Origin: a bacterium
Lineage (GTDB): Bacteria > UBA8248
Reading direction: 5' to 3'
Length of the DNA stretch: 64,000 nt
Assembly: GCA_965213625.1 (NCBI GenBank)
Contig: CBDBZU010000004.1
Location: 3,104,001 to 3,168,000, forward strand
The notes below the pieces were generated by a model that ran no database searches, was not told where the DNA came from, and saw only the letters and a program-made list of their open reading frames with translations. Position 1 is the stretch's first letter, and each line of letters opens with the position of its first letter. The position numbers were made by a program, and so were the translations under genes. Below, piece by piece: positions 1 to 64,000 of this stretch.

Positions 1-243
1 CACCCCCTTAGGTATGTGAACCACCTGACCCGCTTTGACCTTGCGCGTTTCACCGGCGACTGTAAATGTAGCTTCGCCTTTCATGAGATATATAAGCTGC
101 TCCACATCATGAGTATGGTTCTGCTCCGTTCCGCCTTCTCTTTCGATATACAACATCATGACCTGTTCACCGACGACTAGTCTACGCTCCCTGCCCGGCA
201 TCTTTTGGGGTTCGATATCCGCCAGATCATAGAAATACTGCAT
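1..243 (-). CDS. Cupin-domain protein (partial, runs off the window start)
   Basis: Manual translation from ATG at 243: MQYFYDLADIEPQKMPGRERRLVVGEQVMMLYIEREGGTEQNHTHDVEQLIYLMKGEATFTVAGETRKVKAGQVVHIPKGV. HxH...E cupin motif 1 and G..V.IP.G motif 2; GGAGGAG RBS upstream. Not in the ORF track. Confidence 0.85.
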   Translation of the reverse strand, partial: MQYFYDLADIEPQKMPGRERRLVVGEQVMMLYIEREGGTEQNHTHDVEQLIYLMKGEATFTVAGETRKVKAGQVVHIPKGV

Positions 244-414
244 CCGCCCACTCCTCCTTGGTTTTCGTCTCGAATTGATTTTCCGATTGTTGACTTTTAG
301 AGACCCGAACGCAAGGTCATCGCAAGACCCTCCTTGCAATCACCCACTCATCATCCCTAGAATCCACACCTGCTGTCTCGAAACCTCCGCAGCTTACTTG
401 AGGATAATTAATTT

Positions 415-1827
415 ATGCATTCTGATATCCGAGTTCGATTTGCTCCATCCAACACGGGCCACCTCCATATCGGCGGCGCACGCACTGCATTGTTCAATTG
501 GTTTTTTGCGAAACATCACGCAGGCGCAGCTATTTTGAGAATCGAAGATACAGACCGCCAACGCTCTACGGAAGAATACTACGACGCAATCCTGGAGGCG
601 TTCGATTGGCTGGGTCTCGAGTGGGACGAAGGCCCATATCGTCAATCCCAGCGAATGGATTTATACCGAGAAACTGCGAAGAAACTCATTTCTTCCGGCG
701 CCGCCTATCGATGCACATGCACGCCAGAGGAAGTGAATGCCATGCGTGAACGAGCTCGTGCGGAGGGAAAAACACCTAAATATGACGGCACCTGTCGGGA
801 CCGCTATGACAAAGACCCGGATGTCCCGTTTTGTCTGCGTCTCCGAGTTCCTGATACGAAAGAGACGACCGTCAAAGACCTCCTCGCCGGAGATGTCGTA
901 TTCGACAATTCTCAATTGGACGACATGGTCATTGTTCGCACTGACGGAACGCCCACATACAATTTTTGCGTGGCAATCGATGACATCGACATGAAGATTA
1001 GCCACGTGGTGCGCGGCAACGACCACTTATCCAATACCCCTAAACAAATTCTTGTCTATCAAGCATTGAATGAAACGACGCCAAAATTCGCACACATCTC
1101 CATGATATTGGGGCCAGACAAGAAAAGATTATCAAAACGCCATGGCGCAGATTCGGTACTGGAATATAAAGATCGGGGCTTCCTTCCTGAAGCTTTGATC
1201 AACTACCTCGTTCGTCTCGGATGGAGCCATGGCGATCAGGAGATTTTTTCCAAAGAAGAAATTATCGCAAATTTCTCTTTGGAAAATTTGAACAGATCCG
1301 CCGCGATCTTCAATCCGGAAAAACTATTGTGGCTGAATCAGGAATACATCAAATCGGCTGATTCTGAATTTCTCGTCGAATCGCTCGATTCCGGACTTAC
1401 AGAACGGGGCCTATCACCAGATCTGCTAACACACAGAACACGCATGGGCATTGTGGATGAACTCAGAACGCGCTCGAGAACATTAACGGAAATGATAGAC
1501 GGCGCTCGTTTTTTCTTTGAAAAAGAAGTCGAGTTGGATGAGAAGGCGGCTTCTAAGTTCTTAAATGAAGATAGTTCGGCTTTAATTCTGAAATTGCGAG
1601 ATGAACTAAACAATATCGATAAGTTTTCAACTGAAAACGTCAAATCGGCATTTCATCACGTTATGGAAGAAGAGACCGTAAAGCTCGGCAAACTGGCGCA
1701 ACCGGTGCGTGTAGCCATTACGGGCGGAACTGTCAGTCCTGGTATTTTTGAAACGCTGAGCCTTCTCGGGAAAGACAGAACTATCCTTCGACTCAACACT
1801 GCATTGGCCAAAATCAATGAAAAGTGA
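415..1827 (+). CDS. gltX: Glutamate--tRNA ligase
   Basis: RFAPSNTGHLHIGG (HIGH region), LRIEDTD, CxC zinc knuckle, VVRGNDH, KRLSKR (KMSKS); followed by tRNA-Gln. Confidence 0.97.
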   Translation: MHSDIRVRFAPSNTGHLHIGGARTALFNWFFAKHHAGAAILRIEDTDRQRSTEEYYDAILEAFDWLGLEWDEGPYRQSQRMDLYRETAKKLISSGAAYRCTCTPEEVNAMRERARAEGKTPKYDGTCRDRYDKDPDVPFCLRLRVPDTKETTVKDLLAGDVVFDNSQLDDMVIVRTDGTPTYNFCVAIDDIDMKISHVVRGNDHLSNTPKQILVYQALNETTPKFAHISMILGPDKKRLSKRHGADSVLEYKDRGFLPEALINYLVRLGWSHGDQEIFSKEEIIANFSLENLNRSAAIFNPEKLLWLNQEYIKSADSEFLVESLDSGLTERGLSPDLLTHRTRMGIVDELRTRSRTLTEMIDGARFFFEKEVELDEKAASKFLNEDSSALILKLRDELNNIDKFSTENVKSAFHHVMEEETVKLGKLAQPVRVAITGGTVSPGIFETLSLLGKDRTILRLNTALAKINEK

Positions 1828-1841
1828 TTCCGGTATCGTCC

Positions 1842-1870
1842 TTGACGAATAAAGAACTCATACATATAAA
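1842..1870 (+). promoter_or_regulatory. Sigma70-type promoter for tRNA-Gln
   Basis: TTGACG (1842-1847), 17 bp spacer, TATAAA (1865-1870), 14 nt before the tRNA. Confidence 0.7.
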
Positions 1871-1884
1871 CATCTAGGTCTTTT

Positions 1885-1958
1885 TGGGGGATCGTCTAGC
1901 GGCAGGACACCAGACTCTGGATCTGGGTACGGAGGTTCGAATCCTCCTCCCCCAGCCA
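1885..1958 (+). tRNA. tRNA-Gln (anticodon CTG)
   Basis: TGGGGGA acceptor stem pairing with TCCCCCA, anticodon arm CCAGA-CTCTGGA-TCTGG, GTTCGAATC T-loop, encoded CCA. Confidence 0.97.
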
Positions 1959-2034
1959 TTTCAAACTTATGAGTTTCACATCCAGCACACGGGAATTCGT
2001 AGTTTTCTCTAATTCTTTATACAGGGAGAGGACA

Positions 2035-2691
2035 ATGGCTTTAAGAATCAATGATGAAGCTCCGGATTTTTCTGCAGACACAACCCAAGGCCCCATCAAT
2101 TTTCATGAATGGATTGGCGAGGGTTGGGCCATCATGTTTTCACATCCAAAGGACTTTACACCAGTCTGCACCACAGAGCTCGGGACCATGGCTGGACTTA
2201 AATCCGAATTCGAAAAAAGAAACTGCCAAGTGATCGGCATCAGCGTCGATGGGGTTTCAGATCATGAAAAATGGTCCAAAGACATTGAAAGTTCTCAGGG
2301 CCATGCCGTGAATTATCCCTTGATTGGCGACCCAGGACTTGAAATAGTCAAAGCCTATGACATGCTACCGGCTGATTCGGGCGACTCATCCGAAGGCCGG
2401 ACAGCCGCTGATAATGCGACAGCCCGATCAGTGTTCGTTGTCGGCCCGGACAAGAAAATCAAAGCAACTCTCACATACCCAATGAGCACCGGTCGGAATT
2501 TTAGCGAAATACTAAGACTTTTGGACTCCTGCCAGCTGACGGCCAGCGAGCAAGTGGCAACCCCGGCGAACTGGCAACAGGGCGAAGACGTCATCATTTT
2601 GCCCGCCGTTTCCGATGAGGATGCGAAGAAGAAATATCCGGAAGGTTGGGAGTCGCCCCTGCCTTATATTCGAGTCGTCAAGCAACCATAG
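2035..2691 (+). CDS. 1-Cys peroxiredoxin (Prx6 family)
   Basis: FSHPKDFTPVCTTE motif, YPMSTGRNF, ATPANW. Start chosen at ATG 2035 after a GGAGAGG RBS. Confidence 0.95.
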   Translation: MALRINDEAPDFSADTTQGPINFHEWIGEGWAIMFSHPKDFTPVCTTELGTMAGLKSEFEKRNCQVIGISVDGVSDHEKWSKDIESSQGHAVNYPLIGDPGLEIVKAYDMLPADSGDSSEGRTAADNATARSVFVVGPDKKIKATLTYPMSTGRNFSEILRLLDSCQLTASEQVATPANWQQGEDVIILPAVSDEDAKKKYPEGWESPLPYIRVVKQP

Positions 2692-2769
2692 CTGCTCTCG
2701 TGTCCACCGCAGCAAGTAAATGAACAAGTGAATCGAATTCGCTGATTTTTCATTTAGCAGGGCAAAATA

Positions 2770-2803
2770 AAAGAGCCGCGGCCGATTCTGGCCGCGGCTC
2801 TTT
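2770..2803. terminator. Bidirectional rho-independent terminator
   Basis: AAAGAGCCGCGGCC-loop-GGCCGCGGCTCTTT perfect hairpin between convergent genes. Confidence 0.8.
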
Positions 2804-2823
2804 ATACTTTCTAATGAAAAGGC

Positions 2824-3819
2824 TTAGTTTTTCCACCCTTCAGCTTTGATGGCCTCTTTCACCATGCTCAAGTCCATGCCTTCCTTGCGAAGATCCACTG
2901 TTCGTTTCGCTTTACGTTTTTTCAGAAGAACCTTGCCCATGTGATCAAACCATTTGTAATCCGCCTCTGATGGGAGAAGGCCAAAAGTCAGATCGTTCAC
3001 AGAGGCTTTCACTATCTTAAGCTTGATTTTTGAGCCTTTTGATTGCAAGTGGCTCAGGTACACGCGCGCAAATTTATCGCGATTATCTCTGTGCAATTTC
3101 ATGCCACGAATGAATCCTCTCAAAAACTTAGTATATACATCTCTGTCTTTTGTGAGAGTTTTTCCATTGGCCATGATTATCCACAGGTTGTTTGCATATT
3201 TGCAAAAAGTTTCCACCGTGCGGGCATATCCCCTGTCGATGGCTATGGCAGCTTGCGGGTTGTTCAAAGCTATCATATCCACCGTCCGGGATTTAAGTGC
3301 CGCCATGCGGGTATCATTGTTCATGTTCACGGTCGTGAAGTCTTTCACGCTTAAACCATATTCCGGCAGAATGAAGGTTGTCAGCGTGAAATATGTACCA
3401 GTAGCTTTTCCTACGCCAAGTCTTTTACCCTTCAAGTCATGCAAGGTTTTAATAGGTGATTTCGGAGATGTGAGAATCTTGTTTGCCTTGCACCAATAAT
3501 TTGCATTTCCGATTCCAGGTGCATTCGCTTTCTTTGATATAGCCGAATAAAAGGCACGATCAGCGGCGCCGCCGACATCCAGTGAATTCGACAAAATCGC
3601 CTGGCGCATCAACTTCCCCTGAGCGAATTGTTTAATGGTGTATTTTCCCTTGCCGATAGTCTGATTATAATAGCCCATCTTGTGAGCAACGATGGTGACT
3701 GCTCCCATAACAGAGCGATGGTGGCCGATGCGGAACGGCGCCGCACTAGCAGCAAATGCACTCAACAGAACTCCCGCCACGGCCATAGCGACGACAAGAA
3801 ACATGCCTCTGCGATTCAT
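2824..3819 (-). CDS. ABC transporter substrate-binding protein, SsuA/NMT1-like
   Basis: Signal peptide (AFAASA), SPIKTLHDLKGKRLGV..GT motif; AAGGAGG RBS before ATG 3819. Confidence 0.8.
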   Translation of the reverse strand: MNRRGMFLVVAMAVAGVLLSAFAASAAPFRIGHHRSVMGAVTIVAHKMGYYNQTIGKGKYTIKQFAQGKLMRQAILSNSLDVGGAADRAFYSAISKKANAPGIGNANYWCKANKILTSPKSPIKTLHDLKGKRLGVGKATGTYFTLTTFILPEYGLSVKDFTTVNMNNDTRMAALKSRTVDMIALNNPQAAIAIDRGYARTVETFCKYANNLWIIMANGKTLTKDRDVYTKFLRGFIRGMKLHRDNRDKFARVYLSHLQSKGSKIKLKIVKASVNDLTFGLLPSEADYKWFDHMGKVLLKKRKAKRTVDLRKEGMDLSMVKEAIKAEGWKN

Positions 3820-4033
3820 TACATAATCCTCCTTGAGATTCATGAGCCCGAAGGCATTTTCAGATGATAAAGCTGCAAACCCGCTATATGGGAACAAATC
3901 CCAAAACCAAAAATCTATATACTTTCGCTATTATCTGAGAACATTATCACACATCGAAATGCCTTTGCATCCCACTCCATGTGTTTGAAATTCGTCGAAC
4001 AATATCGGGTTTAAAAATTCACCCATACTCCCT

Positions 4034-5251
4034 TCAATCTGAGCCAACGGGTTCAGGTTCAGGGTGTCGATTTTGTAAGAACACTGCCAGGAAAACGCCC
4101 ACAAGCAAAACGATGGGGAGTGTCCAAAAAGCATTCAGCATCCCGATTCTCTCCCCAAGCAAAGAAAGGGGAATCGCCGTTAATCCAGCCAATATCCAGC
4201 CACCGCCGAGCATCAATGAGCTAGCGAATCCCCTATGTTCGGGTAGATACTCCTGGGCCAAGGCGACGGATACCCCCATCGGCACGAAAACTCCTGCACC
4301 AATGATTGCGAGTGAGATATACGCCCATTCCAAGGAAGTTACCTGGAAAGCCAACATACCGGCCAAAGCACATCCGATGCCAATGCTAATCACTTTGGGC
4401 TTCCCATACCGGTCGCCCATAATACCTCCGAGCATTACTCCGACAGCTCCAGAAAAAAAAATGACTGTGTTGGCCATACCGCCGCGCCATAGCCCCAAAC
4501 CTTTCTCGACAAATATTGTGGGTAAAAAACCTCCCAAATTCGCTAAAGTCGTCCCCCGTACAATAGCGATACCAAACAGGAGGAGTATGGGTCCACGGAC
4601 ATGTTTTAGCGATGCCAGCAATCCATTACGCTCGCTCGCTTCTTCATCTTTTTTCTTTTTCTGTGGTGGGGCTGGCATACCCAGTTTCACTCCCGCCATG
4701 ACGAGCACCGCCACGAGAATGAATACCCACAAATGTTCCATCCCCATCGTTTCCGCTATGAAGATGGCGATCAACGGGCCAATTGCAAAACCCAGTCTTC
4801 CTGCTGTAACGAACAGGCTGACGATAAAACCGGCATGTTCGGAACTGAGTCTGCCTGCTCGCGCGGCCATGTCCGGGTGACATAACCCGAAAAGGATACC
4901 CCCGATGATTACAGCGGCTGCCAAACCATAGACGCTCGTCACCCATCCTATCGCGGTAAAAGCAACGGAGCTCCCGATTAGACCTACGGCAAGCCAGGGT
5001 AACCAGGGCCACTTGTCGATAACTACACCGGTAATAGGTTGAGTGATAGAGCCACTCACAGCCTGACATGAGATTAAAAATCCGATTGTAGTGAGACTAA
5101 GCCCCAATTTATCTTTCAATAAAGGAACAAGAGCTGCAAAGAAATTCGCTTGGCTGTCGACAACAAAATGCGCAAGGAAAATGAGGCCTGTTCCTGTCCA
5201 AGGCAAAGTACGAAAGGATGGCTTTTTCGTATTTTGGGAATTTTTTTTCAT
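4034..5251 (-). CDS. MFS transporter (Fsr-like)
   Basis: About 12 hydrophobic segments, AHFVVD, QP..G...D, GDRYGK motifs. Confidence 0.85.
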   Translation of the reverse strand: MKKNSQNTKKPSFRTLPWTGTGLIFLAHFVVDSQANFFAALVPLLKDKLGLSLTTIGFLISCQAVSGSITQPITGVVIDKWPWLPWLAVGLIGSSVAFTAIGWVTSVYGLAAAVIIGGILFGLCHPDMAARAGRLSSEHAGFIVSLFVTAGRLGFAIGPLIAIFIAETMGMEHLWVFILVAVLVMAGVKLGMPAPPQKKKKDEEASERNGLLASLKHVRGPILLLFGIAIVRGTTLANLGGFLPTIFVEKGLGLWRGGMANTVIFFSGAVGVMLGGIMGDRYGKPKVISIGIGCALAGMLAFQVTSLEWAYISLAIIGAGVFVPMGVSVALAQEYLPEHRGFASSLMLGGGWILAGLTAIPLSLLGERIGMLNAFWTLPIVLLVGVFLAVFLQNRHPEPEPVGSD

Positions 5252-5253
5252 AT

Positions 5254-6252
5254 CTACCTTGGGGCCAGAGCCTTCAGCGTGCGCTCGACCGCTTTTTGAT
5301 AACTCTCATCCGCAAGCACGGGATCTATCATCAAAGCGGGCATATCCACTCCGGCCTCAAGAAAAGCGGCCAACCGCTCCCGGCACCTCTCCGGCGGGCC
5401 GACAAGACAAAACTCATCGATGATGGCATCGGTGATACCGTCTCTCAATGCTTTCTGGTTGCCTTGCTCGAAAGCTATTCTTATATTATTCGCCTCTTGT
5501 TCATAACCACTTTCCCGAATTGAATTGTTGTATGCCGGCAGTCCCAGCCAATATGTCAATGTTTGGCGAGCAGCTTCTCTCGCAATGGTGAGGTCGTCAC
5601 ATAAAAAAGTATGTATCCCAAGATCAATCTCTACATCACTAGGATTTCTATCCGCTCGTTTCGCGCCCCTGTCTCTCGCTTCCAAATAGGCTCCCATTCT
5701 CGATAGCGGAACCATATAAGGCAACAATCCATCGGCAATTTCTCCGCCAAGCTCTGTCATCTTGGGCCCGACGGCAGCTATGTAAATTCGGACCGGATAG
5801 TTTGAGCGCCTGAATTTCAACTCCTCGCCCTGATAAGTCTGAACAGGCAGAGGATATACAGGCTCACCCTCCAATACACCCTTAACCTCACTCACATATT
5901 TGCGCATATCTTCTAAAGGATTTCCAGGTTCGATTCCCATCGCTCTTATACGGGGCGGGTGCCCAAGTCCGAGACCTAGGATATAGCGGCCGCCAGAAAT
6001 TTCGTTAATCGCCACCGCGCCTTGAGCCGCCATGGAGGCATGGCGCAGATAAATGATAGCTACCGAACTTCCAATCTCAATTTTGGATGTATATGTCGCC
6101 ATCAACTGGTTGATGGCCAAGGTATCCGTCAAAGATTCTGTCGTATAAACACGATCATACCCTAACTCCTCACCTAGTCTGGAAACCTCTCCCAATCCCT
6201 CGAAAGAAATGTCCGCAAACGTGAGAAGCCAAAAACCAAGGCGATGCGTCAT
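5254..6252 (-). CDS. LLM-class flavin/F420-dependent oxidoreductase (Mer-like)
   Basis: EELGYDRVY, ISGGRYILGLGLG, IYIAAVGPKM..L.GEIADG, CLVGPPERC. Confidence 0.88.
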   Translation of the reverse strand: MTHRLGFWLLTFADISFEGLGEVSRLGEELGYDRVYTTESLTDTLAINQLMATYTSKIEIGSSVAIIYLRHASMAAQGAVAINEISGGRYILGLGLGHPPRIRAMGIEPGNPLEDMRKYVSEVKGVLEGEPVYPLPVQTYQGEELKFRRSNYPVRIYIAAVGPKMTELGGEIADGLLPYMVPLSRMGAYLEARDRGAKRADRNPSDVEIDLGIHTFLCDDLTIAREAARQTLTYWLGLPAYNNSIRESGYEQEANNIRIAFEQGNQKALRDGITDAIIDEFCLVGPPERCRERLAAFLEAGVDMPALMIDPVLADESYQKAVERTLKALAPR

Positions 6253-6289
6253 ATCAAACCTTTCAATAAATCCATATCTTTGAACATAT

Positions 6290-7051
6290 TCATTGGCACA
6301 ATCGACCACCATCAATCAGTATGACTGTCCCATTCATATATGATGCTTCATCAGAAGCCATGAATACAGCGCAATCGGCGATTTCTTCCGGAGTTGCAAA
6401 TCGTCCCAACGGTACATTACTCATCAGTTTCTCTCGTCTGTCTGCTTGCGTTTCCACGCGATGCTTCGTCCCCTCACTCAAAGTCGTTCCCGGAGCAATG
6501 GCATTTACCCGAATCCCTTTGGGTCCGAGTTCGGCGGCATGCGCCTTCGTCATTAGGTGCATGGCCCCTTTCGTCGCGCAGTAGAGGGAATTATTGGGTA
6601 CTCCCGCCTCTCCGGATGTCGAGCCAATGTTGATAATCTGACCCTCTGTCCTGGGGATCATGTGTTTGGCCGCCAAACCACTCAGAATAAACGAGGCCAT
6701 CGCATTGACCTGAAAGAGTGCAACTACTTCTTCATGCGTGACTTCTTCCACGGGCTTGTTGCATCGGACCCCGGCGCAGTTAACCAAAATATCAATATGA
6801 CCCAGATGCTTCAGGGCGCGCGCCATCAGAGGAGCCGCGTTCGCCAAGTTCGATAAGTCAATCCCCTCCCCGGCCGCCAATATTCCTTGGGCCTTGCAAT
6901 ACGCGAGGGTCGATTCCAAAGCAGTTTGGTTTCTACCACCCGCCAAATATAGTGAACATCCCTCCTCGGCATATCGTCTTGCAATCGCAGAACCTATTCC
7001 CACCGAAGCTCCAGTGACAAATGCCGTCTTACCCTCTAGCCGCAATCGCAT
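6290..7051 (-). CDS. Short-chain dehydrogenase/reductase
   Basis: TGASVGIG, YCATK (YxxxK), IRVNAIAPG. Confidence 0.93.
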   Translation of the reverse strand: MRLRLEGKTAFVTGASVGIGSAIARRYAEEGCSLYLAGGRNQTALESTLAYCKAQGILAAGEGIDLSNLANAAPLMARALKHLGHIDILVNCAGVRCNKPVEEVTHEEVVALFQVNAMASFILSGLAAKHMIPRTEGQIINIGSTSGEAGVPNNSLYCATKGAMHLMTKAHAAELGPKGIRVNAIAPGTTLSEGTKHRVETQADRREKLMSNVPLGRFATPEEIADCAVFMASDEASYMNGTVILIDGGRLCQ

Positions 7052-7065
7052 ATCAAGTGACCCCT

Positions 7066-7614
7066 CTACTTGAGCGGAGGTTCTTCTCCTTCCGGAACCT
7101 GAAGGTCAAAAGCGTTGAGCGTCATCGAGACGGTCGTGTAATGTCCGATGAGACCGATTAAATCCACCAGCCCACGCTCTCCGAAATGCTCAAACGCATT
7201 CTGATAAACATCATCGCTCACGAAGTGATTTTCATGAAGTGCAATGCAAAAATCATAGATCGCTTCCTCATCTGCGGCCATATCCGCAGGTCGCCTGTTC
7301 TCCTGAACCGCCTTGATGATCGCGGGGGATAACCCTCCCTTTCTGGCCAAAGGCTCATGCGCGTACCATTCATATTGAGAGTTCCAGAAGCGGGCGGTTA
7401 TCAAGATCGCAAACTCACTCAGCCTGGGCTCAAAGAGGGTGTCATAACGCAGGTATCGCCCAGTTGCTTCCAGTTTCTCCAGATAAGCCGGGCTTTTTAG
7501 CCATGCCAGAAACGGGCCACGCACGCCTCCCCTCGGGCCGGAGGCGATTTTTTCATATAGCATTCTTTGCGGTTCCGTCATCTTTTCTTTCGGGATTTCG
7601 AGCAAACGAGTCAT
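7066..7614 (-). CDS. Carboxymuconolactone decarboxylase family protein
   Basis: GPRGGVRGPF, LSEFAILITAR.W.SQYEW.AH motif; AGGAGG RBS before ATG 7614. Confidence 0.85.
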   Translation of the reverse strand: MTRLLEIPKEKMTEPQRMLYEKIASGPRGGVRGPFLAWLKSPAYLEKLEATGRYLRYDTLFEPRLSEFAILITARFWNSQYEWYAHEPLARKGGLSPAIIKAVQENRRPADMAADEEAIYDFCIALHENHFVSDDVYQNAFEHFGERGLVDLIGLIGHYTTVSMTLNAFDLQVPEGEEPPLK

Positions 7615-7830
7615 CGGTGTTAATCCTCCTATCGGTTTCAGGTGTACACGATCAGCGGAATACATCTGCTACATAAGAATTTGACAGGTTGCAAGGCGTT
7701 GCTTTGTTTGATAAGCAATTATTAAGGCTGCGGCCGGCGCGGCCAACTTGAATTTCTGGAAATGTACTTGGAGTGAGAGCCCCCACCTGTTTCATCTCTA
7801 CCCATTTCCAAACATGCAGGAGATCAGCAA

Positions 7831-8046
7831 GTGCCAGAAGGAACAGTGAAGTGGTTCAATGACGCGAAGGGCTATGGATTCATTTCGCAGACGGATGGTG
7901 ACGACGTTTTCGTTCACTTCTCCGCCATCCAGGGAGAGGGATTCAAAACCCTGGAGGAAGGACAAAACGTGAACTTCGAAATTGTCCAAGGCCCGAAAGG
8001 GCTTCAGGCGGCAAACGTCACAAAAGGGGGTGACTCCGAAGAATAA
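7831..8046 (+). CDS. cspA: Cold-shock protein
   Basis: [15 protein letters not shown] (RNP1), DVFVHFSAI (RNP2). Confidence 0.95.
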
Positions 8047-8066
8047 CCCTCATTCAGATAGAACCC

Positions 8067-8099
8067 AAAACGGCGGCTCTCACGGGCCGTCGTTTTTTT
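8067..8099 (+). terminator. Rho-independent terminator
   Basis: AAAACGGCGGCTC-loop-GGGCCGTCGTTTTTTT downstream of csp. Confidence 0.8.
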
Positions 8100-8203
8100 G
8101 TCTGCCGCTATACCCTTCTCCTGCTTGCGGGGAGGTTGAGCCTCCATGTTATAACCCGGGCGGTAGGACCATCCATTGAACAGATAGAGCAGAAAGGCAT
8201 CTC

Positions 8204-9307
8204 ATGCGCGACGTTATTATCATCGGTGGCGGCATCATGGGTCTCCTGACGGCGAGGGAACTCTACAAAGCGGGCAGGAGCGTCACCATCATCGAAAAAG
8301 GCCGGCCCGGAGCGGGCACTACCTGGGCTTCCGCAGGTATCATCTCCGCCCATGGGACGAGCGGTTCCGCCGATATCGCCGGTCTTCCGGGCCTCAGACT
8401 CCGGGCCGCCTCCGATGAGGATTGGGCCCATCTTGCGGAAGCCATCGCCGAGGAAAGCGGAACGGACATCGAATACCGCCTCAACGGCGTTTTGCTCATC
8501 GCCCTGGATGAGGAGGAGGCGGATTCCATCCAGGAAAAAGCCCGCGCGCGCGAGTGGGGCGACACGGAGTGGATGCCGCCCGATGTGCTGAGGCGCGAAG
8601 AGCCCTGCCTATCGGATGAGTTGTCGGGAGCGCTGCTCGTCACGGGCGGGAACCTCGAAGTCAGAAAGCTGGGGCCCGCGCTCGAGATCGCCTGCAGGCG
8701 GCTGGGTGTGGAAATCATCACCGGCTGCGCGGTGGAGGAAATCCTGAGCGATGACGAGAGAGTCACCGGGGTCCGTACCGACGCGGGAGTCCATGAGGCG
8801 CCCGCCGTCTTCATCTGCGCGGGCATCGGCAGCCGCAGCGTGCCCGGCGCCGTCCCGAGGCCGCCCATCACCCCCCAGCGCGGTCAGATGCTCGCCTTGG
8901 ACGCCCGCGCGCTGGGCTTGAAGCGCGTCGTGCTGACCGTGAACGACCCCTACCTCGTGCCCCGCGCAGATGGCCGCGTTATTCTGGGCGCGACGAGAGA
9001 GTTCGCCGGCGAGGACCCCAGGCTCACCGTGGGCGGCCTCACCTGGCTGCTGAGCGAGGGGACCCGCATCGCGCCCGGAATCGCCGCCTGCGCCATCGAG
9101 GAGACCTGGAGCGGCTTCCGGCCCACCTCGTCGGACTATCTCCCCCTCATCGGCCAGGGTGCGCTCGAGGGCCTCTACTTCTGCACCGGGCACGGGCCGT
9201 CCGGCATCGGGCCTGCACCCGCGAGCGTGAGGCTGGCGACGGCGCTCTATCTGGGCGACGCCCCCCCGCTCGACCCGGCGCCCTACGACCCGATGCGCTT
9301 CGCGTAG
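8204..9307 (+). CDS. FAD-dependent oxidoreductase, glycine oxidase ThiO-like (DAO family)
   Basis: IIGGGIMG, TWASAGII, PQRGQ, YLVPR.DGR, WSGFRP, TGHGPSG. Confidence 0.85.
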   Translation: MRDVIIIGGGIMGLLTARELYKAGRSVTIIEKGRPGAGTTWASAGIISAHGTSGSADIAGLPGLRLRAASDEDWAHLAEAIAEESGTDIEYRLNGVLLIALDEEEADSIQEKARAREWGDTEWMPPDVLRREEPCLSDELSGALLVTGGNLEVRKLGPALEIACRRLGVEIITGCAVEEILSDDERVTGVRTDAGVHEAPAVFICAGIGSRSVPGAVPRPPITPQRGQMLALDARALGLKRVVLTVNDPYLVPRADGRVILGATREFAGEDPRLTVGGLTWLLSEGTRIAPGIAACAIEETWSGFRPTSSDYLPLIGQGALEGLYFCTGHGPSGIGPAPASVRLATALYLGDAPPLDPAPYDPMRFA

Positions 9308-9905
9308 CAAATGCGGGGAAATGCGGGGTTCCGAAAAAGTTTTTAAATTCGATAAATTTCGATAATTATCTAATGTGATACTTTAATATATTCTGGCATT
9401 TCATTATATTTAATGAGTATTTATGGTTAGTTCGATCCATAAACATTTTCATGAATTTATCGATATTTATCGTATTCTTCAGTAAATCGAATATCAGGGA
9501 TATCGCCGAGATTGCGGCGTGTTTCACCACTCCGGTGTCTCCGGCCATATCAAACTCCATGAGCGTATCCATATATCCACTCCATATTTCTTGAAGCGCC
9601 CCTACGCGTTCATCCATCCGCTTCCATTCAACGAAACGGCAGCGAGATATGCAATCATTTTCCACGTTCACCCTCATGAAAACGGCTGCGAAAGACCTGA
9701 TTGTCTGCCGTCCCTGCCCGTATGAAACGGCTGCGAGAGACCTGATTGTCTGCCGACTCTGCCCTTATGAAACGGCTGCGAGAGAGTCGGCGCCTCCACC
9801 GGGTTCGCCCCTATGAAACCCTTCTCCTGGGGGATTCTGGCGCATACGGAAGATGACGCGATAACGGGAATTTCGGGGAAATGCGGGGTCAAACGCCAGT
9901 GAGGA
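9308..9905. repeat. Dispersed AT-rich non-coding element, copy A
   Basis: Collinear similarity to 53448-53975 (shared GGTTCCGAAAAA..., ATTTATCGATATTTATC and AAATGCGGGG blocks). Confidence 0.75.
9676..9786. repeat. 45-bp tandem repeat (~2.4 copies)
   Basis: Unit TATGAAACGGCTGCGAGAGACCTGATTGTCTGCCGACTCTGCCCT repeated head to tail with few changes. Confidence 0.9.
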
Positions 9906-9974
9906 GGGGTTGTTGGGGGGCTCTGCAAGGGGAGAATGGTTTGGCGCGATCCGTAAGGGCTTTTTCAACAGCCC
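9906..9974. mobile_element. Short MITE-like element with IS1182-like ends
   Basis: GGGGTTGTTG...TTTTTCAACAGCCC; near-identical inverted copy at 17529-17595. Confidence 0.6.
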
Positions 9975-10188
9975 TTATCAGGGTGTTTAGTGCCCCGACG
10001 AGTGGTTGCCCACCGCCGGAATGACAATGCCTCTGCTCGGTCGTTGAACAAGAATGTAGCGGGCAGGCCCCTGTGCCTGTCCGGGGCTGCGATCTGTCCT
10101 TACGGACCCACCTCCTCGGTTGGTTCCATTCGTCAAATCACGAAACCTGGACTATTTTGGGCATCCCCTCCTTGCCCGGAAATGACAC

Positions 10189-11355
10189 CTACCGCAATGG
10201 CTTTATCCGGTAAACCGCTCCCCGCTCTTCAGACAGAAACCAGAGCGTTCCGTCGGGCGCCTCGATAACGTCGCGCACGCGGCCCGTCTCGGGGAATGCG
10301 AGCCGTTCCACCTCCCGGAAACCGCCCGCCGGGTCCAGGCGCGAGATATGGTCGAATTTCAGGGAACTGACGAAGAAATGCCCGTGCCATGCCGGCCGGA
10401 GTTTTCCCGAATATATCTCCATACCGCAGGGCGCAATCGAGGGGTCCCAGTAGAAAGCAGGCTGCTCCATGCCCTCTTTCGCCACGCCCACGCCGATTTT
10501 CCCGCCCCAGTAGTGCCGTCCGTAGGAGATGACAGGCCACCCGTAGTTGGCACCCTTCCTCACCCGGTTTATCTCATCCCCGCCCCGCGCGCCGTGTTCG
10601 ACGGCCCAGAGCGCGCCGTTCGCGTCGAGCGCAGCGCCTTGGGGGTTCCTGTGGCCCAGGCTCCATATCTCGGGCCGCGCCCCCGCCCGTCCCACGAAGG
10701 GATTGTCCGGCGGTACGCTCCCGTCGCGCCGGATACGGATTATCTTGCCGTGGTGTAAGGAGAGGTCCTGCGACGTTTCGGGCTCTCCCCGCTCGCCCAG
10801 CGTGAGAAAGAGCGTGCCGTCCCCCGCCTCCACGACCCGCGAGCCGAAATGCCGGCCCCCTCGTGAGGGAGACGCCATCTCGAAAATGACGCGCACTTTC
10901 TCGAGCTTTCGGTTGTCAGATGAAAGGGCTGCGACGGCGAGCGCCGTACCTCCCCCGCCTCGAGCGTGACGTTTCGAATAGGTGAGAAAAATCTCGCGGG
11001 TTTCGGGGAAATCCCGCGCGGCGGCGACGTCCATCAGCCCGCCCTGCCCCCAGGCATAGACTCTCGGGACGCCCGAAACCTTCGTCCTCCGGCGTTTGGG
11101 GTCGAAGTGAAACAGCGCGCCTTCGCGCTCGGTGACGAGGAACGCCCCGCCCGGCAGGAACGCCAGCCCCCAGGGCGTATCGAGGTCCCCCACCACCTTC
11201 TCGACCGATACAGGGCCGCTCATTGTCTGACGCACCGCCGCCGACACCGGCGCGGCGCAGAGCGCGGTGAGCAGCAAAACGAGGAGCCACGGCAGAGCCG
11301 CCCGACGCCTCCTCGACCCGATGGCAAGCATTGCATCCATCCATAAAATTTTCAT
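10189..11355 (-). CDS. PQQ-dependent sugar dehydrogenase (GSDH/YliI family)
   Basis: PWGLAFLP, GQGGLMDV, HFGSR, PEIWSLGHRNPQG, EHGARGGDEIN, NYGWP, GRVRDV; signal peptide. Confidence 0.93.
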   Translation of the reverse strand: MKILWMDAMLAIGSRRRRAALPWLLVLLLTALCAAPVSAAVRQTMSGPVSVEKVVGDLDTPWGLAFLPGGAFLVTEREGALFHFDPKRRRTKVSGVPRVYAWGQGGLMDVAAARDFPETREIFLTYSKRHARGGGGTALAVAALSSDNRKLEKVRVIFEMASPSRGGRHFGSRVVEAGDGTLFLTLGERGEPETSQDLSLHHGKIIRIRRDGSVPPDNPFVGRAGARPEIWSLGHRNPQGAALDANGALWAVEHGARGGDEINRVRKGANYGWPVISYGRHYWGGKIGVGVAKEGMEQPAFYWDPSIAPCGMEIYSGKLRPAWHGHFFVSSLKFDHISRLDPAGGFREVERLAFPETGRVRDVIEAPDGTLWFLSEERGAVYRIKPLR

Positions 11356-11524
11356 GTTCTCCCTCCCGGCGGCTTCGGGCTGATTCTAACGCGAGAGAAA
11401 GGCGTGGGCTAGTGATTAAGTCATAGGATGGAATGGTAGTTGAAAAACCCTGCCCTGGGAGCAGGCGCAATTGACGCTCCCTCATCGGTCGCATCAAACC
11501 CTCGTCTTGCATGCCGCCATATTG

Positions 11525-11845
11525 GCCTCACCCTGAGTAGCTGCCAAAGGCGGCGTATCGAAGGGCGCTCCCGATGCGCCCCTGCTCTCCCTCGATACGG
11601 AGCGTAAGCGCGCCTACTCGGGATGAGGGAAGGGTGTCGCCGCGGGTCAAACGTGAGTGAGAAGCGGGAATTGTCTATTGACTAAGGAGGAGGTGAGCTT
11701 CCGTAGGGACAGGTCGCGACCTGTCCGCCGCTTTTACTCGTCACTCCAGCATTCGCCGGAATGACGGCATTTTCGTGATTTTCGCCCGGTGAGGAGGGGT
11801 TTGTGGTTTTGTAGCCGGACAGGCGCAGGAGCCTATCCGGGGACC
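11525..11845. repeat. REP-like palindrome cluster
   Basis: CTCACCCTGAGTAGC...GCGTATCGAAGGG, CCCTCGATACG...CTACTCGGGATGAG, GTAGGGACAGGTCGCGACCTGTCC, GTCACTCCAGCATTCGCCGGAATGAC; each recurs elsewhere in the window. Confidence 0.85.
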
Positions 11846-11963
11846 TATGTGTCCGCCCGCTTTGCATTCTCCCCTATTCAAAACTTCCCACATCTCGCCA
11901 TTAAGCGAAACTTATGCGATAATGAACTGGCCCGCCCGTGTTACCCACGAGGATAGCAATAGA

Positions 11964-12938
11964 ATGAACGCACGAGGTCAAGACCCAACCGAAACGCCCC
12001 GCGACCCGAATAATCTCTCTTTCTCCCAAGCCAATGGGTACGAGGATATTCCTGGACCACTGAAGCTGGAAGAACTGCCCGAGGAGGCGAGAACACATAT
12101 ATGGAATGTTTTTTATAAAAGCCTTGACCAATCCGTTAATCGCGACATCATGGGGTATCCTTATCTTATTAATCCTTGGCGAGACATGATGAATGCGGTG
12201 TATGGTGACTACTTCGGTCTCCCATTACATGAATGGGGTGCACTCCTAGAAAAAGTTGCTTCTCGATTCAACAAGATACATTTCAACGAGAGGACAAGAG
12301 GTGGGGAAGGCCAGTATATAGGCGAAATTGCTTCTAAACTCATAGAACATATAAAAATGCAGCCTTTCAACCAGATATTTGATTTAGTTCATTTCGTAAT
12401 GCGCCAACCGGAATGCCCATCTGACTTCATTTCTAACATGAAACGAGCTTTCACCCAATCCAGATTGGCCTACACCATAAATATCGAACCCAAACCAACC
12501 ATCTTCCCAACTGCTACAAAGAATGAGGGGGAAGCCCTAATCGAATCGTTAGAAACACTTCGAAGGGCCGGTTTGAGTGGTGGCGAGGCGCATCTGCGAA
12601 AGGCTTCAGATTGCATCAACCAAGGAGACTGGGCGGAGAGTATCAAGGAGAGCATTCACGCCGTCGAATCTGTGGCGCGGATAATCGATCCGAACGCCTC
12701 CCAAACTCTTAGGCCGACACTATTGTCTATCGAGAAACATGGAGAGCTTCATCCCGCGCTCAAGGACGCCTTTATCAAACTTTATGGATACGCTTCTGAT
12801 GAGCAAGGGATTCGCCATGCGCTGCTCAACGGCGATGGGGCCAATGTGGGCATGGATGAGGCGCTCTTCATGCTCGGCGCGTGCGCATCCTTCGCCAGCT
12901 ACCTTTGGCGCAAACATCAGACGAATTCGGGCGCCTAA
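11964..12938 (+). CDS. AbiJ-like protein (AbiJ-NTD4-type N-terminus, HEPN-like C-terminus); putative phage defence
   Basis: N-terminal SFSQ..GY......L.LEEL..E.R..IWN and C-terminal SIKESIHAVES...LHPALKDAFIKLYGYASDEQGIRHAL...ALFMLGACASFASYL, recognised from family memory. Confidence 0.65.
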   Translation: MNARGQDPTETPRDPNNLSFSQANGYEDIPGPLKLEELPEEARTHIWNVFYKSLDQSVNRDIMGYPYLINPWRDMMNAVYGDYFGLPLHEWGALLEKVASRFNKIHFNERTRGGEGQYIGEIASKLIEHIKMQPFNQIFDLVHFVMRQPECPSDFISNMKRAFTQSRLAYTINIEPKPTIFPTATKNEGEALIESLETLRRAGLSGGEAHLRKASDCINQGDWAESIKESIHAVESVARIIDPNASQTLRPTLLSIEKHGELHPALKDAFIKLYGYASDEQGIRHALLNGDGANVGMDEALFMLGACASFASYLWRKHQTNSGA

Positions 12939-13051
12939 GGGAGTGGGCTGTTCTAAGGAAGGAACGGAATGACGACAATCTTCGAAATAGATCTATGGGA
13001 ATCCTGCTTAATTCAATCACTTGCACTATCGGTACGTTGTCTTCGTGACAT

Positions 13052-14062
13052 TCATTTTTTCGACTTCACTCGACTTGATTTACGATAGTTCTTGTAGTCA
13101 CGAAGTGCTTCCTCAAGTTGATTTGCGGTTAGGCGTTTTATAAATACCACCATGTCATTTGAATAGCGTGTCAATACTCCTTCCGAAGCTTGCCAACAAA
13201 ATTGCGATTGTTTTTTGATATCATACTTCCAGATGATGGCTTGGAAGACATGGCTGGTAAATTGATCACCATGAAGTGTGGGTATTTTTTGAAGAATTTC
13301 AGTTTGCCTTAAAGGATGCGATTTATTGGGATCTTGTTTACGTTCAATTGCAAGTTGCTCTTCTGATTCTGTGCCTTTTTCGACTCCTACAACAACATCT
13401 GCTTCACCAATTTTCTTTACTGATTCGAGTTTAACTTTAAAAATAGTCAATAGGCGACCCGTATCTTCATCAGCACCTTTTAGTTCTTCCGTCGTTCTAG
13501 CTAATTCAGATAAAAACTGACGAACAGGAGTCGTCATTTTTACGTTAGATTTACCAGATAGATAGGAAACAGGATCAATAGGTGGACTGATTCCGATAGG
13601 CAAGACTTCCCAATTTATATCGTCTTCCAACCTAACCCCAAAGGAAGCCTGCAGAAAATCCCGGAAGTTCTTAATTGATGTTTGTGCCAGTGCATACAAA
13701 ACAACACCGAAATTCTTGTCATTGTAAAAATGAATCACGTTGTTTCGATAGTTTCCAAGTGCTTCAAGATTACGTTGAACAGGCAACCGGGCAATTGAAG
13801 TGGGGAATAGAGATTCAGCCTTTGGCAACGCATCTCGCCAGGATAGGGTCTGATACGGCTTATACCTTTCTTTTGGATAGTAAATAGATTTTTTATTCTT
13901 CGAAAGTAAGGCTTTCAAAGCAAGTTCCCAAGCGTTTAACAACAGAATGACCGCACATTCGTCTCGATATTCAAATGTCGGTTTGTTGTAGATTTCGATT
14001 GCCGCTATCATCGCAGACTTGGCGTTTCCTAACAGTTTTGTGTATGAGCCTTGATAATTCAT
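13052..14062 (-). CDS. DUF3644 domain protein (HEPN-like)
   Basis: AKSAMIAAIEIYNKP.F.YR.E....LL.NAWEL.LKA signature; RNNVIH matches the HEPN Rx4H motif; AT-rich codon usage. Confidence 0.75.
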   Translation of the reverse strand: MNYQGSYTKLLGNAKSAMIAAIEIYNKPTFEYRDECAVILLLNAWELALKALLSKNKKSIYYPKERYKPYQTLSWRDALPKAESLFPTSIARLPVQRNLEALGNYRNNVIHFYNDKNFGVVLYALAQTSIKNFRDFLQASFGVRLEDDINWEVLPIGISPPIDPVSYLSGKSNVKMTTPVRQFLSELARTTEELKGADEDTGRLLTIFKVKLESVKKIGEADVVVGVEKGTESEEQLAIERKQDPNKSHPLRQTEILQKIPTLHGDQFTSHVFQAIIWKYDIKKQSQFCWQASEGVLTRYSNDMVVFIKRLTANQLEEALRDYKNYRKSSRVKSKK

Positions 14063-14186
14063 CGAACTAATACGCCTCCCAACAAACAGGGCGGACACGA
14101 AGGTCCGCCCCTACTTCACCAAATTCAAACTTATCAAAACGGCTACACGAATCTCGTTACCTTACCTTCCCCGCCCCTATTAATAC

Positions 14187-14498
14187 CTACGCAGTAGCCT
14201 CTTCCCTCAGCGGCTTCGTATACGCAATCGCCGCCACATCGAAGTATTCCAGGCTCGCGTTGTTCGCTCGGCGGAAGCTGCGCTGTTTCTCGGAGTTGAA
14301 CCAGGCGTCGGCGGTGGCCTTGTCCTCGAAGTGGTAGACCGACGCCATGCGCCCCGTCTCCTCGTTCATGCCCCAGGTCTTGTCGATGAGGCCGGGCACC
14401 TCGTTCTCGAAAAAAGCGGCGGCCTGTTCCTTGTCCGCACGGACCTCGGCGAGCGTGGGCGCGACGGCGGGATAGTGTAGAATGACCATCATCATCAT
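14187..14498 (-). CDS. YdhR-like dimeric alpha-beta barrel protein (putative monooxygenase)
   Basis: PGLIDKTWGMNEETG...SVYHFED...ADAW pattern; AGGAGG RBS. Confidence 0.65.
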   Translation of the reverse strand: MMMMVILHYPAVAPTLAEVRADKEQAAAFFENEVPGLIDKTWGMNEETGRMASVYHFEDKATADAWFNSEKQRSFRRANNASLEYFDVAAIAYTKPLREEATA

Positions 14499-14674
14499 TA
14501 AGTCCTCCTGGCTGTCTGGATTGGCTGATGCGTTTATCGTGCTTCACATGATTTGCCGGAAATGATAGCCCAGGGCGGCGAATCCGCCAAACGCCCAGGT
14601 GCGGCCGACAGGCGCGGGAGCACCAGTAATTTCAGCGAGTGATAAAATTTTATCCGAAAAAGGAGTGTGACCAG

Positions 14675-15622
14675 ATGACCGAGGCGGCGTTTCAGGAGAT
14701 TTACGAACGGGCGCAGGTAAACGTGGAAAAAATGGGAGCTGGCAATCCATACGACATCCTGGGGCCCGACCTGCCCGGAACCGAGACGGCGCTCATGGGT
14801 TACGAGCGCTTCGGCCTTAAAATGCGCCTCATGCTCACCGATTCCGCAAACACCGAATTCGACTTTCTCGGCAAGAAGCTGAAAACCCCCATCATGACAG
14901 GCTCGATGAGCGCGAACACGCTCGCGGCCCACTGGGGGGATGGTTTTTTACAAGTCGCTGAGGGCGCTGCGCGTTTCGGCACGCAGTACTGGATAGGCGA
15001 CTGCACGGACGACACCTGGCGCGAGGCGGCCGCCGCCTACCCCTCCTCCATCCGGGTCGTAAAGCCTTGGCGGGACAGGCAGCGTACGCTTACGTCCTTG
15101 AAAGTGGCGGAAGACACCGGCGCTTTCGCCGTCGGCATGGATTTCGAGTCCGGCTTTTATAACCCCGAATGCGAACCCCAGAGAGCGGACGCGCTCGAGG
15201 GCTACGTGAAAGCCACCGGGCTTCCCTTCGTGTTTAAGGCGGTGGGCTCTGCCGATACCGCGCGCATCGCGCGAGACGCGGGCGCCGCGGCCATCATCGT
15301 CACCACGCACGGGGGCGCGCACGGACCTTCCTGGGGCCATCCCATGGAAATCCTGCCCGAGATCGTGGACGCGGTGGGGGACGACGTTCTCGTGCTGGCC
15401 GAAAGCGGCGTCAGGCGCGGAGACGACGTGCTGAAATTACTCGCCCAGGGGGCCAAGGGCGTCACCTCGGGCCGCGCGCTCGTGCTCGGCCTTTTCGCGG
15501 GCGGCCCCGCCGGCGTGGTAGAAATGCTCGAACTCCTGCAGGCGGAGCTCGAGAAATCCATGGTCCTCGCGGGCTGCAAGGATTTGGCCTCGATTTCGGG
15601 TGATATTTTGATTGAGAGGTAG
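14675..15622 (+). CDS. FMN-dependent alpha-hydroxy-acid oxidase family protein (divergent)
   Basis: FLGKKLKTPIM, LPFVFK, IIVTTHGG, ESGVRRGDDVLKLLAQGA, SMVLAGC. Confidence 0.8.
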   Translation: MTEAAFQEIYERAQVNVEKMGAGNPYDILGPDLPGTETALMGYERFGLKMRLMLTDSANTEFDFLGKKLKTPIMTGSMSANTLAAHWGDGFLQVAEGAARFGTQYWIGDCTDDTWREAAAAYPSSIRVVKPWRDRQRTLTSLKVAEDTGAFAVGMDFESGFYNPECEPQRADALEGYVKATGLPFVFKAVGSADTARIARDAGAAAIIVTTHGGAHGPSWGHPMEILPEIVDAVGDDVLVLAESGVRRGDDVLKLLAQGAKGVTSGRALVLGLFAGGPAGVVEMLELLQAELEKSMVLAGCKDLASISGDILIER

Positions 15623-15640
15623 AGGAAAAAGTCATGGAAC

Positions 15641-16212
15641 CGTAGGGACAGGCCTCCGTGCCTGTCCTCGCGCGTCGGTCAACGAAGCCCCCACGAGTAC
15701 CTTTGCCAATCGACACGAATGTAGATTCACTCCCCCCTTGAGGGGGAGTCGACGAGATAAGGGCGAAGCCCGCAAGCGAGTCGGTGGGGGGAGCTTTAAT
15801 TTTAGAATCGTCCCCCCACCGATTCAGCCTTCGCATAAATCGCTCGGCTTCTTCGACTCCCCCTCAAGGGGGGAGTGGTTTTCTTCTCTCGTCTGCTCTG
15901 GATTCCGGCATTCGCCGGAATGACGGGCACCTGGCATTCGGAACCCGTAGAGACAGGCCCCTGTGCCTGTCCAGATCGTGGCCGCCCTGAAAAAGGACAA
16001 CCACGAGGGGCAGGACAACCCCGAGGAGGGGTTGCCCCTATCACCTCACAGATTCCGATCCCGTAGGGACAGGTCGCGACCTGTCCCTACTCAGAAAACC
16101 AAACATCTCTTCACCGGGTTGAATCGATTGTAGGGGTCGCATATATGCGACCCGTCGTCGGTAGGCGAAAAGGCAGGGTCGCGTATACGTCGGACATATA
16201 TGTCCGACCTAC
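15641..16212. repeat. Dense REP-like palindrome cluster (three families)
   Basis: Several GTAG-led hairpins (e.g. GTAGGGACAGGTCGCGACCTGTCCCTAC at ~16063-16090), inverted pair of CTCCCCCCTTGAGGGGGAGTCG, and TGGATTCCGGCATTCGCCGGAATGAC. Confidence 0.9.
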
Positions 16213-16231
16213 ACACGGGAACGACACCCCC

Positions 16232-17323
16232 TCACACCGCATCCGGCAACAACGGCAGCAGGTACTTCCCGAAATTACGCGCCTCATCATCATGCGGCCA
16301 GCCGGAGAGGATGAACGTGGTGGCTCCTAAGTCGATGTATTCGCGCATGGCTTCCGCCACCACCTCGGGGCTGCCCACGAGCATGGTGCCCGCCCCCTGG
16401 CGTACGAGGTTGATGCCCGAGAACAGCGCAGGGCCATGCCAGAGCTTGCCCTCCGCCGTCATGGCATTCATGCGCTGCTGGGAAACGGATTCCACTTGGC
16501 CCCCCACCTCGCCTGTGACCGATGAACTCTCTCCGTAGGACGCCGTGCCCGCGATGATGGACTCGGCCTCTTCCTTGGCCTGCGCGTCGTCCTCGCGCAC
16601 GAGGATGTGGAAGCGCACGCCTAATCTTAAATCCCGGCCGTGCTCCTCGCGCGCCATTTTTTTGACTTCCTCGTATTCCTCGGCGATCTGCCAGGGAGGT
16701 TCCCCCCATTTCAGGAAAACGTCGGCGTGCTTAGCGATGACCTTTTTCGCCGCGGGCGAGCTTCCCCCGAAATAAAGGGGCGGCCCTCCCGGTCGCGCGG
16801 GGCCGGGGAAGACGAAGCCGTCCTCCACCTGATAGTGCACGCCCTTGTAGTTGACCCTGGCGTCCTCATCCGCCCAGAACGCGCGCACGATGTCCAGAAA
16901 CTCATCGGCCCGCTCGTAGCGTCCGTCGTGACCCGCCCAGTCCCCGTAGCGCCTTGCGTCCACGGATGATCCGCCGGGAACCACGTTCACCGTCAGCCTC
17001 CCGCCCGAGATGAAGTCGAGCGTATTAGCCTGCTGCACGGCGAAAGTCGGCGTGGTGAGGCCGGGCCGGATGGCGACACAGAATTTGATGCTGCTGGTTT
17101 CACGGGCGATCGCGGAGGCCAGGAGCCAGCCGTCCGAGCACGAGGTGTTGCACGGGATGAGCATGTTCGTGAGACCGCTCTCCTCCGCCGTCTTCGCGAC
17201 GTGAACGAGATAGTCGATCTCGGGCGGTATCTCCACCTCCCCCGTGCCGAGACGGGTGGCGTCCCCCCGTTTGTTCGAGGGCAGATACCAGGCGTATTCG
17301 ATGGGTTTCTTGCCGTTTTCCAT
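16232..17323 (-). CDS. LLM-class FMNH2-dependent monooxygenase, SsuD/MsuD-like
   Basis: AIRPGL..PT....QANTLD.ISGGRL.VNVV.G, HDGRYERADEFL, PPLYFGGSS, LKWGEP, GAGTMLVGSP, FILSG.PH. Confidence 0.88.
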   Translation of the reverse strand: MENGKKPIEYAWYLPSNKRGDATRLGTGEVEIPPEIDYLVHVAKTAEESGLTNMLIPCNTSCSDGWLLASAIARETSSIKFCVAIRPGLTTPTFAVQQANTLDFISGGRLTVNVVPGGSSVDARRYGDWAGHDGRYERADEFLDIVRAFWADEDARVNYKGVHYQVEDGFVFPGPARPGGPPLYFGGSSPAAKKVIAKHADVFLKWGEPPWQIAEEYEEVKKMAREEHGRDLRLGVRFHILVREDDAQAKEEAESIIAGTASYGESSSVTGEVGGQVESVSQQRMNAMTAEGKLWHGPALFSGINLVRQGAGTMLVGSPEVVAEAMREYIDLGATTFILSGWPHDDEARNFGKYLLPLLPDAV

Positions 17324-17528
17324 TTCGTATGCGTCCCTTTATTACGTGTTTCATTTTCTCAAAACTGAACTTTTCCTGTCGCGGCCAAGTGTGCGAAAAA
17401 AAACGCCCCGCCCGCAAGGGGGTTATTGAAAAAATCCTGATAAATGAAGGTACGGTGTAACCAACGAGAGGGAAAACCATTCCCCCGTGAGGGTCGGGCT
17501 TCCCGATGAGAAGATGCCCGACCCTCAC

Positions 17529-17746
17529 GGGGCTGTTGAAATAGCCCTTACGGATCGCGCCAAACCATTCTCCCCTTGTAGAACCCCCAACAACCACTCC
17601 CCCCTTGAGGGGGAGTCGAAGAGCTGAGGGCGTAAGCCCGAAAGCGATTCGGTGGGGGGTATAACTCGGAGTGGCGATAAAACGCGATTCACCCCCCACC
17701 GAATCGGCCTTCGCATAAACCGCTCGGCCTCTTTGACTCCCCCTCA
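17529..17746. repeat. MITE-like copy plus CTCCCCCCTTGAGGGGGAG REP pair
   Basis: 17529-17595 is the reverse complement of 9906-9974; the REP pair resembles 15730-15880 and its second member is split by the IS. Confidence 0.8.
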
Positions 17747-17747
17747 T

Positions 17748-19267
17748 GGGTCTGTTGAAAAAGCCCCGGCATTGTGATTGGGTGTAAGGACACTATCTCG
17801 CCCGAGATGGGAGTTCCCTCGATGATAGGCAGCAAGGGGCGCGAGCAGATGGATTTGTTCGTGGCCGGTTCGCTGGAACGGTTGATCCCCGAGGATCACG
17901 TCCTGATGCGCGTGGACCGCGTACTGGATTTGAGTTGGCTTCGCGCGGAGGTGGCGGATTGCTATTGCGCGGATAACGGTCGACCGGGGATCGACCCGGA
18001 GGTGGCGTTGCGCCTGATGCTGGCGGGTATGTTGCTGGGCTACGTACACGACCGTCGCCTGCTTCGCGAGGCGCGTGCGCACCTGGCGATCCGGTGGTTC
18101 ATCGGGTACGGGCTGCACGAGGAGTTGCCGCATCATTCGAGCCTGACGCGGATACGTCAGCGCTGGGGGGAGGCACGGTTCAAGGAGATATTCCGTCGCA
18201 CGGTGCAGGCTTGCCTGGAGGCGAATGTGGCGAAGGGGGAAGTGGTGCACGTGGACGCCTCGTTGATACGCGCGGACGTGAGCTGGGAGAGCCTGGCGGC
18301 GCACCACGCGGAGAAGGTGATTCAGGAGAATCCCGTCGATGATGAGGTCGGGAAGAAGGGAGGAGGCCGCGGTGGCGGGGGTCCGGTGAGCCGGACGGAC
18401 CCGGACGCGCGGCTTGCGCGCAAGAGCGCGCGGGCGGGGTTCGAGCCGAGCTACAAGCAGCACGCGGCGGTGGACGATGAGCGGGGTGTTGTTCTCGACG
18501 TGTCGGTGACGGAGGGGACGCGGAACGAGCGTGAGATGATGGCGTCCCATATAGAGGCGGTAAGCGAGTTGTCGGGCCGCACGCCGGAGATGGTGACGGC
18601 GGATTCGGGGTACGCGTACTCGAAGGTTTACGGCGAATTGGAGCGGCGGGGCGTGGAAGCGCTGATACCAGCGAAGAAGGAACCCAGCCAGAGCCGTGTT
18701 CCGCTGCAGTTGTTCCACTACGACGCGCGCAACGAGGTGGTGAAGTGTCCGGGAGGCAAGACGCTGCGCCCCCGGCAGGCGACGGAGCGGGGGCGCTCCT
18801 ATGTATCGAAGACGCGGGATTGCGCGGGCTGCGCGCTCAGGCCCGATTGTCTGTCGAAGTCGCGCACGAGCAGGACGGTGTTGATTCCCAACGCGTATCC
18901 GGCGCTGTTGCGCGCGCGTCGGCGGCATGCGCGCTGGGGGGAGGAGGAGAAGCGTCTCTATGGCCGCCACCGTTGGCGCTCGGAGGGCTACCACGGCGAA
19001 GCGAAGAGTTGGCACGGACTGGGGCGGGCGGTGCGCCGGGGCCTTGCGAACATGAGGATCCAGTCCTACCTGACGGCGATAGCGGTGAACCTCAAGCGGC
19101 TGGCCGCCGCTTTTGCGGCGCGTTTATTCGCCCTCTGGAGGGTCTGTGCCGCCTGGAGACGCCGTCTGCGCACACATGGCGCCCTCACGCGCCGATTGGG
19201 CTGCCTCTCCGCCGCCGCGTGAGCCGCCAAAACGCCCGCTTCCAACACCGGGTTTTTCAACAGACCC
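17748..19267 (+). mobile_element. IS1182-family insertion sequence
   Basis: Terminal inverted repeats GGGTCTGTTGAAAAA / TTTTTCAACAGACCC enclosing one transposase; flanks CTCA(T) and CTCA(A). Confidence 0.9.
17822..19222 (+). CDS. IS1182-family DDE transposase
   Basis: LIPEDH.L, GRPGIDPE, PHHSSL.R.RQR, HVDASLI, SRTDPDA, TADSGY, C..C.LR..C, R.RSEG.HGE.K. Confidence 0.93.
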   Translation: MIGSKGREQMDLFVAGSLERLIPEDHVLMRVDRVLDLSWLRAEVADCYCADNGRPGIDPEVALRLMLAGMLLGYVHDRRLLREARAHLAIRWFIGYGLHEELPHHSSLTRIRQRWGEARFKEIFRRTVQACLEANVAKGEVVHVDASLIRADVSWESLAAHHAEKVIQENPVDDEVGKKGGGRGGGGPVSRTDPDARLARKSARAGFEPSYKQHAAVDDERGVVLDVSVTEGTRNEREMMASHIEAVSELSGRTPEMVTADSGYAYSKVYGELERRGVEALIPAKKEPSQSRVPLQLFHYDARNEVVKCPGGKTLRPRQATERGRSYVSKTRDCAGCALRPDCLSKSRTSRTVLIPNAYPALLRARRRHARWGEEEKRLYGRHRWRSEGYHGEAKSWHGLGRAVRRGLANMRIQSYLTAIAVNLKRLAAAFAARLFALWRVCAAWRRRLRTHGALTRRLGCLSAAA

Positions 19268-19326
19268 CTCAAGGGGGGAGTGAAATTCACCGCGCTCCTT
19301 TTGTGAGGTTTTTCAACAGCCCTGGC

Positions 19327-19867
19327 AAGGGGGGGGTCGAAGCAGGTGCTCCTCCCTCTTCGGTCGGGGCTGACTCCTCGGGAGCGCCACACACATATGC
19401 GACCCGCTCAAGATGGCCCTTCGATACGCCGCCTACGGCGGCTACTCAGGGTGAGGGTGAAATGGCGGCTATTCAGGGTGAGGAAAACAAAAAACACCCT
19501 CATCCCGAGTAGGCCCGCAAGGGCCGTATCGAGGGACGCCCCGCCCGCAAGGGGGCGAAGCATTTATTATGGGCGCGTTCAGTTGGGTAAGGAGTAAAGT
19601 TTCCTCCCTCCTCGGTCGGAATTGACCCTTGATAAGGGGGGGTCGAAGGAGGCGCTCCTCCCTCTTCGGTCGGGGCTGACTCCTCGGGAGCGCCACACAC
19701 ATATGCGACCCGCTCAAGATGGCCCTTCGATATGCCGCCTACGGCGGCTACTCAGGGTGAGGAAAACAAAAAACACCCTCATCCCGAGTAGGCCCACAAG
19801 GGCCGTATCGAGGGACGCCCCGCCCGCAAGGGGGCGAAGCATTTATTATGGGCGCGTTCAATTGGGT
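19327..19867. repeat. Direct duplication of a ~235-260 bp composite REP cassette
   Basis: 19327-19588 and 19634-19867 are nearly identical; copy 1 has an extra 27-bp internal partial duplication. Confidence 0.92.
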
Positions 19868-19887
19868 GTTGCATAAAGCAGCGAGGT

Positions 19888-21813
19888 TCAGCCGATAACC
19901 CCGCCGTCGTCGCGGGTAATGGCGACCACCGCCGAGCGCGGCGTAGTGTCGCCGCCGTCCGGGAAGTGGCTGTCGCCGCCCTTCTCGCCGGGGTGCTGGA
20001 CCCCCACGAACATGGTACGCCCGTCCGCGCTCCACTCGATGCCCGTGACCTCGCACTGCCTGGGTCCCACCATGAAGCGGCGTATTTCGCCCATCACCGG
20101 ATCGCCCACCAGCATCTGGTTGTTGCCCTGGCCCGCGAAGCCCTTGGTGTTCGTGTACTTGCCGTCGGTCTGGATCCACAGCATGCCGTTCCTGTCGAAG
20201 GCGAGGCCGTCGGGGGAGTTGAACATGTTGTCCGGCGTCACGTTCTTTGAGCCCGCGTTGGCGCCCTTGTGGACGGCGGGGTTGCCCGCGACCACGTAGA
20301 GGTCCCACGTGAATGCGTTCGAGAGGTGATCGCCCCCGTCCGGCGCCCAGCGGACAATCTGCCCGTAGCTGTTCTTCGCGCGGGGGTTCGGCCCGCCGAC
20401 GGGGGTGGGGTCGCCGCCCTTGTTGGGCTTGACGCCCCGGTTCTTGTTGTTGGTGAGACAGCAGTAGACCTCCGCCTTCCTGGGGTTCGCCGCCACCCAC
20501 TCGGCGCGGTCCATCGTCGTCGCCTTGACGGCGGAAGCCGCGACCCGCGTGTGGACGCAAATCTCAGCCATCGAGGCCATCCCGGTGGTTTTGGGATTCA
20601 GCTCGGCCCACTCGCCCCGGCCATCCTCCGCGAACCTCGCCGCGTAGAGCTTGCCCGTTTCCAGAAGATTCGAGTTGTCGCCTCCCTCGGCGTAGCGGCC
20701 CTCGCTCACGAACCTGTAGATGAACTCGCCGCGCTCGTCGTCACCCATGTAGACGACCACCTGACCATTCGCGGCGAGGACGACCTCGGCATTCTCGTGC
20801 TTGAAGCGCCCGAGCGCGGTTCGTTTCTTGGGTGTGGATTCAGGATCGAGCGGGTCGATCTCGACGATGTAGCCCGCGCGGTTCGGCTCATTGGGATGTT
20901 TGGCGATATCGAAGCGCTCATCCGTCATCTCCCAGCGGTATCCCCGGCCCTTGCCGCCCACGCCGTAGCGCCTGAACTCGGGCGAAACCTTCACACTGGG
21001 GTCGCTCGAAGAGAAATAAACGTGAAAATTCTCCTCGCACGTGAGATACGTGCCCCACGGCGTCGCGCCGTTTCCGCAGTTGTTCCAGGTGCCGAGACTT
21101 TGCTCACCCTTGGGGTCCGCGGCCGTCTTCATGAGCGCGTGGCCCCGCGCGGGGCCGGTGATCTCCATCGGCGTGTCGGGCGTTATCTTGCGGTTGTAGG
21201 TCGAGTCCTTGACGATGGACCATTTGCCGCCCTTTTGCGCTATCTCCATCACGGACACCCCGTGCGCCGCCTTGCTCTTGCGCACGTCGTCGGCCGTCGC
21301 TGGCTTTCCGCCGCCCTTGCCTCCATGGATGATGTCGATGTTCACGTACTCGTTGTTGACGGCCAGGACGTTCCTGCCGCCCGCCTGAAAGAGCGACATG
21401 CCGTCGTTGTTGTCCCCGAAGGCGAGCTCCTGGCTCGCACCCGTGCCGCGCGTGGCGTGGTCGAACGCAGGCCCCTTCGTCCATATGGGGTCGCCCCACC
21501 TTGCGACGACGTGCCAGCTGTAGCCCTTGGGCACGGTGATCGTATCAAGAGTGTTGGCGGGCACGGCCTCGAAGCCGAAGCGGTTCGCGTTCGCGAAGGC
21601 GGAAAGAGGATCGATTCCCCCGGCGCTCATCACGAACGCCGTCGCGGCGAAGGCGGCCCCCTTGCCCAGGAAGCCGCGCCGGGAGATCATCTTCTCCGCC
21701 AGTTTTTCGAAATCCGTCGCTTGCGGCCGCGGATAATGGATATCGTCGAACTCATCCGGCGAGTACTCCTCGTGCGCGGCGAGCTGCGCGTCGCGCGTTC
21801 GGTCATCAAACAT
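19888..21813 (-). CDS. phoX: Alkaline phosphatase PhoX (Tat-exported)
   Basis: SRRGFL Tat motif, FGDNNDGM, VNNEY, GTWNNCGNG.TPWGTYLTCEEN, LGRFKHE, MDRAEW, SPDGL, LWIQTD, VQHPGE. Confidence 0.95.
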   Translation of the reverse strand: MFDDRTRDAQLAAHEEYSPDEFDDIHYPRPQATDFEKLAEKMISRRGFLGKGAAFAATAFVMSAGGIDPLSAFANANRFGFEAVPANTLDTITVPKGYSWHVVARWGDPIWTKGPAFDHATRGTGASQELAFGDNNDGMSLFQAGGRNVLAVNNEYVNIDIIHGGKGGGKPATADDVRKSKAAHGVSVMEIAQKGGKWSIVKDSTYNRKITPDTPMEITGPARGHALMKTAADPKGEQSLGTWNNCGNGATPWGTYLTCEENFHVYFSSSDPSVKVSPEFRRYGVGGKGRGYRWEMTDERFDIAKHPNEPNRAGYIVEIDPLDPESTPKKRTALGRFKHENAEVVLAANGQVVVYMGDDERGEFIYRFVSEGRYAEGGDNSNLLETGKLYAARFAEDGRGEWAELNPKTTGMASMAEICVHTRVAASAVKATTMDRAEWVAANPRKAEVYCCLTNNKNRGVKPNKGGDPTPVGGPNPRAKNSYGQIVRWAPDGGDHLSNAFTWDLYVVAGNPAVHKGANAGSKNVTPDNMFNSPDGLAFDRNGMLWIQTDGKYTNTKGFAGQGNNQMLVGDPVMGEIRRFMVGPRQCEVTGIEWSADGRTMFVGVQHPGEKGGDSHFPDGGDTTPRSAVVAITRDDGGVIG

Positions 21814-21901
21814 CTCTCATCCCCCACTTTGTGAAATTCGTGTTTAACGGTAGGCGCGCGAAAACACGCCTTTGTCGAAGCAATCCTCTTGTTCGGGAGG
21901 G

Positions 21902-21957
21902 ATTATAGCGGCCCCTCATGGCGCGCGCGTTACAAAATTATGGAAAGTTCATGAAAA
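21902..21957 (-). promoter_or_regulatory. Pho-box array and -10 element upstream of phoX
   Basis: Minus strand: TTTTCAT-GAAC-TTTCCAT-AATT-TTGTAAC-GCGC-GCGCCAT, then 10 nt, then TATAAT. 11-bp periodicity as in PhoB sites. Confidence 0.7.
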
Positions 21958-22268
21958 ACGGAAGACGAAGAGTGGGAGCAAATCCGCGCGAGGAGGGGTT
22001 GTTGGATAACCCCGAGAAAGGAGCGAACGCAGTTTCCCGACCGATGAGGGAGAGGCTGTGCATCTTCGATAAGGGGAAGATCGTGCCGAACGGGCGGGAG
22101 AGGTGCCAAGTATAAGACATGTTATTCCGCCTGCCTGTGATTGCCCCACCCTGCCCGGGCAAATCTCTTGCTGGCGATGAACGGGTCGCAATCAAACCTT
22201 GCTGGCTGACCGCCCCCTCGAGGCGCTAAAGCTGGAAGCGAGGCTGTTCGATTGGCGAATTGATAATG

Positions 22269-23312
22269 CTACAAGTATCCCATTTCCGCACAGTAAGCCA
22301 CGAATACGGAGCCCGCGTAGCCGGCATAAGTATCCTGGTCGAACAACATGTGTTGAAAGTTCCTGTCGTTGATTAGATTCATCATCCAGTTGCAGTAAGT
22401 ATGATCGTAAAACTTGAATCCGGTCTCGCACATGAACAGATGACCAGAATTGTTGTCCACCAAAACGTCGTGCGCGTAGAATCCCGGGCCCAGGGCGCAT
22501 CCGATGCGTTTCCCCAGCGCGTGAAGTTCTTCCAGACGCGGCGCAACCAGTTTTCCATACAGATGCTCCAGAAGTTCGGGATTTTTCGGAGTATCCCTGC
22601 TGTGCACCGACGGGTTGTTCTCATCGACGTTTCGGGCGCGAATATATATCTGCAACGTGCGTGTGCCGATACAAACCAGCCTGACGCACGTAAAATAGTC
22701 GCCGTTTTCAAACGGTATCCTGGTGTCGATAAACTCCGCATTGTAGCGGTTGTCATCTATTTCCTCTGCATTTTCGAGGACAAAGACATCCTCTCCGGAA
22801 CCGACTCTTGCGTTGCTGAATATCTTCTTCCCCTCATCTATGTCCAGGCTCGGCATCCTTATCCCTTGCCGGGACAATGTTTCGTTCGCCTTTTGCTTGT
22901 CTTTAATAATATTGGCGGTACGATGAGAATTGAAAATCGCGTTTGCTTTCTTCGATAAATCTTCTGGAATATCGAATTTATCGAGATCGTCATAAATTTC
23001 ATTCACGAGATGAATCAGGACAACCGGTACGCCTTCGGAATTATCGAGTTCTCTCTTCAAACCCTTGCAGTCGGTTACGCACGACGTCGCAATGCCGCAT
23101 TGTCCCAATATTCGGCAAAACGGCGGAAAAAAAAGATTTGCCTGCACCTTTCCGCGGGTATTCAACCCATCAGCGCCCAAAGCGCAAAAAATTACTTTTC
23201 CTCTGGCTTTCGATGGTTGAAACCGTCGAATCGGCAAATTTCTCTCCCAATGCCTGTTTCTGTATTTTTGGGGGAAAGCGCGAAAAAAGGTGCGCTCTAA
23301 TCTCATCATCAT
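22269..23312 (-). CDS. Hypothetical protein with ATP-grasp-like C-terminal half
   Basis: IKDKQ.....L...GI.MP, AEFIDT, VRLVCIG, FYAHDVL......LFMCE resemble ATP-grasp elements; lower GC than neighbours. Confidence 0.5.
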   Translation of the reverse strand: MMMRLERTFFRAFPQKYRNRHWERNLPIRRFQPSKARGKVIFCALGADGLNTRGKVQANLFFPPFCRILGQCGIATSCVTDCKGLKRELDNSEGVPVVLIHLVNEIYDDLDKFDIPEDLSKKANAIFNSHRTANIIKDKQKANETLSRQGIRMPSLDIDEGKKIFSNARVGSGEDVFVLENAEEIDDNRYNAEFIDTRIPFENGDYFTCVRLVCIGTRTLQIYIRARNVDENNPSVHSRDTPKNPELLEHLYGKLVAPRLEELHALGKRIGCALGPGFYAHDVLVDNNSGHLFMCETGFKFYDHTYCNWMMNLINDRNFQHMLFDQDTYAGYAGSVFVAYCAEMGYL

Positions 23313-23402
23313 GGGTTTGATGACCTCTGGCGAATACGGCGGGCAGAGATGAGGAGAGAAGCCAATGCAGGATAACGAATTTGACAGCCCCGCCGCAAAG
23401 AC

Positions 23403-24440
23403 TCAAGACGATTCGATCGCAGACTCGACTTTTTTCGCAACATCGGCCGGCACCCACTTCTTCCAGACCTTATTGGTCTTCAGGAAGTGGATTGCGGTGA
23501 CCTTCGCGTCGCCGCCGGCATCTTTCTCGAGATAGGAGAGCACCTCCGAGACGACTTTGGAGGGAAGCGAGTATTTCTCGAGGAAAGCGACGATCTCCGG
23601 ATGCTTGGCCGCGAACTTCGTGGTGACCGTTTTGGGTAGCTCCATCGTCCGGTAGGCGACGGCCTTCCTGGGGTTCCCCATGGCCTCCTCCCCGCCCTTC
23701 TTGAGCGCGCTCACGTGCTTCATCATCGCGTCCCAGTCGGCCTCGTTCCATGCAGGTTCTTCGAGCTGGACGAGGTCGAGCTGCCCCAGGAGCGGCGTCG
23801 GCGCCCAGTAATAGGCCACGACCGGCTTTTTCTTGAGATAGGCCCCCTTGATGGCCGCCGCGAGCGCGCCGCCCGAACCGGGCCGGAAGTTGGTGAAATG
23901 TTTCTCCAGCCCGTAGGCGCGCAGCTTCACCGTGTTGATGACCTCACACGCCCAGCCGGGGATGCAGTTCACGAACCGGCCTTTGGAGGGTTCTTCGGGG
24001 TCCTTGAAGAGATGCTTGTACTTCGCGAGGTCGTAGACCGTCTTGAGGCCCGGGTTCGCCGTCTGGACGAAGCGCGGGATGAACCAGCCCTGTATGCTGT
24101 CGGGCGTGTTCACGCTCAGCTTCTTGACCTTGCCCTTCTTCTCCGCGAGGTCGTACTGATCCTTCGTGCTGTCGTACCAAAGCTCCATGATCAGGTCGTT
24201 TTTCCCCTCGTAGTGGGCCGCCATGGTCGGCAGCGTGCCGCCGTAGATGAGCCGCACCCGGCAGCCGTAGCCGTGCTCGAGGATGAAGGCGGCCACCTGG
24301 CCGTGAAAATTGGCGCTGTCCCAGTTCAGGTCGCCGATCCGGACCCTGCAGGTGGCTTCCGCCCTTCCGGGCAGGGAGACGAGGGCGCTCAGGCCGAGGA
24401 AGAGTGCAAGAACGACGATAATCAATGTCTTGGGCTTCAT
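23403..24440 (-). CDS. Glycine betaine/proline ABC substrate-binding protein (ProX/OpuAC family)
   Basis: LNWDSA, HGYGC, MELW, FKDPEEPSKGRFVNC.PGWAC, NFRPGSG, YYWAPT. Confidence 0.9.
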   Translation of the reverse strand: MKPKTLIIVVLALFLGLSALVSLPGRAEATCRVRIGDLNWDSANFHGQVAAFILEHGYGCRVRLIYGGTLPTMAAHYEGKNDLIMELWYDSTKDQYDLAEKKGKVKKLSVNTPDSIQGWFIPRFVQTANPGLKTVYDLAKYKHLFKDPEEPSKGRFVNCIPGWACEVINTVKLRAYGLEKHFTNFRPGSGGALAAAIKGAYLKKKPVVAYYWAPTPLLGQLDLVQLEEPAWNEADWDAMMKHVSALKKGGEEAMGNPRKAVAYRTMELPKTVTTKFAAKHPEIVAFLEKYSLPSKVVSEVLSYLEKDAGGDAKVTAIHFLKTNKVWKKWVPADVAKKVESAIESS

Positions 24441-24682
24441 GGATGATCTCCGATGTGAAGGCATTCCGGACGGGACGACTTCCGCGCGCGAGTGTTATCG
24501 AGGATGAAATTCTAGCAAGCGCAATACGCGGCATCAAATCCACGGTATGACGGGCAAACGCCACACTCACCCGCAGTCAATCACACCTACCCCTTCCCAA
24601 GCGGGAGCCCAACCTGTAGATTGAAGCTCGCCGTATTTACGACGCGCAATATCCCGAGAACGCCTTAAACCCCGAGAACCGG

Positions 24683-25567
24683 ATGAACCCCCAGCTCATC
24701 GCCGCCTCCTACGCCATGTCCACCGCCGTGGTCTTCGCCACCTTCAGCGTGTGCATCAGGAAGGGCGGTGAGCATGCAAACGCGCTCACGGGCGTCTTCA
24801 TCGGCCTGTTCACATCGCTCCCCGTGATGCTCGCCGTCACCTGGTATTACTGGGAACCCGAGTGGTGGAACCTCCATGCGTTTTTCTACTTCTCGCTGGC
24901 GGGACTCACCGGGCCGGCCATGTCGCGCGTGTTCCTGTATCTCAGCATCTCCTACCTGGGCGTCGCGCGCGCGATGCCGTTCGTCTCGCTGACGCCATTG
25001 TTCTCCACCTCGCTCGCCATCGCCTTCCTGGGCGAGCGGCCGGGCGCGCTCATCCTGGCGGGCACGCTATCCATCGTCCTGGGCAGTGTTGCGCTCAGTT
25101 ATAAAAAATCCGATGACACCTCATGGCAGAGAAAACACCTCATCCTCGCGTTCTTCAGCGCCGTCACCGCTGCGTTCTCGTTTCTTTTCCGAAAACTCGC
25201 CTTCGCCCATGTCGAGGCCCCCGTCATGGGCGCCACCCTCACGACGCTGGCGGGGTTCCTCTTCCTGCTCACCTTCATCCCGCTTTTCCCGAAAGATCAA
25301 AAACCCGACCAGTTCGACCGCCCCAAGGCCTGGTACATCTTCGGGCTGTGCGGATTGCTGAACGCGCTCGGGTTTTTCCTGCACTTCACAGCCATCAGCA
25401 TCGGCGACCTCTCGATAGTGGCTCCCCTCACTTCCACGGCCCCCATCTTCAGTCTCGCCATGAGCTTTTTCCTTCTCAGGCGCGTGGAGCGGATTACGCC
25501 CGCCATTCTCGTCGGCACAGCGTGCATGGTGATAGGTGCTGCCCTCATCGGCTGGCGCATCCGCTAG
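24683..25567 (+). CDS. DMT/EamA family transporter
   Basis: Two repeated five-TM halves with PLFS..LA..FLGE and PIFS....FLL...ERI. Confidence 0.88.
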   Translation: MNPQLIAASYAMSTAVVFATFSVCIRKGGEHANALTGVFIGLFTSLPVMLAVTWYYWEPEWWNLHAFFYFSLAGLTGPAMSRVFLYLSISYLGVARAMPFVSLTPLFSTSLAIAFLGERPGALILAGTLSIVLGSVALSYKKSDDTSWQRKHLILAFFSAVTAAFSFLFRKLAFAHVEAPVMGATLTTLAGFLFLLTFIPLFPKDQKPDQFDRPKAWYIFGLCGLLNALGFFLHFTAISIGDLSIVAPLTSTAPIFSLAMSFFLLRRVERITPAILVGTACMVIGAALIGWRIR

Positions 25568-25727
25568 AAAGACGGGGCGCGGGCGGTGCCGCTTTCCAAG
25601 ACGGACGATCCGGGTCTGTATTCGATATCTACCCCAGGCGTGCTACATTGCGCGCATTGTGCATGCGCCGCCGAGACAGTTCGACCGCCGCGCCTCGACC
25701 ATTGCTTGAGATGGAGACCGAATCCCC

Positions 25728-26960
25728 ATGAGCCGCGTTGTCTCCACCGATATCCATCCCGGCCGTAGCGCCGTGCTCGCGGTGGTCGTGGCCGGTTGTC
25801 TGATCTCGCTCATCGGATTCGGGATCCGGGGGAGCTTCGGGCTTTATCTCGAACCGATGACGGTTTCGAACGGGTGGTCGCGCCAGACCTTCGCATTCGC
25901 GATGGCGGTCCAGAATCTATTGTGGGGAATCGGCGTCCCGGTCGCCGGGGCCATCGCGGACCGGTACGGAGCCGCGCTGGTGATCGCCTTTGGCGCAGTC
26001 GTCTTCGCCATTGGCGTTGCAGCCATGGCGGTGGCGGACAGCGGAATCGCACTCCTGTTGAGCGGCGGCCTCCTCGTCGGCCTCGGGGTCGCGTTCACCT
26101 CGTTCTCGCTCGTGCTCGCCGCCATCGCGCGGGTCGTGGGGCCGGAACGCCGCTCGCTTGCACTCGGATTCGGTACCGCGGCCGGCTCGCTCGGCCAGGT
26201 GATCTTCTCACCTCTCAGCCAGGCCCTGATATCGAGCTACGGCTGGTACGACTCGCTCTTGCTGATCGCTCTCATCACGCTGGTCATGATTCCGCTCGCG
26301 TTCACCCTGCGGGGGGCGGGCAAGGCGGTCGGCGAGCCGGAGTCGGGCCAGACACTACGGGAAGCTCTCGGCGAGGCGTTGAGCCATCGCGGCTACGTGC
26401 TCCTCACCACCGGGTTCTTCGTGTGTGGGTTTCACGTCGCTTTCATCGTCGTGCACTTCCCCGCCTACGTCACCGATCTCGGCCTCTCGCCGCATGTAGG
26501 CGCCTATGCGATCTCGATCGTCGGGCTGCTCAACATCTTCGGCGCGTTCATGTCGGGCGCCATCGGCCAACGGTTCAGCAAGAAGATGAGTCTTTCCGTC
26601 ATCTACCTGGGCCGGGGGCTGGTCATCGTCGCGCTCCTGATGGCCCCGGCGAGTGACCTGACGATCTACCTGTTCGCCGCATCGATGGGGGTGCTGTGGC
26701 TTTCGACGGTCCCGCTGACCACCGGCATCGTCGCGCAGCTCTTCGGGTTGAAATACATGGCGACCCTCTCCGGCATCGTGTTGCTGGGCCATCAGATCGG
26801 AAGCTTCGTCGGCGTATGGATGGGTGGGGTGATCTACGATCGCACCGGCTCGTACGACCTGATGTGGTGGGCCGCCGTGTTCTTGGCGTTGTTCGCGGCC
26901 ATCCTCCATCTGGCCATTGACGAGAAGCCGGTCCCCCGTCTCGCGCTGGATGAGGGCTGA
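25728..26960 (+). CDS. MFS transporter
   Basis: QNLLWG, ADRYG, GFFVCGFHVAFI..H.PAY, LWLSTVPLT, HQIGSF.G. Confidence 0.9.
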   Translation: MSRVVSTDIHPGRSAVLAVVVAGCLISLIGFGIRGSFGLYLEPMTVSNGWSRQTFAFAMAVQNLLWGIGVPVAGAIADRYGAALVIAFGAVVFAIGVAAMAVADSGIALLLSGGLLVGLGVAFTSFSLVLAAIARVVGPERRSLALGFGTAAGSLGQVIFSPLSQALISSYGWYDSLLLIALITLVMIPLAFTLRGAGKAVGEPESGQTLREALGEALSHRGYVLLTTGFFVCGFHVAFIVVHFPAYVTDLGLSPHVGAYAISIVGLLNIFGAFMSGAIGQRFSKKMSLSVIYLGRGLVIVALLMAPASDLTIYLFAASMGVLWLSTVPLTTGIVAQLFGLKYMATLSGIVLLGHQIGSFVGVWMGGVIYDRTGSYDLMWWAAVFLALFAAILHLAIDEKPVPRLALDEG

Positions 26961-27071
26961 ATCAGGCGGAACGCAATCAGCCGGAAACCGCTCGGTCGCC
27001 GCCGGGGACGGACCCCCGTGCCCGCCCAATATTCGTTTTTGGTCACGGCAATCTGCGGTATCGGGCTCCTA

Positions 27072-27156
27072 AGGACAGGCACGGGGGCCTACCCGGCTAC
27101 GCAAATCCCATGTATCGAAACGAACCTGCAGGGGCAGGTCGCGACCTGTCCCTACG
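27072..27156. repeat. GTAG-family REP palindromes
   Basis: GGACAGGCACGGGGGCCTACCCGGCTAC and GGGCAGGTCGCGACCTGTCCCTAC. Confidence 0.75.
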
Positions 27157-27370
27157 GAAAGCGGATGGGTTTGCAGGGAAGAACCCGTGTATCGGCCTTT
27201 ATTTCTCCCTGCGCAGCCGCGAAAAACATCCCGCAAACCATGAAATTTACGCTAAAATGGTTCATGCGCGCCGTGGGGGAGAAGATGCGCGCGTGCGCGG
27301 GCCGCCTCTTTATCCACCCCCTTGCGAGATTGGGGCGCGGAGCAGAAGTTTAGGAGAGGAGGGTCGGCCG

Positions 27371-28603
27371 ATGATGATGTTTCGATTCTCGCTATACGGC
27401 TTCCTCAAGAACCAGACCTATTTCGAGCCCTTCCTCATCCTCGCCTTTTTGGAAAAAGACCTCTCCTTCTTCCAGATCGGGGTCCTCATCGGCTTCCGCG
27501 AGGTGTGCATCAACATCTTTGAAATCCCGAGCGGCGCCGTGGCCGACCTCTACGGCAGAAGGCGCTCGATGATTTTCTCCTTCCTCGCCTATATCGCCTC
27601 GTTCCTGGTCTTCGGCTATTCGGCCTCTTTCGCAGCGCTCTTCCTCGCCATGTTCGCCTTCGCTCTCGGTGATTCGTTCCGCACCGGCACGCACAAGGCG
27701 ATGATATTCGAATGGCTCCGCATTCAGGGCCGCGAGAAAGAGCGCACCCGCGTATACGGCTTCACGCGCTCGTGGTCGAAGATAGGCTCGGCCGTCTCGG
27801 TCGTGGTCGCGAGCGCGTTCATATTCACCGGCGCGCGCTACAGCGATATCTTCCTGCTCGCCGTCATCCCCTACGCGCTGAACATCGTGAACTTCATGGG
27901 TTATCCCAAAGAGCTCGAAGGCGCGCGCGCGGCGGATGCGAAAATACCCGGCGTATGGGGCCATTTAAAAGACTCCATGCGCATGGCGTTCACCGACAGG
28001 CCGCTGCGCGGCATCCTGGTGGAATCCATGAGCTACGAGGGCACCTACAAGGTCGCGAAAGACTACATTCAGCCCGTCATCAAGCAAGCCGCCTTAGGGC
28101 TCGCCCTGCTCGCCACCTGGCAGCAGCAGCAGCGCGTGGCCATCCTGGTCGGGGCGGTCTATTTCGTCTTGCACCTGCTCTCGAGCTTCGCCTCGCGCGG
28201 GGGACACCGCCTCGTCGCATCTACGGGTTCGGAGGAAGCGGCCGCGAAATCGCTCTGGGGCGCCACCGCCCTCATCTACGCGGCCCTCGCCTGGGGGCTA
28301 TGGACGGGCTGGGAGTCGGTGGTCATCGCGGGCTTCGTCGCCCTGGCCGTGCTGCAGAACTTCTGGCGTCCCGTGCTCATCAGCCGCATCGACGCCCACA
28401 GCACGCCCGAGGCGGGCGCGACAATTCTATCCGTCGAAGCACAGAGCAAATCTGTCCTCGCCATGGTGCTCGCTCCCCTCATCGGCCTTTGCGTGGACGT
28501 TTTCGGCCTGGTCGGAATGGGCGTCGTCGCCATGCTGCTCACGCTGCCCTTCGCCCTCACGAGCCTGGGCGGCACGCGGGAGCGAGCGGTTCACCAACCC
28601 TAG
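27371..28603 (+). CDS. MFS transporter
   Basis: FEIPSGAVADLYGRRRS motif A, SFRTGTHKA; AGGAG RBS before ATG 27371. Confidence 0.88.
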   Translation: MMMFRFSLYGFLKNQTYFEPFLILAFLEKDLSFFQIGVLIGFREVCINIFEIPSGAVADLYGRRRSMIFSFLAYIASFLVFGYSASFAALFLAMFAFALGDSFRTGTHKAMIFEWLRIQGREKERTRVYGFTRSWSKIGSAVSVVVASAFIFTGARYSDIFLLAVIPYALNIVNFMGYPKELEGARAADAKIPGVWGHLKDSMRMAFTDRPLRGILVESMSYEGTYKVAKDYIQPVIKQAALGLALLATWQQQQRVAILVGAVYFVLHLLSSFASRGGHRLVASTGSEEAAAKSLWGATALIYAALAWGLWTGWESVVIAGFVALAVLQNFWRPVLISRIDAHSTPEAGATILSVEAQSKSVLAMVLAPLIGLCVDVFGLVGMGVVAMLLTLPFALTSLGGTRERAVHQP

Positions 28604-28758
28604 ATAGACGACATATCTACTTAAATACTTGGATTCACCCGTAATGAAATGTTAGAGTCGACGCACCTGATTTAGAGGGGGTTCGACGCACAGCCACTCT
28701 TTGCGAACGTGAAGCGTACGAAGAGGGTGCGGCCTCCGCCGTCCACAGGGAGCGCGAC

Positions 28759-29916
28759 TTGAGCAACGCCGAGAATCGAGAAAACCTGGAGATAACCATC
28801 GGGGTGGAGGAGGAGTTCTTTCTCGTCGACCCCGATTCGCGCGATCTCATCGCCGACCCCGACCCGGCGATCTTCGAAGCCAGCGAGGCCGGGGCCGGGC
28901 CACACAAGGTCACACGCGAGGTGATTCGCTCCCAGGTCGAGACCAACACACGGGTGTGCGCTACGGTGGCCGAGGCGAGAGAGGCGCTGCGCGAGACCCG
29001 GCGGGTCGTCATCGAGGCGGCCGAAGCCCACGGCGCGGCGGTGCTGGGCTCCTCCACCCATCCCTTCGCACAGTGGCGGGAGCTCAAGGTCACGGCCAAG
29101 GAGCGCTACGCGCGCTTTCTGATGACGTTCCAGGAAACCATTCGCCGCATGGTCATCGGCGGAATGCACATCCACGCGGGTTTCGGCGACCCCGAATCCC
29201 GCATCCGGGTCATGACTGCCATCCGCCGCTACCTGCCCGCCATCCACGCGCTCTCCACCTCTTCGCCCTTCATCGGAGGCAGCGACACGGGCTACAAGTC
29301 CTACCGTCTGAACCTCTTCGGCAACCTGCCGCGCACCAACCTGCCCCCTCCCCTGCGCACCCGGGCGGAGTTCGAAAAAATCATCTCCGAATACCAGCGA
29401 ATGAAGTTCATCGAAACCGGCAGCGAAATCTGGTGGGACGTCCGCCCCGCCCACGCCTTCCCGACGCTTGAGCTTCGTATTTGCGACATCTGCCCCAGAA
29501 TGGAGGACGCCGTCGCCATCGCGGCGCTCTACGTCTGTCTGCTCAGGTGGCTCATGCGTCAGGACGAGGCGGGCGAGCTGCCGCCAGAGCCGCTCACCGA
29601 AATCATCGCGGAGAACCGCTGGGTGGCCCATCGTTACGGCACGCTTTCCTTCTTCGGCGACACGACCAACGAGAGCGCAAGGGTGGACATCGACGACTTC
29701 GTGGGCGAACTCGTCGAGAAACTCACGCCCGACGCCCGCGCGCTGGGGTGCGAGGCGGAACTTCGCCACACCCTCACCATCATCCGCGAGGGCAGCGGTG
29801 CGGACCGCCAGGCCGACCTCTACCGCCTCCGCCGCCTGGAGGGCGACACGGAAGAAGAAGCCCTGCGCCGGGTGGTGGATCTGGTGCTCGCCGAAACGCG
29901 GGAGGGGGTTTTCTAA
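28759..29916 (+). CDS. ybdK: Carboxylate-amine ligase / glutamate--cysteine ligase 2 (YbdK family)
   Basis: TIGVEEEFFLVDP, SQVET.T, THPF, GMHIH, ALSTSSPF, IWWDVRP...FPTLELRICD, ENRW.A.RYG. Confidence 0.9.
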   Translation: MSNAENRENLEITIGVEEEFFLVDPDSRDLIADPDPAIFEASEAGAGPHKVTREVIRSQVETNTRVCATVAEAREALRETRRVVIEAAEAHGAAVLGSSTHPFAQWRELKVTAKERYARFLMTFQETIRRMVIGGMHIHAGFGDPESRIRVMTAIRRYLPAIHALSTSSPFIGGSDTGYKSYRLNLFGNLPRTNLPPPLRTRAEFEKIISEYQRMKFIETGSEIWWDVRPAHAFPTLELRICDICPRMEDAVAIAALYVCLLRWLMRQDEAGELPPEPLTEIIAENRWVAHRYGTLSFFGDTTNESARVDIDDFVGELVEKLTPDARALGCEAELRHTLTIIREGSGADRQADLYRLRRLEGDTEEEALRRVVDLVLAETREGVF

Positions 29917-30079
29917 GCACCTACCACGAGGAATACGGTGTATTTTCGGCTCAATCCCTCCCCCATCCCGCAACCCCCGATCGCATTGACCATCCGCGCC
30001 AAAACAAACTAGACTGCCTCCATCCACCAGATATGGCGGGCCTGTGGCCCGGTTCCCCGCGCAAGATGGGAAGCGAAAC

Positions 30080-30574
30080 GTGCGAAACATCGAACGAAAT
30101 CTCTCCTGGATTCTCCTGCTCTCGCTCACCCTCATGCTCACCGCCCAGGTAATCGCGCGCTACATCTTCTTCACCTCGATCAGCTGGATCGAGGAGTTCT
30201 CTCGCATCGTCTTCATCTGGTTCATCTACCTGACGATCAGCTGGATCATCCTCCAGGGCCGCCACATCCGCGTGAACGCCATCGCGATGATTACACCCGA
30301 ATCCTGGGCGCGTCCGATAGTCTTTCTCTCCGACTGCCTGTGGATGCTCTTCAACGTCCTGATGACGTATTACGGCTACCTTTTCGTGAAAAGCGAAATC
30401 GATGTCTGGTCGGAGACCGACATTCTCCAGATACCAGAAGCCGCCGTGCACGCGATCATCCCCATCGGTTTCGGGCTGATGACCATACGCCTCGCTCAAT
30501 ATATGTACCGCGTCTACGTCCAGGGCGGTCCCGAGGTGGTCTACGAGGTCGAAAAACAGGAGGAAGAGCGATGA
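30080..30574 (+). CDS. TRAP transporter small permease (DctQ)
   Basis: QVIARY, ISWIEEFSR..FIW, HIRV; four TM segments; GTG start inferred. Confidence 0.88.
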   Translation: MRNIERNLSWILLLSLTLMLTAQVIARYIFFTSISWIEEFSRIVFIWFIYLTISWIILQGRHIRVNAIAMITPESWARPIVFLSDCLWMLFNVLMTYYGYLFVKSEIDVWSETDILQIPEAAVHAIIPIGFGLMTIRLAQYMYRVYVQGGPEVVYEVEKQEEER

Positions 30575-31857
30575 ACATGCCCCTCCTGCTACTCGGCTCC
30601 CTGGCTGTTTTCCTCTTCATACGCGTGCCTGTGGGCGTCTCACTGGGTCTGGCCTCCATCCTCGTCTACTACGCCACCGGCGAACACTTCGAGAGCCTTG
30701 CGCTCTCCTACTACGACGGGCTGGACAAGTTCCCTTTCATCGCCGTGCCCATGTTCCTGCTCGCGGGCGCGCTCATGGAAAAAGGCGGCATCAGCAGACG
30801 CCTCATCTCGGTGGCGGATTGCTTCGTGGGCAACGTGCAGGGCGGCCTCGCCCACGTCACCATACTCGCGTGCATGCTTTTCTCGGCGATTTCAGGCTCA
30901 GGTCCCGCCACGACGGCCGCCGTCGGCGGACTCATGATCCCCACCATGCTCAGGCGCCAGTACGACAGGAACTACTCGGGCGCGGTCTCCGCCTGCGGTG
31001 GGACGCTCGGCATCCTCATCCCGCCGAGCATTACCCTCATCGTCTACGGTGTCAGCGCCGATCAGTCCGTCACGCGGCTGTTCATCGCGGGCTTTCTGCC
31101 CGGCATCCTGCTCGGCTGCATGCTGATGTGCTGCGCCACGATAATGGCGCGCTTCATGACGGTGGAATCGGATGCGGAACCCTTTTCCGTCGCGCGCACG
31201 CTGCAAACCATCTGGGACTCGCGCTGGGCGCTCCTGGCTCCCGGCGTCATCATCGGCGGTATCTACGGCGGTTTCGTCACGCCGACGGAGAGCGCCGTTA
31301 TCGCCGTGCTCTACGGCTGGGCAATCGGCATGTTCGTCTATCGTGAGCTTAACTGGGCCAGGACGCGCGAGTGCCTGGAAATTGCGGCCCTCGTCACCGG
31401 AACCATCGCCATCATATGGGGGGCGTCGCTCGCGTTCGGCGAACTCATCACCATCCACCAGATCCCTCAGTTGGTAACCGCCTTCATCCAGCGCGTGACG
31501 ACTTCGCCGTTCATGATCCTCATGCTCATCAGCCTGTTCCTCACCTTCGTGGGAATGTGGCTGAACACCATGGCGCAGGTCATCATTCTCACGCCGATGT
31601 TCCTGCCCGTCATCCTGGCGGCGGGGATCGACCCCATCCACTTCGGCATCGTTTTCGTGGTGAACTGCGAAATCGGCTACCTCACGCCGCCGCTGGGCAC
31701 GAGCCTGTTCGTGGCGATGGGCATCGCGGATACGACGCTGGGCGCCATTGCCAAGGCGGTCCTGCCATTCATCGCGACGATGTTCCTGTGCATCATCATT
31801 CTCTCGTATTTCCCCATCATCTCCCTCATCCTCCCGAATCTCATGCTCGGCAGATGA
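30571..31857 (+). CDS. TRAP transporter large permease (DctM)
   Basis: AVPMFLLAG.LM..GG, FSAISGSGPAT, LIPPSI, TPTESA, DPIHFG, TPPLG. Confidence 0.93.
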   Translation: MNMPLLLLGSLAVFLFIRVPVGVSLGLASILVYYATGEHFESLALSYYDGLDKFPFIAVPMFLLAGALMEKGGISRRLISVADCFVGNVQGGLAHVTILACMLFSAISGSGPATTAAVGGLMIPTMLRRQYDRNYSGAVSACGGTLGILIPPSITLIVYGVSADQSVTRLFIAGFLPGILLGCMLMCCATIMARFMTVESDAEPFSVARTLQTIWDSRWALLAPGVIIGGIYGGFVTPTESAVIAVLYGWAIGMFVYRELNWARTRECLEIAALVTGTIAIIWGASLAFGELITIHQIPQLVTAFIQRVTTSPFMILMLISLFLTFVGMWLNTMAQVIILTPMFLPVILAAGIDPIHFGIVFVVNCEIGYLTPPLGTSLFVAMGIADTTLGAIAKAVLPFIATMFLCIIILSYFPIISLILPNLMLGR

Positions 31858-31882
31858 GGAGCTAACCCAAAGGAGGCAAGAC

Positions 31883-32896
31883 ATGCGACATCTGAAAAAA
31901 GGTTTCACGGTGATGGTGGGCGTCATCCTCATCGCGGGACTCGTCGGCTTCGCCGCCCCCCGGGCCGAGGCCGCCAAGTACGTGATGAAGTTCGCCCACA
32001 ACAACCCGCCCAAGCCGCAGCTTCTCTATCAGGCAGCCGCCCTGACCATGCAGAAAAACCTGCAGGTCTACTCCCAGGGGAAGATAGACATCCAGATATT
32101 CCCCTCCTCCCAGCTCGGCAAGGACCGCGTGGCCGCAAAGAAGGTGCAACTCGGCTCGGTGCAGATGCAGCTCGTGGCGTCCAACAACATCACGGCCTTC
32201 GACAGGCGGCTCGACATCTTCACCCTGCCCTTCATGTTCGGCAGCTTCAAGGGCGCGGCGAAAGTCTTCAACAGCGACATCGGCCAGACCATCGCCGAGA
32301 ATTTCCGCAAGAAATCGGGCATCCGCGTGCTGGGCTTCGTCGCCACAGGTTTCCGGAACATGATGAACAGCAAACACCCCATCATGAAGCCCGCCGACCT
32401 GGGCGACCTTCGCATGCGGATCGCGAAAAACCCCATCATGGTGCAGACGTATAAAGCGCTTGGCGGCAGCACCATCGGCATGGCGCCGACGGAGCTGTTC
32501 AGCGCGCTCAGCACCAAGACGGTGGACGGCCACGATGGCGGCTCGAGCTGGGCGTGGGCCATGAAGCTCTACGAGGTGCAGAAATTCCTCTCCATCACCC
32601 GGCACCAACTCGTGGCGGGCGCGCTCATCATGAACGACAAGACTTACAACAAGCTGCCCAAGGACATGCAGAAGGCCGTTCTGATGGCGGCGCGCGACAC
32701 CATCGCCTGGGCGAACGCCTATGCGGAAGAAAACGAAAAAGACATCATGAAAGGCTTTGCCGATAAGGGGCTCACGATTGCAACGCCCGATCTCAAGCCC
32801 TTCCGCGCGGCCGTAAGGCCAGTCCACAAGATGTTCTCCGACAAGGTGGGCGGCATGGAGTTGATCAACCGTATCCTGAAGATGCAGGAAGGCTAG
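31883..32896 (+). CDS. TRAP transporter substrate-binding protein (DctP)
   Basis: IFPSSQLG, LPFMF, GFRNM, DL..LRMR, LFSAL....VDG, LYEVQK; signal peptide. Confidence 0.92.
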   Translation: MRHLKKGFTVMVGVILIAGLVGFAAPRAEAAKYVMKFAHNNPPKPQLLYQAAALTMQKNLQVYSQGKIDIQIFPSSQLGKDRVAAKKVQLGSVQMQLVASNNITAFDRRLDIFTLPFMFGSFKGAAKVFNSDIGQTIAENFRKKSGIRVLGFVATGFRNMMNSKHPIMKPADLGDLRMRIAKNPIMVQTYKALGGSTIGMAPTELFSALSTKTVDGHDGGSSWAWAMKLYEVQKFLSITRHQLVAGALIMNDKTYNKLPKDMQKAVLMAARDTIAWANAYAEENEKDIMKGFADKGLTIATPDLKPFRAAVRPVHKMFSDKVGGMELINRILKMQEG

Positions 32897-32905
32897 GCGA
32901 CCACA

Positions 32906-32946
32906 AGGCGCGCGGCGGCTTCCGGGTCGCCGCGCGCCGTTTTTTC
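32906..32946 (+). terminator. Hairpin/terminator after dctP
   Basis: GGCGCGCGGCGGC-loop-GTCGCCGCGCGCC followed by a T run. Confidence 0.65.
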
Positions 32947-32963
32947 ATGAAAAGGAAAGTGAT

Positions 32964-33719
32964 ATGAGCGGCTTCGAGGGGCAAAGCGCCTTCGTCACGG
33001 GCGCGGCGACGGGAATCGGTGAATCCACGGCGAGAATCCTCGCCCAGAGAGGGGCTGCGGTCACCGTCATAGATTTCGACGCTGAAGGCGCCGAAGCCGT
33101 CACGAAATCCATCAACGAAAGCGGAGGCGCGGCCCACTGCGCCGTCGTCGACCTCACCGACTGGGAGGCGACCGAAACCGCAGTCAACGAGGCTCACAAC
33201 CGGGCAGGCGGTATCGATGTTCTCGTGCACAGCGCGGGCGGCTTTCCGCAATACGTGAGCCTGCTCGAATGTCCCGTAGAGGCCTGGGACGGCGTGGTGA
33301 ACTCGAACCTGAAATCCATGTTCTATCTCTTGAAAGCCGCGGCTCCCCTCATGGTGGCGGCGAACTACGGTCGCTTCGTGACGCTCTCGAGCATGGCGGC
33401 GCGCAGCGGCGTGAACCCCAATCCCCCGCATTACACCGCCGCCAAGGCGGGCGTGCTCGGCCTTACCCGGCAGGCAGCGCGCGAACTGGGGCCGCACGGC
33501 GTCACCGTGAACGCCGTGGCGCCTGCCAACGTGCAGACGCCGAGAGGGCTCAAAATCAGAACGCCCGAGCGCATCGCCCACATCGAAAAATCATCGCCCG
33601 TGGGCAGACTCTCGGAATCCCGCGAGATAGCCGAGGCCGTCGTTTTTCTCTGCAGCAAGGAGGCAGGCTACATCACCGGCGTCACGCTCGACGTGAACGG
33701 CGGCGCGACGATGGTTTGA
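32964..33719 (+). CDS. Short-chain dehydrogenase/reductase
   Basis: TGAATGIG, HYTAAK, VTVNAVAP, YITGVTLDVNGG. Confidence 0.93.
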   Translation: MSGFEGQSAFVTGAATGIGESTARILAQRGAAVTVIDFDAEGAEAVTKSINESGGAAHCAVVDLTDWEATETAVNEAHNRAGGIDVLVHSAGGFPQYVSLLECPVEAWDGVVNSNLKSMFYLLKAAAPLMVAANYGRFVTLSSMAARSGVNPNPPHYTAAKAGVLGLTRQAARELGPHGVTVNAVAPANVQTPRGLKIRTPERIAHIEKSSPVGRLSESREIAEAVVFLCSKEAGYITGVTLDVNGGATMV

Positions 33720-33984
33720 TAAGGCCTGCTCTCTCGCCGCCCCTGTGGATTCTGGTTTGAGCAGGCGGATAAAAAGCAAGTGAGCTTTGCGACACGCTAA
33801 ATGAAGAATATACGAAGGATCGTCTTCTCCCGTTTTCCCATTCCTTAAAATAATCGCCCCCGTTTTTAGCAGGGGCGATTCGCTTGGTGCAGTTACTGAA
33901 AACTCGTCCGGACTTATCGGGTGCGCTGCTCCTCCAGCACTTCTCTCATAATGGTTCGTATCTGTTGCGGCGTGATTAGTTTTT

Positions 33985-34884
33985 CTAGGCGCTTTCGAGG
34001 GCTTGTTTCACGAGTGGCACGACCTGGGAGAATCGCTCGGCCACGAGGACGCCCGCTTCTTTTAGTAGCCTTTTCTTGCCCGAGGGCGCGCCGCGGCCGC
34101 GCTCGATGAGTGCGCCGGTGTGGCTCACACTCGCGGGCGTGGGTGAGGTTTCCCAGAACTCGCCGGGGATCATCGCCACGGCGGGTTTCGTGAATCCTCC
34201 CGAGGCGATGAAGCGCGCCGCCTCCTCTTCCCGGTCCGTACCGGGTTCGCCAAACATGACGACGACGCGGGTTTCTGGGTCTTTTTCGAACAGGGCAAGC
34301 ATCTCGACGAAGGCGGAGCCGATGAGCAAATCGCCGCCCAGGGCCACGTAGGTGCTCTGGCCGATGCCCGCTTGCGTGAGGAAAAGGCATATCTCCGCCC
34401 CCATCCCGCCGCTTCTGCTCACCACGCCCACAGGGCCGGGGCGGAACATGAGGTCGGGCACCTCGCCGCCCGTTCCACCCAGCTTCGCCTTCCCCGGACT
34501 CACCATCCCCTGGCTGTTGGGGCCGATCACGAAGGTTCCCCGCTCCGCCGCTCGCGTGAGCAGCGCGCAGGCGTCGTGGTGCGGCACCCCCTCCGCGAGA
34601 ATGTGCACGGTGGGAACGCCCGCCTCGATGGCTTCCAGGGCCGCCTCGCGCACGAACCGTGCGGGCACGAAGAGCACGGAAAGGTCCACCTCGTGCTCCC
34701 TCAAGGCGTCCGCCACGGCACCGTAGACGGGTACGCCGCCAACCGATTCGCCCCCTTTTCCCGGAGACACGCCCGCCACCACGCGGGTGCCGTAGTCCGT
34801 CATGGTGGGCAAAAGACGCCGCGCCTCGGCCCCCGTGGCTCCCTGCACAAGCACGCGGGTAATTGAATCCAGCAGAATGCTCAA
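33985..34884 (-). CDS. ADP-forming acyl-CoA ligase alpha subunit (SucD-like)
   Basis: RVLVQGATG, VVAGVSPGKGG, IGPNS.G, VSRSGG, GIGQST...GGD, GEPG, phospho-His in SHTGA. Confidence 0.88.
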   Translation of the reverse strand: MSILLDSITRVLVQGATGAEARRLLPTMTDYGTRVVAGVSPGKGGESVGGVPVYGAVADALREHEVDLSVLFVPARFVREAALEAIEAGVPTVHILAEGVPHHDACALLTRAAERGTFVIGPNSQGMVSPGKAKLGGTGGEVPDLMFRPGPVGVVSRSGGMGAEICLFLTQAGIGQSTYVALGGDLLIGSAFVEMLALFEKDPETRVVVMFGEPGTDREEEAARFIASGGFTKPAVAMIPGEFWETSPTPASVSHTGALIERGRGAPSGKKRLLKEAGVLVAERFSQVVPLVKQALESA

Positions 34885-36107
34885 CTTTCATCGCTCCCGT
34901 AGCTGCGCGCCACGATCCGCCGCGCCAGGTCTTCTATCGACGCCTCATCCTCGTGCCATTCCACGCCCGGCACTTCGGCGATAAGCCTCCTGGCTTCTTC
35001 CACTCCCGGACCGGCGTAGCGGATGATGATCGGGAATTTTTCGAGATCAAGATCCGCTTCCTTGAGGGCGCGAACCACGCCCGCGACTTTAATATCCACT
35101 CTCGTAAAATTGCTCACGTTCCCCGCCAGGAGCAGCCCCTTGATGCCGGGCTTCGAGAGCACGGCCTTCACCGCCCGGCGCATTTTCTCCTCATAGCGCC
35201 CGGGCGTAATGTCGAAGGTGGTGGCGGGCTTGCCTCCTGAGTCCAGAAGCGCTTCCAGGCTCGAGAGGCCATAGCCACCACCGGTGACCATGAAGCCGAT
35301 GTCGCCGTCCATTTCGCTGAAGCGAATCGCGCCCACGTGGGGGTCGATGGCGTCGATATCGCGCATGCGCATCTCGAGCTCCGTGAAGGGCCGCCAGCCG
35401 TTTCCCCCTTCCACGCCCAGCTTGGCTTCAAGCTCCGGGTGGCGGAAGAGCGCCTGCGCGTCTAGCTGCACCACGCCCGCCGCAGCCACCACACGGCCAT
35501 CGGCCAGTTCCGCCAGGGGGTTCACCTCTATCATCTCGCAGTCATGGGCGCAGAAAACGCTATACATCGCGCAGACAGAGCGGGCGACCTGTTCGGAGAG
35601 ATCGCCCGAGAGACCCGCGCGCCCCACCAGTTCGAGAGCGCCTTCGACCGCAAGCCCCTCCAGGATGTTCACGGGCCACTCAATAAGCTTGTCGGGATGA
35701 TGTTCGGCCAACTCCTCCACGTCCACGCCTCCCTCGGCGCTGAAGAGGATGAGCGGGCATTTTCTCGGGGCATCGAAGGAGATGGAGCAGAATATCTCGC
35801 GTTTTATGTCGAGCGCCTCCATCACGATGAGTTTGTCGACGGGAAAGCGCCGCACCTCCATGCCGAGTATGGCCGTAGCGTGCGCACGGGCCTCACCCGC
35901 CGAGCCGGCGAATTTGACCGCGCCCGCCTTGCCGCGCTTGCCTACCGGCACGAGTGCCTTGATGACGGCGCGCCCGCCCAGGCTCTCGGTGGCGCGGGCG
36001 GCTTCTTCTGCTTCCGTGCAGACCTCGAAACGCGGAACGGGGAGTCCGCCTTCGCCCAGCAGCGTCAGGGAGTCGTTTTCCAGAAGGCGTGACAAGAGGG
36101 TCTCCAC
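34881..36107 (-). CDS. ADP-forming acyl-CoA ligase beta subunit (SucC / citryl-CoA-synthetase-like)
   Basis: VIKA.V..GKRGKAGAV, GGVDVEE, EVNPL, ALFRHPEL; substrate loops GGG and SNFT. Confidence 0.85.
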   Translation of the reverse strand: METLLSRLLENDSLTLLGEGGLPVPRFEVCTEAEEAARATESLGGRAVIKALVPVGKRGKAGAVKFAGSAGEARAHATAILGMEVRRFPVDKLIVMEALDIKREIFCSISFDAPRKCPLILFSAEGGVDVEELAEHHPDKLIEWPVNILEGLAVEGALELVGRAGLSGDLSEQVARSVCAMYSVFCAHDCEMIEVNPLAELADGRVVAAAGVVQLDAQALFRHPELEAKLGVEGGNGWRPFTELEMRMRDIDAIDPHVGAIRFSEMDGDIGFMVTGGGYGLSSLEALLDSGGKPATTFDITPGRYEEKMRRAVKAVLSKPGIKGLLLAGNVSNFTRVDIKVAGVVRALKEADLDLEKFPIIIRYAGPGVEEARRLIAEVPGVEWHEDEASIEDLARRIVARSYGSDES

Positions 36108-36309
36108 TCAGAATTCGTTCGGCGCGTTTTCGCGAGAAAACCTGCAAGATGCGCACTAGCTAGCATTCAGGGCTTTTGACGTCAAGATTTGCAGGGGAAA
36201 AACGCGACATCACCTCTCACTGGGTATCGAGCGCACACCCCGCTTCCCCACTGGCTTCCGGCGCTCACAGGGAATCAGCGGGCAAGGCAGGGCGCCGAGT
36301 CAAATCGTC

Positions 36310-37332
36310 TCAGCCGCATTTCATCGTGGGGCGAACCACCTGGTGAAGCGTGCTGCCGCTGCTGCCGCCCATCCGGGTGCCGCCGCCGGGGAGGTGGATC
36401 CAGCCGTTCAGGTAAACCAGCCCTGTGACGCCATGCACGGGAAAGGGCATATCGGGTAAACGCGTCCAGCGGTCGGTTTTTGGATTATAGACCTCGTGGT
36501 GGGGGAACACGCCGGTCGGACTCGCCGTCGGATGTTCGCCGCCGAAGGTATGGAAACAGCCGTTCACGGCAATACCGTTGTTTCCGCTTCGCTCATAGGA
36601 CATCGGCCGCTTGGCGCTCCACTTGTTGCTTACCGGATCGTACACCTCGAGCACCGCCGTTATCTTGCTCCGAAAGCCGCCGCCGAAGCGCCCTCCGGCA
36701 ACATAGAGTTTGCCGTCAATCGCCGCCGCCGCCATGTGATTTCGGGGCGTCGGCAAGTCGGGCAGTACCGTCCATTTGTCTGCCTTCGGGTCGTAGACGG
36801 CGAAATCGTGCCCGCGTGGCGGACGGCCGCCGGCGACGTAAATCTTACCGCCGATAACGCCGTGCGCCATTGCGCTGCGCGCCGTCGGCATTGGCGCGCG
36901 CGGCGTCCACTTCTTCGTCCTGGGATCGAAGGCGTAGACGGCCGATGTATACAGGGATTTCGTCCTCCGGCCGCCGGCATTCGTCTGGCCGCCGATCACA
37001 TAGAGAATCCCGTCGAGAGCGACTGCCGAGGAATGGTTGATCGTGGTCGGATAGGGGGTCGTCAGGCTCCATGTGTCTGACTTCGTGTCATATACCTGGA
37101 TGGTATCCACACTGACCCGCGTCGAGGGGTATCCCCCGACAACGTAGATTTTTCCGTCCAGATAAGCGACCGCCATTTCAGAATTAGGCTCGATGAGCGC
37201 TGCGCGCTTGCCCCATTCCGGCTTTTGAATCGTCTGGGCCGACGACTCTGACCCGTAGAGCCACATGGCCAACATACCCAGGACGAGAACAGCTATGGCG
37301 TCCTTGCGAACACCCCGGCCCGAAATCGCCAT
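36310..37332 (-). CDS. Secreted Kelch-repeat beta-propeller protein
   Basis: Repeated GKIYV.GG ... YDP....W....MP.R units; N-terminal hydrophobic signal. Confidence 0.9.
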   Translation of the reverse strand: MAISGRGVRKDAIAVLVLGMLAMWLYGSESSAQTIQKPEWGKRAALIEPNSEMAVAYLDGKIYVVGGYPSTRVSVDTIQVYDTKSDTWSLTTPYPTTINHSSAVALDGILYVIGGQTNAGGRRTKSLYTSAVYAFDPRTKKWTPRAPMPTARSAMAHGVIGGKIYVAGGRPPRGHDFAVYDPKADKWTVLPDLPTPRNHMAAAAIDGKLYVAGGRFGGGFRSKITAVLEVYDPVSNKWSAKRPMSYERSGNNGIAVNGCFHTFGGEHPTASPTGVFPHHEVYNPKTDRWTRLPDMPFPVHGVTGLVYLNGWIHLPGGGTRMGGSSGSTLHQVVRPTMKCG

Positions 37333-37709
37333 CTCCCCTTCCCTCCCCATCGAAATACCGTGTGCGAATACCAAATCGGGCAAAAGACCCGCTTGATTTA
37401 CACGTTGCGGTGATCCGCCATACATCTCCGGTCGTTCCGCGAATCTACCATGAGCTCGCTCACGCCACCAAGCGAACGGCGAAGATGTTTATCCTTATCC
37501 CCGGACGCCTTATCATTCATCGAACAGGCGCCGCCGTGACCCGGTCGATTGCCGCCGGCGGAAGAGACGGGATTCAGGATGACTGTGTTTTCTCATTTCT
37601 GATAATATCGCCAAACTGACTAAACACCGCTTGCGAAAGTATGTTGATGAGATAGAATCATTCCAACGAGTAAAACCCATTTCTCTGCGATACCAACGGA
37701 GGTGAGTCT

Positions 37710-38708
37710 ATGCGTACCCACAAAAGATTGATCGCAGCAACTGCCGTTTTCGCTGTAGCCGGCTTCGCCGCCTCTCTGGCGAGCGCCGCCACCACCAACA
37801 TCACCATCGTCGGCGCGGGCAAGGGCGCGGGCGCGTTCCGCATGGCGGCGGGCCTCGCCGAGGCGGTGAACAAGACGAGCAAGACCGTCAACGTCACCAA
37901 CCGCGAGTCCAAGGGCTTCGTCGCCAACACCCGCCTCGTCGCCAGCGGCCGCTCCGAGATCGGGATGACGAACGGTATTTTCGTCGACTTCATCCAGCGC
38001 AAGCAAAAACCCTTCCACAAGGGCAAGGCCATGATGACCATCCGGGGGATCGGCCCGGTGTCTACTTCCTGGTTCCAGATGGCGACGTTCCACAGGACCG
38101 GCATCAAGACCTACCACGATCTCGCCGGCAAGCGGGTGAACGTGGGTCCGAGGGGAAGCTCCACGCTCTTCATGACGAAGTTCATCACCGACAGCATCGG
38201 GATTACCGACAAAATCCGCAAAGACTACCTGGGCTGGGCCGCTGCCGCCAACAACATGATCGACAGCAAGATCGACGCTTTCAGCATCCCGAACCCGGTG
38301 CCCTCGCCCTCGATTCTGCGCGCCTCGCGCAGCGGTCCGCTCCGCATCCTGAGCATCCCCGACAAGGTGCGCGACAAGTTCGTAGCCCTGAGCTCGGGCT
38401 ATTACAAGGATAACAAGGACGCCAGCCCCTACCAGGGGATGAAGGGCAAGAAGTTCAAGACGGTCGCCTACACCATCTTCGCCGTGGCGAACGAAAAAGT
38501 GCCCAACGACGTCATCTACGAGGTGACGCGGCGGGTGTACGACAAGGCGAACCGCGAATTTTTGATCAACGTCTTCAAGGGCTGGAAGATCGGGCTGGAT
38601 TTCGCCGCGAAATCGGATGAGTTCATCAAGCAGATGGGCAGCTTCAAATTGAAGGTCCACCCCGGCGCCGCGCGCTACTGGAAGTCGAAAGGCTATATGG
38701 TCAACTAG
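37710..38708 (+). CDS. TAXI family TRAP solute receptor
   Basis: S.G.VAN..LV, DLAGKRVNVGP.GS, IDAF, VIYEVT, HPGAARYW; signal peptide. Confidence 0.9.
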   Translation: MRTHKRLIAATAVFAVAGFAASLASAATTNITIVGAGKGAGAFRMAAGLAEAVNKTSKTVNVTNRESKGFVANTRLVASGRSEIGMTNGIFVDFIQRKQKPFHKGKAMMTIRGIGPVSTSWFQMATFHRTGIKTYHDLAGKRVNVGPRGSSTLFMTKFITDSIGITDKIRKDYLGWAAAANNMIDSKIDAFSIPNPVPSPSILRASRSGPLRILSIPDKVRDKFVALSSGYYKDNKDASPYQGMKGKKFKTVAYTIFAVANEKVPNDVIYEVTRRVYDKANREFLINVFKGWKIGLDFAAKSDEFIKQMGSFKLKVHPGAARYWKSKGYMVN

Positions 38709-38807
38709 ACGTTTCCCGGATTCTTTTGTTCCCCCGGAGGGCGAGACGCCTTCCGGGGGGTCTGGCTCGGGCGGCTGCCATTCGAATTCGGGTAAGAAAG
38801 GGTAGCG

Positions 38808-41414
38808 ATGGGGAAGTTTTTCAATTTGCTCGGGGGATGGTTGCGATTCATATTCGCCCCGGAGTCGGCCATCCGCCGGGATATCGAGCCCGGCCTCCAG
38901 AAGAAAAACCTACCCATCTTCATATTTCTCTCTGCCATTCTCCTCGTCTACATCGTTATCTTCGCCGGGAGAAAATACAACTTCTACCTTCCCTATGAAA
39001 TCTCATGGGAATGGCAGGAGGTCGAATTCCCCGCTCTCGAGTTCTGGCTCTACGCCCTCATCTGGCTCTACGTATCGGGCCTGTGCATTCTGCCGAGGGT
39101 GACGATCCTCCTCTCCTCGTTCGTGTTCGCCGCCTATTTTCTATACGGCGCGGCGAACAGGGCGCCGGTGGATTTCGGTCTGGGTTTCGGCGAGGTCATC
39201 GTCTATATCCTCTCCCCGCTCCTCAGTGCGGAGATGGAGAAATCCCTCTCGGCGATATGGGAGACGCTCCACTTTCCGGGGCTCTCCATCTATGCGTATC
39301 ATTTCTACCTGCCCCTGTACGTGATCTTCACCGCCATCCTGACGTTCATCTTCTATCCGGCGCGAGCGGGCGCTCCGACGAGGCGGCCCTCCACCGTGGA
39401 CCTCCTCCTGTGCGCGGGCGTCGTCGTATTCACGGTGGAATACATCATGAACTTCGCCGACAGGGGAGACCGGGCGGGCCTCGTCCTCTGGCCGGACGTC
39501 GCCATGGGAACAATCGCCATCATCGTCTCGATAGAGATGTGCCGCCGTGTGCTGGGCTGGGTGCTTCCGCTGCTGGGTCTCTTTTTCTTTTACTACGCCA
39601 TGTACGGCAACTATTTTCCTGGACGGCTCCTGCACAAGGGGTTTTCCTATAACGAGGTTGTGAGCTTTATTTACGGGACGTCGGGTATATTCGGCGTCAT
39701 TGCGAACGTCTACGCGAGCTATGTGTTCCTGTTTATTCTTTTCGGCGTCTTTCTGGAAAAGACGAAGGTCGGCGACGTGTTCATCGACCTCTCCTACGCC
39801 CTGGTGGGCCGTCTGCGCGGAGGAGCCGCCAAGGCTTCTGTCGTATCGAGCGGCCTGGTGGGATCGGTGGTGGGAAGCGGGGCGGCGAACATCGTCATCA
39901 CCGGAACCTTCACGATCCCGCTCATGAAGCGAGCGGGCTACAAGCCCCACTACGCGGGAGCGGTCGAGGCGGTCTCATCCATCGGCGGTCACCTGCTGCC
40001 CCCCATCATGGGTTCGGCGGCCTTTCTCGTAGCGGCGTTCACCGAAACGGACTATGGGTGGATAGCGCTCATATCGCTCGTACCCGCGCTGATGTACTAC
40101 TTCTCGGTCTACATGTCTGTCCACTTCCGCTCGGGGATGGACGGCATCCACGGCCTCTCGAAAGAAGAGTTGCCCGAACTGCTGCCATTGCTCAAAAAAG
40201 ACGGCTACCTGCTTCTGCCGGTGGCGCTGCTTATCTGCCGGCTCGTCATCGGGCGCTCGCCGTTTGACGCGGCGCTTTGGTCCATCATCCTCGCGATGGT
40301 TCTGGGATTCTTCCGCGAGGACACACGCCTGCTGGCCCTGCCGCCGGTTCTCGCGCGCCTCGTTGGTCGTCCCGGATGGAGCACCCGCAACGACAGGCTC
40401 GAATACGAGGCCGCGAAACACCACAAGAAACTCATGGAATCAGGCAAGAGCCTGGAAGATGCCAACACCGAGGCGGAAGCCTATCTGGAAACAGCGAAGG
40501 CCGAGCCCGCCGGAAACCCACTCATGGAGAACTGGCCCCTGCTCGCCGGGCTGGGGCTGCTTATCGTGCTTCCGGTGGCGGGACATACCCTGCCTGAGAC
40601 GATCTTCTGGTCCGTGCTCGCGGCGGTGGTGCTCTCATCCCCTCGCGTTCTGGACGGCCTCGAGCGCGGCGCCGTCAACTCGCTCATCATCGGCGTGACG
40701 GCGGGCGTGATGGGCATCGTACTCGCAGGCGTTTCGATGCCCGGCCTCGGCATCAAATTCTCCTCGATCATCCTGAGCTACGCGTCCTTCCTCGACAACG
40801 CCCTGGGCATCACGGGAACCGCGCTCCCGGTGGCGATTCTGCTGTGCACCGTCGCCAGCTACATCATGGGGATGGGTATGACGATCACGGCAAGCTACGT
40901 GCTGCTCTCGATCCTTGCCGTGCCCGCGCTTGTGGAACTCGGCGTGCCGCTCCTGAGCGCGCACCTGATGATCCTCTGGCTGAGTCAGGACGCCTCGCTC
41001 ACGCCGCCCTTCGCCCTGGGCGCGTTTATTGCAGCGGGCGTGGCGGGCGCAGACCCGATGCGCACCGGCTTCGCTTCACTCAAACTCGGCAAGGCGCTCT
41101 ACATCGTCCCCTTCCTGATGGCCTACACCCCGATCAACATGACGCCGGGCTCGGAGTGGATCGACATCCTCATCGTATGGGGGAGCGGCTTCATGGGCTT
41201 TTTCTGCACCTCGGCGTCGCTCGAGGGCTACATGCGGAGAAAGCTCGAAATCTGGGAGCGGGTCGTCTTCGCCGTGGCGGGTGGGCTGCTGTTCTTCTAC
41301 GTGCCGTGGATGAAGATAACGGGCGCGATCATCATGGCCGTCATGGTCACCATCCAGTTCATGGGCGCGAAGGATGAGGGTGCTGCCTCGCCTAGACCTG
41401 CAGTGTCCTCGTAA
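38808..41414 (+). CDS. TRAP transporter 4TM/12TM fused permease
   Basis: GIFGV, FILFGVFLE, GG.AKA.V.SS, TGTFTIPLMK, PPIMGSAAF, MGM..TA.Y, LTPP.AL. Confidence 0.92.
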   Translation: MGKFFNLLGGWLRFIFAPESAIRRDIEPGLQKKNLPIFIFLSAILLVYIVIFAGRKYNFYLPYEISWEWQEVEFPALEFWLYALIWLYVSGLCILPRVTILLSSFVFAAYFLYGAANRAPVDFGLGFGEVIVYILSPLLSAEMEKSLSAIWETLHFPGLSIYAYHFYLPLYVIFTAILTFIFYPARAGAPTRRPSTVDLLLCAGVVVFTVEYIMNFADRGDRAGLVLWPDVAMGTIAIIVSIEMCRRVLGWVLPLLGLFFFYYAMYGNYFPGRLLHKGFSYNEVVSFIYGTSGIFGVIANVYASYVFLFILFGVFLEKTKVGDVFIDLSYALVGRLRGGAAKASVVSSGLVGSVVGSGAANIVITGTFTIPLMKRAGYKPHYAGAVEAVSSIGGHLLPPIMGSAAFLVAAFTETDYGWIALISLVPALMYYFSVYMSVHFRSGMDGIHGLSKEELPELLPLLKKDGYLLLPVALLICRLVIGRSPFDAALWSIILAMVLGFFREDTRLLALPPVLARLVGRPGWSTRNDRLEYEAAKHHKKLMESGKSLEDANTEAEAYLETAKAEPAGNPLMENWPLLAGLGLLIVLPVAGHTLPETIFWSVLAAVVLSSPRVLDGLERGAVNSLIIGVTAGVMGIVLAGVSMPGLGIKFSSIILSYASFLDNALGITGTALPVAILLCTVASYIMGMGMTITASYVLLSILAVPALVELGVPLLSAHLMILWLSQDASLTPPFALGAFIAAGVAGADPMRTGFASLKLGKALYIVPFLMAYTPINMTPGSEWIDILIVWGSGFMGFFCTSASLEGYMRRKLEIWERVVFAVAGGLLFFYVPWMKITGAIIMAVMVTIQFMGAKDEGAASPRPAVSS

Positions 41415-41463
41415 CCTCGGGAATCCGCAAACTCCAAAGATCGCGCTTCTTCCCGTAGTTTAA

Positions 41464-42402
41464 TCACCCCGGCAAAGAGCGCGCGAGACAAGCCTTGAGC
41501 GCGCCGCCGCAGTAGGAACGGGCGAAATCCTCCCCGTGCGCATCTGCGAGACGATCGGCGAAGTCCCCTATGCCCCAGATACCCCGAAATTCATCGAACA
41601 GGCGCCTGCCGTCGGGCGCCGGGCGGTTGATGCCTGCGAAGTCGCTGCCGAGCGCCACCTGGTGGGCGGCGATCTCGGCCAGGAACTCGATTTCCTCCAG
41701 ATGGCGATCGAACGTCTCGTAGAACCCCCGATGCGGCGCCAAGCCGATGAGCGCACCCGTCTCGAGGAGCCTCCTCGCCATATCACGCGGCAGTCCCCGT
41801 TCGCCAAAGACAGGCAGCAGCGGTTCGTCCAGATGGCCGTGGGAGTAGTGCATCTCCCGTCCGGTGACGAGAGCCAGATCGATCATGTCCGATTTCGTCT
41901 GGTGGTTCGCGTGCGCACAATCCACCAGAAAACCCATCCGCCAGGCCAGAATCAAGAAAGCGCGGCCCAGGGGCGTCAGACCCCGCGCGGGGTCTCCCAT
42001 GGCCCCGCCGCCAAGAGGGTTGTCGTCGTTGTACATGGGGCCGACGCTGCGCACGCCTTCCTCCCAAAGCCATTCGAGGAGTTTCAGGTCGTTTTCAGTT
42101 TCGATGAAATAGATACCCTCCGCGTGAATCAACTGCCTGCCCACGCCATCCAAATCCGCTCGCGTGAGCACGATGCTCAGGCCCTCCGCCGAACGAATCC
42201 GCTCCAGATCGCGCCTCACCAACTCGAATTGCGCGTCCTGCGGTGCGCCTTCGAGCCGTTCCAGGGCCGAGAACACGCCGCCCAGCTTCGCCGCCGCCTG
42301 AATGTCTATCTGTTCCGCCAGATAGGTGCGTTCCTCGGGCAAATCGACCATCCACCGCAGATCGGTGTGAAAATCCCAGACGTCATTGAACTCTATCGGC
42401 AT
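41464..42402 (-). CDS. Membrane dipeptidase (peptidase M19) family protein
   Basis: DFHTD, HAEG, GLTPLGR, LVDCAH, YSH, VALGSDFAG. Confidence 0.8.
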   Translation of the reverse strand: MPIEFNDVWDFHTDLRWMVDLPEERTYLAEQIDIQAAAKLGGVFSALERLEGAPQDAQFELVRRDLERIRSAEGLSIVLTRADLDGVGRQLIHAEGIYFIETENDLKLLEWLWEEGVRSVGPMYNDDNPLGGGAMGDPARGLTPLGRAFLILAWRMGFLVDCAHANHQTKSDMIDLALVTGREMHYSHGHLDEPLLPVFGERGLPRDMARRLLETGALIGLAPHRGFYETFDRHLEEIEFLAEIAAHQVALGSDFAGINRPAPDGRRLFDEFRGIWGIGDFADRLADAHGEDFARSYCGGALKACLARSLPG

Positions 42403-42502
42403 ACGCGTCTTCTCCCGGAATCAATTCAGGTGAATTTTCTTGACCGCAAACACCATCATAACGGGGTTGTTGTAAAAGTCATCCTCGGTCGGAATTCACC
42501 CC

Positions 42503-42690
42503 TCCCTCATCCCGAGTAGGCGCGCTTGCGCGCCGTATCGAGGATTTGACCCGACCGGGAAGGGAGGGTCAAACCCTTTGGTGCGTTCAGGAGTGCAGTT
42601 CCTCCTTCTTCAGTCGGTACTGACCTTCGATACGCCGCCGGAGCCTGGCCCGAGTACCACCGAGGGGACGGCTACTCAGGGTGAGGTCAC
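42503..42690. repeat. REP-like palindrome pair
   Basis: CCCTCATCCCGAGTAGGCGCG..CGCGCCGTATCGAGG and CCTTCGATACGCCG...GGCTACTCAGGGTGAG, same family as at 11525 and 19417. Confidence 0.8.
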
Positions 42691-42865
42691 TACGGCGACA
42701 AGGCAAGACGAGGACTTGACGCGAGCGAGGAGCGAGAGTCGAACGCTCCTGCTTCCAAGGCCAGATTATTCAACAAGCCCATAACACGCGCGATTGGGGC
42801 TTCGCCTTTGCGCAACGCCGCAAGCTCGCATAGTCTGTCGGCTTTGTTTCCAGGGAGGACGATTC

Positions 42866-43654
42866 ATGTCGACAACGAAACCACTGGTGCTGGTCGATCG
42901 CGATGGTCCGCTCGCCACGCTCACACTCAATCGCCCCGAGAAGCGAAACGCCATGAATACGCAGATGACCCGCGAGGCGAAATCAGCTATTGCCGAACTC
43001 GCGGGGGCGGATGATTTGCGCGCCCTGGTCATCGAGGGTGCGGGCAGCATATTCTCCGCCGGGGCCGACGTGGTCGAGATGGGCGCGCTTACCGAAGACA
43101 ACGCGCGCGGTTTCATCTCGAACTTGCACTCACTCATCCACAGCGTGCGCGAATTTCCGCATCCCGTCCTCTGCAAGTGCCAAGGGTATGTTCTGGGCGG
43201 CGCACTCGAGTTGATGCTCGGCTGCGATCTCCGCGTCGCGGCGGAAGATACCAGGTTCGGCATGCCCGAGGTGAGAGTCGGCGTGCCATCCGTCATCGAA
43301 GCTGCGCTGTTCGTACCCATCTCAGGCTTGGGGGCCGCGCAGGATCTGCTCCTCACGGGCAGGACGTTCGACGCCCAGGAGGCGCATCGGCTGGGAATAG
43401 TCCAGAGGATATGCCCTCCAGCGGAACTCGAGAGAACAACACAAGAGTCCGTAAATGAAATTCTCCAGGCCGCTCCCGGCGCGCTGCGCGCCCAGAAAGC
43501 GCTTTTGAGGCGATGGATGCAGGCCTACCTCGAAGCCGCCGTTCCGCCCTCCATCGACGCTTTCGAGGCCTCCTTCCGGACCGGCGAACCGCAAGAGGGC
43601 ATGGCCGCGGCACACGAGAAGCGCCCTCCCGCCTGGTCGCCCGGAGAAAGATAA
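42866..43654 (+). CDS. Enoyl-CoA hydratase/isomerase family protein
   Basis: LTLNRPEKRNAM, FSAGAD, GGALEL...CDLR, FGMPEVRVG. Confidence 0.92.
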   Translation: MSTTKPLVLVDRDGPLATLTLNRPEKRNAMNTQMTREAKSAIAELAGADDLRALVIEGAGSIFSAGADVVEMGALTEDNARGFISNLHSLIHSVREFPHPVLCKCQGYVLGGALELMLGCDLRVAAEDTRFGMPEVRVGVPSVIEAALFVPISGLGAAQDLLLTGRTFDAQEAHRLGIVQRICPPAELERTTQESVNEILQAAPGALRAQKALLRRWMQAYLEAAVPPSIDAFEASFRTGEPQEGMAAAHEKRPPAWSPGER

Positions 43655-43749
43655 GGCCGCAGAGAGTGGCGCAATCCCCTCGCAGTGGCGTTCCCCAGTT
43701 CGGTGTGGCATCTTCACTCATCCTGACGGGACAATGAAGGAGAACCAAG

Positions 43750-44079
43750 TTGTCGGGAGACGAGGCCTTGATCGAGCGCATACGTCCGATTCTCAGGCGG
43801 CGCAAGGGGTATTCGGAAAAACGCATGTTCGGTGGCGTGTGCTTCATGATCAACGGGAACATGTGCGCCGGCACGTGGAAGGGTTCGCTCATCGTGCGAC
43901 TCGGCAAGGAGAACCACGAGGCCACGCTTACCGAACCCCACACGAAGCCGGCCGATATGGCGGGCCGCGTGATGAAGGGCTGGGCGCTGGTCGAACCGGC
44001 GGGAATTGCAACCGAAGACGATTTGAAAGCCTGGGTGCGCCGGGCGGCGAAGTTCGCAGGCTCGCTACCGCCCAAATGA
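43750..44079 (+). CDS. TfoX/Sxy N-terminal domain protein
   Basis: EKRMFGGVCFMINGNMC, MKGWALV, SLPPK C-terminus. Confidence 0.85.
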   Translation: MSGDEALIERIRPILRRRKGYSEKRMFGGVCFMINGNMCAGTWKGSLIVRLGKENHEATLTEPHTKPADMAGRVMKGWALVEPAGIATEDDLKAWVRRAAKFAGSLPPK

Positions 44080-44113
44080 GCACACACTCCCGAAACTACT
44101 TGGATTCACTCTT

Positions 44114-45124
44114 ATGAAGGATGAATTGATGAAAGCGATTACCGTTCAGGGAGACGCCGGAATCGAAGGGCTGGTATACGGCGATGTTCCCACGCCCGAG
44201 CCGGGAGAGGGCGAAATGCGCGTCAAACTCCTGGCTTCAGGCATCAACCACATCGACGTCTATCAGTGCACGCCCGCCATGGTGCAGCACGAAAAGCCTC
44301 ACACCATGGGGGCGGACGGCGCAGGCGTCGTGGACAAGGCGGGGCCGGGAACGAGCTTAAAGCCGGGCGATGAGGTGGTCGTCGACCCCAACTTGAGCGA
44401 CCCCACCAAACCGGGCTACGGCATCGTGGGCGCGCACTGCCAGGGTACTCACGCGGAGTTCATTACACTGCCTGAGAATAATTTCTTTCCGAAGCCAAAG
44501 AATCTTTCCTTCGAGGAAGCGGCGGCGCTTCCCCTCGCCCTTTGCACGGCCTATCGCCAGCTCATCAGCCGCGCACGGCTTACAAAGGGCGAGAGCGTTC
44601 TCATCCATGGGGTGGGAGGCGGTGTCATGCTCTACTGCCTGCAACTCGCGGCGCAGGCGGGGGCGTTCTCCATCGTCACCTCATCGAGCGATGAGAAGCT
44701 GGCAACCGCCAAAAGACTGGGTGCAGACGTCTGCATCAACTACAAGACGCAAGACGTCGCTGGGGCCGTGATGGACGCCACCGATGGCCGGGGGGCCGAC
44801 GTGGTGGTCGACAACGTGGGTGCGCCCACCTTCGCGGTGAGCGCGAAATGCGTCGCACTTAACGGGCGCATCACCATCGTGGGCGGGGCTGCGAACCACG
44901 TGATACCCGAGGTCAACCTGCGCGATCTGTATTTCAAGCAGGTCGACATTCACACCTCCACCATGGCGACGCCGGAAGAATTCCACGAGGCGATGACTCT
45001 TGCCGCCGAGGGCAAGGTGAAGGCCCACATCGACTCCACCTACCCTCTCTCCCGCTTCAGGGAAGCCATCGAGCGCGTTGCGAAGGGTGAACAGTTCGGG
45101 AAAGTCGTGATTACCAGAGACTAG
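44114..45124 (+). CDS. Medium-chain dehydrogenase / quinone oxidoreductase (MDR family)
   Basis: P.P..GE, GADGAGVV, LSFEEAAALPL...TAY, VLIHGVGGGV, FGKVVI. Confidence 0.9.
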   Translation: MKDELMKAITVQGDAGIEGLVYGDVPTPEPGEGEMRVKLLASGINHIDVYQCTPAMVQHEKPHTMGADGAGVVDKAGPGTSLKPGDEVVVDPNLSDPTKPGYGIVGAHCQGTHAEFITLPENNFFPKPKNLSFEEAAALPLALCTAYRQLISRARLTKGESVLIHGVGGGVMLYCLQLAAQAGAFSIVTSSSDEKLATAKRLGADVCINYKTQDVAGAVMDATDGRGADVVVDNVGAPTFAVSAKCVALNGRITIVGGAANHVIPEVNLRDLYFKQVDIHTSTMATPEEFHEAMTLAAEGKVKAHIDSTYPLSRFREAIERVAKGEQFGKVVITRD

Positions 45125-45188
45125 GGACGAGGCGATTACACCTCCATTCAACACGCGGATAATTCACTATTGGAGATAGCACAAAAAA

Positions 45189-46337
45189 ATGAATAGACAC
45201 CTCGCCAAAACCGTCGCCGCAACCGCAAGCGGAGAGCGCGCCAATCACATGACGGCCAAAAAACCGGCGGGCCTGGTGCCGCTCGATTCGGGAACGCCCA
45301 ACTTCCCCACGCCCAAACACATCACGAATGCCGCCAAGGAGGCGCTCGACCAAGGCTTGACGGGCTACGCCCCCGGGCAGGGGGAACCTGAGTTCCTGGA
45401 AGCCGTGTGCGAACACGTCGAGCGCGAGGCGAATGCGAAATACACGCCCCATTCCATCATCGCGACGAACGGGGCGAGTTCCGGAATCTACGCCGTTATG
45501 ACGACATTCCTGGACCCGGGCGATGAGGCCATCCTCATGGACCCCACGTTTTCCCTCTACGCCCACGTCGCCCTGCAATTAGGGGCCGTTCCCGTTTCCG
45601 TGCCGCACGATGCGGACTACCAAATCGACGTCGCGGCCGTGCGCCGCGCCATCACATCGCGCACGCGCCTTATCCTCGTCAACAACCCGAACAACCCCAC
45701 CGGCGTGGTTTACCGTCGCGATGACCTGGCGGCTCTCGCCGAACTCGCAACGGAGCACGATCTCATGCTCGTATCGGATGAGGCTTATGCGAAAATCCTG
45801 CAACCAGGCTTCGAGCACGTCCCCCTGCTCTCCTTCACCGAACACAGAGATCACCTCATCCTGCTCGACACTTTTTCCAAGACCTATTCGATGACCGGCT
45901 GGCGGCTGGGCTTCATGGTCGTGCCCGAGGATCTGCCCCAGCCGATGTTCAGCGTGCACCGCTCCATCAATGGGCCGATCAACACATTCGTCCAGCGCGC
46001 AGGCGCGGTGGCGCTCAGGAGTTCGCAGGAATGCGTGGAACAGATGGCGGTTGAGTACCACAAGCGGGGTCGACTCATGAACGAGATGACGCGCGACATT
46101 CCGGGACTCATTCCGGTCGAGCCGCAGGGCGGCTTCTACCAATACTGCCGCTATGAGTACCCCATTCCATCGAGCGAGGTGCGAAAGCGCGTCTGGGAGG
46201 CCGGTGCGGCGATACGGAGCGGTTCCGAGTTCGGTGCTTCAGGCGAAAACCACCTGCGCTTCACCTATTCGGTGGATGAAGAGGTCATCGAAAAAGGCAT
46301 GAAGATCGTGGGCGAGGTATTCCGTCACTTAGGCTAA
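45189..46337 (+). CDS. PLP-dependent aminotransferase class I/II
   Basis: NNPNNPTG, SDEAY, FSKTYSMTGWRLG. Confidence 0.93.
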   Translation: MNRHLAKTVAATASGERANHMTAKKPAGLVPLDSGTPNFPTPKHITNAAKEALDQGLTGYAPGQGEPEFLEAVCEHVEREANAKYTPHSIIATNGASSGIYAVMTTFLDPGDEAILMDPTFSLYAHVALQLGAVPVSVPHDADYQIDVAAVRRAITSRTRLILVNNPNNPTGVVYRRDDLAALAELATEHDLMLVSDEAYAKILQPGFEHVPLLSFTEHRDHLILLDTFSKTYSMTGWRLGFMVVPEDLPQPMFSVHRSINGPINTFVQRAGAVALRSSQECVEQMAVEYHKRGRLMNEMTRDIPGLIPVEPQGGFYQYCRYEYPIPSSEVRKRVWEAGAAIRSGSEFGASGENHLRFTYSVDEEVIEKGMKIVGEVFRHLG

Positions 46338-46398
46338 AGCTGCCTGTTTCGCTAATCATGAGCCGTCCATCCCACGCGAACGGCTCCTTCCAGCATCA

Positions 46399-47349
46399 TC
46401 AATAGACGGGCAAAATATCCTTCTCGTAGGTCTCATCCACGCCCCGTGCGGCTGCGTAGAATATCTCCTGCAGCCTTCGCGTGATATTTCCGGGCTTTCC
46501 GTCTGCTACCTCGATGCGGTCGAGCGAGAGCACGGGCGCGACCTCGGCGGCCGAGCCGCAAATCATCGCCTCATCGGCCACATAAATCTCCGTGCGATCT
46601 ACGGGCCGTTCCACGGGTTCGGGGCCGATGTGCCTGCCGAACATCTCGATCACGCTGTCTCGCGTGATGCTTTCGAGGATGGATGCCGTCACCGGCGGGG
46701 TAATGAGCTTGCCCTCCCGGACGATCATGATGCACGTGCCCGTGCCCTCGGCCACCTTGCCGTCCTGGTTGAGCAGAAGGGCATCGTCATACCCGTTTAT
46801 CCGCGCCTCCACGCCCGCGAGCCTGCCGTTTTGGTAGTTGGCGGACGCCTTGACGCGCGGCGGCACGGTATCGTCCGAGATGCGCCGCCAACTGCTCACG
46901 CACAGGTTCACCCCCTGCTCCTGGCGTTTTCTGTTGCTGTTCGGCCCTCCGCTGATGAATACGCAGGTGTCCACCTCGTCCGCAGCGTAGCCCTTCATGT
47001 CCAAAGGCCCCGAATCGTCAAAATACACGTTCAGGCGGAAATGCAGGTCTTCCTTGAACTCGTTCGCCCGTATCCATTCGATGACGGCAGCCTTGAACTC
47101 TTCCGCCGTGTAGGGCGGCGTCATCCGCATCACGCGCATCGAATCGAACAGCCGCCTGATGTGCGGGTCGATCTTCCAGAGGAACAGGTTGTTTCTCTCC
47201 TCGCTCCAGTAGGCGCGAATCCCCTCATATATGCTCGAACCCCTGAGAACCGCCTGGCTGAAAACGCTGATCTTGGCGTCTTCGGGCGGAACAACCTCTC
47301 CGTTGAGCCATACCTTGGCATGATCGTAGCTGGGCACTAGAACCTCCAA
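46399..47349 (-). CDS. ilvE: Branched-chain amino acid aminotransferase (class IV)
   Basis: YEGIRAY, HIRRLFDS, VKASANY.N, GYDDALLL, ILESITR, CGSAAEV.P. Confidence 0.85.
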   Translation of the reverse strand: MEVLVPSYDHAKVWLNGEVVPPEDAKISVFSQAVLRGSSIYEGIRAYWSEERNNLFLWKIDPHIRRLFDSMRVMRMTPPYTAEEFKAAVIEWIRANEFKEDLHFRLNVYFDDSGPLDMKGYAADEVDTCVFISGGPNSNRKRQEQGVNLCVSSWRRISDDTVPPRVKASANYQNGRLAGVEARINGYDDALLLNQDGKVAEGTGTCIMIVREGKLITPPVTASILESITRDSVIEMFGRHIGPEPVERPVDRTEIYVADEAMICGSAAEVAPVLSLDRIEVADGKPGNITRRLQEIFYAAARGVDETYEKDILPVY

Positions 47350-47505
47350 TGCGGAAGTAGAGAACGACTACCAATGTGGAAAACACGGCATCATGGACAA
47401 TTTAATGGTGAGTTGACAAGGGGCCTTCCCACCTTGACGTTCGGGCGCGCTAGGGCGTAGCGTTGTCTCGGACAAATTCAGAACCCCACCCTACTGGAGA
47501 TTTTC

Positions 47506-48876
47506 ATGCAGCAGCCCACGGACACCCCGAAACTCGCGGATGCCTATGCCGAATCCCTGCCCGCCTCTCGCGCTCTTTACGATCGGGCGAAGGAGGTCTT
47601 CCCCGACGGGGTGACACACGACAACCGCAGGATGCAGCCGTTCCCCATCTACGTCGAGCGCGCCGAGGGCGCTCACAAGTGGGACGTGGACGGCAACCGC
47701 TACATCGATTACTGGATGGGCCACGGCGCGCTTCTCTACGGGCACAACCCGCCCCATATCCGGGACGCCGTGAGCGAAGCCGTTCTCCAGGGCTCGCACT
47801 ACGGGGCCAGTCATAGGCCGGAAGTGGAATGGGGCGAATGGGTGCAGCGTCTCGTACCGTGCGCCGAGCGGGTGCGCTTCACGGCTTCGGGCACCGAGGC
47901 CACGCACATGGCACTGAGGCTCGCGCGCGCCTTCACGGGCAGAAAGCGCGTGGTCAAGTTCGCGGGCCACTTCCACGGGTGGCACGAAGGTCTCGAGATC
48001 GGCGTACGCGCCCCCTACACGAACGAACCAGAAGCGGGACAACTCTCAGAAGTAACCGACCTCGTCACCGTATGTCCGCCGGATGATCTGGAAATCGTTC
48101 GCAGCACGCTGGCATCGGGCGATGTGGCAGCGCTCATCCTGGAGCCGACGGGCGGACACTTCGGCACAATCCCGATGAGCAGGGAATTCGTAGCCGCCCT
48201 CAGGGAAGAGACGAAAAAGTCGGGCGCCTTGCTTGTCTTCGATGAGGTGGTTACAGGCTTTCGCGTATCGCCGGGCGGCGCGCAGGCGCACTTTGGCGTG
48301 ACACCCGACTTGACGAGCCTTGCCAAGATACTCTCGGGCGGCCTGCCGGGCGGAGCCATCGTCGGCCGGGCGGACGTTTTGGAATACCTCGCCACCAAGC
48401 CGGACCCCGAAATGAACCGCCACATGAAAATCGCTCACCACGGCACCTTCAACGCGAACCCCATTTCCTCCGCCGCAGGCGTCGCCATGCTCTCCTCCCT
48501 GGCTGACGGCCGGGCGACCGAGAAGGTGAACGCGCAGGCGCAAAAACTCAGGTACGGGATGAACGAGATTCTCGCCCATGAAGCAGTTTCCTGGCTGGTT
48601 TATGGCGACTACAGCGACTGGAAAATCTTGTTTGACGCCGACGCTCCGCCGAGTGATGGGGAAGATCAGGACGTGAGCGGAATCGACTGGCGGCGTCTCG
48701 ATTCCAAGAACGCGCAGAAAAGCCGCGCCCTGAGGCAAGCGCTGATTTTACACGGCGTAGACTTCAACGGCGCGCGCGCTCTCGTGGGCGCCTGTCACTC
48801 GGACGACGTGATTGAGGAGACCCTCGCCGCCTTCCGGGCGGGCGTCCAGACCATGAAGGAAGAAGGCATCGCCTAG
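47506..48876 (+). CDS. Class III aminotransferase, glutamate-1-semialdehyde aminomutase-like
   Basis: WDVDGNRYIDY, SGTEAT..A.RLARAFTGR, FDEVVTGFR, AKILSGGLP, GTFNANP. Confidence 0.88.
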   Translation: MQQPTDTPKLADAYAESLPASRALYDRAKEVFPDGVTHDNRRMQPFPIYVERAEGAHKWDVDGNRYIDYWMGHGALLYGHNPPHIRDAVSEAVLQGSHYGASHRPEVEWGEWVQRLVPCAERVRFTASGTEATHMALRLARAFTGRKRVVKFAGHFHGWHEGLEIGVRAPYTNEPEAGQLSEVTDLVTVCPPDDLEIVRSTLASGDVAALILEPTGGHFGTIPMSREFVAALREETKKSGALLVFDEVVTGFRVSPGGAQAHFGVTPDLTSLAKILSGGLPGGAIVGRADVLEYLATKPDPEMNRHMKIAHHGTFNANPISSAAGVAMLSSLADGRATEKVNAQAQKLRYGMNEILAHEAVSWLVYGDYSDWKILFDADAPPSDGEDQDVSGIDWRRLDSKNAQKSRALRQALILHGVDFNGARALVGACHSDDVIEETLAAFRAGVQTMKEEGIA

Positions 48877-48920
48877 AATTATCCAACAAACGCACCAAAC
48901 CCTATGAAGGAGAACTGCAC

Positions 48921-50171
48921 TTGCATAGCGCGCTGAAAGGCCATTTGAGCCTTGAATCCGGACGCATCGTAGACGACATGGAACACCCTTTCACCTGCCC
49001 CGAAACGGGCGGGAACCTGCAGGGCAGCTACGACGTCGAGTGGATAAAGACGAACGTGGACAGGGACGAAATCGCCCGCAGACCCCGGGGTATCTGGCGC
49101 TGGCGCGAGTTGTTGCCCGTGCGTGATGAGAAGAACGTGGTTTCGCTCGTGGAAGGCGATACTCCCCTCATCCACGCTGAAAGTCTTGGAAACACTCTCG
49201 GATATAATAACCTCTACATACTGGATGAATCGAGAAACCCCACCGGCTCGTTCAAGGACAGGGGCGGATCGGTCACCATCAGCAAGTGCAGGGAGGTGGG
49301 AGTCGACCGCATCGTACTGCCCTCATCCGGTAACGCGGCGGCCTGTTTCAGCGCCTACTGCGCTCGGGGCGGAATTGAGTTCATTGGCTTCGTGCGCGAC
49401 GACAGCTCCGCCGTTCATTGCCTGCAGGTCGGCGCATACGGGGCGTTCACCCTCATTATCGAGGGCGATCAGGGCACGGGCGGGCGCTTCGCGGAGGAGG
49501 TGTCGAAAGAACTCGGCTGTCTGCACGCCACCCTGCCCCGGAACCTCTACAGAATCGAGGGGAAAAAGACGGCGGCGTTCGAGATCGCCGAAAAACTCGG
49601 CTGGCGCGCGCCGGATCGCGTCGTCTGCCCCACGGCGGGCGGCACGATGGCTCTTGCAATGGACCAGGGCTTCCGCGAACTCCTCGCGCTTGGCTGGATA
49701 GACAGGATGCCGGCCATCGACATCGTACAGGTCGATGGCTGCGCGCCCATCGTCAAGGCGCTGCATACGGGCGGGAAGGTGGAGCCCTGGGGCGAGGTGC
49801 GCACGAAATCAGCCGGTCTCACGAGTCCCTCACCCGGCGCCGGCGAACGCGTGGCCGAAGTCGTGCGTCGCTCCGAAGGCCACGGTGTGCTCGTGAACGA
49901 CGCGATGAACCTGGAAGCCGAGTTCCAGATCGCCGGACGCGAGGGTCTTTTCCTGCAACCGGCCTCGGCGGCTTCTGTGGCAAGTCTAATGGAGGACGCC
50001 GAGCGGCCCGAGCGACCGGAAGCCGATGAAGTAATCGTCTGCATCGGCACGGGCACGGGCAAGAACGCGACGGAAGTGGCAAGCGAGGCCCTCGGCAGGC
50101 CGGGCCGCATTCCTCCAGATATAGAGGCCTTCAAACGAGCCCGTTCCTCCTGGCGGGAAAACGTCTCCTGA
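48921..50171 (+). CDS. Threonine synthase-like PLP enzyme
   Basis: IWRWRELLP, L.EGDTPL, NPTGSFKDRG, SSGNAA, YRIEGKKT.AFEI, PTAGG, TGTG.K. Confidence 0.85.
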   Translation: MHSALKGHLSLESGRIVDDMEHPFTCPETGGNLQGSYDVEWIKTNVDRDEIARRPRGIWRWRELLPVRDEKNVVSLVEGDTPLIHAESLGNTLGYNNLYILDESRNPTGSFKDRGGSVTISKCREVGVDRIVLPSSGNAAACFSAYCARGGIEFIGFVRDDSSAVHCLQVGAYGAFTLIIEGDQGTGGRFAEEVSKELGCLHATLPRNLYRIEGKKTAAFEIAEKLGWRAPDRVVCPTAGGTMALAMDQGFRELLALGWIDRMPAIDIVQVDGCAPIVKALHTGGKVEPWGEVRTKSAGLTSPSPGAGERVAEVVRRSEGHGVLVNDAMNLEAEFQIAGREGLFLQPASAASVASLMEDAERPERPEADEVIVCIGTGTGKNATEVASEALGRPGRIPPDIEAFKRARSSWRENVS

Positions 50172-50447
50172 GACGGAAAACATCCCGTCTGGACGTTCGT
50201 ATCTCCTGGCACTCCCCGAGGGATAATCCTTAATTATCCCCCTATTTCCAACCAGCGTTCTTTCCACGCAATATAGTGAACAATATCTCTTTTTACTTCA
50301 CTTTATTCATTATGTTCTACTTCATTATACATGCCATAACTATATATAAATAAACCCATTATTCTTAGTTTTAAAATATTTCTTGAATTTCGTTATATTT
50401 TCGTATATCTTTTTCCTTCATGTCAAATCACATAAGGAGAAAAAACC

Positions 50448-51692
50448 ATGGTGACGGAAAAGACCCTCCACAAACTGGCCATTCTCGGTGGGCAATCCTT
50501 CGACGATAGGGAGGGCCCGCCCGGCATGCGGAAACATCCTATATTTCGGCGCAAATTCTTGGCTTCAGACACGCCGGCGATATTTCCGGTCCCCTTCAAG
50601 GGCGGTCGCATCATGCCCCTTCTCTCCACCATGATGACCAACGCCTGCAGCTACGACTGCCACTACTGCCCCATGCGCGCCTCGCGCAACATGCCCCGCC
50701 ACTCCTTCAGCCCCGAGGAGTTGGCCGACACCTTCATGGCGCTCAAAAAGAGAAACCGCGCCGAGGGGCTTTTCCTCACCAGCGGGATTCCGGGCAGCGG
50801 CGTCACTGGCGTGGACAGGATGATAGCGGCGGCGGAAATCCTGCGATTCAAACATCGTTTTGGCGGCTATATCCACTTGAAAATGCTGCCCGGCGTAGAG
50901 GACTCCCAATTAAACCGCGCCGCACAAATTGCTACGAGGCTTTCGGTGAACTTAGAAGCCGCCACCCAGCAAGGTCTTCACGCCATGGCGCCCGAAAAAA
51001 AACTGGAAACCGACCTGAAACCCGCCCTCCATTACGTGGGGGAGATGGCGCGCGAGTCTTTTTTTGAAAGATCTGGCCTCATCAAAGGAGGCGTGACGAC
51101 ACAGTTCATCGTGGGCGCCAGCGGGGAGAGCGATATGGACGTGCTCACATCCTCCCACTCGCTCCAGAGGAAGGGCATTTTGCGCCACACGCATTTCAGC
51201 GCTTTCAAGCCCGTGGAGGACACGCCGATGGACGGGGTGCCGTCTGTCTCCAAAAAGCGCGAGCACAGGCTTTATCAGGCTGAGCACCTCCTGCGCGAGT
51301 ATGAATTTGGGCTGGATGAGATTCCCGCCGCAGACGGCAATCTGGCGCTCGATGAAGATCCCAAAACGACGTGGGCCAGGAGAAACCTCTCGCAATTCCC
51401 TGTGGAGATCATGACGGCGGACCCCCGTACGCTCATGCGCGTGCCGGGCATTGGCCCCACATGGGCGAAACGCCTGGTCGAGGTACGCAGAAAGGTTCAT
51501 ATCCGCGATTTCAGGGAGCTGACGCGCCTGGGACGCATACGCAAATCGGCGGCGGGCTGGCTCATGCTGCGCGGCAAACGCCTGGGGCCCGAACCCGTGC
51601 TCGCCACGCAGATGAGCCTCGGTCTGCAGCACAGGGGCAAAAGACGCGTGCACCCCTCGATGAGCAACTTGCCCCCCTGTTCTTTTCGCTGA
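50448..51692 (+). CDS. Putative DNA modification/repair radical SAM protein with helix-hairpin-helix domain (TIGR03916-like)
   Basis: TNACSYDCHYC (CxxxCxxC), EGLFLTSG, GYIHLK, RLSVNLE, TQFIVGA, REHRLYQA, DPK..WA, LMRVPGIG. Confidence 0.88.
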   Translation: MVTEKTLHKLAILGGQSFDDREGPPGMRKHPIFRRKFLASDTPAIFPVPFKGGRIMPLLSTMMTNACSYDCHYCPMRASRNMPRHSFSPEELADTFMALKKRNRAEGLFLTSGIPGSGVTGVDRMIAAAEILRFKHRFGGYIHLKMLPGVEDSQLNRAAQIATRLSVNLEAATQQGLHAMAPEKKLETDLKPALHYVGEMARESFFERSGLIKGGVTTQFIVGASGESDMDVLTSSHSLQRKGILRHTHFSAFKPVEDTPMDGVPSVSKKREHRLYQAEHLLREYEFGLDEIPAADGNLALDEDPKTTWARRNLSQFPVEIMTADPRTLMRVPGIGPTWAKRLVEVRRKVHIRDFRELTRLGRIRKSAAGWLMLRGKRLGPEPVLATQMSLGLQHRGKRRVHPSMSNLPPCSFR

Positions 51693-51811
51693 TAAGACGG
51701 CCAAACAGCAAGATGGAATGCGCACGAGCGCTTGACGCGAAAAAGCGATAAGACTACCCTTCCCGTCTCTCGCCATCGCGCCATGCGTGATGCGGGCAGA
51801 CACCGCTTCAT

Positions 51812-51886
51812 GGCCCCTTCGTCTAGCGGTCAGGACACCGGCCTCTCACGCCGGTAACAGGGGTTCGAGTCCCCTAGGGGTCACCA
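51812..51886 (+). tRNA. tRNA-Glu (anticodon CTC)
   Basis: GGCCCCT acceptor stem pairing with AGGGGTC, anticodon arm CCGGC-CTCTCAC-GCCGG, GTTCGAGTC T-loop, encoded CCA; TTGACG promoter element at 51732. Confidence 0.97.
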
Positions 51887-51924
51887 AAAGAAAAACCCTC
51901 AATCAACTCAGACTGAATAGCCCC

Positions 51925-52569
51925 TCAACTCCAGGTGTTCATATGTACGATCTCATCGAGCGGACGCCGCTTGGCGGGCCTGAAATTCGTCCCCTTCGTA
52001 TAGGCCACCGGAATGAGCGCCACCTGCATGAAATCATCCGGCACGCCGAGAAGTTCCGCCGCCTCCTCCTCACATCGCAGATGCAGCGTGGTGTACACCG
52101 AACCCAGTCCCCGCGAGCGAAGCGCCAACTGGAAACTCCACACCGCCGGGATGACGGAACCCATCAGCCCTGCCCACATGAACCTCGGCGGGTTTTGGGG
52201 CAGGAAATTCTGGATGCACGGAATCACGTGCACGGGCGCGCGCTCGATGTTTTCGGCCAGATAGACGGCGGAATCGAACACCCGCTCATCCTGCGCGGCG
52301 CCGCTCTCGCGCGCCTGCTCCAGGCCTTGCGCGAGGTAATCATCCCCTCCCTTACAGTATAACCGCCCAAGTTCACGGCGCATACCCTCATCCGTCACCA
52401 CCAGCCAGCGCCAGCCCTGGCGATTCGAACCCGTGGGCGCCTGAAGGCCGAGTTCAAGGCAATCCATCACAACTTGGGCCGGCACCTCGCGCTCGAAATC
52501 AAGTCGCTTGCGCACCGAGCGCGTCGTGGAGAGAAGTTTATCGGTCATTTCCAGGTCAAAATCGGCCAT
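51925..52569 (-). CDS. Nitroreductase family protein
   Basis: TTRSVRKRLD, QAPTGSNRQGW, PAVWSFQLALRSRGLGS, ALIPVAY. Confidence 0.92.
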   Translation of the reverse strand: MADFDLEMTDKLLSTTRSVRKRLDFEREVPAQVVMDCLELGLQAPTGSNRQGWRWLVVTDEGMRRELGRLYCKGGDDYLAQGLEQARESGAAQDERVFDSAVYLAENIERAPVHVIPCIQNFLPQNPPRFMWAGLMGSVIPAVWSFQLALRSRGLGSVYTTLHLRCEEEAAELLGVPDDFMQVALIPVAYTKGTNFRPAKRRPLDEIVHMNTWS

Positions 52570-52727
52570 GCAGTGCTCCTTTCAGTTGCTTGTCAGTTGG
52601 TTTCAGGTGAGATGGCGCATGTTATCAGAACAACCAAGCGTACGTAACGCGCCGCCACTCCGGTTCCCAAGAGTGGAGGGTTCTCCTATAATCCCCGGAA
52701 AACCCCTTTACCAAGACGAGGAAAATC

Positions 52728-53411
52728 ATGTCGAACCAGGCAAGCGAGATGAGCAAAATCCAGTTACTGAACCCAGATGAGGCGGCGGGCGATACGGCGC
52801 GCTTTTTCGAGGCGACGCGCGAGTTTCTGGGCCGCATCCCCAATTCCGCGCTCGCGATGGCGAACACGCCCTACATCGCGCGGTTTTATCTCCCCTTCAA
52901 CGCCACACTCCAGCGCGAGGGCATGGGCGGGCTTTTGACGTGCAAGATAAAGGAGATCGTGGTTCTCAAGACAAGCTTCGTGAACTCTTGCGCCTACTGA
53001 ATCGCGCACAATACGGCGCTTGGTCAAGCGACGGGAATCACGGAAGCACAAATCGAGGCCATCGCCTCGGACGATTACATGACTTCGCCACTCTTAAGTC
53101 CGCGCGAACGAGCCGCCTGCCTGTGGGCGGAGCACTTTACGAGAAACACCGCGCGCGAGAATCCGGACGTGCTCGAAGAAGTGAAGCGACAATTCACCGA
53201 CGGCGAGATCGTCGAGATGTCCCTCATGAGCGGCAAACAGGGCATGATGAACCGCTTCATGGATTCGTTCGCCATCCCCATCGAAAATGAGGGCGAGGTG
53301 AACAAGATCAAGAAATCCGTGCGCGGAAATCCCGACAAGATGAAGGCCTACCTGCAGTCTTTGATCGACAACTGGCCCGAGGAGTTCCCCGAGCCCAACC
53401 CGGACGAGTAG
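52728..53411 (+). CDS. AhpD/CMD-family selenoprotein (CxxU; TGA 52998-53000 read as Sec)
   Basis: ORFs 52728-53000 and 53079-53411 are in one frame separated by a single TGA; read-through gives KTSFVNSCAY-U-IAHNTALGQATGIT; SECIS-like hairpin follows. Confidence 0.88.
52998..53040 (+). promoter_or_regulatory. Bacterial SECIS element (putative)
   Basis: Upper stem CGCTT/AAGCG with GGTC loop 21 nt after the UGA; TGAATC can pair with GAATCA as a lower stem. Confidence 0.75.
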
Positions 53412-53447
53412 GCGACGAAGACGGGAAGGCCTGTTTTGTCCTGTGAG

Positions 53448-53975
53448 GAAATGCGGACAAATACGGGGAGGTGCGTGGTTCCGAAAAAATTTTTATTTCG
53501 ATAAATATCCGAAATTATTTAATATGCTACTTTAACATACAGCCGCATCATGCTGATATGTAGCCTTATATATATTTATCAGACATCTTAACATTTTCAG
53601 ATATTTATCGATATTTATCTTATTACACAGAAATTCCGGTTTCGCGCGTTTCCCCGCGCTTCGGAAGTCTCCGGTCGCAGCGAAAACCTCGACCAGAGGC
53701 GTGTTGCAAGTGGCGGCCGTCCGGTCCGATCGCCGCGATCCATCTGCCTGGCGTGTCGGCTTCACACGCTCCATCCGCCGCGACGTGATGAAAGCGCCAC
53801 CTGAAATTACCCTCATTTTCACCTCTTCCTCATAAAAATTTTTACATTTGTCTGCCCAGCCACATCGACCCGCTGCGCCCCGAAGTAGGTAGCGTGCGGC
53901 CCGCCAATCTAACGAAAAGCCCGAGTCGCGCGGTGACGCCAAATGCGGGGAATTGCGGGCCAAAAGCGAGTGATG
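53448..53975. repeat. Dispersed AT-rich non-coding element, copy B
   Basis: Collinear with 9308-9905. Confidence 0.75.
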
Positions 53976-54460
53976 AGCGAGTATCGCGATGCCGGTCGGG
54001 CAGGAATAGCGTATCCAGCCAAGAAAGGAGGATATGCACAATCCCTGCGGAAATAGGCCCCTATTACGAACTGCTTACGGACCCGTCGCGGGGTTTTCAT
54101 TCCTCTGAATTTTCGATTTCTTAACGGTTTCTTTATGAAAACTTGACAAATATCGCTGCTGGGCCCATATTTTAATTACCAGTCAAATTAGGACCCAACT
54201 CACCTACATAGCAGCCCTTCTCGGGCAGCCGCCGCAACAAGACGTATTTCTTGCGGGATTGCGCACGAACCGTATGGCAAGCCGCAAGTGGTTTGCGACC
54301 TTCCCGAGCCGTCGATCGGTATGGTCAAGTTGTCGCCGCCTTCGAATGGATGAGATTGCGCCGGGAGGTAGTGCTGCTCTTCTCCTGAGATTCAATCTCC
54401 ATCCAAACCTTGGGCGTCATACTTCTGTTCCGGAGAAGCGCCTGCAAAAGGGGAAGGAAA

Positions 54461-56674
54461 ATGAGCCAAATTAGACTGCGAATCTCGGTTATAGCTCTTC
54501 TAGCGGTTGTAGCTGCCGCCTCCTTCGGTTGTGGCGGAGGATCCGGCTCCGGCTCGGCGGCCAGCGGCGGTTTCATCCCTGCCGTGATACCGGGCAACGA
54601 CTAGCCGACCAGAAGTGGAGGTAGTGACGCCATCCTTGGCACTCCGCCATCGAATGGAGACGGTGGAAACGGAGCCGTCGGTTCGACGCAGAATCCACAA
54701 TCCGCGCAGCAACTGGTTCAAAACGGCAATCAGGGAGAAGACGGGGAAGAGAAACCCGGCAACTCCACAAACTCGACGACCGGCACTGAAAGCGAAAACA
54801 TCGTCATTGACGCTCCACCATCGAATGAAGGCGGGGGAAACGGAGCCGGCAGCCCAACACAGAATTCTAATACCGCACGACAAGGTCTAGGGGAATTTCA
54901 ACTACCTCCGGGGCATGGCATCGAGCCAGGCCTGATTGAAGTGCAGGGGGGTGTATCAGAAGAATTCGGCAATATTATAATCTCGTGCCCTTACACCGAC
55001 GGCTTCTCGAGTTGCTTCATCAATGTCGGGGTGAACGGCGTGGCGACCTACTCTGAAAACGGAACCGCCCCCAACTACAGGCATAGTCCACGCTATGAAT
55101 ACCTGGACATCCCTTTGCCCAGAGCCGTCGACTGGCAACAAGCGCCTGTAATAGACCATGGAGACATAATGCACGTTGGGGCCAATGTCGCGCCTCAAGA
55201 CGGCGTGTTGACCGAAGGAATCGCCCGCAACGGAGTAAGTGTTTCATACGGACAGGTCCGGGACGGCCTCGGGGCGGACAGACTCCTCGAATTTATGAAA
55301 CAGCATATTAGTATTGAAGAAAAGCTCGCCTATTCCGGCGTGAACAACGGCTCGGGTCTCGAAACCTTTCCCGAGCCCCCAACCATCCGTCTCGCTGAGG
55401 GAACCAGCGAGTTATATACAAAGTTTGCGGCGCACGCCGTTCAGTTGATCAACAGCGCCTTACCCATTGATAAGCGCATCACGCTAAGCATGGAGACTCT
55501 GCCGGCAGATGCGTCGAACGATGACATCCCAGAGGGGCAGATTCTTCTCAATTTCTCTAAACTCGCCAATCACACACAGTTGGGTGGTGCTTCAACTATT
55601 ACCAACACAGAATTTAATACCGAAACACAGCGTGATGAAGTCCAACAGACGAGCAAAGCCAGAACCACAATAAACGATGATTTATTTCGATTTGCCTTTG
55701 TGTTTAACCCAACGTCGGATAAGGAAGAACTGGCCGAACGTTGGGAGGGCAAATTATTGGATAGCCGGGTGTCGAATACGGACATGATCATCAAATGGTT
55801 CAACGATGGCATTTTGCTTTCAGTTATTGTTCACGAACTGATGCATACACTCGGATTTTATCATATCGACGACGTGCGATTTTCCGATTCAATTTTACAT
55901 CCGGAAGCAGAATCAAATAATGGCCAAGTACAAGTATATTCACCATACCTGGATGGGGCGGTAATCATGTTGTTCGTTTTCCCAAATGATACGGAGGAAT
56001 CAGGCCAATCCGGATATCTCCCAGCACAACGAAACGAAGGCTACATCATCACACCCAGAGCTAGATCCGTACACGGGCACGTCCTGTATCCCATCGACAG
56101 AGAGGCCCTGCTGGCGGCCTACAACAGACTCGCTCCAGGCACTCAGCCGGAAGAACTGACGGCGGAAAACTTAGGGTCTTGGAGCGACACGTCATTACAT
56201 CTGCGCGGGGATGTGGATGTTCGGGGCGGAGGGGCCTCATTCGGCGTCGCATTGAGAAACGGCTTCGCGCAGCCATGGGCCGCGGGTCCCTCACCGTGGA
56301 CGGACCTCCGGGACAACCGCTTTGTGTCGGGAAGCGCAACCTGGAACGGCGCTCTCCTGGGGGTCGATTTTTCATCGGAAACGATCTCTGGCGACGCTTC
56401 GCTCTCCGTCAATCTGACAAGTCTCACCGGGCGACTCGACTTCACAGGCTTGGAGAAATGGGGAGTGAACGAAGCGCCTGGAGCAGCCGGCAGCGGGACG
56501 ACGTGGGTCGATGGTGATCTGGGATACACGGTCCAGGTTCGCGGCAACACCTTCATCCAGACCGGCGGAGACGACGGCTATGTAACCGGCGCGTTTTTCG
56601 GCCCCGTCCACGAGGCCATGGGCGGCGTGCTCGAACGCGCAGACCTCTCGGCGGGCTTCGGCGGTAAGCGGTAA
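54461..56674 (+). pseudogene. Surface lipoprotein with metzincin motif and TbpB-like C-terminal barrel, interrupted by one in-frame TAG (54602-54604)
   Basis: Lipobox SFGC at codons 21-24; frame open from 54605 into ORF 54941-56674; HELMHTLGFYH; C-terminal GAFFGP.HE.MGGV...GFGGKR. Confidence 0.75.
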
Positions 56675-56719
56675 CGAGAACAACAAACTGAGAGAGGATA
56701 CACGCCGCGCAGCCACAGC

Positions 56720-57754
56720 CTAGAAATACTCCCGCACCTCAACCGTGCGGCCCATGCGCGAGCTCGCGTCCGCGGCGTAGACGACGGCCAGGTTCTCATG
56801 CGCTACGCGGCCGTCGACTTCCGGCGTGCGGCCCTCGCGAACGCAGTCGGCGAAATCCTCGAGCGCGTCGCGGAACATGTCTCCTTCGGGCATGTCGTAT
56901 ACGGTATCTTCGCCCAGCGGGTCCCGGTCCACATGGAGGCGGATGGGTTCCGGCGCCTTCGAAGGGTCGCGCCACTGCTGGCCCGTGATGCGGAAATGTG
57001 CGACGCCCTTCGTGCCATGCACGTTCATGTGAAACGCCCAGGGGCACGCCCAGCCCCCGCCGACGTAGGAGAGCGCGCCGCTCTCATGCTCCAGGATCAT
57101 CATCGAGCTGTCGTCCACGTCCTCGGTCGCATAGGCGCGCTTTAACTTCGCCGTGACGCTCTTTATCGGCCCATGCAGGTAGCGGAAGGTGTCGATATGG
57201 TGGATCGATAGCTGGATAACGACGCCCGTGGGGTTGAGCTCCCGGCTCGATCGCCATTTGTCGGGCGTGAGTTCCAGCCCACGCTCGGTGCAGAAGTTGC
57301 TCTCGCTCATCGAGACGCATCCGATTTCGCCCGCCTCGATTAGCTCCTTCATGCGGCGTGACACCGCCAGGCGGCGCGCGCTATGGCCCACCGCCAGCTT
57401 GACGCCTGCACCCTCCGCCGCATCCACGATGGCCCTTGAATGCTCCAGGCTGTGGGCGATTGGTTTTTCGCAATAGACGTGCTTGCCCGCGGCGGCCAGC
57501 GCCTCGATGTGCTCCTTGTGGTTGTGATTGGGCGTCGTGAGTATGACGGCCTCGATTTCATCGTCATTCAAAAGCGCGTCGAAGCTCTCCGCCTCGCGTG
57601 CGCCGTAGCGCTCCATGAAGGCGGTGCGTTTTTCCGCCGTGCGGCTGAAGCACGAGACGATCCGTATTTTGCCTCCTCGGAGTGCGGCGTCGGCGAGCAC
57701 GTTTGCCCAGCGGCCCAGCCCCATCGAGGCGACGCGCACGGGTTCGAACGACAT
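56720..57754 (-). CDS. Gfo/Idh/MocA family oxidoreductase
   Basis: GLGRWA, TPNHNH, AGKHVYCEKPIA, VGHSARR, IHHID; AAGGAG RBS before ATG 57754. Confidence 0.92.
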   Translation of the reverse strand: MSFEPVRVASMGLGRWANVLADAALRGGKIRIVSCFSRTAEKRTAFMERYGAREAESFDALLNDDEIEAVILTTPNHNHKEHIEALAAAGKHVYCEKPIAHSLEHSRAIVDAAEGAGVKLAVGHSARRLAVSRRMKELIEAGEIGCVSMSESNFCTERGLELTPDKWRSSRELNPTGVVIQLSIHHIDTFRYLHGPIKSVTAKLKRAYATEDVDDSSMMILEHESGALSYVGGGWACPWAFHMNVHGTKGVAHFRITGQQWRDPSKAPEPIRLHVDRDPLGEDTVYDMPEGDMFRDALEDFADCVREGRTPEVDGRVAHENLAVVYAADASSRMGRTVEVREYF

Positions 57755-57806
57755 ATTGTTACTCCTTACAGATGGGGGTCCGGGTGTCGGCTGAATCCGG
57801 TATTCA

Positions 57807-58030
57807 AGGGGTTGTTGAAATCCCTCTTGCGGGTCAGGCCGAACCATTCCCCCTTTGTGGGGTGGTTCACCGTAGGGACAACCCTCCGTGGTTGTCCTTT
57901 TGCAGGATGGTTTGAATCGGGACAGGCACGGAGGCCTGTCCCTACGGGGCGGCGCCTCCCCGGTCGGTTTGATTGCCCTCTCACCTGCATGAAAAGCAAC
58001 CCCCGACAAGTGGGACTTTCAACAACCCCT
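57807..58030. mobile_element. MITE-like element with 14-bp inverted repeats enclosing two REPs
   Basis: AGGGGTTGTTGAAA ... TTTCAACAACCCCT; internal GTAGGGACAACC..GGTTGTCC and GGGACAGGC..GCCTGTCCCTAC. Confidence 0.65.
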
Positions 58031-58079
58031 CATGAGGACAAACGAACCCCAGAAAAACTCCACTCCACTCAAGTCCGCG

Positions 58080-58547
58080 TTAGATGCTCACCTGGAAATT
58101 CGGCAGGCGGACACCACCTCCCGCATCGGCAGACGCCGCGCTCAATTCCTCGAGCGTGGTCTCGCGCAGCGTCTTGTCTATGGCGTCTTCCAGTTTTTTC
58201 CACAAGGCGCGGCTCCAGCACACCGGAATGTTCGGGCACGGCGACGAGGGCGGCTCCTCACCGCAATCGACGGGCTGAATCGTCTCTCCTACCGCGCACA
58301 AAACATCGCGCATGTTGATCCCGGAGGGCGGCAGCGCCAGGATGTAGCCGCCTCCCGGTCCCCTCGTGCTGCTCACCAGAGAGGCCCTGCGCATCTTCAC
58401 GAACAATTGTTCGAGATAATGCTGGCTGATGCCGAGCTTGCCGGCTATCTGGGGCAAAGGAACGGGATGCGTCTGCGAATGCCTGGCCAGCTCAATCATG
58501 GCGAGCACGGCGTATCGTCCCTTGGTCGATATCTTCATCGGCGGCAT
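58080..58547 (-). CDS. Rrf2 family regulator, IscR-like
   Basis: MKISTKGRYAV.AM, YLEQLF, S.RGPGGGY, three C-terminal Cys; start may be 58538. Confidence 0.92.
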   Translation of the reverse strand: MPPMKISTKGRYAVLAMIELARHSQTHPVPLPQIAGKLGISQHYLEQLFVKMRRASLVSSTRGPGGGYILALPPSGINMRDVLCAVGETIQPVDCGEEPPSSPCPNIPVCWSRALWKKLEDAIDKTLRETTLEELSAASADAGGGVRLPNFQVSI

Positions 58548-58569
58548 CCTCTCATCGTCTCTCCAGGCC

Positions 58570-59385
58570 TCATGGCTGAACGAGCGCTCCGCGCTTCATG
58601 GGGAATTTCGCTTGCCCGCGCTCGGCGAGCGCGCAGACGGGACAATCCGGGTCCTGGGCCACATCCACGCTCCCGACGGCGTTTTTCCACAAATCAGCCG
58701 TCATCAGCCTGTTCGACCAGGCGGGATCGAGCCCCACCAGAACACGCAGCGCGTCTGCGGCCTGCGCCATGCCCACGAAACCGGCCACCGCGCCGAAAAC
58801 GCCCGCATCCCCGCAGTCGAGGCCGCGCGCGTTTGCGCCCTCCTCGCCTACCAGACACCTCAGACACGCGCTCTCACCCGGCAGAATCGTCATCATTTGG
58901 CCGAAAAAGCGCAAGACGCCCCCCATCACCCACGGCCTGCCCGCTTCGGCGCAGGCTTCGTTCAGCGCGAGTTTTGTGGCCAGATTGTCGCTGCCATCGA
59001 CGATGACGTCATAAGGCGCGATGATTCTGGCGACGTTCCCGCTCGTGAGTTTCTGAGGAATCTTGTCCACAGCCACCTCGGCGGAAAGCCTGAATATGGA
59101 ATCAGCGCCTGAGTCCACTTTCAGGCGGCCGATGTCTTCGGTGCGGTGGAGAATCTGGCGCGCGAGGTTGTCGAGCGTCACGGCGTCGTGATCCGCAAGC
59201 CCGATGCGGCCCACGCCCGCCACGGCCAGGGCCAGCGCCGCAGGGCAGCCCAGGCCGCCGACGCCCACGATTAGCGCGGATGAGGCCGCCAGGGCGTTAT
59301 TCCAACTCACGCGTGCCGTGGATGTGCTTGCGGACGCTGGCGGCGCTTTATCGGGCAACCCCTTGCGAGGAAAATGAAGACTCAT
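58570..59385 (-). CDS. ThiF/MoeB E1-like adenylyltransferase lacking the N-terminal RYSR segment
   Basis: GVGGLG, D.D.V...NL.RQ, KV, DGSDN, CLRC, LDCGDAGV, CPVC. Confidence 0.9.
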   Translation of the reverse strand: MSLHFPRKGLPDKAPPASASTSTARVSWNNALAASSALIVGVGGLGCPAALALAVAGVGRIGLADHDAVTLDNLARQILHRTEDIGRLKVDSGADSIFRLSAEVAVDKIPQKLTSGNVARIIAPYDVIVDGSDNLATKLALNEACAEAGRPWVMGGVLRFFGQMMTILPGESACLRCLVGEEGANARGLDCGDAGVFGAVAGFVGMAQAADALRVLVGLDPAWSNRLMTADLWKNAVGSVDVAQDPDCPVCALAERGQAKFPMKRGALVQP

Positions 59386-59876
59386 GCGCCCGCCTCCTCG
59401 AAAATTTCCAGCTCGTTCTCGATAAAGGTCTTTTGCTCCGCATCCCAGTAATACACCTTCTGGCCAAGTACGGCGCCTTCGCGCACGCTCATGACAACGT
59501 GCTCGGCATCCGGGAACGCCGGAATATCCCCGAAAGGAACCGCCGCATCCACGTCTTCCTGCGAAAAATAGGCATCCTCGTCCGGGTGGCTGTGGAATAT
59601 GCCGCGAACCACCTCGCCCGCCTTCTCCGCTTCTCTCACGATGCGCTCGAACTCGAAGGGATCGATCAGAAAGGCGCGCCGCGCCGTCCGTGGATATATT
59701 TCCGGGTCCTTCTCGTGCATCTCGTTCTGCACGTTCTTACAAGGCTGGAGTGCGAGCGTTTCAACTTTGCCCTCCAGCCCAGGCGGGGGACCGATTATCA
59801 ACCCGCAGCACTCATCGGGATACGCCTCTCGCGCGTGATGGTGCATCGCCTCCACCTGTTCAAGTGTCAGACGCAA
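59382..59876 (-). CDS. JAB/Mov34 (M67) metalloprotease, Mec-like
   Basis: YPDECCG and FHSHPDEDAYFSQED (HxHx7Sx2D JAMM motif). Confidence 0.92.
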   Translation of the reverse strand: MRLTLEQVEAMHHHAREAYPDECCGLIIGPPPGLEGKVETLALQPCKNVQNEMHEKDPEIYPRTARRAFLIDPFEFERIVREAEKAGEVVRGIFHSHPDEDAYFSQEDVDAAVPFGDIPAFPDAEHVVMSVREGAVLGQKVYYWDAEQKTFIENELEIFEEAGA

Positions 59877-59887
59877 AACAAGCCTCC

Positions 59888-60826
59888 CTAGCGCGCTTCG
59901 CTCAAGTACCTGTCCCCCCCGTCGGGGAGCAGGGTGACGATAACGCCCTTCCCTATCTGCTTCGCCACCTCGCGCACGCCCACGAGCGCGGCTCCCGCCG
60001 AGTGGCCGATGAAGAGGCCCTCTTCTTTCGCGATGCGTTCGGCGAGATCGTAGCTTTCCTCGGTGCTCGCCAGAATCAGGTTGTCGTGCACGCTTTCATC
60101 GTAAATCTCCGGGCGTATGGCCGTGGGGATGTGCTTCATGCCCTCCAAACCATGAAATGATTCCGAGGGCATAACCGCATACACCACGACATCCTGCTTC
60201 CTTGCCTTCAAGCCGCGCCCCGTGCCCACCAGGGTGCCCGTGGTGCCGAGACCCGCAACGAAGTGCGCCACCCGCCCGTCGGTCTGCTCCAGAATCTCGA
60301 CCGCCGTTGTCTCCACGTGTGCGAGCGGATTGGCGGGGTTGTCGTACTGGCAGGGTAAAAAGTATTTTTCCGGCTCCTCGCGGTACATCTTCGCCGCGAG
60401 GCGCTGCGCGCCGTCCGAACCCTCCAGGGGATCAGAGAGAACGATGTCGGCCCCGTAGCCCTTGAGCGTCGCCTTGCGCTCGTCGCTCGCGTTCGCAGGC
60501 AAGACGAGGCGGATGGGAATCCCGAGTGCGGCGCCTATCATGGCGTACGCGATGCCGGTGTTCCCGCTCGTGGAATCCAGGAGAATCTTGCCGGGGCGCA
60601 ACTGGCCCGTTTCCAGGCCGTCTTTCACCATGAAGAGCGCCGGCCTGTCCTTCACCGAGCCGCCCGGATTGAACCACTCCGCCTTGGCGTAGACCTCAAC
60701 GTCCGGGAATTCGATCTCGAACAACTTGATCTTGAGCAACGGGGTGTTGCCGATACACTTGATTATCGGGGAATCCTCCAGGTTTCTGAACGCGCTCGCG
60801 GGATTCTCCACCGTCGATTCGACCAT
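59888..60826 (-). CDS. cysM: Cysteine synthase, CysM-like
   Basis: NPGGSVKDRPA, STSGNTG, QYDNPAN, GLGTTGT; adjacent to sulfur carrier and JAB genes. Confidence 0.82.
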   Translation of the reverse strand: MVESTVENPASAFRNLEDSPIIKCIGNTPLLKIKLFEIEFPDVEVYAKAEWFNPGGSVKDRPALFMVKDGLETGQLRPGKILLDSTSGNTGIAYAMIGAALGIPIRLVLPANASDERKATLKGYGADIVLSDPLEGSDGAQRLAAKMYREEPEKYFLPCQYDNPANPLAHVETTAVEILEQTDGRVAHFVAGLGTTGTLVGTGRGLKARKQDVVVYAVMPSESFHGLEGMKHIPTAIRPEIYDESVHDNLILASTEESYDLAERIAKEEGLFIGHSAGAALVGVREVAKQIGKGVIVTLLPDGGDRYLSEAR

Positions 60827-60859
60827 TGATATGGCCCTCGCACTTTGCTCCTGAAACTC

Positions 60860-61507
60860 TCAGGAAAGGTTCGCACGCGCCTCCATTAGGCCATGCGAAA
60901 AATCGAATCGGGCCTGCACAGTCGACCCCACTGTATCCGTCTCATCCACCAGATGCCTTAAAGTTCTGGCGGCCAGCCATGCGCCCAAAGCGCCCTGGGC
61001 CGCCGTTGAGGCTGACCCTACTTGAGGCGCCATGTTCGGCTTCTCGAAAACGCCGGGGCCTTCTGAAAACTCGCCCGCCTCACCACGGCTCATGCCTCGT
61101 ATATCGAATTTTCCCATTAACTTGACCGTCTCGATATTTCCGGCGGATTCATCGCCCAGCCGGATGAGGACATCGAAATCCTTTCCCGCCACTTCACCCG
61201 GATGAATCGGAACCAGCCTCGAATCGGGATTTAGCCTCTTGAGGCCATTGCCCAGGCTGCCGCCATAGAAGGCGCAAAGCGGCGATTCCCGCTTGAGCCC
61301 ATCGCCTCCATCGAGCGCACACCAGCCGATGCGTCCCACGCCCGCAGCGGCCAGATAGGCCAGGGCCATGAGCGCCGCGCTTTCCTCATCCTCAGAAAAG
61401 ACAATGAGGACGGACGAGGCGAGCAAGCGCTCCTGGCCGACCCCTCCCACGCCGGGGAGTAGTACGTGGCGGCTGTAGCGCTGAATCTGCTCTTCGCTCA
61501 GACCCAA
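60860..61507 (-). CDS. Catalytically degenerate ThiF/MoeB-like protein retaining RYSR
   Basis: LSEEQIQRYSRHVLLP.VG..GQERL, LAAAGVGRI, LKRLNPD; no GxGGxG, NLxRQ or CxxC motifs. Confidence 0.8.
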   Translation of the reverse strand: MGLSEEQIQRYSRHVLLPGVGGVGQERLLASSVLIVFSEDEESAALMALAYLAAAGVGRIGWCALDGGDGLKRESPLCAFYGGSLGNGLKRLNPDSRLVPIHPGEVAGKDFDVLIRLGDESAGNIETVKLMGKFDIRGMSRGEAGEFSEGPGVFEKPNMAPQVGSASTAAQGALGAWLAARTLRHLVDETDTVGSTVQARFDFSHGLMEARANLS

Positions 61508-61540
61508 GGGACAACTCTCCTCTCGGGAGTTTTCGGACGA

Positions 61541-61819
61541 TTAGAGGCCGCCCGCAATGGCCGGCACGATGGAGACCTCATCCCCATCGCTCACCGCCGT
61601 CCCCTCGCCCTGCAGGAAGCGGATGTCCTCCTGGTTCACATAAATGTTCACGAAGCGGCGCAGCTTGCCCTCCTCGTCATAGAGGCGCTGGCCGATGCCC
61701 GCGAACTGGTTGTCGAGATTTGCGAGCACTTCCTTCACGTCCGCGCCCGCGATATCCACGGCGTCCTGCTGCTGGGTGAACTCCTGTAAAGGTGTCGGAA
61801 TACGAACCGTTACCGCCAT
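61541..61819 (-). CDS. Ubiquitin-like sulfur carrier (CysO/MoaD family)
   Basis: VRIPTPL, LRRFVNIYVN.EDIRFL.G, DGDEVSIVPAIAGG-L. Confidence 0.93.
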   Translation of the reverse strand: MAVTVRIPTPLQEFTQQQDAVDIAGADVKEVLANLDNQFAGIGQRLYDEEGKLRRFVNIYVNQEDIRFLQGEGTAVSDGDEVSIVPAIAGGL

Positions 61820-61872
61820 TTCTGTCTCCTGATCTGAATGCCCCGCCTTCCGGGGATGCCGAATGAAGATTC

Positions 61873-62832
61873 CTAACGAAAATGCTGCTCCAGACTATAA
61901 TATCTCTCCCAGCCGTCGGGTATGACGACCACCACGTTTTCCTCGGGACTCATCCGCCGCGCCACCTCCAAAGCGGCGCTAACCGCCGCGCCCGCCGAAA
62001 TACCTGCGGCCATGCCCTCCTCGCGGCTTAAGGCCTTGCTCATGTCGTATGCGTCCGAATCGCTCACCGGCATCACCTCATCAATGATCTCCCGGTTGAG
62101 AACGGCGGGAATAAAGCCCGCGCCGATACCCTGAATCTGGTGCGGGCCGGGTTCTCCGCCCGAAAGAACAGGGGACGCGGCGGGCTCCACTCCCACGACG
62201 AGCGTTTCGGACCGCCTCTCCTTCAGGACCTCGCCGACTCCCGTAATGGTGCCACCCGTCCCCACGCCCGCCACGAAGGCATCCACCGCCTCCGCGCCCA
62301 TATCGCGCAGAATCTCGCGCGCCGTGGTTCTACGGTGGATTTCCGGGTTGGCCGGGTTGTTGAACTGCTGGGGCATGAAGTAGTCCGGGTTCTCATCCAA
62401 AATGGCTTCCGCCATCACGAGGGAGCCGTACATGCCACCCTCGCTCGAGCTGAATACCACCTCGGCCCCGTAGCCCGTGAGCAGGGATTTGCGCTCGTGG
62501 CTCATGCTCTTGCTGAGCACGATAATCGTCCTGTAGCCGCGAATGGCGCCGATGAGCGCCAGGCCTATCCCTGTGTTTCCGCTCGTGGGTTCGATGATCG
62601 TTCCACCGGGCCTCAAGAGACCGCGCCGTTCGCCGTCGAGCACCATGCTGAGCGCGATGCGATCCTTCACGCTTCCGCCGGGGTTGTACTGTTCGAGCTT
62701 TGCGAAGACGCGCGCGCCGGACGCATCCGGCAGGCGCTGCAGTTGGACGAGGCTCGTGCTTCCGATGCGATCGATGAGCGAGGGAAGCGCCCTTAGAATC
62801 TGGGGCGGACGGCCCCGGGTGCCCAATGCCAT
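61873..62832 (-). CDS. cysK: Cysteine synthase A
   Basis: NPGGSVKDRIA, EPTSGNTGIG, QQFNNPANP..H, GVGTGGT, HQIQGIGAGFIP, ERY.S. Confidence 0.93.
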   Translation of the reverse strand: MALGTRGRPPQILRALPSLIDRIGSTSLVQLQRLPDASGARVFAKLEQYNPGGSVKDRIALSMVLDGERRGLLRPGGTIIEPTSGNTGIGLALIGAIRGYRTIIVLSKSMSHERKSLLTGYGAEVVFSSSEGGMYGSLVMAEAILDENPDYFMPQQFNNPANPEIHRRTTAREILRDMGAEAVDAFVAGVGTGGTITGVGEVLKERRSETLVVGVEPAASPVLSGGEPGPHQIQGIGAGFIPAVLNREIIDEVMPVSDSDAYDMSKALSREEGMAAGISAGAAVSAALEVARRMSPEENVVVVIPDGWERYYSLEQHFR

Positions 62833-62875
62833 GATAGTACCCTTCCAAGTCTTTTACATAGACCAGCCGAGCGTG

Positions 62876-62908
62876 AGACTATAATTCCCAAACAAATTTG
62901 TCAAGAAT
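62876..62908 (-). promoter_or_regulatory. Sigma70 promoter of the cys operon overlapped by an IscR type-1-like operator
   Basis: Minus strand TTGACA, 17 bp, TAGTCT; 25-mer ATTCTTGACAAATTTGTTTGGGAAT covers the -35. Confidence 0.65.
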
Positions 62909-63034
62909 TCCCAATTAAAGAGTTTTTCCGTTTTTTCTTCCCTTCAACATATTCCCGCATACTCCCAATTTATACTCGGTGTGCTACATTTCCATGTCGC
63001 ATCGCCTTATGATGTGACTCGAAAGGAGAGAGAC

Positions 63035-63856
63035 ATGGCGACATCCGCGGGCGTTCCTCCCATCGCCCTCACCATAGCGGGCTCGGATTCTGGCGGCGGC
63101 GCCGGAATTCAAGCCGACCTCAAGACTTTCAGCGCATTCGGCGTCTATGGCGCCTCGGTCATCACCGCGCTGACGGCGCAAAATACGGTGGGTGTACAGG
63201 GGGTGCACGGTGCGCCGCCTGATTTCATCGCGGCGCAATTCGACTCGGTGTGTTCGGACTTGGACGTAGCTAGCGCAAAAATCGGCATGCTCGCCACTGT
63301 CGACGTCATCGAGGTCGTGGCCGAAAAGCTCAAAGAACACGCGCTCGCGCGTGTCGTGCTCGATCCGGTAATGGTCGCCAAAAGCGGCGACCGCCTCCTG
63401 GCGCCCGACGCGAGAGACGCGCTCGTCGAAAATCTCTTTCCGCTGGCAGAGGTCGTCACCCCCAACACCGAAGAAGCGCGCGATATCCTCGAATCCGGAG
63501 AAATAGAAAACCTCGCACAGATGAAAGACGCCGCACGTGCCCTCCACGAGCGTGGGGCGAAATGCGTTCTGCTCAAAGGGGGCCACATCACCGACGGGGC
63601 GGTTGACATTTTTTTCGACGGAGAAAACGAGGTCGCCCTGGAAGGCAGGCGGGTCGACACCCCCCATACCCACGGTACGGGATGTACGCTATCCTCGGCC
63701 ATCGCGGCCGGACTGGCGCTGGGGGAATCGACCATCGAGGCGGTGAGGCGGGCGAAAGGTTTCATTCAGGGCGCCATCGAGAACGCGCTCGCCATCGGTA
63801 ACGGCAGAGGGCCGCTGAACCACATGTACCGCCAATACGAGGAAAAATCGCCGTGA
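63035..63856 (+). CDS. thiD: Hydroxymethylpyrimidine/phosphomethylpyrimidine kinase
   Basis: LTIAGSDSGGGAGIQADLKTF, KIGML, VLDPVMVAKSG, LLKGGH, THGTGCTLSSAIA. Confidence 0.96.
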   Translation: MATSAGVPPIALTIAGSDSGGGAGIQADLKTFSAFGVYGASVITALTAQNTVGVQGVHGAPPDFIAAQFDSVCSDLDVASAKIGMLATVDVIEVVAEKLKEHALARVVLDPVMVAKSGDRLLAPDARDALVENLFPLAEVVTPNTEEARDILESGEIENLAQMKDAARALHERGAKCVLLKGGHITDGAVDIFFDGENEVALEGRRVDTPHTHGTGCTLSSAIAAGLALGESTIEAVRRAKGFIQGAIENALAIGNGRGPLNHMYRQYEEKSP

Positions 63857-63925
63857 GCCACGTATTCTCGCGCCACCGGATTTTTCATATTTCAGGCCAC
63901 GATTCAACGAAAGGAAGGAGCCGTT

Positions 63926-64000
63926 ATGAGCGACAGCCACGATAATAAACCCTTGCGCGTGCGGGAGAGCGAAGCCCTGAGCGGGGAATTGCCCGTGCCC
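63926..64000 (+). CDS. Start of a gene running off the window; possibly aroA/murA-type
   Basis: AAGGAG RBS, MSDSHDNKPLRVRESEALSGELPVP resembles the L.G.+.VP start of EPSP synthase; only 25 codons are visible. Confidence 0.4.
   Translation, partial: MSDSHDNKPLRVRESEALSGELPVP

Follow-up and report, generated by a model that had tools for sequence, protein, structure and literature searches.

A degenerate and an N-terminally shortened ThiF/MoeB paralogue as a candidate asymmetric E1-like heterodimer in a bacterial sulfur-carrier operon

The MoeB/ThiF homodimer contains two composite ATP sites, each built from the Rossmann domain of one subunit and the N-terminal RYxR segment of its partner, and bacterial sulfur-carrier E1-like enzymes are usually regarded as symmetric homodimers. 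In the heterodimeric E1s of eukaryotes, the N-terminal arginine is donated by the inactive subunit. These enzymes, SAE1-SAE2(UBA2) and NAE1(APPBP1)-UBA3, are described as joining an inactive and an active chain of the MoeB/ThiF fold in a pseudo-symmetric dimer that has a single adenylation site (PMC12355090, PMC11354881). BilD, the E1 of Bil antiviral operons, is likewise described as a pseudo-dimer of an inactive (IAD) and an active (AAD) adenylation domain (PMC10557695), and the asymmetric inactive/active design is considered characteristic of BilD and the canonical E1s of eukaryotes. In yeast, the tRNA ct6A dehydratase Tcd1-Tcd2 is reported to be a ThiF-fold heterodimer of paralogues of a homodimeric enzyme (PMC13139853, NAR 2026); according to that account Tcd1, proposed to be inactive, gives an arginine finger (Arg59) to the active Tcd2 with none returned, and its substitution (R59A) has little effect. 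The same source reports that the arginine finger is non-essential in both MoeB (Arg14) and ThiF (Arg11), and that E. coli TcdA has none. Among sulfur-carrier systems, the actinobacterial type of the CysO-CysM-Mec-MoeZ pathway corresponds to types 4c and 4d among the operons of Iyer et al. 2006 (PMC1779556).

The locus described here lies in a 64,000-nucleotide stretch (the window) of contig CBDBZU010000004.1 from a UBA8248 bacterium, in which two ThiF/MoeB paralogues, termed Deg and dN-ThiF, share a minus-strand operon (Table 1). The gene order, CysK, carrier, Deg, CysM, JAMM peptidase, dN-ThiF and Rrf2, is shared without change by all 19 complete loci examined in the genus and by L044, a locus from another genus of the family; CysK keeps its position across all complete related loci, as does Rrf2 in related loci. 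Intergenic gaps are at most 53 nt, and a 4-nt overlap joins the JAMM stop to the start of dN-ThiF. The first gene scores above the NCBIfam cut-off for cysK (TIGR01139, 398.3 bits against 350.95). Of a CysO/CysM/Mec/MoeZ-type set, a Gly-Gly carrier, CysM and a JAMM protein are all present, with CysM under its equivalog cut-off (TIGR01138 cysM, 342.5 bits against 394.2) and the JAMM motif HxHx7Sx2D intact in 23 of 23 related loci. The operon encodes neither a sulfurtransferase nor an E2-like gene, and Pfam places a rhodanese domain on neither Deg nor dN-ThiF. A separate ThiF-family gene of the same genome (C4:2016419-2017129, within a 399-codon open frame) may be MoeZ-like, judging from its length and NCBIfam-type relatives rather than from any rhodanese.

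Table 1. Genes of the sulfur-carrier operon, with coordinates in the window
Feature	Coordinates	Strand	Remarks
CysK-type cysteine synthase	61873..62832	-	first gene of the operon; PALP E 2.2e-75
ThiS/MoaD/CysO-like sulfur carrier, 92 aa	61541..61819	-	Pfam ThiS E 2.3e-17; C-terminus AIAGG+L
Deg, catalytically degenerate ThiF/MoeB paralogue, 215 aa, TTG start	60860..61507	-	RYSR segment and dimer-interface helices kept; proposed inactive subunit
CysM-like cysteine synthase, proposed to use the thiocarboxylate of the carrier	59888..60826	-	PALP E 2.8e-63
JAMM/Mec-like metallopeptidase	59382..59876	-	Prok-JAB E 8.1e-20
dN-ThiF, active-type ThiF/MoeB adenylyltransferase, 271 aa, without RYSR	58570..59385	-	Pfam ThiF E 1.4e-61; proposed active subunit
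Rrf2-family regulator (IscR/CymR-like)	58080..58547	-	last gene of the cluster; Rrf2 E 2.9e-35

The original prediction assigned complementary halves of an active site to the two paralogues, and both descriptions hold for the reading frames concerned. dN-ThiF carries GVGGLG, NLARQ, DGSDN, CLRC, CPVC and the crossover cysteine of LDCGDAG. Among 44 aligned sequences the Gly-loop residues G41, G43 and G46, the ATP-site residues N73, L74, R76, Q77, K89 and D133, and the zinc-site cysteines C174, C177, C248 and C251 are invariant, and at least 90% of the sequences have C191. It consists of the ThiF domain only, without a catalytic-cysteine insertion or a ubiquitin-fold domain, and its residues 30-250 match positions 16-238 of the Pfam profile, so that the profile N-terminus is missing. 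No RYxR or RYSR was found in dN-ThiF or in the 67 close homologues listed (P0121-P0186, P0193), and the sequence that relatives carry ahead of strand 1, about 8 to 40 residues, never includes RYSR. Because the 271-aa frame is the longest possible, with an ATG overlapping the JAMM stop, an in-frame upstream RYSR is not encodable.

Deg is the reverse: its N-terminus (MGLSEEQIQRYSRHVLLPGVGGVGQERLLASSVLIVFSEDEESAAL) retains the RYSR segment, and the Gly loop, NLxRQ, DxxDN, the CxxC pairs and the crossover cysteine are absent, C63 and C78 being its only cysteines. No Pfam family matches it at E≤0.01; ten NCBIfam models of MoeB/ThiF type do, over residues 3-67 only, and none of their curated cut-offs is reached (best 45.8 bits against 633). 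Profile-profile alignment (hhalign) relates Deg to the ThiF alignment with 99.3% probability over 183 columns; FSEDEESA lies opposite the Gly loop, and the other catalytic motifs (NLxRQ, the conserved Lys, DxxDN, the CxxC pairs) are replaced or deleted. Against ThiF itself, the Deg profile covers residues 3-174, and Deg Arg13 pairs with ThiF Arg11. The AlphaFold2 model of the lone protein is moderate (pLDDT 68.4), and its top Foldseek matches are Uba4, ThiF, MoeB and SAE1, with probability 1.00 for the first three. Deg is thus clearly a ThiF/MoeB homologue despite family scores below cut-off, and is annotated in the source data of Nitrospinota as "hypothetical protein".

The prediction also implied that RYSR-only and RYSR-less paralogues should occur together, and within the family (Nitrospinota by source names) this is strictly so, save for one contig-end case. 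Both genes are present in 29 of 42 family genomes and neither in 12, dN-ThiF never occurs alone, and the single genome with Deg only (G005) has a contig that ends after CysM. Two of the genomes with neither gene (G001 and G007) are 99–100% complete. Of the 42 genomes, 30 carry Deg as an open, full-length frame, at 37–84% identity. In the outgroup operons L047-L050, Deg's position right after the carrier is taken by a single full-length RYSR-bearing ThiF.

Deg is under purifying selection. Its dN/dS has a median of 0.34 (range 0.17–0.49, 226 pairs), the highest in the operon, as compared to a median of 0.23 for dN-ThiF; neutral evolution of the degenerate gene, and a lack of conservation in relatives, are both contradicted. 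Segment 9-29 hardly varies among 24 sequences with identities down to 39%, and 18 of the 34 invariant residues are among the 53 predicted to lie at the interface (Fisher p 9e-5), an enrichment that persists when residues 1-30 are left out. A subgroup of Deg proteins (P0057, 22 member sequences) has His in place of the motif's second Arg. In the one pairing modelled, Deg:dN-ThiF, residues of the RYSR segment are predicted at the dN-ThiF interface, as had been proposed: the model reaches an ipSAE of 0.94, compared to 0.00 for the best control, a score that may be inflated by memory of the solved MoeB, ThiF and Uba4 homodimers. Of 80 solved complexes 58 reach this mark, as do 2 of 110 mismatched pairs. 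Runs share at least 98% of contacts, partner pLDDT is at least 84, and the predicted interface includes Deg residues 6, 9-14, 16-18 and 20 and ThiF-partner residues 48, 71-72, 74-76 and 78.

All of the losses fall on one composite site, the Rossmann motifs of Deg together with the N-terminus of dN-ThiF, and the other site is complete, comprising the Gly loop, NLARQ, DGSDN, zinc site and crossover Cys of dN-ThiF and the RYSR of Deg. Because each copy keeps exactly what the other has lost, a mixed pair is most likely; nor is the complementarity a matter of chance, since it recurs in every gene-bearing relative and in a second bacterial order. We consider it probable (about 0.75) that Deg and dN-ThiF form an asymmetric E1-like heterodimer in which one composite active site serves the pair, and which derives from a symmetric MoeB/ThiF homodimer. 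In relatives the carrier has 1-11 variable residues after the AIAGG at its C-terminus, and this extension means that C-terminal trimming is required ahead of activation; one could envision the JAMM peptidase removing the residue(s) beyond Gly-Gly, after which the Deg:dN-ThiF dimer would adenylate the carrier at its one site, with Deg Arg13 positioned over the ATP phosphates. The carrier would then be converted to a thiocarboxylate with a sulfur donor from outside the operon, CysM would make cysteine from it, and JAMM would release the cysteine. The original prediction called such a pairing of pseudo-enzyme and enzyme obligate. A heterodimer is supported by the co-occurrence and the unvarying gene order, the selection, the conserved interface, the complex model and a second pair in Symbiobacteriales (described below); the word obligate is not, because arginine fingers are reported to be non-essential (PMC13139853).

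For the same reason, loss of RYSR does not in itself prove that dN-ThiF alone is inactive, and dN-ThiF might work by itself as a fingerless homodimer in the manner of TcdA, Deg having a role outside the E1 reaction, e.g., as a scaffold or chaperone handing the carrier to CysM or JAMM. That dN-ThiF retains the full motif set of its Rossmann site is in keeping with such an arrangement, as are the dispensable fingers of MoeB and ThiF and the lack of one in E. coli TcdA (PMC13139853). However, it would leave unexplained why a protein without an ATP site should conserve its RYSR segment most strongly, why the two genes are never apart save at one contig end, and why the pair recurs in Symbiobacteriales with no CysM, JAMM or carrier nearby, and we consider it unlikely. 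Deg could also enter a heterodimer as a regulator that, by titration, keeps dN-ThiF gated or less active (responding, e.g., to sulfur status) rather than completing its site. Dead paralogues that regulate active partners are reported in other enzyme families (PMC5201418, PMC3663545), and an Rrf2 regulator lies within the cluster, but losses confined to one composite site with the other fully kept have the look of a constitutive single-site enzyme, and the tightness of the operon favours fixed stoichiometry over separate control, so that regulation of this kind seems quite unlikely.

That Deg is simply a functionless, decaying duplicate is very improbable. The lack of a Pfam match, the loss of all catalytic motifs and the highest dN/dS of the operon are what decay would produce, but the frame remains open and full-length in most family genomes, dN/dS never comes near 1, and 34 residues are invariant. 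The asymmetric heterodimer with one composite site therefore remains our preferred reading.

The second pair was found in 14 of 19 Symbiobacteriales genomes, where a dN-type ThiF is followed directly by a RYSR/RFSR/RYAR paralogue. The former has the Gly loop, NLQRQ and two CxxC motifs but no RYSR, with DxSDN in 13 of 14, and the latter is without NLxRQ and DxxDN; in one genome (G058) a pair of this type accounts for the only two ThiF-family matches. In Symbiobacteriaceae the pair adjoins cysK only, with neither a carrier nor a JAMM gene found within 8 kb, and it is thus not specific to CysO-type operons. Symbiobacteriales dN proteins group in the tree with RYSR-bearing proteins (branch support 95/87) rather than with the dN clade of Nitrospinota; a single dN clade is not rejected by the AU test (p 0.055), and the two Deg groups, Nitrospinota and Symbiobacteriales, join as long branches flagged unreliable.

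RYSR-bearing, motif-less ThiF-like proteins (pseudo-ThiFs) are numerous in public data, making up 57 of 82 full-length proteins among the best 150 representatives and 46 of the 120 best matches, and forms of about 150 aa are also present. Proteins of this motif type are named "ThiF family adenylyltransferase" or "HesA/MoeB/ThiF family protein" in their sources, and so carry enzyme names though, to judge by their sequences, they lack the usual ATP-binding motifs. A metagenome profile scan returned 80 loci, almost all ordinary ThiFs (NLxRQ in 79 of 84 ThiF-family ORFs, RYxR in all but three of 79), together with one ORF, on a 1.7-kb contig with no context (L165), that bears RYSR but neither NLxRQ nor DxxDN. 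An ESM Atlas search for pseudo-ThiFs gave generic ThiF clusters only. The 30 best loci from 401 genomes at E≤1e-58 held no degenerate form, a blank that is weak because this threshold also missed Deg itself; the ordinary CysM-JAMM-carrier-E1(+rhodanese)-Rrf2 operon was common among the genomic loci scanned. It is conceivable, with somewhat less than even odds, that bacteria have on more than one occasion turned the symmetric MoeB/ThiF homodimer into a heterodimer of an active and an inactive subunit, and that pseudo-ThiFs, including the ~150-aa forms, are dedicated inactive subunits always paired with an N-terminally truncated active partner, a prokaryotic counterpart of, and possibly an origin model for, the inactive adenylation domain of eukaryotic E1s.

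The pair occurs in at least two bacterial lineages, and Symbiobacterium includes cultured species. An intermediate step, duplication followed by complementary loss, appears to be visible here as two small separate genes, and with such simple proteins it becomes testable what an inactive subunit contributes, whether an arginine in trans is needed, and what advantage one site has over two. Full-text literature searches turned up no bacterial case of a two-gene ThiF/MoeB heterodimer. The novelty proposed originally for a CysO-type operon thus stands in that no published bacterial two-gene pair was found; the pair is not CysO-specific, and the precedents of BilD and Tcd1-Tcd2 had gone unnamed. The asymmetric inactive/active architecture as such is already known from eukaryotic E1s, bacterial BilD and yeast Tcd1-Tcd2.

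Like SAE and NAE, Deg and dN-ThiF would be an inactive and an active subunit on two chains, and SAE1 is among the Foldseek matches of Deg; unlike them, they have no SCCH/CYS insertion, FCCH, ubiquitin-fold domain or E2, and the context is sulfur transfer rather than conjugation. With Tcd1-Tcd2 they would share an inactive ThiF-fold paralogue proposed as arginine donor, although that enzyme, as described, is eukaryotic and mitochondrial, acts on tRNA t6A and has extra C-terminal domains. BilD provides a bacterial example of the inactive/active E1 design, but its domains are reported to lie in one polypeptide with a CYS domain, an E2 partner and a function in protein conjugation. The fold and motifs are those of the MoeB and ThiF homodimers (PDB 1jw9/1jwa and 1zud/1zfn), which are symmetric and have two complete sites. 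As in CysO-CysM-Mec-MoeZ systems, a carrier, a cysteine synthase, a JAB peptidase and an E1-like enzyme share an operon; here, in contrast, the E1 has no rhodanese and is apparently split into an active and a dead copy, a second synthase (CysK) is present, and the carrier extends past Gly-Gly.

The operon consists of seven consecutive ORFs on the minus strand, with intergenic gaps of at most 53 nt and one overlap of 4 nt, and no sulfur donor is found among them. We place the organism in the Nitrospinota because near-identical proteins carry the source name "Nitrospinae bacterium"; elsewhere in its genome a further ThiF-family gene, a 399-codon open frame, is putatively MoeZ-like, judged by its length. 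Divergent from the operon is a ThiD-type phosphomethylpyrimidine kinase (62981–63856, plus strand; Phos_pyr_kin E 2.5e-97), and a 577-aa ORF with a zinc-protease-like HELMH motif (54941–56674, plus strand) lies in surroundings of 0.49–0.52 G+C, as compared to ∼0.61 in the operon.

Genes of the operon (Deg, degenerate ThiF/MoeB paralogue; dN-ThiF, active-type paralogue without the N-terminal RYSR arginine-finger segment)
Gene	Position	Strand	Identified by
CysK	61873–62832	-	Pfam/NCBIfam
ThiS/MoaD-like carrier, 92 aa	61541–61819	-	Pfam/NCBIfam
Deg, 215 aa	60860–61507	-	no Pfam match; partial NCBIfam MoeB/ThiF-type match
CysM-like synthase	59888–60826	-	Pfam/NCBIfam
JAMM/Prok-JAB peptidase	59382–59876	-	Pfam/NCBIfam
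dN-ThiF, ThiF-family, 271 aa	58570–59385	-	Pfam/NCBIfam
Rrf2 regulator	58080–58547	-	Pfam/NCBIfam

The original prediction, that Deg keeps RYSR without the catalytic motifs and that dN-ThiF is complete in motifs yet lacks RYSR, is borne out by the reading of both ORFs. The N-terminus of Deg is MGLSEEQIQRYSRHVLLPGVGGVGQERLL, after which FSEDEESA occupies the Gly-loop position; NCBIfam MoeB/ThiF-type models match through residues 3–67 only, and a profile-profile alignment with ThiF (99.3% probability, 183 columns) leaves NLxRQ, the conserved Lys, DxxDN, both CxxC pairs and the crossover Cys unmatched in Deg. The Deg-family profile matches E. coli ThiF residues 3–174 and MoeB residues 3–112, and Foldseek with an AF2 model of Deg (pLDDT 68.4, pTM 0.73) retrieved Uba4, ThiF, MoeB and also SAE1 at probability 1.00. 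From the profile comparisons and the modeled fold we thus conclude that Deg is a ThiF homologue along its entire length. dN-ThiF carries the Gly loop, NLxRQ, the conserved Lys, DxxDN, both CxxC pairs and the crossover Cys, all invariant or nearly so in 44 relatives. Its ORF cannot be extended upstream, its match to the Pfam ThiF model spans only profile positions 16–238, and RYxR is missing in all 67 closest homologues (P0121–P0186, P0193) among the best 120, many of which start only 11–17 residues ahead of the Gly loop; ORFs and tblastn matches at related loci gave the same picture. Residues 1–25 of dN-ThiF form a Pro/Ala/Ser-rich extension, MSLHFPRKGLPDKAPPASASTSTAR, present only in some species, the protein of others beginning ∼25 residues later with the JAMM stop overlap retained; it seems to be a variable tail and is probably disordered.

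The further claim is that the two proteins form an obligate pseudo-enzyme/enzyme heterodimer adenylating the co-encoded ubiquitin-like carrier; a heterodimer, which may or may not be obligate, agrees with their co-occurrence, with selection on Deg and with the predicted dimer. Among 42 genomes of the organism's family, its own included, 29 have both genes, 12 have neither, none has dN-ThiF alone, and one (G005) has Deg alone, on a contig that ends directly after CysM. Two same-genus genomes, 99–100% complete, are without the pair and keep the MoeZ-like gene alone. Nineteen complete loci of the genus, and one from a second genus of the same family (L044), share a single gene order, CysK-carrier-Deg-CysM-JAMM-dN-ThiF-Rrf2; the remaining related loci are interrupted by contig ends, yet consistent with it. 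No full-length Deg turned up in the 9 further genomes of the phylum that were searched. Among these, G025, from another family, has an RYSR-less ThiF downstream of CysM-JAMM and, on a separate contig whose end cuts the locus short, a carrier with an N-terminus bearing RYAR after it. In more distant genomes (L047–L050), CysK and the carrier are followed by one full-length RYSR-bearing ThiF, and Deg therefore occupies the place of the ancestral complete enzyme.

Deg is maintained by selection: its median pairwise Nei-Gojobori dN/dS, from pairs with dS of 0.1–1.5, is 0.34 (range 0.17–0.49, 226 pairs), the medians being 0.23 for dN-ThiF, 0.12 for both JAMM and Rrf2, 0.09 for CysM, 0.075 for CysK and 0.07 for the carrier. 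An alignment of 24 Deg sequences, the most divergent at 39% identity, has 34 invariant columns, in three clusters: RYS-H-LLP-VG--GQERLL; in the YLAAAGVG helix, Y51, L52, A54, G56 and G58; and N93, P94 and D95 with C-terminal A199, F201, D202 and G206. R13, the motif's second Arg, is kept in 23 of the 24 (His in one subgroup) and aligns with ThiF Arg11, the arginine finger according to PMC13139853.

Predicted with both alignments, the Deg:dN-ThiF complex gave an ipSAE of 0.94 in three runs (0.00 for the best of three controls), a mark reached by 58/80 solved complexes and 2/110 mismatched pairs. Because MoeB, ThiF and Uba4 homodimer structures exist, the score may reflect the model's memory of solved dimers. 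Contacts agreed between runs to at least 98%, with partner pLDDT of at least 84. In the model, the interface includes the RYSR segment of Deg (residues 6, 9–14, 16–18 and 20) and, on dN-ThiF, residue 48, beside the Gly loop, and residues 71–72, 74–76 and 78 across NLARQ; the best-defined pairs join dN-ThiF 74–78 and 198–207 with Deg 47–54 and 172–180. Such a model can indicate that an E1-like dimer layout is possible and is no proof of binding. In a check independent of ipSAE, the 53 predicted interface residues include 18 of the 34 that are invariant in Deg (Fisher p = 9e-5), and mean conservation is 0.82 on versus 0.68 off the predicted interface (0.78 versus 0.65 with residues 1–30 excluded). 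Selection on Deg is preserving the surface predicted to touch dN-ThiF.

A few RYSR-less homologues of dN-ThiF also occur outside Nitrospinota (P0189, P0206, P0239 and P0240), P0206 under the source name Symbiobacterium terraclitae. Loci of P0206 relatives mostly hold ordinary MoeZ-type genes in CysM-JAMM-carrier-E1-Rrf2 operons, but L122, from the Symbiobacteriaceae, differs: a ThiF of 251 aa, complete in its motifs but without RYSR, overlaps by 4 nt a 242-aa paralogue that starts MSLSESEILRFSRHIILREVGGRGQKRL, has GLGSAGS at the Gly-loop place and lacks NLxRQ and DxxDN. The pair, followed by cysK, provides the sole two ThiF-family matches in that genome; a search of its neighborhood out to 8 kb found neither carrier nor CysM nor JAMM, so paralogue pairing is not tied to the CysO-type operon. 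Adjacent pairs are found in 14/19 genomes of the order, Symbiobacteriales, the first gene always having the Gly loop, NLQRQ and two CxxC without RYxR (DxSDN in 13/14), and the second always having RYSR, RFSR or RYAR without NLxRQ or DxxDN. In a careful tree, the Nitrospinota dN-type proteins form one clade (support 94/98) and those of Symbiobacteriales, joined by P0239, fall in a group with proteins that bear RYSR (95/87); under an AU test, one common clade for every RYSR-less form was not rejected (p = 0.055), and the two degenerate groups are placed by a long-branch join, flagged as unreliable. The ordinary operon, CysM-JAMM-carrier-E1(+rhodanese)-Rrf2, is frequent in Acidobacteriota, Chloroflexota and other groups (L053–L132); ∼40 of these 80 loci have an E1 frame of ∼480–500 aa whose Gly loop lies around residue 135–150, which points to fusions of carrier and E1 or to ORFs called too long. 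A distant genome (G309, C45:33292–36603) has two ThiF-family genes 1.8 kb apart, each spanning the whole profile; ORFs in the fetched part (L228) have all motifs, and this pair is duplicated, not degenerate.

Against 1.84 billion representatives, the Nitrospinota Deg profile matched 6471 proteins at E≤0.001; among the best 150, 82 reach at least 195 aa, and 57 of these have RYxR without NLxRQ and DxxDN, most such proteins bearing two CxxC. A second profile, built from ten of them, added 46 of the same type among its 120 best matches. Sources name members of this motif type "ThiF family adenylyltransferase" or "HesA/MoeB/ThiF family protein", and source organisms include Nitrospirota and Candidatus Binatia. 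These pseudo-ThiF proteins (among P0241–P0382 and P0386–P0497) thus form a large set of ∼200–260 aa with a conserved RYSRQIILPEVGGRGQ segment. Mini forms of 148–154 aa (P0067, P0091, P0096; contigs of 154–360 kb), which retain only the RYSR/RYAR segment, a degenerate loop, the YLAAAGVG helix, LNPD/INPE and a short C-terminal helix, may be a still more reduced inactive subunit.

In MoeB/ThiF homodimers, the partner's N-terminal arginine completes each ATP site, as PMC13139853 describes. The losses in Deg and dN-ThiF both strike one composite site and leave the other intact, and we thus propose, from sequence, a one-site heterodimer. The same 2026 paper reports the arginine fingers of MoeB, ThiF and Tcd1 (Arg59) as non-essential and TcdA as without one, so the value of the heterodimer may lie in stability or asymmetry more than in the arginine itself. 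All carriers (the window's and those of L023–L051) end in AIAGG plus 1–11 variable residues (L, R, LY, VG and others), and 23/23 loci preserve the JAMM motif; trimming should therefore precede adenylation, with the JAMM peptidase presumably the carrier-cleaving enzyme that exposes the mature Gly-Gly end. JAMM would trim the carrier to Gly-Gly, the one-site heterodimer would adenylate it, and CysM would use the resulting thiocarboxylate, in the fashion of the actinobacterial CysO/CysM/Mec pathway, where CysM uses the carrier thiocarboxylate. Operon types of this kind are listed in PMC1779556.

All known bacterial E1-like proteins are homodimers according to the Bil preprint, and our full-text literature search found no two-gene active/inactive pair described for bacterial sulfur-carrier ThiF/MoeB enzymes. 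Such a pair is what appears to be new here; the asymmetric E1 design itself is already known from eukaryotic SAE and NAE, from bacterial BilD, in a single chain, and from yeast Tcd1-Tcd2.
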